The notes under the pieces: generated by a model | Database searches by the model: none | What the model saw: only the letters and a program-made list of their open reading frames with translations | Told to the model about the DNA's origin: nothing | In this document: positions 1-32,000 of the stretch, in pieces | Position numbering within the stretch: position 1 is the first letter of the stretch | How the letters are laid out: the number at the start of each line of letters is the position of its first letter | Assembly: GCF_000441555.1 (NCBI RefSeq) | Contig: NC_021885.1 | Span: 427,400 to 459,399 of the forward strand | DNA from: Candidatus Profftella armatura | GTDB lineage: Bacteria > Pseudomonadota > Gammaproteobacteria > Burkholderiales > Burkholderiaceae | Length of the DNA: 32,000 bases | Reading direction: 5' to 3' | Program-made: the position numbers and the translations under genes

Positions 1-791
1 GCGGTATCAAAATCACCTGTAATTAAGGCTCCAGCATGACCCATGCGTTTTCCTGGGGGAGCGGTAATTCCAGCTATAAATCCAATAACTGGTTTTTTCA
101 TATTTTTTTTAATCCAATTTGCTGCATATATTTCATCTAATCCACCAATTTCTCCAATCATAATAACTGCATCAGTATTTTGATCTTCATTAAATAATTT
201 TAATATATCAATATATTTTAATCCATTAATTGGATCCCCGCCAATTCCAACTGCTGAAGATTGACCAAAACCTAATTCAGTTAATTGACAAACCACTTCA
301 TAAGTTAATGTTCCTGAACGAGAAACAACACCAATTCTACCTTTTTTATGAATATTTCCGGGCATAATTCCAATTTTTATCTCCTCAGGTACAATTAAAC
401 CTGGGCAATTTGGACCCAATAATAGTGTTTTACTATTATTTTTTTTCATTTTATTTTTTAAAATTAACATATCACGAACAGGAATACCTTCTGTAATACA
501 AATCACTAATTCTAACTCAGATTCTATAGCCTCCCAAATTGCAGAAGTAGCAAAAATTGCTGGAACATAAATAACAGAAACCGTTGCCCCTGTTTCATTT
601 TTAGCATTTTTTACTGTATCAAAAATTGGAATTTCTTCAAATTTTTGGCCATTTTTTTTTGGGTTAACCCCCGCTACAAATGCTTTTTTACCATTTCCGT
701 AATTAAGACACAAATTAGTATGAAATCGACCAGTTTTTCCTGTAATTCCTTGAGTAATAACTTTTGTATTTTTTGTAATTAAGATTGACAT
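1..791 (-). CDS. sucD: Succinyl-CoA synthetase alpha subunit (3' end runs off the left edge of the window)
   Basis: My translation of the minus strand from the ATG at 791-789 gives [24 protein letters not shown]. The left edge encodes [15 protein letters not shown], which contains the phosphohistidine loop. It lies 9 nt downstream of the sucC stop, the classic sucCD arrangement. Confidence 0.93.
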
Positions 792-800
792 AAATATTTT

Positions 801-1991
801 TTATTTAAAATTATTATTTTTAGATATAAAAATAGCTTTTTTTGCTGCTTCTTCTAAATTATTTACATTAATTATTGGTAAATTTGATTTAGTTAATATT
901 TTTTTTCCAATATCTTCATTCGTGCCCTTCATTCGAACAATTAAAGGAATATCTAATAAAAGAGATTTAAATGCTGATATAATTCCATAAGCAACTATAT
1001 CACAACGAACAATTCCACCAAAAATATTTACTAAAATAGTTTTTAAATTATTTTGTTGCATCATTATTTTAAATGCTTCTGTTATTGTTTTTATTGTTGC
1101 ACCACCCCCAATATCAAGAAAATTAGCCGGTTCTCCTCCAAATAGTTTAATAGTATCCATTGTGGCCATAGCTAAACCAGCTCCATTAACTAAACAACCA
1201 ATATTACCATTTAAAGGTATATATGTTAAATCAAATTTTGACGCTTCAATCTCCATTAAATCTATTTTATTTATATATTTTTTATGAGCATATTGATAAG
1301 AAATTATTTCTGGATGACGAAATAATGCGTTTGTATCAAAGTTAAATTTAATATCTAAAGAAATTATTTTATTTTTAGAATTTATTACTAATGGATTAAT
1401 TTCCAATAATAAAGAATCAGTTTCCCAATAAGATTTATAAATATTTTGTATTTCTTCATAAAAATTTATTAAAGAATTTTTAGGAATAGAAATTTTTTTA
1501 CTTATATTATCAATATTATTTTTTGTTAAACCAATCAATGGATCAATTATAGTTTTATATAATAATTCTGGAGAATTTTTAGAAATTATTTCAATATCCA
1601 TTCCTCCTTTATTTGACCCCATAAATATTATATTTTGTTGAACCCTATCTGTCATAAAACTAATATATAATTCTTTTTTAATATCTATATATTCTTCAAT
1701 TAATACACAAAAAACATTTTCACCTTTTTGATTGGTTTGAGACGTAATTAATTGCATTCCAAGAATTTTTTTTGTATATTTTTCAACTTGTTCTAATGAT
1801 TGCGCTAATTTAATTCCCCCGCATTTTCCTCGACCTCCTGCATGAATTTGTGCTTTTATGACCCAAGAATTTCCGCCTATTTTTTTTGCAGCCTTAATTG
1901 CTTCATCTACATTCATGCATAGAATACCTTTTGGAATAGTAACATTAAATTTACGAAGAATTTCTTTACCTTGATATTCATAAATATTCAT
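801..1991 (-). CDS. sucC: Succinyl-CoA synthetase beta subunit (ATP-grasp)
   Basis: The 396-aa ORF starts MNIYEYQGKEILRKF and contains AQIHAGGRGKCGGIK, typical of SucC. An AAGGA Shine-Dalgarno lies just upstream of the ATG. Confidence 0.95.
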   Translation of the reverse strand: MNIYEYQGKEILRKFNVTIPKGILCMNVDEAIKAAKKIGGNSWVIKAQIHAGGRGKCGGIKLAQSLEQVEKYTKKILGMQLITSQTNQKGENVFCVLIEEYIDIKKELYISFMTDRVQQNIIFMGSNKGGMDIEIISKNSPELLYKTIIDPLIGLTKNNIDNISKKISIPKNSLINFYEEIQNIYKSYWETDSLLLEINPLVINSKNKIISLDIKFNFDTNALFRHPEIISYQYAHKKYINKIDLMEIEASKFDLTYIPLNGNIGCLVNGAGLAMATMDTIKLFGGEPANFLDIGGGATIKTITEAFKIMMQQNNLKTILVNIFGGIVRCDIVAYGIISAFKSLLLDIPLIVRMKGTNEDIGKKILTKSNLPIINVNNLEEAAKKAIFISKNNNFK

Positions 1992-2353
1992 ATGAATCCT
2001 TTTATTTTAATAAAATTAAATTTACGAAAAAATATACAAATAACGATCCCTTCTTTTATATATATCACATATATTGAAAACAATAATAGAATTTTTCATT
2101 TTTTGATATTTATCACACCACGCATGCTCCTTCTAAAAAATATTACAAAAATCTATATTTCTAATTTTATTACTAAATACTCAAAATCTTTTTGATTAAC
2201 AAATTCAACATGATCCACTCTTTGTTTTTCATAAATTTTTGTAATATAAAATACAAACCATTTTCTAATACCAAGAATTTCTGAATTTTTTTCTGATTGT
2301 ACTATCAATTATTTTAATATTAAGATTCATTTTTTAAAAATATCAAATAGTAC

Positions 2354-2397
2354 TAATTATAACCAGTACTAAATATAATTATAACCAGTACTAAATA
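2354..2397. repeat. Perfect 22-bp tandem duplication (TAATTATAACCAGTACTAAATA x2) carrying AGTACT palindromes
   Basis: Read directly: 2354-2375 is identical to 2376-2397. A third AGTACTAA copy sits at 2349-2356. Confidence 0.9.
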
Positions 2398-3018
2398 TTA
2401 ATATCTCTCTAAATTTTAAATATAGTTGATTCATAATGTATCATAGGATAGAAAATTTATATAAAATAATACACTTAAGTTTCCATTTTTTTATTGATTA
2501 CAAACATACTCTACTCCTATCTTAAACCATAGATTTTCATATTTTAAATCGTTCTTTACTTAAATTTTTGACATAAATAAAATTAATTTATATACTCGTA
2601 TCATAATATATTTTGATTTTATTCTTTCTTTTTTCTAATTTTAAATCATAGATAATTAAAGTCTATAAATTATCTGTATTATTTATTTCTATTTTTACAA
2701 AAAATATATTATTACAATCTTAAATATTTTTCTTCCAATATCTTTTAATTGAATTAATGAAGTATTTCCAATGGTAAATAAGAAATATTTAAATTTTTTA
2801 TTTATTATTTTATTATTACTTGAAAAGTAATATTAAATTTTTTATTTAAAATAAGAATATTATATTTTTTGAAATATTTTTAAAATTTTTATTAATAAAG
2901 AAAAAATTTTTTAATAAAAATTAAATATGTTTTTAAAAAAACAATATAAAATTTTTAATTTTTCAGGTACTTTATAAATATTTAATAATAGTATTTAATT
3001 CAATATTATTTATAAACA

Positions 3019-3091
3019 TGGCCTAGGGCGGAATTGAACCGCCGACACAAGGATTTTCAGTCCTTTGCTCTACCAACTGAGCTACCAGGCC
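3019..3091 (-). tRNA. tRNA-Phe (anticodon GAA)
   Basis: The reverse complement folds as a 73-nt cloverleaf. Acceptor is GGCCTGG/CTAGGCC, anticodon stem AAGGA/TCCTT, loop CTGAAAA, T arm GGCGG-TTCAATT-CCGCC. CCA is not encoded. Confidence 0.93.
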
Positions 3092-3513
3092 AAAAAACAA
3101 TTTTTATATAATATAGTATAACTAATTTTTTTTAAAGTATAAATAGTTTATTAAATATTTTTTCAATAAATAAAAAAATGATTTTTATTATTAAATAAAA
3201 TTAAATTAGAATTTAATTCTAAACTGCCATTTTTTTTATTTATAGTTATTAAATAACCATAATATAAATTTAGATTACACTTATCTTGAACCTGTTTCAA
3301 AACATATTCCAATGTTTAATTTGTTTGTTTTTAATTAGTTACTTTAGTTTAAATAACTTTTACAGATGATTATAAAAAATCCATTGAATATTTATTTATT
3401 TTACAGTATGATTAAAAATTACTATATTGAAAATATTTCAAATTTAAATTATTTAAAAAATATAAATAAATTAATTATATTTACTAATTTACTTAAAATT
3501 TAAATTTTTAAAG

Positions 3514-3586
3514 GGGGTGTTAGCTCAGTTGGTAGAGCAGCGGACTCTTAATCCGTAGGTCGAGTGTTCGAATCACTCACGCCTCA
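3514..3586 (+). tRNA. tRNA-Lys (anticodon CUU)
   Basis: 73-nt cloverleaf. Acceptor is GGGGTGT/ACGCCTC (two G-U pairs), anticodon stem GCGGA/TCCGT, loop CTCTTAA, T arm GAGTG-TTCGAAT-CACTC. CCA is not encoded. Confidence 0.88.
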
Positions 3587-3618
3587 AATATTTTACAAAA
3601 AATAAAAATTACAAAATA

Positions 3619-4500
3619 CTATTCTTTTAATAAATTTTTCATTTTTTTAAAAGCAACTGTTTCAATTTGACGAATACGTTCAGCAGATACACTAAATTCT
3701 TTAGCCAACTCATGTAATGTAGCGACTGAATTATTTTCAACTAACCAACGTGCTTCTACAATTCTACGTGAGCGTATATCCAACTTATTTAATGCACTTT
3801 TTAATTTTTTTAATTGAAATCTATTATATTGTAATGATTCTATTATTTTTATAGGTTCAGTAATTTCTGTAGATAAATAAAAAATTAAAGGCAGTTTATC
3901 ATAATTATTATATAAATAATCCATTTCTATATCTTTTCCAGATAATCTTGTTTCCATTTCAATTATATCTTTTCGTTTGACGTCTAATGTTTTAGCTAAT
4001 AAATCTATTTTTTTTAAATTCATTGAATTTAAATTTTCTTTATAATTACGTAGATTAAAAAATAATTTACGTTGTGATTTAGTTGTTGCTATTTTAACTA
4101 AACGAGAATTTTTTAAAATATATTCATGTATTTCGGCTCTAATCCAATGTATAGCATAAGACGCCAATCGAACACCTTGATCAGGGTTAAAACGCTTAAC
4201 CGCTTTCATTAAACCAATATTTCCCTCTTGAATTAAATCAGAATGTAAAAAACTATAACCTAAATATCTTTTTGAAATTGAAACCACTAATCTTAAGTGA
4301 GATAATATCATTTTTTGTGCAGCATTTAAATTATTTGTTTTTTGTAAATCATAAGCTAAAGATATTTCTTCGTTATAAGATAAAATTGGTAGATTATTTA
4401 CTGTTTTAATATATTTATCAATATTACCTAAAGTACCAAAAAATTTACAAGCTAAATAACTATTATTAATAATAAGAGAATTATTAGTTATATATTTCAT
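3619..4500 (-). CDS. rpoH: RNA polymerase heat-shock sigma factor sigma-32
   Basis: The 293-aa ORF has the RpoH box QRKLFFNLR, the region 2 motif [17 protein letters not shown] and the region 4 motif [14 protein letters not shown] lies upstream of the ATG. Confidence 0.95.
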   Translation of the reverse strand: MKYITNNSLIINNSYLACKFFGTLGNIDKYIKTVNNLPILSYNEEISLAYDLQKTNNLNAAQKMILSHLRLVVSISKRYLGYSFLHSDLIQEGNIGLMKAVKRFNPDQGVRLASYAIHWIRAEIHEYILKNSRLVKIATTKSQRKLFFNLRNYKENLNSMNLKKIDLLAKTLDVKRKDIIEMETRLSGKDIEMDYLYNNYDKLPLIFYLSTEITEPIKIIESLQYNRFQLKKLKSALNKLDIRSRRIVEARWLVENNSVATLHELAKEFSVSAERIRQIETVAFKKMKNLLKE

Positions 4501-4619
4501 TAAAATTCCTTATTTTATAAAAAAATATTAATTTTTAGCTTTTTAAAAAAGAATTTAATTATAAGATTATAATTAAATAAGTAGTTTATTTTTTATAAAT
4601 AAAAAATTTATATTTTAAT

Positions 4620-5204
4620 TTAATATTTAGGGTTTAAATTTTTAGATTCACTCCATAATCTATCAAATTCTAGTAGAAATTTTTCAGAAACATTTGGTTT
4701 ATTTCGAAAATAAATTACATTTTCCGCATTACGATTCATTGCATTTTGTGTATAATTTAAAGATCCAGTTTCAACAGATTTATGGTCAATAATTATAAAT
4801 TTATTATGCATGATTGCATAATTATTATTTAATCTTATTGGTATATTATTATTCGCCAAATAAGTTACAGCAGTATATTTGCCACTATTAGCTTTTTTAT
4901 CAGCAATTATTCGTATATTAATTCCCTTTTTATAAGACTTAACAAGAATTTTTGCGATATCTTTATTTGTAAAAGAATATGCCGCAATTTCAATTGATTT
5001 TTTTGCTTCTTGAATTGCATTTAAAACGATTTTTTTTGCATTTCCTGGTGAAAAACCAACTTCTATATTATTATTATGATTAAAAAAATTAGAATTACTA
5101 AAAATAGGTAATGTTAAAAAAAAAATTAAAAGAATAATTGTTATTTTTTTAATTATTTTATTTGAAGATGTTAAATTTTTAATTTTTTTTTTTAAAATAG
5201 ACAT
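4620..5204 (-). CDS. Nuc-like single-HKD phospholipase D superfamily endonuclease with an N-terminal signal/anchor
   Basis: The 194-aa ORF has a hydrophobic N-terminus (IILLIFFLTLPIF). EVGFSP, AYSFT and HNKFIIIDHKSVETGSLNYT (HxK-x4-D-x6-GSxN) match the plasmid Nuc endonuclease as I recall it. Confidence 0.85.
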   Translation of the reverse strand: MSILKKKIKNLTSSNKIIKKITIILLIFFLTLPIFSNSNFFNHNNNIEVGFSPGNAKKIVLNAIQEAKKSIEIAAYSFTNKDIAKILVKSYKKGINIRIIADKKANSGKYTAVTYLANNNIPIRLNNNYAIMHNKFIIIDHKSVETGSLNYTQNAMNRNAENVIYFRNKPNVSEKFLLEFDRLWSESKNLNPKY

Positions 5205-5270
5205 TTTTAAAATTTATAAATTAATTTATTAAAAGAATAATTTTTGAATTTTTTAAAAAATTTATAAAAA

Positions 5271-5531
5271 CTATTTTGTAGTTCTTGATCCTATAGCCCC
5301 ATATTTTCTTCTAAATTTTTCTACACGCCCAGTTGAATCAACTATTTTATGTTTTCCCGTATAAAATGGATGTGATTCTGATGATATTTCAATTTTTACA
5401 AGAGGATATATTTTTCCTTGAAATTCAATAGTATTAGATGTTTTAATAGTTGATCGAATAATAAATTTAGCATCATTTGAAATATCATGAAAAAGTGTTT
5501 CTATGTATTTTGGATGAATATTTTTTTTCAT
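5271..5531 (-). CDS. rpmE: 50S ribosomal protein L31, type B (no Cys zinc ribbon)
   Basis: The 86-aa ORF contains MKKNIHPKY and [11 protein letters not shown]. The CxxC motifs of type A L31 are absent, and it resembles the YkgM-type paralogue. Confidence 0.9.
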
Positions 5532-5540
5532 ATTTTTATA

Positions 5541-5733
5541 AAGTATAATTTTGTAAAGTTTTAAATTAAGGATATAATTTGTAAAGTTTTAAAGGATATA
5601 ATTTTGTAAAGTTTTAAATTAAGGATATAATTTGTAAAGTTTTAAAGGATATAATTTTGTAAAGTTTTAAATTAAGGATATAATTTTGTAAAGTTTTAAA
5701 TTAAGGATATAATTTTGTAGAATTTTAAATTAA
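5541..5733. repeat. Tandem repeat array of 7 units (29, 24, 29, 24, 29, 29, 29 bp; consensus GGATATAATTTTGTAAAGTTTTAAATTAA)
   Basis: Read directly. Units start at 5541 (degenerate), 5570, 5594, 5623, 5647, 5676 and 5705 (2 mismatches). The 24-bp variant lacks one T and the ATTA segment. The array fills the rho-rpmE intergenic space. Confidence 0.92.
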
Positions 5734-5763
5734 AACAATTATTTAATAATATTTATGATTTAT

Positions 5764-6921
5764 TTAGCCTTGTTTCATCATATTAAAAAATTCAAAGTTA
5801 TTTTTTGTTGATTTCATTTTATCCAAAAAAAATTCCATTGCCTCAATTTCATCCATACTATATAACAATTTTCGTAATACCCAAATTTTTTGTAATTTAT
5901 CATCCTGAATTAATAATTCTTCACGACGAGTACCGGATTTATTTAAATTTATAGCAGGATAGACTCTTTTTTCTGCTAAACGACGTTCTAAATGAACTTC
6001 CATATTACCTGTTCCTTTAAATTCCTCATATATAACATCATCCATTCGACTACCAGTTTCAATTAATGCGGTTGCAATAATAGTTAATGAACCGCCTTCT
6101 TCAATATTTCGTGCTGCCCCAAAAAAACGTTTTGGTCTTTGTAATGCATTAGAATCTACTCCTCCTGTAAGTACTTTTCCAGATGCTGGAATAACTGTAT
6201 TATAAGCTCGCGCTAATCTAGTAATTGAATCTAATAAAATTATTACATCTTTTTTCATCTCAACTAAACGTTTCGCTTTTTCTAAAACCATTTCAGCTAC
6301 TTGCACATGACGATAAGCAGGCTCATCAAAAGTTGATGCAATAACTTCTCCTCTTACAGAACGTTGCATTTCTGTTACTTCCTCGGGTCTTTCGTCAATT
6401 AACATTACAATCATTATAGCTTCTGAATGATTAGTAGTAATTGCATGAGCAATATGTTGCAATATTATAGATTTTCCGGATTTTGGTGACGCAACTAGTA
6501 AACCACGTTGACCTTTTCCAATAGGCGCTATTAAATCAATAATTCTTCCAGTAATATTTTCTTTACTTTCTATATTTCGCTCTAATAATAATAATTTTTT
6601 CGGATGTAATGGAGTTAAATTATCAAATAAAGTTCTATTTTTTGATAATTCAGGTTTTTCACCATTAACTTTCTTAATTTTTAATAAAGCAAAATAACGC
6701 TCTCCATTCTTTGGAACTCTTATTTCACCTTCCACAAAATCCCCGGTATGTAAATTGAATCGACGTATTTGAGATGGTGATAAATATATATCATCTGAAG
6801 ATGCCATATAATTACTACCTTGTGAACGTAAAAATCCAAAACCATCTGGCAAAACTTCCAATGAACCATCACCAAATATTCTTTCTCCAATTTTTGTTTT
6901 TTTTTTAAAAATTGCAAACAT
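5764..6921 (-). CDS. rho: Transcription termination factor Rho, N-terminally shortened by about 34 residues relative to E. coli Rho
   Basis: The 385-aa ORF aligns end to end with residues 35-419 of E. coli Rho. It has [19 protein letters not shown], a Walker [20 protein letters not shown] and the C-terminal FFNMMK. AGGA lies 4 nt upstream of the ATG. Confidence 0.93.
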
Positions 6922-6999
6922 TAATTCCTGCTTACGTAAACGTTTAACACTATTAACTTCTAAATCAATTGCTATTTTTAAACCATAAAATGTAATATT
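6922..6999 (-). other. In-frame relic of the ancestral Rho N-terminus, closed upstream by TAA stops and lacking a canonical start codon
   Basis: My translation of the 26 codons upstream of the rho ATG gives [26 protein letters not shown]. This aligns with Rho residues of roughly 9-34 ([11 protein letters not shown] across the junction). In-frame TAA stops sit at 7002-7000 and 7008-7006. Confidence 0.75.
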
Positions 7000-7248
7000 T
7001 TAAATTTAGATATTTTTTAATTTTTTACTTTTAATAATATAAAATAACTTTTAAATAAAAAATAATGGGTATAATAAAATATGTATTAAATTAAATAATA
7101 TAATTGAGTAATATTTTATGATGTATTGCATTATAAATATAGATTAAATGAAATGATATATTATCAGTAATGTGTTATAAATATGTTATAAGTGATATAC
7201 TAATATATTAAAATGAATAAATTTTAAATTTTATATCAATAAAAGAAT

Positions 7249-7575
7249 TTAGATATTATTATCAATAAAAGAAATTAATTCATTCTTTGTTAAAGATCCT
7301 ACTTTTTGTGCAATATTTTTTCCATTTTTAAATAAAATTAATGTTGGAATTCCTCTAATATTAAATTTTTCTGGGACAATTTTATTTAAATCAACATTTA
7401 TTTTAACAATTTTTATTTTATTTATGTATTTTTTGCTAATCTCATCAAGAATTATTGAAACTGTTTTGCAAGGGACACACCATCCCGCCCAGAAATCCAC
7501 TAATACAGGTAATTTTGATTTTAATACATCCTTATCGAAAGATGTATCATTAATATCTTTGATATATTTAGTCAT
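7249..7575 (-). CDS. trxA: Thioredoxin with a variant active site, WCVPC
   Basis: The 108-aa ORF contains VLVDFWAGWCVPCK and IRGIPTLILFKNGK. It sits immediately upstream of rho, as in many proteobacteria. Confidence 0.93.
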   Translation of the reverse strand: MTKYIKDINDTSFDKDVLKSKLPVLVDFWAGWCVPCKTVSIILDEISKKYINKIKIVKINVDLNKIVPEKFNIRGIPTLILFKNGKNIAQKVGSLTKNELISFIDNNI

Positions 7576-7868
7576 TATTCTTTCTAATATTGTATTTATT
7601 TTTGATTTATTTAATATATAATTTTTAAAATTTAAATTATATTATTCATTAATTTAAATATTATTTTATAATTTAGAAATTATATTTAAGAATTTCATAT
7701 ATACAATACACAATACCATTACATATTTTTTATGTATACATGGTCATTTCGTACATATGCATTACTAATGTAATGTACAACTATTATAAAATATAAATTT
7801 AAATTTTTTAAAATATTATTTTCATTTACATTTTTTCTAAAAACTTAAATTTTATCATATTTATATTT

Positions 7869-10610
7869 ATGTTACATCCAGCATTAAGAATTACTCCATC
7901 AGCTTTATTTTGGTTCGATTCTGTTAAACAAATAATAAAACATTGTGAAAATTTAAAAATAATTTCACCTAAAAAATATGATTTTTCATCTCTTCGTATC
8001 ATAGTTCCAAATACTCTTCATATTCAATATTTTAAAAAAGCATTTAATAAATTTTTTTCCTTTAAAAATTATATATCTCCATTTATTGGAACATTTGATA
8101 ATTGGTTAAAATTACATATATCTAATTTTGATATTTTTTTTCCAATTCAAAACCATGAAAAATTACTATATTTATATTTAAAATTACAAAAAAATTATTT
8201 ATTTAAAAAAAATAATATGATCAATAAAATTGATTTATTAATATTTTCTAAAGAATTAATTAAATTATTTCATGAATTAAATCAAATGTTATTACCATCA
8301 ATTTATAAACTAGATAAAATTAAAATTCGTTGGAAATCAGCTTTAAATTTTTTATCACCATTTGTTTATACTATATTAAAAGATGAAATTGAATTAATAT
8401 GGTCAATTTGGTGTTATCAAATTAAAAATGATGAATCAGTATGGCGATTTATGAATATAAAAAAATTAATAGTTGAAGTAGAAATGCCATTAATTTGGTT
8501 TACCTCTATTCAACCATCTCCAATTGAAATAAATTTTTTAAATAATTATGGCAAAAATTGCTCTGTATTACCAATAATAATAGATTGGTCTAAAATACCA
8601 TATTTATATTTTAAAGCCTGGCCGGAAATTCAATTATCAAAAACTGAATTTACCATAACTAAAAAATTTATATCTCCTTTATATATTAATGATAAAAATA
8701 TTGATGTGCCATCAAATTTATCAATTTGTCCTTGTAACAATTTAGAAGATATTGCTACACAAGTATCCCAAAATATTATCAATTTATTAATTTTAGGTTA
8801 TAAAAAAATTGCTATTATTGAATTAGATAGTCTAGTAATTAGCAGAATCTGTTCTTTATTGAAGCGATCAAAAATTTTTGTTTTTAATACGGTAGGATGC
8901 AAATTATCGAGAACTAGTGCAGCAGCTTTTTTGACTAATTTTTTTAATGTAATAGATGAACCTCGAAAAGCCAATAAATTTTTAATTTTTTTAAAATCAC
9001 CATATATATTAAATGATATTTTAGATAAAAATAATTATATATCAATAATTGAATCAATTTGTCGTGATACTATTATTTTTAATAACTTATATTTTGCCCT
9101 TAAAAAATTAAAAAATATTAATTTAGATTTATATAAATTAATACAAAAAATAGTAAATAAATATAAAAAATTACATATTAAATCTTATTCTATCTCAAAA
9201 TGGAATTCTATAATTTTAAAATTTTTTTTAGAATTAGGTATTAATGAAGCACTAGACACAAATGAATCTGGAAAACTTGTATTAAAAATTTTATCAAATA
9301 TATATAAAAATACAGATTTATTATTTACATTTTCTGAATATAGAAAATTTATTGAATTACAAATGGATATGACAAAATTTATATCAAAATCAGATGATAA
9401 TCGTGTTACTATATTATCGATAAATGATATATATTTGTTGCGTTTTGATGCTGTATTCATAGTTGGAATTGATATTGATAATTTTCCTTCATTAGTAAAG
9501 GAAACTTTATTTTTTTCAAATATATTTAGAAAAAAATTAAAATTAAATACAAATTATTCTTTACGTCAAAAACAATTACGTGAATTAACAGAACTATTAT
9601 GTTGTTGTAAAAAAGTTATATTATTTTGGCAAATATATAAAAATTCAGAATTAAATTTCATTAGCCCTTTAATTGAACGCTTACAATTAATATTAAATAT
9701 ATATAAAAAAAAATTAAAAAAACATCGTTCCAAAATAAATTTGTATGATATAAAATCAATTCCTATACTTCCTCCTCTTCCAAATTGTGGTGAATTACTT
9801 CCTTATAAAATATCTATTACTAGTTATAATAATTTCATAGAATGCCCTTATAAATTTTTTGCGCAACATATGCTTAATTTAAATTCCATTAATAACTTTT
9901 ATAATATTCCTCAAAAATACCATTACGGAAATTGGGTGCATAAAATTCTTTTTTTATATCATAGTCATTTAAATAATGTAAAAAAATTAATTTCTTTAGA
10001 TAAACGTTTTGAATTATTAAATTTAATTTCTAAAAAAATATTTAAAGAAGTTTTAAAAATTTGTCCAGTTTCTTTAAATTACTACATTTCTTGGAAAAAA
10101 TCAATTCCATACTATTTAAAATGGTCTAATTCTCATGAATATTCTGGTTGGAATTTTGTGTCCGGAGAAAAGAAATATAAAAAAACTTTATTTTTATTTA
10201 ATAACAAAAAAATAGTATTATATGGTCGTATTGATCGTATTGATAAAAATATAGATGATCAATATTTAATATTAGATTACAAAACTAGCGACTATAATTC
10301 TTTAAGAAAAAAAATACATAATAATAAGGATTATCAATTAATACTTTATAAATTTTTATTAGAAAAAAATATAAAGATCCCTAAATACAATGCTCAATAT
10401 ATTGTATTAAACAATAAGCAAATAAAAATAATAGATATCCCTAAAAATATATTAAATTCCGTCACAACAGAAAAACTAATATCAAAAATAAAAAAACAAA
10501 TATATTCAATTGCAACCGGAGCATCATTACCTGCTTTAGGTATTGAATCAATTTGTCGTTTTTGTAATATGAAAGGTTTATGTAGAAAAAAAGAATGGTT
10601 AATAAATTAG
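7869..10610 (+). CDS. addB: AddB-type helicase-nuclease subunit (PD-(D/E)XK nuclease with an Fe-S cysteine set; no Walker A seen)
   Basis: The 913-aa ORF has a C-terminal GRIDRID...LILDYKTS nuclease motif. Its four Cys are arranged C(x n)CxxCx5C (ECPYKFF ... CRFCNMKGLC). It lies directly upstream of addA. Confidence 0.8.
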   Translation: MLHPALRITPSALFWFDSVKQIIKHCENLKIISPKKYDFSSLRIIVPNTLHIQYFKKAFNKFFSFKNYISPFIGTFDNWLKLHISNFDIFFPIQNHEKLLYLYLKLQKNYLFKKNNMINKIDLLIFSKELIKLFHELNQMLLPSIYKLDKIKIRWKSALNFLSPFVYTILKDEIELIWSIWCYQIKNDESVWRFMNIKKLIVEVEMPLIWFTSIQPSPIEINFLNNYGKNCSVLPIIIDWSKIPYLYFKAWPEIQLSKTEFTITKKFISPLYINDKNIDVPSNLSICPCNNLEDIATQVSQNIINLLILGYKKIAIIELDSLVISRICSLLKRSKIFVFNTVGCKLSRTSAAAFLTNFFNVIDEPRKANKFLIFLKSPYILNDILDKNNYISIIESICRDTIIFNNLYFALKKLKNINLDLYKLIQKIVNKYKKLHIKSYSISKWNSIILKFFLELGINEALDTNESGKLVLKILSNIYKNTDLLFTFSEYRKFIELQMDMTKFISKSDDNRVTILSINDIYLLRFDAVFIVGIDIDNFPSLVKETLFFSNIFRKKLKLNTNYSLRQKQLRELTELLCCCKKVILFWQIYKNSELNFISPLIERLQLILNIYKKKLKKHRSKINLYDIKSIPILPPLPNCGELLPYKISITSYNNFIECPYKFFAQHMLNLNSINNFYNIPQKYHYGNWVHKILFLYHSHLNNVKKLISLDKRFELLNLISKKIFKEVLKICPVSLNYYISWKKSIPYYLKWSNSHEYSGWNFVSGEKKYKKTLFLFNNKKIVLYGRIDRIDKNIDDQYLILDYKTSDYNSLRKKIHNNKDYQLILYKFLLEKNIKIPKYNAQYIVLNNKQIKIIDIPKNILNSVTTEKLISKIKKQIYSIATGASLPALGIESICRFCNMKGLCRKKEWLIN

Positions 10611-10635
10611 TAATTAAAATAATAAAAATAAAATA

Positions 10636-13600
10636 ATGAATCAAAAAATACAAAAATCTTCAGAAATATCTTATGATATTAATGGTATTTCATCAAATAT
10701 TCAATCTTTTATTAATATATCTTGTAATCCAAAATATTCAGTAATAGTGGAAGCTTGTGCTGGTAGCGGTAAAACCTGGTTACTTATTAGTCGTATATTG
10801 CATATTTTATTAAATGGCGCTAAAGCATCTGAAATATTAGCAATTACATTTACAAATAAAGCAGCCAAAGAAATTCTTAAACGTCTAATGAATTTACTAA
10901 AAGAACTTTCTTTAAGTTCTGATAAAAAAATTGAAATATTATTATATGAACGAGGTATATCTAAAAAAAAAATATTAAATTTTATTCCATTAGCTCGTAA
11001 TTTATATCAAAAATTAATAATAGAAAATCAAAATTTATCAATTTATACATTTCATAGTTGGTTTGCTTATTTAATGCAAATAACACCTTTATTTTCTAAA
11101 TCAATTCGCGGATATAAATTAATCGAATTTACTGGAAAAATAATAGAAAATGCATATAATCAATTAATAACATTTGTTAATAAATCTAAAGACAAATCTA
11201 TTATTAAAAAATCTTTAATAACACTATATGATTTTTTTGGAACTAGTAATGAAAATATTCGTAAATTACTTAATGCATTTATTGATAAACGTGTTGAATG
11301 GTGGATATTATCACGAAATAATAATAACAATGCTATAGAAATTTTACGAAAATTAATGGGAAAAGACATCATATCAGATGCCCGTTTTTCTTTATGGAAA
11401 AATTCCTCTAAAATTAATGAAATTAATATAATAGTTAATTTATTAAAAAAAGGTTCCTTAATTAATAAAAAACGCGCTTTAATTATTGAAAAAATATTAT
11501 CATCTAATCCTAGTATTAATAATTTTTCTATTTTATCAAATCAATTTTTTGATAAAAATGGTAAATTACGTTCTAATTTAAAAACTAAGGATTTAAAAAA
11601 TGAATTAATAAAATACTTTAAAAATGATGAATTATTATCAATTAATAAATTCGATATAAAATTCAAAAAAATAGCAGAATATTTGAAAAAATTACTCAAA
11701 AGAAGCAAAGAATCTTCAATTTTATCAATAAACAAAGCGCTTTTTAAGTTAGGAAATATGTATCTTAATATTTATCAAAAAATAAAATTTAAAAAACGTG
11801 TAATAGATTTTTATGATATTGAATGGAAAATTTATTGTTTATTTACTAATGATAATCATGTGATCTATTTGCAAAATAGATTAAATATTTTATATAAATA
11901 TATTTTATTAGATGAATTTCAGGATACTAGTCCATTACAATGGATTATTATTAAATCTTGGATAAAAAAATACAGTGTAAAAAAAATAAAACCATCAATA
12001 TTTATCGTTGGAGATCCAAAACAATCAATTTATCGATTCCGTCATGCTGATCCACGTATATTCACTGCAGCTTGTAAATTATTAAAAAAACGCAATGGTT
12101 TTATTTTACGTTCTAATCGAACTTGGCGTAATTCTATAAATTTAATTAATGTATTAAATCTTAGTTTTAAAAAAAACCCAATTTATACTAAACAAACTAC
12201 TGCTTGTAAAAATATAGGAAATGTATGGAGACTTCCATTAGCAACAAATACATTTTTTTTTGAAAAAAATTTTCATACAAATATCTTAAAAGATAATATT
12301 AATTCAAATAATTTTCATGAAGAAGAAGATATTTTTTATAAAAATGAAGGAAAAATGATAGCTCAAATATTATTATATTTAAAAAAAAATTTTTTAATTA
12401 ATAATACTAAATCTAATAATATCAAAAATAATAGAAATTTAATATGGTCAGATGTAATGATTTTAATAAAAAAACGTACACATTTATTATCATATGAAAA
12501 TGCATTACGTCATTATGGAATCCCATTTATATCAGATAAAAGAAGTGGTCTACTTGAATCCTTAGAAATAACTGATTTAATTGCATTATTAAAATTTCTA
12601 AATATGCCAAGTGATTCTTTATCATTAGCACATGTATTAAAGAGTCCTATTTCAGGTTCTTCTGATGAAGATTTAATTATATTAGCAAAACGCTCAGAAA
12701 AAACTTGGTGGAAACGTTTAAAAGCTATATGCAAAGAAAACGTACAATCATTGTCTCTAAAAAGAATTTATAATTTATTAAAAAAATGGTTAGCAATTTC
12801 TTTAAATTTACCAGTATGTGATTTACTTGATATTATTTTATATGAAGGAAAAATAATTAAACGTTATACTCAATATACAGTAGCATTTAAAATAAATCAA
12901 GTAATTGGTAATATTCATAAATTTGTAGAATTATCTTTTAAATTAAACCTTAAAAATTATATTACTTTATCAAAATTTATAGATATATTATCCAATCTAG
13001 ATAATAAAATAGAAAATAATTCCATAGATGAGGAAAAAATTAATGTATCTACAAATTCGATACGTATTTTAACTGTGCATAGTGCAAAAGGATTAGAAGC
13101 ACCAATAGTGATTATTTTAGATTCAAATCATAGTAAACATAACTCTGATAAAATTGGTATCTTATGTAATTGGCCCCAAAATAAATTAAAACCAAAACAT
13201 TTTTCTGTATATTCTAGTGAAAAAGGAATGGCTCGAGATATTTTATTTAAAATAGAAGAGAAATTTAAAGAACAAGAAGATTGGAATTTATATTATGTTG
13301 CATTAACTCGAGCTAAACAATTACTCATTCTTAGTGGAATAAGAAATAAAAATAAAACAAATGGATTAATATTAGATAGCTGGTATAATCGCCTAAAAGG
13401 CGCAACAGATTTATCTATTGATTTTTTAAAAAATATAATAAATAATTCTTCAGAAATAATTAATTGTAACTCAAATTATAAGAAAAGTAACAAAATTACT
13501 CTTTCATTATTTAAATCACCTTGTTTGGAAATTAAAAATAACTTAAAAACTAATGCTAATATTATTCACGATAAAATTAACATAGACAAGGGTATTATTT

Positions 13601-14016
13601 TTCATGATTTATTAGAACGACTTTGTTCGCAAAAAAAATGGCCAATTATTGTTCCAACAACAAATTTTATTTCTAAATGGTTAAAATGTTCATTATCATT
13701 AGCAAAAATAGGTAGAAAATATGTAATAAAAATATTATCAAAATCACATTTAAGACGTTTTTTCGATTCTTCAAAATATTTAAAATCATATAATGAGATG
13801 GAAATTATAATAAATAATATTACTTTTAGATTAGATCGTGTTGTTGAATTTAATGATGAAATTTGGATTCTTGAATATAAATTAAATCTATTTAAAAGTG
13901 AAGAAAAAATCTATAGAATACAATTAAAAAATTATTGTAATTCTCTTAAAACCATATGGACTAAAAAAAAAATTCGTGCCGCATTTATTACTTCTGATGG
14001 TAATTTATTAGAATAG
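10636..14016 (+). CDS. addA: AddA-type UvrD/Rep superfamily-1 helicase with a C-terminal RecB-family nuclease
   Basis: The 1126-aa ORF carries the helicase motifs ACAGSGKTW, TFTNKAA, DEFQDTSP, GDPKQSIYRFR, LTVHSAKGLEA and YVALTRAKQ. Its C-terminal nuclease motif is DRVVEF...ILEYK. Confidence 0.87.
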   Translation: MNQKIQKSSEISYDINGISSNIQSFINISCNPKYSVIVEACAGSGKTWLLISRILHILLNGAKASEILAITFTNKAAKEILKRLMNLLKELSLSSDKKIEILLYERGISKKKILNFIPLARNLYQKLIIENQNLSIYTFHSWFAYLMQITPLFSKSIRGYKLIEFTGKIIENAYNQLITFVNKSKDKSIIKKSLITLYDFFGTSNENIRKLLNAFIDKRVEWWILSRNNNNNAIEILRKLMGKDIISDARFSLWKNSSKINEINIIVNLLKKGSLINKKRALIIEKILSSNPSINNFSILSNQFFDKNGKLRSNLKTKDLKNELIKYFKNDELLSINKFDIKFKKIAEYLKKLLKRSKESSILSINKALFKLGNMYLNIYQKIKFKKRVIDFYDIEWKIYCLFTNDNHVIYLQNRLNILYKYILLDEFQDTSPLQWIIIKSWIKKYSVKKIKPSIFIVGDPKQSIYRFRHADPRIFTAACKLLKKRNGFILRSNRTWRNSINLINVLNLSFKKNPIYTKQTTACKNIGNVWRLPLATNTFFFEKNFHTNILKDNINSNNFHEEEDIFYKNEGKMIAQILLYLKKNFLINNTKSNNIKNNRNLIWSDVMILIKKRTHLLSYENALRHYGIPFISDKRSGLLESLEITDLIALLKFLNMPSDSLSLAHVLKSPISGSSDEDLIILAKRSEKTWWKRLKAICKENVQSLSLKRIYNLLKKWLAISLNLPVCDLLDIILYEGKIIKRYTQYTVAFKINQVIGNIHKFVELSFKLNLKNYITLSKFIDILSNLDNKIENNSIDEEKINVSTNSIRILTVHSAKGLEAPIVIILDSNHSKHNSDKIGILCNWPQNKLKPKHFSVYSSEKGMARDILFKIEEKFKEQEDWNLYYVALTRAKQLLILSGIRNKNKTNGLILDSWYNRLKGATDLSIDFLKNIINNSSEIINCNSNYKKSNKITLSLFKSPCLEIKNNLKTNANIIHDKINIDKGIIFHDLLERLCSQKKWPIIVPTTNFISKWLKCSLSLAKIGRKYVIKILSKSHLRRFFDSSKYLKSYNEMEIIINNITFRLDRVVEFNDEIWILEYKLNLFKSEEKIYRIQLKNYCNSLKTIWTKKKIRAAFITSDGNLLE

Positions 14017-14224
14017 TATATGAAGTACATTTTTTGAAAAATCAATATAAATAAATTATAAAATTTTATATAAAATTTGTGTTTATTTTTTAAAATTTAT
14101 AATATTATTATAAATAAATCTTATTTATTATTAAATGATGAAAATTATTTATTTAATTAATATCATTATTTATTTTAAAAATTAAAATTAAATATTATTG
14201 AACATAATTTATTATTAAAATCGT

Positions 14225-14437
14225 ATGACTATAATTCGTGTTAAAGAAAATGAACCTTTTGAAGTTGCTATACGAAGATTTAAACGAACTATTGAAAAGA
14301 CAGGTCTATTAACCGATTTACGTGCTCGTGAATTTTATGAAAAACCAACTACAGTGAGAAAACGTAAATTAGCTGCAGCAATAAAACGTCATTATAAACG
14401 TATACGTAGTCAACAGTTACCTAAAAAAATGTATTAA
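14225..14437 (+). CDS. rpsU: 30S ribosomal protein S21
   Basis: The 70-aa ORF contains [17 protein letters not shown] and REFYEKPT. It is the first gene of the conserved rpsU-dnaG-rpoD operon. Confidence 0.95.
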
Positions 14438-14481
14438 ATGCATAAAATAATAATTTAACTAATTTTATTATTTTAAATACC

Positions 14482-16326
14482 GTGTTTTCACAATTATTTA
14501 TCAATAATTTAATTAACCGCATAGATATTGTACATATAATAAGCGATTATATTTCATTAAAAAAAAGCGGTTCTAATTTTGTTGGATTGTGCCCATTTCA
14601 TGATGAAAAAACTCCTAGTTTTACTGTTTATCCAATTAAAAAATTTTATTATTGTTTTGGATGCGGTATATACGGTGATGCAATCCAATTTTTAATTAAT
14701 TATTTAGGATTTCATTTTATAGAATCCGTTAACTATCTAAAAAAAAATATCAGTATTTATGAAAAAGATGAAAAAAATTATTATTTTAATAAAAAAATAT
14801 TACCTGAGAAATCATCCAAATATTTTAATATAAATTCAACTAATGTAGATTTATCTTTATTAAAAAAAATAATGATATGTGCTTCTGATTTTTATAAAAT
14901 ACAATTAAAAAATTCAAAAGAAGCTATAAATTTTCTAAAAAAACGAGGATTAAATGAAGAAATAATTTTAAGATTTAATTTAGGTTATGCACCAAATGAA
15001 TGGAATGCATTAAATAAAGTTTTTTTAGATTATAATAATATTAATACATTAGCTTCTTCTGGTCTTGTTGTAGATAAAATAATAAATAAAGTAAATCAAT
15101 CACCTGTTATTGAAAAATACAAGCGATATGATCGGTTTCGTGGAAGAATTATGTTTCCAATTAAAAATACTGATGGACAAATAATTGGTTTTGGTGGTCG
15201 CTTAATAAAAGATTCCAATGAAGCAAAATATATAAATTCTCCAGAAACTCCTTTATTTCATAAAAGCAATGAATTATATGGCTTATTTGAAGCTAAAAAT
15301 GCCATTGAAAAATCTGGTTATGTATTGATTACTGAAGGATATATGGATGTAATTGGATTATCACAATTTGGTTTTTTGCAAACAGTAGCTATACTTGGTA
15401 CGGCATGCACTTCCACTCATATTAAAAAAATACTATTTTATACTAATTCTATAATTTTTAGCTTTGATGGAGATCAAGCTGGACGCCGCGCTGCCCGTAG
15501 AGCTTTAGAGGTATGTTTACTTTATGCTACAGATGATAAAATTATTAAATTTTTATTTTTGCCGGATAAATATGATCCAGATAGTTATATTAGAAAATTT
15601 GGATATAAAATATTTAGCAAAAAAGTATTAGAAGCAATGTCATTATTGCAATTTTTTTTAGAAGAAATTATTTTAAATTATAATTTAAAAACAATAAAAG
15701 ATATTGAAAAATCAAAATATAATATTGAATATTTATTTAAAATAATTCCATTATCATCATCATTAAGATTTAAAATTATAAGTAGTTTATCTAAAATAAT
15801 TAAAGTATCATTTAATGAAATTAATAATTTATTTAAAATAAATACATCAAGTATCAAACATAAAACTATAGAAAAAAAAAATATACAACCAATATGTATT
15901 GAGTATCAAATTATGAAATTATTAATTTCTTATCCATCATTAATAAACGAGATAAATTCAGAAGATATGATTATATTTTCTAAATGTTCACAAAATTATG
16001 TTAAAATGTTTTTTCAATTAATTGATACTATTCATATTTTTAAAAATGATATTGATCACTCTAAATTTATAAAATATTTAAAAAAAATTAATAAAAATTT
16101 CGAATCAATTATTGTTAAAATTCAAGACAATTTTGAATACAGTATTGAAATTGCTAAAAAAACATTATTAGATGCTATTTATAAAATAAAAATACAAATA
16201 TTAAATAATAAATTAAATGATTTAATAAAAAAAGGATCATTAAATGATCAAGAAAAAAAAATTTATCGTAAAATAACATTACATAAAAAAAAATTAGAAT
16301 CTAAAAAATTAAATAAAATAAATTGA
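14482..16326 (+). CDS. dnaG: DNA primase (GTG start, TGA stop)
   Basis: The 614-aa ORF has the zinc ribbon CPFHDEKTPSFTV...CFGCG and the TOPRIM motifs EGYMDV and DGDQAGRRAA. Confidence 0.94.
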   Translation: MFSQLFINNLINRIDIVHIISDYISLKKSGSNFVGLCPFHDEKTPSFTVYPIKKFYYCFGCGIYGDAIQFLINYLGFHFIESVNYLKKNISIYEKDEKNYYFNKKILPEKSSKYFNINSTNVDLSLLKKIMICASDFYKIQLKNSKEAINFLKKRGLNEEIILRFNLGYAPNEWNALNKVFLDYNNINTLASSGLVVDKIINKVNQSPVIEKYKRYDRFRGRIMFPIKNTDGQIIGFGGRLIKDSNEAKYINSPETPLFHKSNELYGLFEAKNAIEKSGYVLITEGYMDVIGLSQFGFLQTVAILGTACTSTHIKKILFYTNSIIFSFDGDQAGRRAARRALEVCLLYATDDKIIKFLFLPDKYDPDSYIRKFGYKIFSKKVLEAMSLLQFFLEEIILNYNLKTIKDIEKSKYNIEYLFKIIPLSSSLRFKIISSLSKIIKVSFNEINNLFKINTSSIKHKTIEKKNIQPICIEYQIMKLLISYPSLINEINSEDMIIFSKCSQNYVKMFFQLIDTIHIFKNDIDHSKFIKYLKKINKNFESIIVKIQDNFEYSIEIAKKTLLDAIYKIKIQILNNKLNDLIKKGSLNDQEKKIYRKITLHKKKLESKKLNKIN

Positions 16327-16408
16327 TAAAAAATATATTTTATATTAAAATGAAACATTTGGTAATTTTTTCAATTTGAAAATATTAAAATAAAATGTCA
16401 CTTTCAAA

Positions 16409-18337
16409 ATGAAATTTATTAATAAAAAAACAAAAATCAAGAATAAAAAAACAAAAGAAACCTTATTAAAGAATGCATTTTCTTTTGATATAAAATCTAA
16501 TAGTAGAGAAGAAATCGAAAATTTAAGAAAAAAGTTTAAAATATTAATTAAACTCGGTAAAGAACGCGGTTATTTAACTTTTTCAGAAATTAATGATTTT
16601 CTTCCAGAAGATATTATCGATCACGAAATAATTGAAAGTATTATTAAAACCTTTCGATATATGGATATTTCTGTATCAGAACACGTATTAGACACAGAGA
16701 CATTAATGCTTTCTAATATTACTAGTGATGATGATGTTGAAGAAGCAACAGAGGCAGCATTATCTACAGTTGATTCTGATTTTGGTAGAACAAAAGATCC
16801 AATAAAAATGTATATGAGAGAAATGGGCTCAGTTGAATTATTAACTAGAGACGGAGAAATTGAAATAGCTAAACGTATTGAGGAAGGTTTAAAAGATATG
16901 ATTCATGCTATTTCTTCGTGTCCCACTACTATTATGGAAATATTAATAGCAGCAGATAAAATTTCAAAAAATGAAATTAAGATAGATGAAATAGTTGACG
17001 GTTTAATTGATAAAAATTTTTCTAGTAATAATCGTGTTATTAAAGGTAATAAAAATAATAATGAAGAAAAAATATTGATTGAATCTAGTTCAGCTGATTT
17101 ATCAACAGAACAATTGGAGAAATTAAAATATGAATCTTTAATAAAATTTTCTAATATATCTTTTCATTTTGATAAAATGAGAAAAGCATTTGAAAAAGAA
17201 GGATATAATTCAGAATCATATATAAAAGCACATAATAATATTTCTAATGAAATGCTAGGTATTCGATTTACAGCAAAAAGTATTGAAAAATTGTGCGATA
17301 CCTTACGAAATCAAATTAATCAAGTTACTCAAATAGAGAAACAAATTTTAGAAATTGTTGTCAATAAATGCGGAATGCCACGTTTACATTTTATTAAAGT
17401 TTTTCCAGAAAATGAAATTAATTTAAATTGGGTAGACAATGAAACTAAAATTCAACATGATTATAATTTGATTTTATGTCGAAATATTCCTTCCATAAAA
17501 GAATTACAGCAAAAATTAATTAATTTACAAACAGATATTGTTTTACCATTAAATGATTTGCGTGACATAAATAGAAAAATGATTGCTGGAGAAATGAAAG
17601 CTCGTAAAGCAAAAAGAGAAATGACCGAGGCTAATTTAAGATTAGTAATTTCAATTGCAAAGAAATATACTGATAGAGGTCTTCAATTTCTTGATTTAAT
17701 TCAAGAGGGAAATATTGGTTTAATGAAAGCGGTTGATAAATTTGAATATCGTCGTGGTTATAAATTTTCTACTTATGCAACATGGTGGATAAGACAAGCA
17801 ATTACTCGATCAATTGCAGATCAAGCTAGAACTATTCGAATTCCAGTTCATATGATTGAGACAATTAATAAAATAAGTAGAATATCTCGTCAAATTTTAC
17901 AAGAAACCGGTTCAGAACCAGATCCTTCAGTAATTGCAATTAAAATGGAAATGCCAGAAGAAAAAATTAGAAAAATTATGAAAATTGCAAAAGAACCAGT
18001 TTCCATGGAATCCCCTGTAGGGGATGATGAGGATTCTCATTTAGGTGATTTCATTGAAGATGAAAATATGTTAGCACCTTCAGATGCCGCATTAAATGCA
18101 TCAATGCGTTCTGTAGTTAAAGATATTCTTAATTCATTAACACCAAGAGAATCTAAGGTTCTTCGTATGCGTTTTGGTATTGAAATGTCAAGTGATCATA
18201 CACTAGAGGAAGTCGGTAAACAATTTGATGTAACAAGAGAAAGAATTCGACAAATAGAAGCAAAAGCATTACGGAAATTACGTCATCCTTCTCGATATTA
18301 TAAATTAAAAATTTTTTTAGAAGGAAAAAAAAATTAA
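16409..18337 (+). CDS. rpoD: Primary RNA polymerase sigma factor sigma-70
   Basis: The 642-aa ORF has [39 protein letters not shown] in region 2 and [30 protein letters not shown] in region 4. Confidence 0.97.
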
Positions 18338-18402
18338 AAAAATAATTTTAAAAATTAATAATTTTTAAAATTAATATAATAGTTATATACTATGTAATAT
18401 TA

Positions 18403-18749
18403 GGGCCTCTAGCTCATGATTGGTTAGAGCAGCGGACTCATCAAAATGGTGACTTTTTTCAGAAATGAAAATTGAAAAAAAATCTAATATTAAAGATTTT
18501 AAAAATTGGGTTAATTCAGGGAAGCCTAAGTTTATAATACAAATATGGTAATCCTGAGCCAAGTCAAAAATACATTTTTGAAAGGTGCAGAGACTAGCGG
18601 AGAGGTAAAGTCCTCTTAATTACCGATAAAAACGCCCAACACCTGAACAATAATTTATACTATTGAAGGTGATGAGATAGTCCAGTAAATAGTGAAAACT
18701 ATAAAAAAACTGAATCCGTTGGTACCGTGTTCGACTCACGGGAGGCCCA
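18403..18749 (+). tRNA. tRNA-Ile(CAU), lysidine type, interrupted by an intron (exons 18403-18441 and 18713-18749)
   Basis: The joined exons give a 76-nt cloverleaf. Acceptor is GGGCCTC/GAGGCCC with C4-G69 and C5-G68, anticodon stem GCGGA/TCCGT, loop CTCATAA, T arm CCGTG-TTCGACT-CACGG. It resembles E. coli ileX more than the Met tRNAs. Confidence 0.9.
18442..18712 (+). ncRNA. Group I self-splicing intron (IC3-like, Azoarcus tRNA-Ile type), 271 nt
   Basis: The intron is inserted directly 3' of anticodon CAT. The internal guide GTGA (18449-18452) pairs with exon TCAT, giving a U-G pair at the splice site. The terminal nucleotide is G at 18712. Core blocks are CCTAAG/TATGG, GAGCCAAG, AAGGTGCAGAGACTAG, ATAGTCCAG and an ATAGT-GAAA-ACTAT hairpin. 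Confidence 0.85.
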
Positions 18750-18755
18750 TAAAAT

Positions 18756-20159
18756 TTATTCTTTCCTTTTTTGAAATAAAGAATAAAAAAAACCGTCATA
18801 ATCTTGTTTTTTATTTACAGTTGGTAACAATTGACCTGGTGAATTTAATCTAATAGAATCCTTATGATTTTTAGAAAAAATAATTGCCTGCTCTTCTGAT
18901 TCCTCAAACCATAATGAACACGTTACAAATAATAATTTTCCACCAGGTTTTAACATTTTCCATAAATTATTAAGAATTTTACAGGAGTATTTAGAAAGTT
19001 TTTTAATATCATTTTTCCTTCGTAACCATGGTATATCTGGATTTCTTCTAACAACACCAGATCCAGTACATGGTAAATCAGCTAAAATTCTATCAAAATA
19101 TTTATTTTTATAAAATCTAAAACGATTATTGGTTTTTTTATTTATATCTATATATAATTTTTTTAAATTAATTTTACTTATATCTGAAAGAATTAATGTT
19201 GCTTTTAAATTTAATCGTTTTAGATTTTCTGAAATCATATTTAATCTACTTAAGTTATTATCAACCGAAATTAGTTTAATATCTGCAATTTCTAATAAAT
19301 GACAAGTTTTACCCCCCGGCGCAGAACAAGCATCCAATACATACATTCCAGAACGGATATCTAGTAATGGTGCAGCTAATTGAGCGGCTGCATCTTGAAT
19401 TGAGCAAAATCCATTAAAAAATTTAGGAATTTTAGAAATAGAAATCGGGGTATGTAATTTTATAGCTAATGGTCCAATAATAGTTGTTTCCAATCCTGAT
19501 TTTTTTAAAAGTTTATTATAAGAAATAAGAGTAGTTTTACGTTGATTAATTCGTAATGTTAGGGGTGGTTTTTTATGACCAACATCAAGAATATTCTTCC
19601 ATTGAAAGAAATTAGGATAAGTAATTTTAACCTGATTTATCCACCATATCGGATAATTCCAATAACTTTCATGAATATTATACATTTTTGATTTAAATAT
19701 TTCCCCTTTTTTTCGAAGAAATTCTCGTAAAATTGCATTAATCATATTTTTTGCATAAGCTATTTTAGAATCAAATTGAACGACATTAACAGATTGATAA
19801 ACTATAGTATATATTTTATAATAATTTTTTAATTTATTTTCATTTTTTATATTCCTATTTTCTGTTTTAATTAATAAAGCCAAAGAACAAAATAATAATC
19901 CTTTTAATATTGAAATTTTTATCGGTTTTTTAATTAATTTGTTTAATAATATTTCAACTAACCTAAGATGTCGTATAGTATAATAAGTAATATCTTTTAT
20001 TGCTCCTTTTGCTTTTTCAGAAATATTATTTTTATCTAATATTTTTGAAAAAACTTTCTTTAAAGATATTCCGTTTTTTACATATATTATCAATTTTGCG
20101 GCATTATATAAATAAAAAGATAAAGAATCGTTATTTTTTTTATTATTATTTTGCGACAT
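18756..20159 (-). CDS. rsmB: 16S rRNA (cytosine967-C5)-methyltransferase
   Basis: The 467-aa ORF has the SAM motif DACSAPGGKT and the catalytic motifs DLPCTGSGVVRRNPD and TCS. The N-terminal domain is NusB-like. Confidence 0.9.
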   Translation of the reverse strand: MSQNNNKKNNDSLSFYLYNAAKLIIYVKNGISLKKVFSKILDKNNISEKAKGAIKDITYYTIRHLRLVEILLNKLIKKPIKISILKGLLFCSLALLIKTENRNIKNENKLKNYYKIYTIVYQSVNVVQFDSKIAYAKNMINAILREFLRKKGEIFKSKMYNIHESYWNYPIWWINQVKITYPNFFQWKNILDVGHKKPPLTLRINQRKTTLISYNKLLKKSGLETTIIGPLAIKLHTPISISKIPKFFNGFCSIQDAAAQLAAPLLDIRSGMYVLDACSAPGGKTCHLLEIADIKLISVDNNLSRLNMISENLKRLNLKATLILSDISKINLKKLYIDINKKTNNRFRFYKNKYFDRILADLPCTGSGVVRRNPDIPWLRRKNDIKKLSKYSCKILNNLWKMLKPGGKLLFVTCSLWFEESEEQAIIFSKNHKDSIRLNSPGQLLPTVNKKQDYDGFFYSLFQKRKE

Positions 20160-20165
20160 TTATTT

Positions 20166-21599
20166 TTAATAACGATAATTATCTAATTTATATGGCCCAT
20201 TTTTAGAAACTCCAATATATTTAGCTTGCTGATCTGTTAATTTTGATAATTGTACATTTAATTTTTTTAATTGCAAACGAGCTACTTTTTCATCAAGAAT
20301 TTTAGGTAAGGTATATATTCCAATAGGATAATTAGATGTATTATTAAATAATTCAATTTGAGCGAGTGTTTGATTAGCAAATGAAGAACTCATAACATAA
20401 GATGGATGACCAGTTCCACATCCCAAATTAACTAAACGACCTTCTGCTAAAAGAATGATTTTTTTTCCATCTGGAAAAATAATATGATCTACTTGTGGTT
20501 TTATATTTTCCCATTTATATTTTTTTAATTTTTCTACTTCAATTTCATTATCAAAATGTCCTATATTACAAACAATAGCTTGATCCTTCATATCTCTCAT
20601 ATGATCATGTGTAATTACATGATAATTACCTGTGCATGTAACAAAAATATCACCATATTTTTTCGCATATTCCATTGTTACAACTAAAAATCCTTCCATA
20701 GCAGCTTGTAACGCACAAATTGGATCAATTTCAATTATCCATACTTGAGCTGATAACGCTCTCATTGCTTGAGCAGATCCTTTTCCAACATCACCATAAC
20801 CAATTATTACAGCAATTTTTCCTGCAATCATAACATCTGTTGCTCGCTTAATACCATCAATTAAAGATTCACGACAACCATATAAATTATCAAATTTTGA
20901 CTTAGTTACAGAATCATTTACATTAATTGCGGGAAAGGATAATTTACCTTCTTTAAACATTCGACGTAATCGATAAACACCTGTAGTAGTTTCTTCAGTT
21001 ACTCCTTTTATTTGTTTTAATCTAGAAGAATACCATTTTGAATCAATTTTTAATTTATTTTTAATAGATTTAAATAAACATACTTCTTCCTCTGAACATG
21101 GATTAGATAATATAGATATGTTATTTTCAGCTTGAGCCCCTAAATGTAATAAAAATGTAGCATCACCTCCATCATCTAAAATCATATTAGCTTGTTCTGT
21201 ATTAGAGTTTCCTGGCCAATCAAAAATTCTATGATTAAATTCCCAATAATCACTTATAGATTCACCCTTAAATGCAAAAACAGGAATACCCTTACTAGCA
21301 ATTGCTGCAGCAGCATGATCTTGCGTTGAATAAATATTACAAGAAGACCATCTTACTTCAGCTCCTAAACATTTTAATGTTTCAATTAATACAGCAGTTT
21401 GAATCGTCATATGAATTGAACCACTAATTCGCGCGCCTTTCAAAGGTTTACTCTTTACAAATTCTTCTCTAATAGAAATTAAACTAAACATTTCTGTTTC
21501 AGCGATTTCTATTTCTTTTCTACCCCATTGGGATAAATTTATATCAGCAATAACAAAATCTTTTGATATAAAATTATTTTTTTGTGTTAAATTTTTCAT
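20166..21599 (-). CDS. ahcY: Adenosylhomocysteinase
   Basis: The 477-aa ORF is highly conserved. It contains [21 protein letters not shown], the NAD-binding GYGDVGKG and GHFDNEI. Confidence 0.97.
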
Positions 21600-21649
21600 A
21601 ATTATTTATATTTATATTTTACAAAAATGTATTTTAAATTTTTAAAAAA

Positions 21650-22813
21650 TTACAAACCTGCAGAATTTTTTAATACTTCAGCTTTATCAGTTAATTCCCA
21701 TGTAAATTCTGGTTCTTTACGACCAAAATGACCATAAACTGAAGTTTTTTTATAAATCGGACGTAATAAATTAAGCATTTTTATAATATTTTTTGGTCGT
21801 AAATCAAAATGTTTTTTAACTAACATAGTTAATTTTTCGTCGCTTATTTTACCGCTACCAAAAGAAGTAACCATGATTGAAGTTGGTTTTGCTACTCCAA
21901 TTGCATAAGATATTTGTATTTGACAACGTTTTGCTAAATTAGCAGCAACAATATTTTTTGCTATATAACGTCCAACGTATGCAGCAGAACGATCAATTTT
22001 AGAAGGATCTTTCCCTGAAAAAGCTCCCCCACCATGAGGTGCCGCACCCCCATAAGTATCAACAATTATTTTACGACCAGTTAAACCACAGTCTCCTTTC
22101 GGTCCTCCAATTACAAATCTTCCTGTTGGATTAATTAAATAACGAGTATTTTTTAATAAATTTTTAGGAATTATTGGTCGAATAATTTCTTCTATTGCTG
22201 CTTCCTTAATAGATCTATATGGTATTTCTGGATCATGTTGAGTAGATAAGACAATCGTATCAATAGCTACCGGTTTTCCATTATCATATCTTAAAGTGAC
22301 TTGAGATTTAGCGTCTGGACGTAACCAAGGTAAATTACCATTCTTTCGTAATTCTGATTGTCTTTTTACAATAAGATGAGAATAATAAATAGCAGAAGGC
22401 ATCAATTCTGGTGTTTCATCACAAGCATATCCAAACATTAAACCTTGATCTCCAGCTCCTTGATCAAAATTAAGTCCTTCTCCCTCATTAACTCCTTGAG
22501 CAATATCTAAAGACTGTTTATTATAAATTAATAATACCGCGCAACTTTTGTAATCAATACCATAATCAATATTATTATATCCAATATCCTTAATAGTTTT
22601 GCGTACTATATTGACATAATCAATATTAGCATCTGTCGTTATTTCTCCAGCTAAAACAATTAAATTATTATTACATAGTGTTTCAGCTGCAACTCGAGCT
22701 TTTAAATCTTTTAAAAAAATTTCATCTAATATAGCATCAGAAATTTGATCAGCAATTTTATCAGGATGACCTTCAGATACAGATTCTGAAGTAAAAAGAT
22801 AATCATTAGGCAT
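21650..22813 (-). CDS. metK: S-adenosylmethionine synthase
   Basis: The 387-aa ORF contains [36 protein letters not shown] and [19 protein letters not shown]. Confidence 0.97.
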
Positions 22814-22934
22814 ACGTTAACTCCAATAAAAAATTTTTTGTGAACATATTCCTGTACCATTTTATCTTTTAAAAAATTTTATCATTTTTTTATTAATAAG
22901 TAAAATTATAAAATTTTTGTAAAAAAATATTAAC

Positions 22935-23570
22935 TTAATAACTATATAACATCTGTGTTATTATATTTTTAATATGATGTAATTTTTTATGGAAAAAATG
23001 TCCTCCACCTGGTATTACTACAACAGGAATATCTAATGGATTAGCCCATAAAAAAACATCTTTTAATGGGATAATTTCATCAAGTTCACCGTGAATTATA
23101 ATTGTATTTTTTGGAACTTCTGGTATTAACCATTTTTTAACAGCAACACTAATTAATATTAATATTTTAATTGATATTTCCTTATCTAAACGTTTTTGTA
23201 ATTTTGCTTGAACAAATGTACCAAATGAAAACCCGGCTAATATAATAGGGAGATATGGGTATTTTTTTTGAATATATCGTAATAAAATTTCCATATCATC
23301 AGTTTCTCCATTTCCTGAGTCATACGTACCACTTGATGCCCCAACTCCTCTAAAATTCATTCGAATTGATATATAACCTAAACTTAACATAACTCTAACT
23401 AGAGTTTGTACAACCTTATTGTCCATTGTTCCACCAAATAATGGATGAGGATGCGCTATCAATACAACACCTTTTAGTTTTAATAATTTTATTGAACTTG
23501 GAAAGTTAATAGCGCAATGAAGTATTCCAACAGAACCATTTATATTAAAAAATTTAGTATTAGAGATCAT
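22935..23570 (-). CDS. Small alpha/beta-fold hydrolase of unknown substrate
   Basis: The 211-aa ORF has a nucleophile elbow GFSFG, a later HGELDEIIP and a C-terminal GGGHFFH, consistent with a Ser-Asp-His triad. Confidence 0.7.
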   Translation of the reverse strand: MISNTKFFNINGSVGILHCAINFPSSIKLLKLKGVVLIAHPHPLFGGTMDNKVVQTLVRVMLSLGYISIRMNFRGVGASSGTYDSGNGETDDMEILLRYIQKKYPYLPIILAGFSFGTFVQAKLQKRLDKEISIKILILISVAVKKWLIPEVPKNTIIIHGELDEIIPLKDVFLWANPLDIPVVVIPGGGHFFHKKLHHIKNIITQMLYSY

Positions 23571-23692
23571 AATATTGTAATATTGAAATAAGAATAAAAA
23601 TAATTTAAATTTTTAAAATATAAATTATATGATAAATTTATTTAATTATATTTACTATATAAAAAAATTTTCAATTTTAATTTTAAAATATT

Positions 23693-24490
23693 ATGAATAT
23701 TTATTCACATTCTTTAAATACTTCACGTATTAAAAATTTATATTATAATTATAACACTGATACTAAAATTGATATTCGTACAATTCTTTCGACTAATTCC
23801 ACTAATTCAAATTTATTATCTATAGCAAATACTGGTCTATTGTTTCATCCAACATTTTTAGCAACGAAAATTCAAACTGCTGGACGAGGAAGGGCTGGTC
23901 GTATTTGGTATTCAGAACCAGAAATAACATTAACTTTTTCTCTCGCATGGAAATTTAAAATTTCTCTTAAATACTTAACTAGTTTACCTTTAGTAATTAG
24001 TATCGCTTTATCTATCGCATTAAAAAAATTTGGACAAAAAGTACAATTAAAATGGCCAAATGATTTATTATTAAATGGTAATAAATTTTGTGGAATATTA
24101 ATTGATACATGTATTGAAAAAAAAAATAATAATTGGGCTATTATTGGAATAGGATTAAATCTCGGATTGCCACGTATATTAAGTAAAAAAATAAATATTG
24201 GTAATATTTCAGAATTATTAAATATGGAACATGAAAAATTATTAGCGGTATTTATTTGTTATTTAATTGATTCTTTAAAATTATTTGAACATTATGGTTT
24301 TTCTATATTTATGAAATATTGGAATTTTAATCACGCTTATACTAATAAAACTGTTGATATTTTAAAATTAAATAAAATTCAAAAAGGTATTGTTATTGGA
24401 ATTAATAAAAATGGTTGTTTACTATTAAATACTAAATTTGGTAAAATAACAATCTCCTCAGGAGATGTCTCGTTACGTTTGCAAAAATAA
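23693..24490 (+). CDS. birA: Biotin-[acetyl-CoA-carboxylase] ligase, with no N-terminal DNA-binding domain
   Basis: The 265-aa ORF contains STNSNLL, TAGRGRAGRIW and KWPNDLLLNGNKFCGILID. There is too little N-terminal sequence for a winged-helix repressor domain. Confidence 0.88.
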   Translation: MNIYSHSLNTSRIKNLYYNYNTDTKIDIRTILSTNSTNSNLLSIANTGLLFHPTFLATKIQTAGRGRAGRIWYSEPEITLTFSLAWKFKISLKYLTSLPLVISIALSIALKKFGQKVQLKWPNDLLLNGNKFCGILIDTCIEKKNNNWAIIGIGLNLGLPRILSKKINIGNISELLNMEHEKLLAVFICYLIDSLKLFEHYGFSIFMKYWNFNHAYTNKTVDILKLNKIQKGIVIGINKNGCLLLNTKFGKITISSGDVSLRLQK

Positions 24491-24583
24491 TATTCTTAAA
24501 TGAAGGACATATATTAATAAAATTTAAAATTTTCATAAAATTATTAAAATTTTTCCTATAATTGGCTTATAACAAATTATAAT

Positions 24584-25057
24584 TTAAAATATTTTATATT
24601 TTTTAAACTTATCTAGTGTGATTATAATAATTCCTATAAAAATAGAACTATCAGAAATATTAAATATAAACCAATGTAAACAATTAATATGTATATCAAA
24701 AAAATCAATTACATAATTATATAAAACATAATCTATAAAATTTCCAACCGCACCTCCCAAAAAAAAAGATAACCCATAACAAAAAATATATTCTTTTATA
24801 AAAATTTTAAAAAAATAAATAACTAAAAAAAATATAAAAATATTAATTATGATTAATATATTTTGTTGTAAATAAATTTTTTCACAAATTAAATTAAATA
24901 TTATTTTTTTATAGTTATATATAAGAAATAAATTTAAAAAAGAATTAATTATTAATATTTTTTTATAAATAAATAATTTAGTTATAAATATTTTACTTAA
25001 TTGATCAACAAAAGATATTACAAAAGACAAAAAAATCCATAATAAATTTTTTTTCAT
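24584..25057 (-). CDS. lspA: Lipoprotein signal peptidase II (divergent)
   Basis: The 157-aa membrane ORF lies immediately downstream of ileS. Both catalytic Asp contexts are retained (GNFIDY, FNISDS), but the NxGAAF block is not conserved. Confidence 0.8.
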   Translation of the reverse strand: MKKNLLWIFLSFVISFVDQLSKIFITKLFIYKKILIINSFLNLFLIYNYKKIIFNLICEKIYLQQNILIIINIFIFFLVIYFFKIFIKEYIFCYGLSFFLGGAVGNFIDYVLYNYVIDFFDIHINCLHWFIFNISDSSIFIGIIIITLDKFKKYKIF

Positions 25058-25101
25058 AATAATTCTGCTAATTTATTAATAAAAAAATATTTTAAAATAA
25101 A

Positions 25102-27996
25102 TTAAGCAAAATAACGTTTTTCCCCAATACCAAATAAATTATTAAAACAACGATTACATAAATCAGGATAATCATCCCTTTCACCAACATCGGCTTGATA
25201 ATGCCAACATCGATTACATTTTTTATAAATAGATGGTTTAATTATAATACATTCCTCCGATAAATTTTTGATCTGAAATAAACTTACAGAAGATGTCAAT
25301 AAAAAAAACTTTAATTCTTCTCCAAATTCATTTAAAATTTCAAAGTCCAATTTATTAATTTTTAATATTATTTCAGCTTGAAGTGAGGAACCAATAATAC
25401 CAGTACTACGAATCTTTTCTAACTTTTGCATAACTTTTGATCTAATTTTTTTTAAGATCATGTATTTATATAATAATTTCTTAGAATTATAAACTTTTGG
25501 CAATTTATAATGAAGTTGTGTAAAAATAGTTTCACCTGATTCTATATAAAAATTTTTATCAGAAAAAATAGACCAAGCTTCTTCAGATGTAAAAGATAAT
25601 ATTGGAGATATTAATCTTAATAAAGATTGATTAATATGCCAAATAGAAGTTTGAGCTGAACGTCTAGCATGTGAATTTTTTTTAGTAGTATATAATCTAT
25701 CTTTTAAGATATCCAAATAAAAACTACCTAAATCTTCAGAGCAATATATTTGTAATTTAGATACTATCATATGAAATTCATACATACGATAATGTGATAA
25801 AATTTCTTTTTGTAAATTTGTAATATTAATAATTGCATATTTATCAATTTCTACCATATCTGAAATTTTAATAATATTTATATTTGGATTAAAATCAGAT
25901 GTATTAGCTAATAAAAATCTTAATGTATTACGAATACGACGATATGTCTCGACTACACGATTTAAAATTTCATTTGAAATTGATAAATCCTTTGAATAAT
26001 CTGTTGAAGCAACCCATAATCTTAAAATTTCTGCACCAAATAAATTACATAATTTTTGTGGTTTTATTATATTACCTTTTGATTTAGACATTTTTTTACC
26101 CTTAGAATCTACAACAAAACCATGTGTTAATAACGCTTTATAAGGCGCAGATTTATTTAATATAATAGAAGTTAATAAAGATGAATGAAACCAACCACGA
26201 TGTTGATCTGATCCCTCTAAATATAAATCAGCTGGAAATATTAATTGTTTTTTATGTGAACCACGAATAACAGTTTGATGAGTAATTCCAGAATCAAACC
26301 AAACATCTAAAGTATCATTACTTTTTTTATAATTTACCGCATCATCTCCTAAAAATTCTTTAATATCTAAATTTTGCCATATTTCAATTCCATTAAGTTC
26401 TATTTTTTTAGCAATTAACTCAATTAATTCCAATGTTTTTGGATGTAATTTTCCGCTTTTTTTATGAATAAAAAATGCTATTGGAACTCCCCAATGTCTT
26501 TGACGTGAAATAGTCCAATCTGGCCTATTTAATATCATGCTCTTTAATCTATCCTTTCCCCAGGAAGGAAAAAATTTAATTTTATTAATAGCTGTTATAG
26601 CGGATTCTCTTAAAGATTTTTTTTCATTTTTAGGAATTTTATCCATATTAATAAACCACTGTAATGTAGTACGATAAATAATTGGTGTTTTATGTCGCCA
26701 ACAATGCATATAACTATGTTCAAACATTTCGATATTGAATAAAGTTTTACTTTTCTTTAAATAGGAGCAAATTAATTTTGAAGCTTTCCAAATAGACATA
26801 CCGCCAAATAATGGTAAAGTAGATATAAAATTTCCATCATCCATAACTGGATTAATAATATCACTATCTTTCATATTTTGTTTTTTAAAAATTAAAAAAT
26901 CTTCAATACCATAGGCAGGGGCAGAATGTACAATACCAGTACCACTATCAACAGTAATATAATCACCTAAATAAATTGGAGATAATCTATTATAATTTAT
27001 ATCAATATTTGATAACGGATGAAAAAAATTTATTTTGCTGAGTTTAATTCCCTTACAAATCCCAATAATATTTCCTTTGAATCCAAATTTTTTTAAACAA
27101 CTTTTTACTAAATTAAAAGCCAAAATTAATAATAAAGGAGGATCATTTTTTATATGCACTAAAGCATAATCAAATTCCGGGTGTACATGTAATGCTTGAT
27201 TAGCAGGAATAGTCCATGGTGTACTAGTCCAAATTACTATATATCCTTTTCCGCTTGGAAGATTTTTTAAATTAAAAATACTTTTTATTTTTTCTGGTTC
27301 AGAAAAACTAAAACCAACATAAATTGAAAAATCATATTTTTTTTTATATTCTATTTCCGCTTCTGCTAATGCAGATTTACAATCAAAACACCAATTAACA
27401 GGTTTTAATCCATGATAAACATAACCTTTTTTAAAAATAATACCAAATGCACGTAATTCATTTGCTTCATTTAAAAAATCCATAGTTTTATATGAATTAT
27501 CCCACTCTCCTAATATACCAAGCCTCATAAAATCCATTTTTTGTTGTTCAATTTTTTCATAAGCTAAGGCTCTTGCTTTATTTTGAATTTCAATTGGAGA
27601 TAAATTTTTACCATATAATTTTTCAATTTGAATTTCTATAGGCATACCATGACAATCATAACCAGGTACATATTGAGCATCAAAACCATCCATATTATAA
27701 AATTTAACAATTATATCTTTTAAGATCTTATTAACTGCATGTCCAATATGGATATCTCCATTAGCATATGGAGGACCATCATGTAAAATAAATTTTGGTC
27801 GATTAATAGATGCTTTTCTAATTTGATGATATATTTTTTTTTCTTGCCATTTTTTTATCCATCCTGGTTCACGTTTTGATAATTCCCCTCGCATTGGAAA
27901 TATTGTATTAATTATATTTATTGGATATTTATTTTTTATATTTTTTTGTTTATTTTTTTTAATAAAAATTAGTGCATTATTATTTTTTTCTTTCAT
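25102..27996 (-). CDS. ileS: Isoleucyl-tRNA synthetase
   Basis: The 964-aa ORF has HIGH ([10 protein letters not shown]), KMSKS (KKMSKSKGN) and a C-terminal CxxC...CxxC zinc motif. The first ~20 residues extend beyond the E. coli N-terminus, so the true start is uncertain. Confidence 0.96.
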
Positions 27997-28108
27997 AATT
28001 AAATTAATTTAATTAGTATATGTATTATTTAATTAATTACCTTAATAAATTTTGTAACTTTAATATTATTCTTAAAAAAATTTTAAAACTATATTTTTCT
28101 CCTTAAAA

Positions 28109-28831
28109 CTACATTTCTCCCCATACACCATTTAATATCGCTAAAGCAACTAAACTAGCAGTTTCAGTTCGTAATATACGTTTCCCTAATGATAATATAA
28201 TTACTCCACATTCATATGCTAAATTTTCTTCTTTTTCAGTAAAACCACCTTCCGGACCAATTAATAATTCCACTTCTTGTGGACTTTGATTATTTGCCCA
28301 GCATGATAATTTTTTTCTCCCTCTAGGAGAGAGTAATATTCTTGCACAAGAAATTTTAGATATTAACCAATTATTAAAATAAATATTAGGAGCTAAAACA
28401 GGTAATATATTTCTTCCGCTCTGTTCTGTGGCAGAAATTATTATATTTTTCCAACGAATTCTTTTTTTTATAATACGCTCATTATTTAATTGAATTATAC
28501 AACGATTTGTTATAATTGGTTGTATAATTTTCACACCAAGCTCCACCGATTTTTCAATAATTAAATCAAATTTACGATTTTCAGGTAATGCTTGAACTAA
28601 TGTAATTGTATATGGTAATTCAATTTCACGAAATAAAAAAGAAATTATTTGAATCAAAATTTTTTTTTTAATTGATATTAATTTAGCAATATATTCACCA
28701 CCAAAACCATTAAACAAGATAATTGTATTTTTATATTTTACACGTAATACATTTAAATGATTTACAATATTGTCAGGTAAATATAAATATTGACCAATTA
28801 TAAATGGAATAGGATAATAAAAACGTAACAT
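28109..28831 (-). CDS. rsmE: 16S rRNA (uracil1498-N3)-methyltransferase
   Basis: The 240-aa ORF has an N-terminal PUA-like region and the C-terminal SPOUT motifs LLIGPEGGFTEKE and LGKRILRTETA. Confidence 0.85.
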   Translation of the reverse strand: MLRFYYPIPFIIGQYLYLPDNIVNHLNVLRVKYKNTIILFNGFGGEYIAKLISIKKKILIQIISFLFREIELPYTITLVQALPENRKFDLIIEKSVELGVKIIQPIITNRCIIQLNNERIIKKRIRWKNIIISATEQSGRNILPVLAPNIYFNNWLISKISCARILLSPRGRKKLSCWANNQSPQEVELLIGPEGGFTEKEENLAYECGVIILSLGKRILRTETASLVALAILNGVWGEM

Positions 28832-28888
28832 TTTTATACTTCAAAATTTATCATTAATAATTTAAATCAAGTTAAAAAAATGTTTTAA

Positions 28889-29368
28889 TTAATACTTTAT
28901 ACTTTTATTTTTTACAAAATTACGACGTTTAATGAAAAATGATTTTAATAATTTTTCACATTGTTTTTGCATAACTCCACCAGTCAATATAGTATGATGA
29001 TTTAATTTTTTTTCCTGAAACAAATTAATAATAGAACCACAAGCTCCTGTTTTAAAAGAAGGAGTTCCATAAATAATTTCACCTAATCTTACATGAATAA
29101 TTGCTCCAGCACACATCGCACAAGGCTCTAAAGTTACATATATTTTATAATTTTTAGAAAAACGATAATTATTTAATAGTTTAGAAGCCATTCTTAGTGC
29201 TATAATCTCAGCATGAGCAGTTGGATCATTTCGAGTAATTTGTTGATTATATCCATATGAAATTACTAAATTATTTTTAACTAATACCGCTCCAACCGGT
29301 ACTTCTCCGGCTATCAAAGCAAGCTTAGCTTGCAATAAAGCAAGTCTCATAAATTTAATAGAATTCAT
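28889..29368 (-). CDS. tadA: tRNA adenosine(34) deaminase
   Basis: The 159-aa ORF has the CDA-fold zinc motifs HAEIIALR and PCAMCAGA. Confidence 0.92.
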   Translation of the reverse strand: MNSIKFMRLALLQAKLALIAGEVPVGAVLVKNNLVISYGYNQQITRNDPTAHAEIIALRMASKLLNNYRFSKNYKIYVTLEPCAMCAGAIIHVRLGEIIYGTPSFKTGACGSIINLFQEKKLNHHTILTGGVMQKQCEKLLKSFFIKRRNFVKNKSIKY

Positions 29369-29458
29369 TAATTTTTTATATTTTTTAAAAAAATATTTTT
29401 TTAATCTTAAAATAAGAATATAATAATATAATAAAATTTTTAAAAAATTTAGGAATAA

Positions 29459-29532
29459 AGGCGCGTAGCTCAGATGGTTAGAGTCCTACCTTGACATGGT
29501 AGAGGTCGTTGGTTCGAATCCAATCGCGCCTA
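29459..29532 (+). tRNA. tRNA-Val (anticodon GAC)
   Basis: 74-nt cloverleaf. Acceptor is AGGCGCG/CGCGCCT, anticodon stem CTACC/GGTAG, loop TTGACAT, T arm GTTGG-TTCGAAT-CCAAT. It is followed by a T8 run. Confidence 0.9.
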
Positions 29533-29560
29533 TTTTTTTTAAAATTTCTTTTAATTACAC

Positions 29561-30349
29561 TCATTCAACATTAAATAATTTATAAAAATTATCACTAGTA
29601 TATTTTCCAATTTCAGTTACAGAGGTATTGCGAAAATTTGCAATAAATTTTGCTATATCATATAAAAAAGCAGGTTCATTAACTTTACCCCTATGAGGAA
29701 TTGGAGAAAGATACGGAGAATCAGTTTCAATTAACATATTTTTTAATGAAATCGACCCCATTACTTTTTGCAATATTTTAGAATTTTTGAACGTAACAAT
29801 ACCTGAAAAAGAAATATAAAAACCTAGTTCTATTATTTCTCTTGCTACATCTAAAGACTCTGTAAAACAATGTATTACCCCCCCTGCCCCCCCCCCCATT
29901 TTTGGGATTGCTTTTTCTTCTTTAAGTATTTTTATAATATCATTAGTAGCTAGACGATTATGAATAATTAGTGGTTTTTTTGTAATTAAAGATGCTTTAA
30001 TATGAGCACGAAAACGTTGATGTTGTAATTTGATTAAATTAGTATCTTTTAAATTAAAATAATCTAAACCAGTTTCTCCAATAGCAATAATTTTAGGATC
30101 AGAAGATAAGGATACTATTTTTTCTAAATTAGGTTCTTCTAAGTTTTTATTATACTTTGGATGTATTCCGATTGAGGCGTAAATATTAGAATAGTCATGT
30201 GTTAAGGAAAGAATTCTTGATAAATCTGTTAGGTTAACCGATGCACATAATATTTTGTTTACCATTTTTCTTTCCATGTTTTTTAATACTTCTGGTAAAC
30301 GTGTATATAGTTCATTAAAATTAATATGACAATGAGAATCAATAAGCAT
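29561..30349 (-). CDS. ycfH: TatD-family metal-dependent hydrolase (YcfH-like)
   Basis: The 262-aa ORF has DSHCH, GETGLDY, IIHNR, HCFTE and ETDSPYL, so all metal-ligand motifs are present. Confidence 0.9.
   Translation of the reverse strand: MLIDSHCHINFNELYTRLPEVLKNMERKMVNKILCASVNLTDLSRILSLTHDYSNIYASIGIHPKYNKNLEEPNLEKIVSLSSDPKIIAIGETGLDYFNLKDTNLIKLQHQRFRAHIKASLITKKPLIIHNRLATNDIIKILKEEKAIPKMGGGAGGVIHCFTESLDVAREIIELGFYISFSGIVTFKNSKILQKVMGSISLKNMLIETDSPYLSPIPHRGKVNEPAFLYDIAKFIANFRNTSVTEIGKYTSDNFYKLFNVE
29878..29897 (-). repeat. Homopolymer tracts G7 + CA + G11 (coding strand) inside the TatD-family gene
   Basis: Read directly on the plus strand: C7 (29878-29884), TG, C11 (29887-29897). It encodes M-GGG-A-GG-V using GGG codons. 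Confidence 0.95.
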
Positions 30350-30375
30350 GAATTATTTATTGTATTATTAATATA

Positions 30376-30452
30376 TGGCGGAGTGGACGGGATTTGAACC
30401 CGCGACCCCCGGCGTGACAGGCCGGTATTCTAACCGACTGAACTACCACTCC
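30376..30452 (-). tRNA. tRNA-Asp (anticodon GUC), CCA encoded
   Basis: The reverse complement is a 77-nt cloverleaf. Acceptor is GGAGTGG/CCACTCC, anticodon stem CCGGC/GCCGG, loop CTGTCAC, and the 3' end is GCCA. Confidence 0.94.
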
Positions 30453-30480
30453 TTATTTATTTTACAATTTTTTTAAAATA

Positions 30481-30556
30481 TGGTGGGTGTTGAGAGAATT
30501 GAACTCCCGACCTACGCCTTGTAAGGGCGTCACTCTACCAACTGAGCTAAACACCC
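30481..30556 (-). tRNA. tRNA-Val (anticodon UAC), CCA encoded
   Basis: The reverse complement is a 76-nt cloverleaf. Acceptor is GGGTGTT/AACACCC, anticodon stem ACGCC/GGCGT, loop CTTACAA, and the 3' end is ACCA. Confidence 0.94.
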
Positions 30557-30675
30557 TAATATTATTTAAATTTTATTTTAAAGTATTTTTTGATTTTTTT
30601 CCACGTTTAAATTTGGAGTTTAGTTTTATTTACTTTCTATTTTAGAATAATGTAAATTAAAATTAGTTAAACATT

Positions 30676-31893
30676 TTAAATTGAAAAAATATTTTTACCA
30701 GAATAATTATAAAATTCACCTAAATCTTCTTCAATTCTTAATAATTGATTATATTTTATTATATTTTCTTGAAAAAAAATTGAGTTAATTTTTATTTGCG
30801 ATGCATTAGCACCAAGAGTAATATCGATTATGCTGGAATCTTCTGTTGTATTTATATCACATGAAATTATTATATTATATCCAAATTTTTTTATTTTTTC
30901 AATATTTTTTAGAATTTCAGTTAATGTATTATATTGATTTAATTTTATTAAAATGGAATTATTAATATTTTTTTTCATATTTTTTAAAAAAATTTTATTA
31001 TTATTAAAAAATAAATTTTTACCAATTAATTGAATTTTGTTTTTTAATTCTTTATTTAAATATTTTTTACCTTCCAAATCGTTTTCTGCTATACCATCTT
31101 TAATGCTTATAATTGGATATTTGTTGCATAATGAAATTAATAAATTTATCATTTGAATTGAATTTAATTTTAAATTTTCATTTAATTGGTAAAAATTATT
31201 TTTATAATATTTATTAGAAGAAAAATCTAAACCAATTGCTATTTGTTTTCCTGCTTCGTACCCAGATTTTTTAATTGCTTGTAAAATATATTTTATTATT
31301 TTTTCTGTTTTTTCTAAATTTTTGTGATCATATGAAAATTTATTTTTTATATTTTTTTTTATAAAAAGTATTTTTTTGAATATTTTAATTACTTTAATTC
31401 CATAATGAATCGCTTCTTTAAAACTAGAAGCTCCAATTGGAATGATCATAAATTCTTTAATTCCCAATTCATTAAAACATATTTTATTATTAGTATTAGT
31501 AATGCCAAATATTGGAACAGGTATACTGATTTCTCTGCTTCCGCTTATATAACGATATAATGGTAGGCCAAGTTCATTAGACGAAGCTTTAGCGATTGCA
31601 ATTGAAACAGAAAGTAATGCATTTTTTATAAATTGTGATTTATTTTTACTTAAATTAGTTAAAGTATAATCTAAAAAAAATTGTTCATTAGAAGAAAAAC
31701 CCATAATAGCTTCAGAAATTTCTGTGTTAATATATTTACAAGATTCTAATGTTTCATTTTTTTTTATTAAAAATTTGGATGATATAGATGCGCGACCTAA
31801 AATACCGGATTCTAATAATATATCGCATTCAATAGCAGGAAAACCTTGTGAATCTATAATTTCTCTTCCAATAATATCTACAATTGCACTCAT
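30676..31893 (-). CDS. eno: Enolase-family protein with a degenerate active site (likely non-catalytic)
   Basis: The 405-aa ORF keeps enolase end blocks: MSAIVDIIGREIIDSQGFP, IKEFMIIP, NSILIKLNQ and KYNQLLRIEE. It lacks PSGASTG, GGEHA, GDEGG, the Glu of SIEDG, the GDD pair and SHRSGETED. Confidence 0.85.
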   Translation of the reverse strand: MSAIVDIIGREIIDSQGFPAIECDILLESGILGRASISSKFLIKKNETLESCKYINTEISEAIMGFSSNEQFFLDYTLTNLSKNKSQFIKNALLSVSIAIAKASSNELGLPLYRYISGSREISIPVPIFGITNTNNKICFNELGIKEFMIIPIGASSFKEAIHYGIKVIKIFKKILFIKKNIKNKFSYDHKNLEKTEKIIKYILQAIKKSGYEAGKQIAIGLDFSSNKYYKNNFYQLNENLKLNSIQMINLLISLCNKYPIISIKDGIAENDLEGKKYLNKELKNKIQLIGKNLFFNNNKIFLKNMKKNINNSILIKLNQYNTLTEILKNIEKIKKFGYNIIISCDINTTEDSSIIDITLGANASQIKINSIFFQENIIKYNQLLRIEEDLGEFYNYSGKNIFSI

Positions 31894-32000
31894 TAATTTT
31901 CCTAAGGTTTTATGAAATAAAAATTTTTTTATGAAATAGTAAGTAGATTAAATTAATGATTAATATATTTTGTATTAATAAAAAATTTTTTATATATTTA

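Follow-up and report, generated by a model that had tools for sequence, protein, structure and literature searches.

The window analyzed here is a 32,000-nt stretch (23% GC) of the 457,571-bp chromosome of Candidatus Profftella armatura, a betaproteobacterial symbiont of Diaphorina citri with a 460-kb genome. Within it, rpsU, dnaG, and rpoD are followed by a split tRNA gene and then by rsmB and ahcY on the opposite strand. The features of the locus are listed below in window coordinates, with intron numbering (window coordinate minus 18441) in parentheses.

16409 to 18337, + strand: rpoD, identified by NCBIfam, 65 nt upstream of the split tRNA and a conserved neighbor in Betaproteobacteria.
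18403 to 18441, + strand: 5' exon of tRNA-Ile2(CAU), 39 nt, ending in the anticodon CAT (ARAGORN with introns allowed and on the spliced sequence).
18442 to 18712, + strand: group I intron, 271 nt, 30% GC, with omega-G at 18712 (Rfam RF00028, covariation, conserved in Profftella_Dco).
18449 to 18452 (intron 8-11), + strand: P1, internal guide sequence GUGA pairing with exon UCAU (18438-18441), with a U-1.G8 wobble at the 5' splice site.
18456 to 18471 (intron 15-20/25-30), + strand: P2, UUUUCA-GAAA-UGAAAA, GAAA-capped (RNAfold minimum free energy [MFE] structure, covariation).
18479 to 18500 (intron 38-44/53-59), + strand: P2.1, AT-only hairpin AAAAUCU/AGAUUUU inserted in J2/3, Profftella-specific.
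18506 to 18511 (intron 65-70/193-198), + strand: P3 5' strand UUGGGU, with its partner at 18634-18639 (covariation).
18515 to 18585, + strand: P4-P5-P6 domain including J4/5 and J5/4 (pairing, homologs, covariation).
18586 to 18596, + strand: J6/7 and P7 5' strand, UGC-AGAGACUA, invariant in 14/14 homologs.
18598 to 18625 (intron 157-184), + strand: P7.1-like domain between P7 and the P3 3' strand, with a CGG/CCG outer stem and an inner hairpin AGAGG-UAAAGU-CCUCU.
18634 to 18639, + strand: P3 3' strand GCCCAA (pairing, covariation).
18640 to 18671 (intron 199-211/220-230), + strand: P8, CACC...GGUG with an AT-rich distal stem (pairing, RNAfold, covariation).
18672 to 18683, + strand: J8/7 and P7 3' strand, AUGAG-AUAGUCC, nearly invariant in long-form introns.
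18689 to 18702 (intron 248-252/257-261), + strand: P9, AUAGU-GAAA-ACUAU, GAAA-capped (RNAfold, covariation).
18713 to 18749, + strand: 3' exon of tRNA-Ile2, 37 nt, CCA not encoded, TAA following (sequence, ARAGORN).

Once the two exons were joined by hand, ARAGORN recognized a canonical 76-nt cloverleaf with anticodon CAT. With introns allowed, the program also placed a tRNA at exactly 18403-18749 with an intron of 271 nt, but it misplaced the splice site by two bases in the 5' direction and labeled the gene tRNA-Gln(CTG). In its default mode, ARAGORN reported five other tRNAs in the 32,000-nt window and none at 18403-18749, and a blastn search of the unspliced gene against E. coli genomes returned no match. 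Both misses are expected because the gene is split. Only one registration, with the 5' exon ending at 18441 and the intron at 18712, yields a U at -1, an omega-G, and the anticodon CAU. The insertion point lies between tRNA positions 36 and 37 (CUCAU/AA), after anticodon-loop position 5. These results bear out an initial annotation of the window, whose quoted coordinates and sequence blocks are all present, in describing a split tRNA-Ile(CAU) that is interrupted exactly 3' of the anticodon by an intron ending in G. The 5' exon differs from the corresponding Pseudoduganella, Neisseriaceae, and Methylophilaceae genes at a single D-loop position (A for C), and CCA is encoded in the genes of free-living relatives but not in Profftella. 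A promoter scan gave three promoter-like sites against 2.5 expected by chance, and a terminator scan found none.

Several lines of evidence identify the interrupted gene as tRNA-Ile2, as opposed to a methionine tRNA with the same anticodon. A tRNA(CAU) gene lies directly downstream of rpoD in loci from Rhodocyclaceae, Sterolibacterium, Chitiniphilus, Neisseriaceae, Methylophilaceae, and Herbaspirillum. The spliced exons are 96% identical to the intron-bearing tRNA(CAU) of Pseudoduganella and 92% identical to the uninterrupted tRNA(CAU) located 34 nt downstream of rpoD in Herbaspirillum, which by RpoD (74%) is among the closest free-living relatives of Profftella. Among annotated E. coli genes, the one they match best over their full length is a tRNA-Ile with anticodon CAT, while identity to the tRNA-Met and tRNA-fMet of Profftella itself is just 63 to 68%. 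Both annotated tRNA-Met genes map elsewhere, and their sequences resemble elongator and initiator. The acceptor stem (GGGCCUC/GAGGCCC) contains C4-G69 and C5-G68, which are TilS determinants in E. coli; C4 and C5 are common to other Ile2 genes, and the Profftella tRNA-Met has G4 and A5 instead.

The published Profftella genomes list 34 tRNAs and retain tilS but contain no annotated decoder of AUA. The gene table of Profftella_Dco includes one tRNA-Ile (GAT) and two tRNA-Met (PMC7643613, supplementary), and the same source records tilS in both lineages (PADco_2710/SSDC_01405; dN/dS = 0.14) and no gene in the gap between rpoD and rsmB. An intact tRNA-Ile(CAU) elsewhere, a concern raised in the initial annotation, is absent from the published Profftella annotation, as is any second tRNA-Ile2 or a tRNA-Ile(UAU). 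AUA had been described as very frequent, and it is: among the genes of the window it accounts for 48 per 1,000 codons (4.8%), making it the seventh commonest. On the basis of orthology, synteny, annotation, tilS, and AUA usage, the split gene is a tRNA-Ile2 that is missing from the published annotation and, by that annotation, the only visible reader of AUA. It is very probably the sole AUA decoder. Given that the annotation offers no alternative tRNA-Ile2 and no tRNA-Ile(UAU), and that AUA is so heavily used, translation in Profftella should depend on splicing of the intron.

The interrupting sequence has the hallmarks of a group I intron. Running the Rfam check that had been proposed for it, we obtained a match to Intron_gpI (RF00028) at 18449-18704 that spans the whole model (positions 1-253) and scores 82.2 bits (E = 1.2e-19), above the gathering score of 50 bits. 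By comparison, the copy in Profftella_Dco scores 75.7, free-living relatives 85 to 93, and Azoarcus-type introns 53 to 55. Every helix from P1 to P9 is formed by canonical pairs. Unconstrained RNAfold recovered P2, P2.1, P3 to P6, P8, and P9 (z = -2.7) and missed only P7, which forms a pseudoknot, and the outer CGG/CCG stem of the P7-P3 insert, with an ensemble frequency of about zero for the MFE structure. In a MAFFT alignment of 14 homologs, 91.9% of structure cells were paired, compared to 33 to 45% when partners were slid. The alignment likewise upheld the expectation of compensatory change, with double-sided substitutions in 38/70 pairs; the covariation score was 0.44 versus 0.06 to 0.11, and the observed values were reached by 0 of 500 shuffles. 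Compensatory change was found in P2, P3, distal P6, P8, P9, and the inserted domain, while P7 was invariant. All positions that are invariant across the 14 homologs are intact in Profftella. Judged from its sequence, then, the Profftella intron contains every element of a group I ribozyme, with J4/5, J6/7, and J8/7 conserved as well. It is not, as had been stated, the most GC-rich non-tRNA stretch of the window: its GC content is 30.3%, and 12.5% of 271-nt windows, mostly coding, exceed that value.

The individual helices clarify which parts of the intron are ordinary and which are peculiar to Profftella. The proposed pairing of a GTGA guide with exon TCAT, with its U.G wobble at the splice site, does form, and the GUG of the guide is invariant in 14/14 homologs. 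All six pairs of P2 show double-sided change across homologs (e.g., UCGUCA/UGGCGA in Methylophilaceae). An alternative P2, in which TTTTTTCA pairs with TGAAAAAA (intron 13-20 with 32-39), was considered, but homology and covariation favor the hairpin at 18456-18471. P2.1 has no counterpart in the 12/12 other homologs aligned; in both Profftella lineages (DC and Dco), the AAUCU/AGAUU stem is kept and the loop is altered. P3 is paired in 100% of cells, with double-sided change in three of its six pairs. P4 (intron 74-80/111-117), P5 (83-92/100-108), and P6 (118-129/134-144) follow, and all seven pairs of the distal P6 stem show double-sided change. The CCUAAG...UAUGG motif that had been pointed out sits in P5 (18525-18530 and 18544-18548), and the GAAA-capped terminal hairpin is P9, in which all five pairs change on both sides. 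P7 comprises intron positions 149-155/237-242. With its G149-C242 pair and bulged A150, it would, by homology, form the guanosine-binding site, and its 5' strand together with J6/7 is the same as in the Azoarcus template except for one position that is randomized in that template. The P7.1-like domain has double-sided change in five of eight pairs and a conserved 3' internal loop, UAAUUA. The four basal pairs of P8 are 100% paired across homologs. Omega-G is intron position 271, and P10 is weak, with two possible pairs only (by eye). Thus, of three AT-rich hairpins previously taken as additions to an Azoarcus-like intron, only AATCT/AGATT (P2.1) is specific to Profftella; the one before it is a normal P2, and AGAGG/CCTCT belongs to a shared, covarying domain.

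The same split gene, with an intron of 274 nt, occurs in the sister lineage Profftella_Dco, where we reached the locus through the neighboring RsmB rather than through RpoD homologs. Of 268 aligned intron sites, 13 (4.9%) are mismatched between the two lineages, compared with 84 of 446 four-fold degenerate sites (18.8%) in rpoD, rsmB, and ahcY (Fisher P = 3e-8); the exons are 97% identical. Sequence comparison thus shows that the intron has evolved about four times more slowly than neutral sites. Some of the differences lie in linkers or in loops, namely those of P2.1, P5, P8, and the insert. The other six are in paired positions, of which three keep pairing, two are coupled (G83.U108 to A83/C108), and one breaks the terminal A-U pair of P2.1; those in P3 (U-A to U.G and U.G to U-A) preserve pairing. 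Six paired substitutions out of 13 were too few for significance as a covariation test in their own right, and we relied on the rate comparison and the 14-sequence analysis instead. Presence in both lineages implies that the intron predates their split, and nothing more.

To place the intron among its relatives, we used a pattern scan of species-representative genomes (at least 120 loci) and one metagenome scan; the loci listed in the genome scan did not include Azoarcus or Profftella. Among the loci listed and the metagenome matches, there were at least 19 further tRNA(CAU) introns at the same site, and they took two forms. The compact form, represented among the loci listed by Rhodocyclaceae, Sterolibacterium, Neisseriaceae, Chitiniphilus, and Pseudoduganella, is 202 to 205 nt long, has 3 nt (GAC) between P7 and the P3 3' strand, and has a P3 of GGUGUC/GGCACC; five such betaproteobacterial introns are 82 to 90% identical to the published Azoarcus ribozyme. 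The long form, which includes Profftella, is 235 to 275 nt long, with a P3 of NNGGGU/GCCCNN, C in J6/7, (A/G)UGAGAUAGUCC in J8/7, and a structured insert. Profftella matches the long-form consensus in P3, J6/7, J8/7, and P8. Against the Azoarcus ribozyme, with the reference sequence taken from PMC8890501, its identity is 60% with 86 nt unaligned. In a tree, Profftella and the Methylophilaceae introns (244 to 246 nt) formed a clade with 100% bootstrap support, and the compact introns formed a separate one, also at 100%.

The closest relatives of the intron, among the matches listed, appear to be those of free-living Methylophilaceae. Three such introns are 82 to 83% identical to that of Profftella overall and 85% over shared core columns. 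They lie on contigs of 37 to 44% GC, and one of these contigs encodes an RpoD that shares 92% identity with its counterpart in Ca. Methylopumilus turicensis; in L130, rpoD is upstream of the tRNA. All three (the Ca. Methylopumilus-like loci L127, L130, and L132) are collinear with Profftella from P1 to P9, have near-identical exons, and share the GCGGAGAGG...CCUCUUAAU(A/U)ACCG domain. They differ in lacking P2.1, in their G-C-richer P2, P6, P8, and P9, and in an encoded CCA. Relative to them, Profftella has gained one hairpin (P2.1; about 26 nt, AT-only), has G-C pairs replaced by A-U on both strands of P2, P6, and P9, and has an AT-rich distal P8. We initially encountered the long form in Cytophagales and in a gammaproteobacterial metagenome-assembled genome, and transfer from Bacteroidota was considered; this idea was dropped because the metagenome scan revealed the much closer Methylophilaceae introns, with beta-type exons.

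The insert between P7 and P3 is not a local novelty. Inserts of 33 to 55 nt recur at this position in tRNA-Phe, -Asn, -Thr, -His, -Ser, and -Ile(UAU) introns from many phyla, and a two-hairpin version occurs in tRNA-Asn and tRNA-Thr introns, largely from Patescibacteria. The Azoarcus-type and tRNA-Leu introns surveyed have only the 3-nt GAC. Because an insert is so common at the same place in other tRNA introns, the P7.1-like element is an inherited peripheral domain and not an AT-rich expansion. Its topological place is presumably that of the P7.1/P7.2 extensions of subgroup IA introns (phage T4 td and Twort). The likeness is one of place only, between the P7 5' strand and the P3 3' strand, and the rest of the Profftella core looks IC3-like.

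Comparison with known systems shows how much is shared and where the intron departs from them. With the Azoarcus intron, Profftella shares the host tRNA-Ile(CAU), bacterial class, insertion point, 39-nt 5' exon, U-1/omega-G boundaries, GUG guide, P7 strands, P5 CCUAAG/UAUGG motif, and GAAA loops on P2 and P9. It differs in length (271 versus 205 nt), in the extra P2.1, and in having, in place of the GAC of Azoarcus, a structured domain of 28 nt together with a linker. P3 is UUGGGU/GCCCAA instead of GGUGUC/GGCACC, J6/7 has C instead of U, J8/7 reads AUGAG instead of AAGGC (then AUAGUCC in both), and P8 is without the second CCUAAG/UAUGG motif found in Azoarcus. The arrangement corresponds exactly to the setting that Williams (2020, bioRxiv 10.1101/2020.01.27.920355) calls "Ile2.5Ug" (tRNA-Ile2, splicing after anticodon-loop position 5, U before the intron and G at its end), one of four classical settings. 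In the part of the text consulted here, Ile2.5Ug is handled as a single class and Profftella is not mentioned, whereas we find two deeply divergent intron lineages. One survey mapped more than 5,000 tRNA group I introns in GenBank assemblies as of January 2017, and with thousands known and a classical setting, the earlier description of this intron as unusual is overstated. The plastid and cyanobacterial tRNA-Leu(UAA) intron is likewise of the self-splicing type and has survived in an essential tRNA of an organelle-like genome that underwent massive reduction. However, it occupies another tRNA and insertion site and, in the tRNA-Leu introns surveyed, has the 3-nt GAC between P7 and P3. We found no report in the literature of group I introns in Profftella or in tRNA genes of reduced insect-symbiont genomes. 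The kind of element, a bacterial tRNA intron, is already known; what is added here is the lineage to which this one belongs, the fact that it was unannotated, and the likelihood that it is essential.

Taken together, these observations make it highly likely that the tRNA-Ile2 gene of Profftella is interrupted by a functional self-splicing group I intron that belongs to the long lineage and not to the compact Azoarcus form. By the chemistry established for this intron family, P7 would bind an exogenous guanosine, which would attack the phosphate after U-1. The terminal G would next occupy the guanosine site, and attack of the freed 5' exon on the 3' splice site would ligate CAU to AA. The spliced tRNA would then need CCA addition, because CCA is not encoded, and conversion of C34 to lysidine by the retained TilS, which would allow it to read AUA.

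We weighed this interpretation against others that concern the type of intron and its activity. The initial annotation had regarded the intron as a compact, Azoarcus-type IC3 intron enlarged to 271 nt in Profftella by three AT-rich hairpins. It is true that the tRNA and insertion site are those of Azoarcus, that P2.1 is a Profftella-specific AT-only insertion, and that alignment to the published sequence confirmed both the shared core blocks (AAUUC...CCUAAG, UAUGG.AA....GAGCCAAG, AGAGACUAG, and AUAGUCC) and the compensatory change in P4. However, identity to Azoarcus is 60% as opposed to 82 to 90% for true Azoarcus-type introns, the two groups fall in separate clades with full bootstrap support, and the segment from P7 to the P3 3' strand is 37 nt long. 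Since P3, J6/7, J8/7, and P8 also follow the long-form consensus, the supposed first hairpin is an ordinary P2, and GC-rich relatives in other phyla also have the P7-P3 hairpin, where it covaries, we regard enlargement of an Azoarcus-type intron as improbable. Still less credible is the idea of a decaying relic that no longer splices, with AUA read in some other way. The extreme AT bias and genome erosion of Profftella, along with the absence of the split gene from the published annotation, would fit such decay. Yet four-fold sites have diverged about four times as much as the intron, whose invariant positions are intact and whose Rfam score is not eroded. Furthermore, tilS is under purifying selection without another annotated substrate, AUA makes up 4.8% of codons, and the exons are 97% identical between lineages. 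A different question is whether a functional intron acts autonomously. P2, P2.1, and the distal parts of P6 and P8 contain hardly any pairs other than A-U, and unaided folding may for that reason be poor, so that a chaperone or cofactor could be needed; the z score of just -2.7 and the negligible ensemble frequency of the MFE structure point the same way, and protein-assisted group I splicing is well established in organelles. On the other hand, the catalytic core (P3, P4, P7, and the base of P8) retains G-C pairs, and nothing within the 32,000-nt window suggests a dedicated cofactor. Dependence on a symbiont or host protein in vivo therefore strikes us as rather unlikely, if well worth bearing in mind.

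As to origin, the long-lineage intron in Profftella could have been acquired laterally from a different betaproteobacterium, taking over a site that had been empty or had carried a compact intron, rather than being inherited vertically. Consistent with transfer, the syntenic gene of Herbaspirillum is intronless, Pseudoduganella, of the same family, has the compact form, and the nearest introns among the matches listed are in Methylophilaceae, whose RpoD is just 59% identical to that of Profftella. Against this, the 85% core identity fits slow vertical evolution combined with losses, because compact introns from different orders are likewise 82 to 90% identical; moreover, the at least 120 loci of the genome scan are a lower bound, so the long form may also occur in Oxalobacteraceae. 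Transfer is a plausible history, though one we stop short of favoring. A broader scenario can be offered more tentatively. With compact and long lineages at the identical position of the orthologous, rpoD-linked tRNA-Ile2 gene in different Betaproteobacteria and close relatives whose site is empty, this position may have been repeatedly invaded, or its intron replaced, in a site-specific manner without a homing endonuclease, for example by reverse splicing. Profftella would then have frozen one such intron in place and would now depend on it entirely to read AUA. If true, an organelle-like symbiont would need a ribozyme for one step of its genetic code.

The Profftella case leaves existing knowledge of group I introns unchanged. 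It does fill an annotation gap, in that a missing tRNA-Ile2 had been concealed by an intron and standard tRNA finders skip the gene or misname it tRNA-Gln. As a natural variant with 30% GC and GC-rich relatives, the intron also offers a test of how far the group I fold tolerates replacement by A-U pairs. Because Profftella is an obligate symbiont of the vector of citrus greening, one could at least conceive of targeting an RNA-processing step that is essential and specific to the symbiont. More broadly, our findings suggest that translation in an insect symbiont with a 460-kb genome can continue to require a ribozyme of the self-splicing type, a persistence that parallels that of the tRNA-Leu intron in plastids.

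Among 120 listed intron loci from a genome scan that returned at least 120 (L002 to L121, intron-bearing tRNA loci that are unrelated and span many phyla; e.g., L047, L016, L085, and L037), 25 have an rpoD gene upstream on the strand of the intron core, with less than 900 nt between the 3′ end of rpoD and the core. In these 25 rpoD-adjacent loci, the identity of the tRNA varied by lineage, with eight Thr, seven Asn, four CAU, four Leu, and two unidentified genes. The tRNA gene behind dnaG-rpoD seems to be a preferred site for group I introns, regardless of tRNA identity. Within the Oxalobacteraceae, Herbaspirillum hiltneri carries a tRNA(CAU) without an intron at the syntenic position downstream of rpoD (L122, 5257 to 5335), whereas a compact intron is present in Pseudoduganella (L027), where rpoD was not found within the 8-kb locus. 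Therefore, intron presence, intron type, and gene position are patchy across this family.

Introns with a structured insert between the P7 5′ strand and the P3 3′ strand, as in the long form, were found in several other contexts. Fulvivirga and a Cyclobacteriaceae metagenome-assembled genome (MAG) (L038, L068, and L089) have a long-form intron inserted at the identical loop position, but in another CAU tRNA (Met or Ile2), which has a GGCGGGG... acceptor stem and an A31/C39 mismatch in the anticodon stem. In these introns, an additional hairpin (GGCUAAAAAAGCC) precedes the guide sequence on its 5′ side. In tRNA-Thr and tRNA-Asn introns, largely from Patescibacteria (L018, L050, L074, L016, and L003), the insert takes a two-hairpin version, of which the first hairpin and the linkers are nearly constant (UCCCGAAAGGGAGUAC, a variable hairpin, and GGAAGC). 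This two-hairpin insert is suggestive of P7.1/P7.2 of subgroup IA introns. A long-form core also occurs on a contig labeled as a Methanosarcinaceae archaeon MAG (L006, JAIPUR010000020.1), with an insert architecture that matches the long form (CUGG-AGACUG-GCGA-CAGUCU-UAAUAA-CCAG). ARAGORN found no tRNA around this core. The contig is probably bacterial and binned wrongly; a group I intron that is genuinely archaeal would be of note.

Split tRNA(CAU) genes were poorly handled by ARAGORN. With introns allowed, the program set the splice site 2 nt too far in the 5′ direction and labeled the genes tRNA-Gln(CTG), both in the Profftella gene (window 18403 to 18749) and in L014, L019, L038, L068, and L089. 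Without the intron option, these genes were missed. This is likely a systematic annotation error across the split tRNA(CAU) class.

The Profftella lineage of the window (DC) and its sister lineage (Dco) were compared at several positions. At the base of P5, intron positions G83 and U108 (window 18524 and 18549) form a G.U pair in DC and in Methylophilaceae introns, while Dco and every other homolog have A and C. This difference looks like an isosteric wobble exchange of G.U to A.C, with both sides changed between the two Profftella lineages. Immediately 5′ of the tRNA, an AT-rich spacer (window 18355 to 18392) is identical in DC and Dco over ~38 nt. The spacer includes a promoter-like site, TTTAAA-16-TATACT; in the promoter scan, the number of such sites did not exceed chance expectation. 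At the other end of the gene, both lineages read GGCCCA followed by TAA (window 18749 to 18752), so that the 3′ CCA is unencoded, in contrast to all free-living relatives examined, which encode it. A CCA-adding enzyme should be required for maturation of Profftella tRNA-Ile2.

Follow-up and report, generated by a model that had tools for sequence, protein, structure and literature searches.

A reading frame derived from the enolase gene eno, close to the end of the Candidatus Profftella armatura chromosome, probably encodes a pseudo-enzyme: judged from its sequence, the protein would keep an enolase fold without dehydrating 2-phosphoglycerate, is putatively still made, and appears to be constrained in the lineage of Profftella that inhabits the citrus psyllid Diaphorina citri, of which Profftella is a defensive symbiont. 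The property under selection would most likely be non-catalytic, namely binding or scaffolding by an enolase-like dimer. In outline, the active site of an inherited enolase was destroyed before the two Profftella lineages split, after which the dead enolase was evidently kept by selection in the D. citri lineage and decayed in the lineage of D. cf. continua.

A full-length enolase homologue

The window, that is, the whole 32,000-nucleotide stretch that we analyzed, is the final 32 kb of the chromosome. The open reading frame (ORF) and its immediate surroundings are as follows.

30676..31893, minus strand: eno-derived ORF of 405 codons (405 aa) with an ATG start, a predicted catalytically degenerate enolase (ORF check and profile searches)
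31900..31903, minus strand: Shine-Dalgarno-like AGGA, 6 nt upstream of the ATG; none at the matching place ahead of the D. cf. continua remnant
30481-30556, minus strand: tRNA-Val(tac), directly downstream of the ORF
30376-30452, minus strand: tRNA-Asp(gtc); the tRNA pair spans 30376..30556 and is followed by tatD

The ORF product is WP_020915638.1/AGS07063.1, annotated "phosphopyruvate hydratase", an exact protein match to Ca. Profftella armatura. An earlier note on this DNA had described a full-length enolase homologue at 30676-31893, and the coordinates, the minus strand, the length of 405 aa and both Pfam domains agree with that description: the ORF covers Enolase_N (3.3e-20) and Enolase_C (9.9e-63) nearly full length, and the best solved structures matching the protein in HMMER searches were enolases (E = 5.8e-80 and weaker). 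Its closest homologues outside Profftella are Herbaspirillum/Oxalobacteraceae enolases (EC 4.2.1.11; PF03952 and PF00113, TIGR01060), to which it is orthologous over both domains at about 50-53% identity; by sequence, it is evidently a vertically inherited Oxalobacteraceae-type enolase. On the NCBI enolase model TIGR01060, for which the equivalog cut-off is 300 bits, the protein scored 303.7 bits, compared with 693 bits for a free-living orthologue. Both tRNA genes and tatD lie on the same strand as the ORF. A promoter scan returned 21 hits against 15.7 expected, a result that says little in DNA of about 20% GC.

Active-site losses and retained residues

We assessed the active site in two ways, by aligning the protein with solved enolases in HMMER and by placing it in a 30-sequence alignment together with Oxalobacteraceae enolases; enolase residue numbers follow yeast numbering, assigned by motif. 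The affected and retained positions, all on the minus strand, are listed here.

31744..31788, minus strand: residues 36-50, SISSKFLIKKNETLE, degenerate active-site lid; VPSGASTG has become ISSKFLIK and SGASTG is gone
31468..31506, minus strand: residues 130-142, GITNTNNKICFNE, in place of VINGGAH-ADNN; NGGAH has become NTNNK, and His159 is replaced by Lys137
31453..31455, minus strand: Glu147, equivalent to Glu168, kept
31324..31356, minus strand: residues 180-190, KNIKNKFSYDH, in place of TSVGDEGGF-AP; GDEGG has become KNKFS, and Glu211 is replaced by Lys185
31225..31227, minus strand: Asp223, equivalent to the Mg ligand Asp246, kept
31099..31101, minus strand: Lys265 in place of the Mg ligand Glu295 (SIEDG to SIKDG); the sister remnant has the same Lys
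31015..31020, minus strand: Lys292-Asn293 in place of Asp320-Asp321 (VGDDLF to IGKNLF); the sister remnant has Asn-Asn
30943..30945, minus strand: Lys317, equivalent to the catalytic base Lys345, kept
30853..30861, minus strand: Cys345-Asp346-Ile347 in place of His373-Arg374-Ser375 (SHRSGE to SCDINT)
30790..30792, minus strand: Lys368, equivalent to Lys396, kept

Both the structure-based and the 30-sequence alignments bear out the proposal that most active-site residues have been lost. Of the Mg(I) triad Asp246/Glu295/Asp320, only the Asp246 equivalent is left; of the catalytic pair, the base Lys345 is present as Lys317, while the position of the acid Glu211 is occupied by Lys185; and among the substrate-binding residues His159, Glu168, His373, Arg374, Ser375 and Lys396, only the equivalents Glu147 and Lys368 are kept. 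Sixteen residues, LRDGDKSRYFGKGVLK, are deleted in frame after Glu50 of the ORF, a deletion specific to the D. citri lineage. Asp246, Lys345, Lys396 and Glu168 had been named as the sole survivors, and all four are indeed retained; a Ser of the ORF is, in addition, still nominally aligned with Ser39, which belongs to the Mg(II)-binding lid loop, but the Gly-rich loop around Ser39 is gone. One substitution had been misassigned, as the alignment gives Asp320 to Lys and Asp321 to Asn rather than Asp320 to Asn. In total, the ORF keeps 5 of 12 listed catalytic or ligand residues, versus 56% of all outgroup-invariant columns. Among outgroup enolases, each of the replaced residues is invariant or conserved at 90% or more, and their loss is therefore not attributable to chance.

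Single substitutions at several of these residues cut the activity of yeast enolase by orders of magnitude. The ORF protein has neither the catalytic acid nor the lid loop any more, it lacks two of the three Mg(I) ligands, and the residues that bind phosphate are gone; canonical 2-phosphoglycerate dehydration by it therefore appears implausible, as had been argued before. The ORF product would be a pseudoenzyme in the usual sense, an enzyme-family homologue that lacks residues essential for the reaction.

The five stretches of the protein with the lowest conservation fall on the active-site loops, with 0% identity to outgroup enolases at residues 181-195, whereas conservation peaks in the N-terminal strand, in the C-terminal LLRIEEDLG helix and in the core barrel strands, much as in canonical enolases.

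31804..31893, minus strand: residues 1-30; the first 15 equal the outgroup consensus, and sliding windows have 67-100% identity
30718..30768, minus strand: residues 376-392, ENIIKYNQLLRIEEDLG, strongly conserved C-terminal helix

The N-terminal strand and the LLRIEEDLG helix presumably form dimer contacts, as we take them to do in known enolases (yeast and E. coli structures); we likewise assume that Arg10 and Glu22 in the former and Arg386 and Glu389 in the latter match dimer-interface residues of yeast enolase. Because the strand, helix and barrel core are best conserved and the active-site loops worst, we infer a non-catalytic role. The lysines at the two former Mg(I) ligand positions may neutralize the remaining acidic residues, such that the barrel would fold without metal. 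AlphaFold2 with the 30-sequence alignment gave a mean pLDDT of 46 for the ORF protein and 48.8 for a canonical Herbaspirillum enolase run as a control on the same alignment, so the low confidence reflects a shallow alignment. We also considered the shift in pI from 4.8 to 9.3 as a hint of RNA binding and rejected it: TatD shifts likewise (5.3 to 9.1), and the change in the ORF thus reflects genome-wide AT bias.

A shattered remnant in the sister lineage

In the Profftella of D. cf. continua (AP023215), the corresponding site is occupied by a shattered eno remnant (L012:35-1165) that is not annotated. The remnant is broken by 4 in-frame stops, the first at codon 22, and by at least 25 indels; the tRNAs are still downstream of it. 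The remnant shares with the ORF the ITN for ING, the (S/N)IKD, Asn321 and a degenerate SGASTG, and the codons TCA TGT GAT (Ser-Cys-Asp) in the His373 region are identical in the two. Because these active-site replacements recur in the remnant, catalysis ended before the two sequenced Profftella lineages diverged; by sequence comparison, the metal site, the acid catalyst, the residues that bind phosphate and the lid had already been destroyed in their common ancestor. The active-site residues kept in the ORF are also kept in this neutrally decaying copy, except Glu168.

Published gene tables list eno among 16 genes present in Profftella of D. citri and not of D. cf. continua (PMC7643613); Table S2B of that study restricts it to the D. 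citri lineage. The sister copy is broken, and Nakabachi et al. 2020 count it as absent; whatever the gene does is therefore dispensable in at least one host and not essential to Profftella in general.

Selection on the D. citri copy

For the ORF and the remnant, pairwise dN/dS came to 0.74 (CI 0.51-1.11), which by itself does not tell whether the D. citri branch was constrained or neutral. Because the pairwise measure is unable to tell a constrained copy facing a neutral one from two neutral copies, we used polarized tests, in which outgroup enolases served as reference and lineage-specific changes since the split were counted. We found 6 residue changes in the D. citri copy and 51 in the remnant (p = 5.7e-10); restricted to well-aligned blocks, the counts were 5 and 29, and for single-nucleotide codons 3 and 17. 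The same count for TatD, used as a control, gave 9 changes in the D. citri lineage and 6 in the sister. On the D. citri branch, eno changed at 6 of 186 ancestrally conserved sites (3.2%) versus 5.8% for TatD. As there are two Profftella lineages, this branch estimate rests on a single comparison.

Codon positions gave a concordant result. At positions 1 and 2, 71 sites are G/C in the D. citri copy and A/T in the remnant, against 22 in the reverse direction (p = 3.5e-7), whereas at position 3 the numbers are 17 and 22; in neighboring genes, G/C-A/T differences are symmetrical at positions 1 and 2. Third-position divergence of eno is 14.9%, compared with 13.8% in the neighbors. That only positions 1 and 2 are protected and position 3 has diverged normally is the signature of selection at the protein level. 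In simulations of neutral drift in which the D. citri branch received half of the pairwise divergence, about 5 stops were expected in the D. citri copy, and the probability of no stop was about 0.005, with indels uncounted. The AGGA ribosome-binding motif, too, survives in the D. citri copy alone.

All 405 codons are uninterrupted in the window, as they are in four other strains, so the disrupted frame that marks a pseudogene was not found there. Among four strains, the only variant seen was one synonymous SNP, and the protein sequence does not vary across 55 index blocks of assemblies, of which 25 contigs were read. Two deposited strain proteins deviate, one by ending at residue 392 and the other by a Gln-to-His change in the LNQ motif; both deviations may stem from sequencing errors.

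The view that selection maintains the open frame is backed jointly by the relative-rate, codon-position and simulation tests. By these comparisons, the D. citri copy is evidently under purifying selection, although dispensable in one lineage: at amino-acid-determining positions it has changed as slowly as an ordinary functional gene, while the sister copy decayed neutrally, and it does not have the neutral substitution pattern on its own branch that a neutral relic would have. Two signs of plain pseudogenization that the earlier note had named together come apart here, as the sister orthologue does have frameshifts and stops and neutral evolution of the D. citri copy is rejected.

Metabolic context

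We searched for partners of the protein in the complete gene table of the sister genome (D. cf. continua Profftella) and the tables of Nakabachi 2020. In these published tables, which follow their authors' annotation, none of pgk, gpm, gap, tpi, fba, other fructose-related enzymes or pyk is listed, nor is any PEP-using enzyme (pps/pck/ppc, murA, kdsA, aroA). The check for a second eno and for neighboring glycolytic steps, which had been recommended, thus returned none in the published gene tables. RNase E/G (rne, rng, COG1530) is likewise not in the complete Profftella gene table; the RNases there are rnb, rnc, pnp, ybeY and rnpA, together with a DEAD-box helicase. A degradosome-type partnership with RNase E had been suggested, and we rejected this role for the dead enolase as the partner gene rne is not in the table. 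Among the entries listed in the proteomics tables of two D. citri studies, enolase peptides were from the host only and none was from the symbiont.

The protein is constrained even though it has lost catalysis and the gene tables list neither the pathway nor an RNase E partner; whatever role it has is non-glycolytic by definition.

Alternative explanations

It is unlikely that the ORF is a relic on its way out, the last glycolytic gene still unbroken, without present function and with a constraint that either ended recently or only avoids toxic truncated or misfolded products. Such a course would suit the loss of eno in the sister lineage, its position as a metabolic orphan in the gene tables, the K, I and N contents of the ORF (the highest among the window's proteins) and the absence of symbiont enolase peptides among the listed proteomics entries, and the comparative genome authors see lineage-specific genes as ongoing random gene silencing (PMC7643613). 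However, the catalytic residues were lost before the split, and ancestrally conserved sites have since changed less often than in TatD; the D. citri copy has kept G/C at codon positions 1 and 2 and contains no stop or frameshift, where neutrality predicts several stops and many indels; and nothing indicates a very recent release. Less likely still is a neo-functionalized enzyme that uses Lys345, Lys396, Glu168, Asp246 and two new lysines in the metal's place for a metal-independent reaction on another substrate. Purifying selection, the four retained residues (the general base included) and the replacement of both lost metal ligands by Lys, one of them from Asn in the D. citri lineage only, are consistent with this, but the active-site loops are the least conserved part of the protein rather than re-optimized, the lid loop is 16 residues shorter, and no candidate substrate pathway is found in the gene tables. 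With the exception of Glu168, the retained residues also persist in the decaying remnant, which makes their survival weak evidence for a new activity.

Constraint on the DNA or RNA instead of the protein, for example as a promoter or leader for the tRNA-Val, tRNA-Asp and tatD unit or as host of an antisense element, is highly improbable. Two tRNA genes and tatD do follow directly on the same strand, and many antisense RNAs have been reported in Profftella; but third codon positions have diverged symmetrically and as in the neighbors, with protection confined to positions 1 and 2, and the sister lineage still has its tRNAs below a shattered remnant. The least probable of these readings is a weak enolase serving a cryptic 2-PG/PEP exchange with the host. 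The protein passes the NCBI equivalog threshold and bears the enolase annotation, but it does so at 303.7 against 300 bits, without two of three Mg(I) ligands, Glu211, His159, His373, Arg374, Ser375 and the lid loop, and no PEP- or 2-PG-using enzyme is found in the genome tables.

Returning to the preferred reading, a constrained pseudo-enzyme with a non-catalytic role, one specific version is that the dead enolase is a structural or organizing protein particular to the D. citri lineage, such as a component of the Profftella tubes or a dimer that scaffolds an assembly associated with RNA or ribosomes; we regard this as a long shot. Profftella contains helical, ribosome-decorated tubes, the molecular make-up of which is stated to be unknown (PMC12446461).

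Comparison with known systems

Enolase is a textbook moonlighting enzyme, the non-glycolytic roles of which are difficult to tell apart from its catalysis, as cells cannot do without the enzyme. In the E. coli RNA degradosome, enolase is bound to RNase E, a precedent for an enolase dimer acting as a partner independently of glycolytic flux; E. coli enolase, however, is fully active, and the Profftella table is without RNase E/G. Compared with canonical enolase, the ORF protein lacks Glu295, Asp320, Glu211, His159 and His373/Arg374/Ser375, has a shorter, degenerate lid, scores 304 instead of 693 bits and has no pathway in the gene tables. Pseudoenzymes derived from metabolic enzymes include delta1-crystallin (argininosuccinate lyase) and alpha-lactalbumin (lysozyme) (PMC7435893). 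Like these, the ORF product would be an enzyme-family homologue without catalytic residues that is kept for another role; unlike these, which are eukaryotic paralogues beside an active copy, the dead enolase is the sole copy in a 460-kb bacterial genome. Our literature search found no precedent for a dead or pseudo-enolase in bacteria. The searched text of Nakabachi et al. 2020 (PMC7643613) treats eno as presence or absence only and does not mention a dead active site, the AP023215 remnant or the rate asymmetry.

Implications

The dead enolase clears the equivalog threshold by 3.7 bits, and every Profftella genome labels its product phosphopyruvate hydratase. Reconstructions of metabolism in the pest's symbionts inherit a false enzyme. 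More broadly, the case indicates that the enzymatic death of a gene and its physical loss can be separated by long continued selection. Bacterial enzymes retained for a non-catalytic task are rare, and the dead enolase would be one of them. If the structural or organizing role is true, it would be the first known case of a bacterial enolase retained solely for work outside glycolysis and would provide a natural separation-of-function allele for enolase moonlighting.

Homology and active site of the enolase ORF

The ORF at 30676-31893 on the minus strand (405 aa), annotated as "phosphopyruvate hydratase" (AGS07063.1 and WP_020915638.1), was described in an earlier note as an enolase homologue lacking most catalytic and metal-binding residues, and Pfam, solved-structure and residue-level alignments confirmed this description. 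Both Enolase_N (3.3e-20) and Enolase_C (9.9e-63) matched nearly full length, and the top solved-structure matches were enolases (E = 5.8e-80 and weaker). The closest homologues outside Profftella were Herbaspirillum/Oxalobacteraceae enolases (~50% identity), an affinity that would be expected under vertical descent in a Burkholderiales symbiont. Against the NCBIfam enolase equivalog TIGR01060, the ORF scored 303.7 bits, 3.7 bits above the cut-off of 300 (Herbaspirillum orthologue, 693); because this cut-off is passed, automated annotation labels the gene an active enzyme.

We aligned the ORF residue by residue, using yeast enolase numbering assigned by motif. The lid loop reads ISSKFLIK instead of VPSGASTG, and the next 16 residues are deleted. 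His159 is replaced by Lys137 of the ORF, Glu211 by Lys185, Glu295 by Lys265, Asp320 and Asp321 by Lys292 and Asn293, and His373, Arg374 and Ser375 by Cys, Asp and Ile. The earlier residue list was thus right overall, except that Asp320 became Lys and it was Asp321 that Asn replaced. Glu168 (Glu147), Asp246 (Asp223), Lys345 (Lys317), Lys396 (Lys368) and a Ser aligned to Ser39 are kept, which is 5/12 catalytic or ligand residues; 56% of outgroup-invariant columns are kept. The five stretches of lowest conservation are exactly the active-site loops, and conservation is highest in the N-terminal strand, the C-terminal LLRIEEDLG helix and the core strands.

A degraded eno in the sister lineage

The corresponding locus in Profftella of D. 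cf. continua was reached via its TatD orthologue (90% identical; AP023215 456580-469264, reversed, hereafter L012). The 1.9 kb upstream of tatD holds no called gene, and eno is absent from the authors' gene table. We found a recognisable, unannotated and heavily degraded eno at L012:35-1165, with 84.6% nucleotide identity to the ORF over 1040 aligned columns. This remnant carries at least 25 indels relative to the ORF, mostly not multiples of three; its first stop falls at codon 22, four stop triplets lie in the D. citri frame, and its longest ORF is 38 codons.

Remnant and ORF share much of the active-site decay. Both read ITN where the ancestral sequence is ING, the degenerate SGASTG segment is common to both, the remnant has (S/N)IKD (the same Glu295 to Lys replacement), and the codons TCA TGT GAT (Ser-Cys-Asp for Ser-His-Arg) are identical. 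Position 321 is Asn in both; position 320 is Asn in the remnant and Lys in the ORF. Several of these derived states need two or three nucleotide changes and were therefore inherited rather than acquired in parallel, which implies that the common ancestor's enolase was catalytically dead yet its frame open. Judged from these alignments, catalytic death preceded the split of the two Profftella lineages. The 16-residue lid deletion is in frame and confined to the D. citri lineage.

Selection on the open frame

Eight neighbouring genes compared between the two lineages served as a local baseline, diverging by 6.5%, 3.4% and 13.8% at codon positions 1, 2 and 3 (NG86 dN/dS 0.18). Divergence between eno and the remnant was flat (13.5%, 17.7% and 14.9%), with a dN/dS of 0.74 (CI 0.51-1.11); this pairwise value includes one branch that is neutral regardless, and is therefore uninformative on selection.

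To polarise the changes, 117 Oxalobacteraceae enolases served as the outgroup. Residues that had changed from the ancestral state numbered 6 in the D. citri copy only and 51 in the remnant only (p = 5.7e-10); at the other sites, 129 matched the outgroup in both, 107 were shared-derived and 43 differed three ways. The asymmetry was also found in well-aligned blocks only (5 vs 29) and single-nucleotide codons only (3 vs 17), and the TatD control was symmetrical (D. citri 9 vs D. cf. continua 6). At ancestrally conserved sites, change per branch was 3.2% (D. citri) and 27.4% (remnant) for eno, and 5.8% and 3.9% for TatD. Independently of any outgroup, G/C in the D. citri copy faced A/T in the remnant 71 times at codon positions 1 and 2, with 22 in reverse (p = 3.5e-7), against 17 and 22 at position 3; in neighbouring genes the exchange was symmetrical at positions 1 and 2. 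Protection confined to codon positions 1 and 2 is the pattern typical of selection on the protein, and it speaks against a constraint on DNA or RNA. The ORF has an overall GC of 20.2%, the remnant one of 15.0%.

We simulated neutral evolution of the D. citri branch under the substitution spectrum seen here, giving that branch half of the pairwise divergence; ~5 new stops arose (P(none) = 0.005, frameshifts not counted). The outgroup test, the codon-position asymmetry and this simulation all support the earlier proposal that selection maintains the frame. The same note had taken dN/dS near 1 with a frameshifted sister orthologue as a sign of plain pseudogenisation; the sister copy is indeed shattered, but the polarised tests show that the D. 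citri branch is not neutral. An AGGA motif lies 6 nt 5' of the ORF's ATG and is absent from the matching stretch of the remnant. Across D. citri strains the protein is nearly invariant, with one synonymous SNP among four strains.

Genomic surroundings

In the deposited chromosomes 108 bp separate eno from the end of the record, which makes the window the final 32 kb of the chromosome record. It is strongly AT-rich (GC 19-27% per 2 kb).

Features of the window (coordinates, strand, description)
3019-3091, minus: tRNA gene
3514-3586, plus: tRNA gene
7869-14016, plus: AddAB-like pair of an AddB-like PD-(D/E)XK nuclease (913 aa) and an AddA/UvrD-like helicase (1126 aa)
18404-18750, plus: tRNA gene, anticodon CAT, interrupted in the anticodon loop by a group I intron
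Between tatD and eno: tRNA-Asp and tRNA-Val
Further genes: sucC, rpoH, PLD-like gene, rho, trxA, dnaG, rpoD, rsmB, ahcY, metK, alpha/beta-hydrolase, birA, lspA, ileS, rsmE, tadA, tatD

The nuclease and helicase are large intact ORFs in a very small genome. The intron matches Rfam RF00028 at 18449-18704 (82 bits, E = 1.2e-19) between exons gggcctctagctcatgattggttagagcagcggactCAT... and ...ccgttggtaccgtgttcgactcacgggaggccca, and ARAGORN called no tRNA at this locus. The arrangement resembles the Azoarcus tRNA-Ile(CAU) intron; retention of a self-splicing intron by a 460-kb symbiont genome is notable. The stretch at 1995-3615 (1.6 kb, ~19% GC), which holds the first two tRNA genes listed, lacks any ORF reaching 75 aa, and it contains no obvious lpdA remnant, since tblastn with an approximate Lpd sequence gave no match there.

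Of two deposited eno variants, one has His in place of Gln in the LNQ motif and the other is truncated at residue 392. In one D. citri strain (CP146399, our stretch L009:1652-2441) the tatD call is split into two fragments (190 and 104 aa), and in another (CP174202, L008:13868-16918) ileS is uncalled where a 964-aa gene is expected. Both cases probably reflect homopolymer errors made in sequencing these recent assemblies, not genuine pseudogenes, and the 392-aa eno variant (XVW81379.1) may have the same origin.

Pathway context and interpretation

Metabolic and partner absences were taken from the gene tables of Nakabachi et al. (PMC7643613). The complete D. cf. continua table lists no phosphoglycerate kinase, phosphoglycerate mutase, GAPDH, triosephosphate isomerase, fructose-related enzyme, pyruvate kinase or any "phosphoenolpyruvate" enzyme, no murA, kdsA or aroA, and no second enolase. 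The two Profftella genomes differ only by listed genes (Nakabachi et al., PMC7643613); by these tables, therefore, eno is the D. citri lineage's one glycolytic gene, and no enzyme makes use of either its substrate or its product. The suggested search for a second eno and neighbouring glycolytic steps thus returned none in the published tables. The suggestion of a degradosome-type scaffold for RNase E fared poorly: rne, rng and COG1530 are all missing from the complete sister-genome table, so the proposed partner is absent, and the RNases listed for Profftella are rnb, rnc, pnp, ybeY and rnpA (Nakabachi et al., PMC7643613).

As read from sequence comparison, the ORF encodes an enolase that is catalytically dead; purifying selection has maintained it in the D. 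citri lineage from before the split onwards, and the D. cf. continua lineage has discarded it. This combination of dead active site and continued selection places it among pseudo-enzymes. The defining features of an enolase proper were looked for and failed; the disrupted frame and neutral substitution pattern of a pseudogene were likewise tested, and neither was found. Known enolases form their dimer interface from the N-terminal strand and C-terminal helix, and we take yeast interface residues Arg8, Glu20, Arg414 and Glu417 to correspond to Arg10, Glu22, Arg386 and Glu389. Because dimer-interface elements are conserved and active-site loops have decayed, we infer a dimeric binding or scaffold protein; lysines at the old metal-ligand positions may offset charge in a metal-free barrel.

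Other readings carry less weight. That the ORF is a relic only just released from constraint is unlikely, and an enzyme with a new, metal-independent activity is somewhat less likely still. Constraint on RNA or DNA rather than protein is very improbable given that only codon positions 1 and 2 are protected. Residual enolase activity has the slimmest chance, as catalytic and ligand residues are lost and the published gene table lacks glycolytic neighbours and PEP enzymes. AlphaFold modelling told us nothing about the ORF, since a canonical enolase run as control on the same shallow alignment had just as low a score. Parts of the proteomics tables from two D. citri studies gave no direct expression evidence for the ORF.

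The presence of eno, and its absence in the sister genome, were already published (Nakabachi et al., PMC7643613); our literature search found no report of the active site being dead, of the remnant that escaped annotation, of when catalysis was lost or of selection having continued. Pseudo-enzymes are known, and so is moonlighting by enolase. Against that background, what is new here is a bacterial enolase that survives solely as a dead copy.
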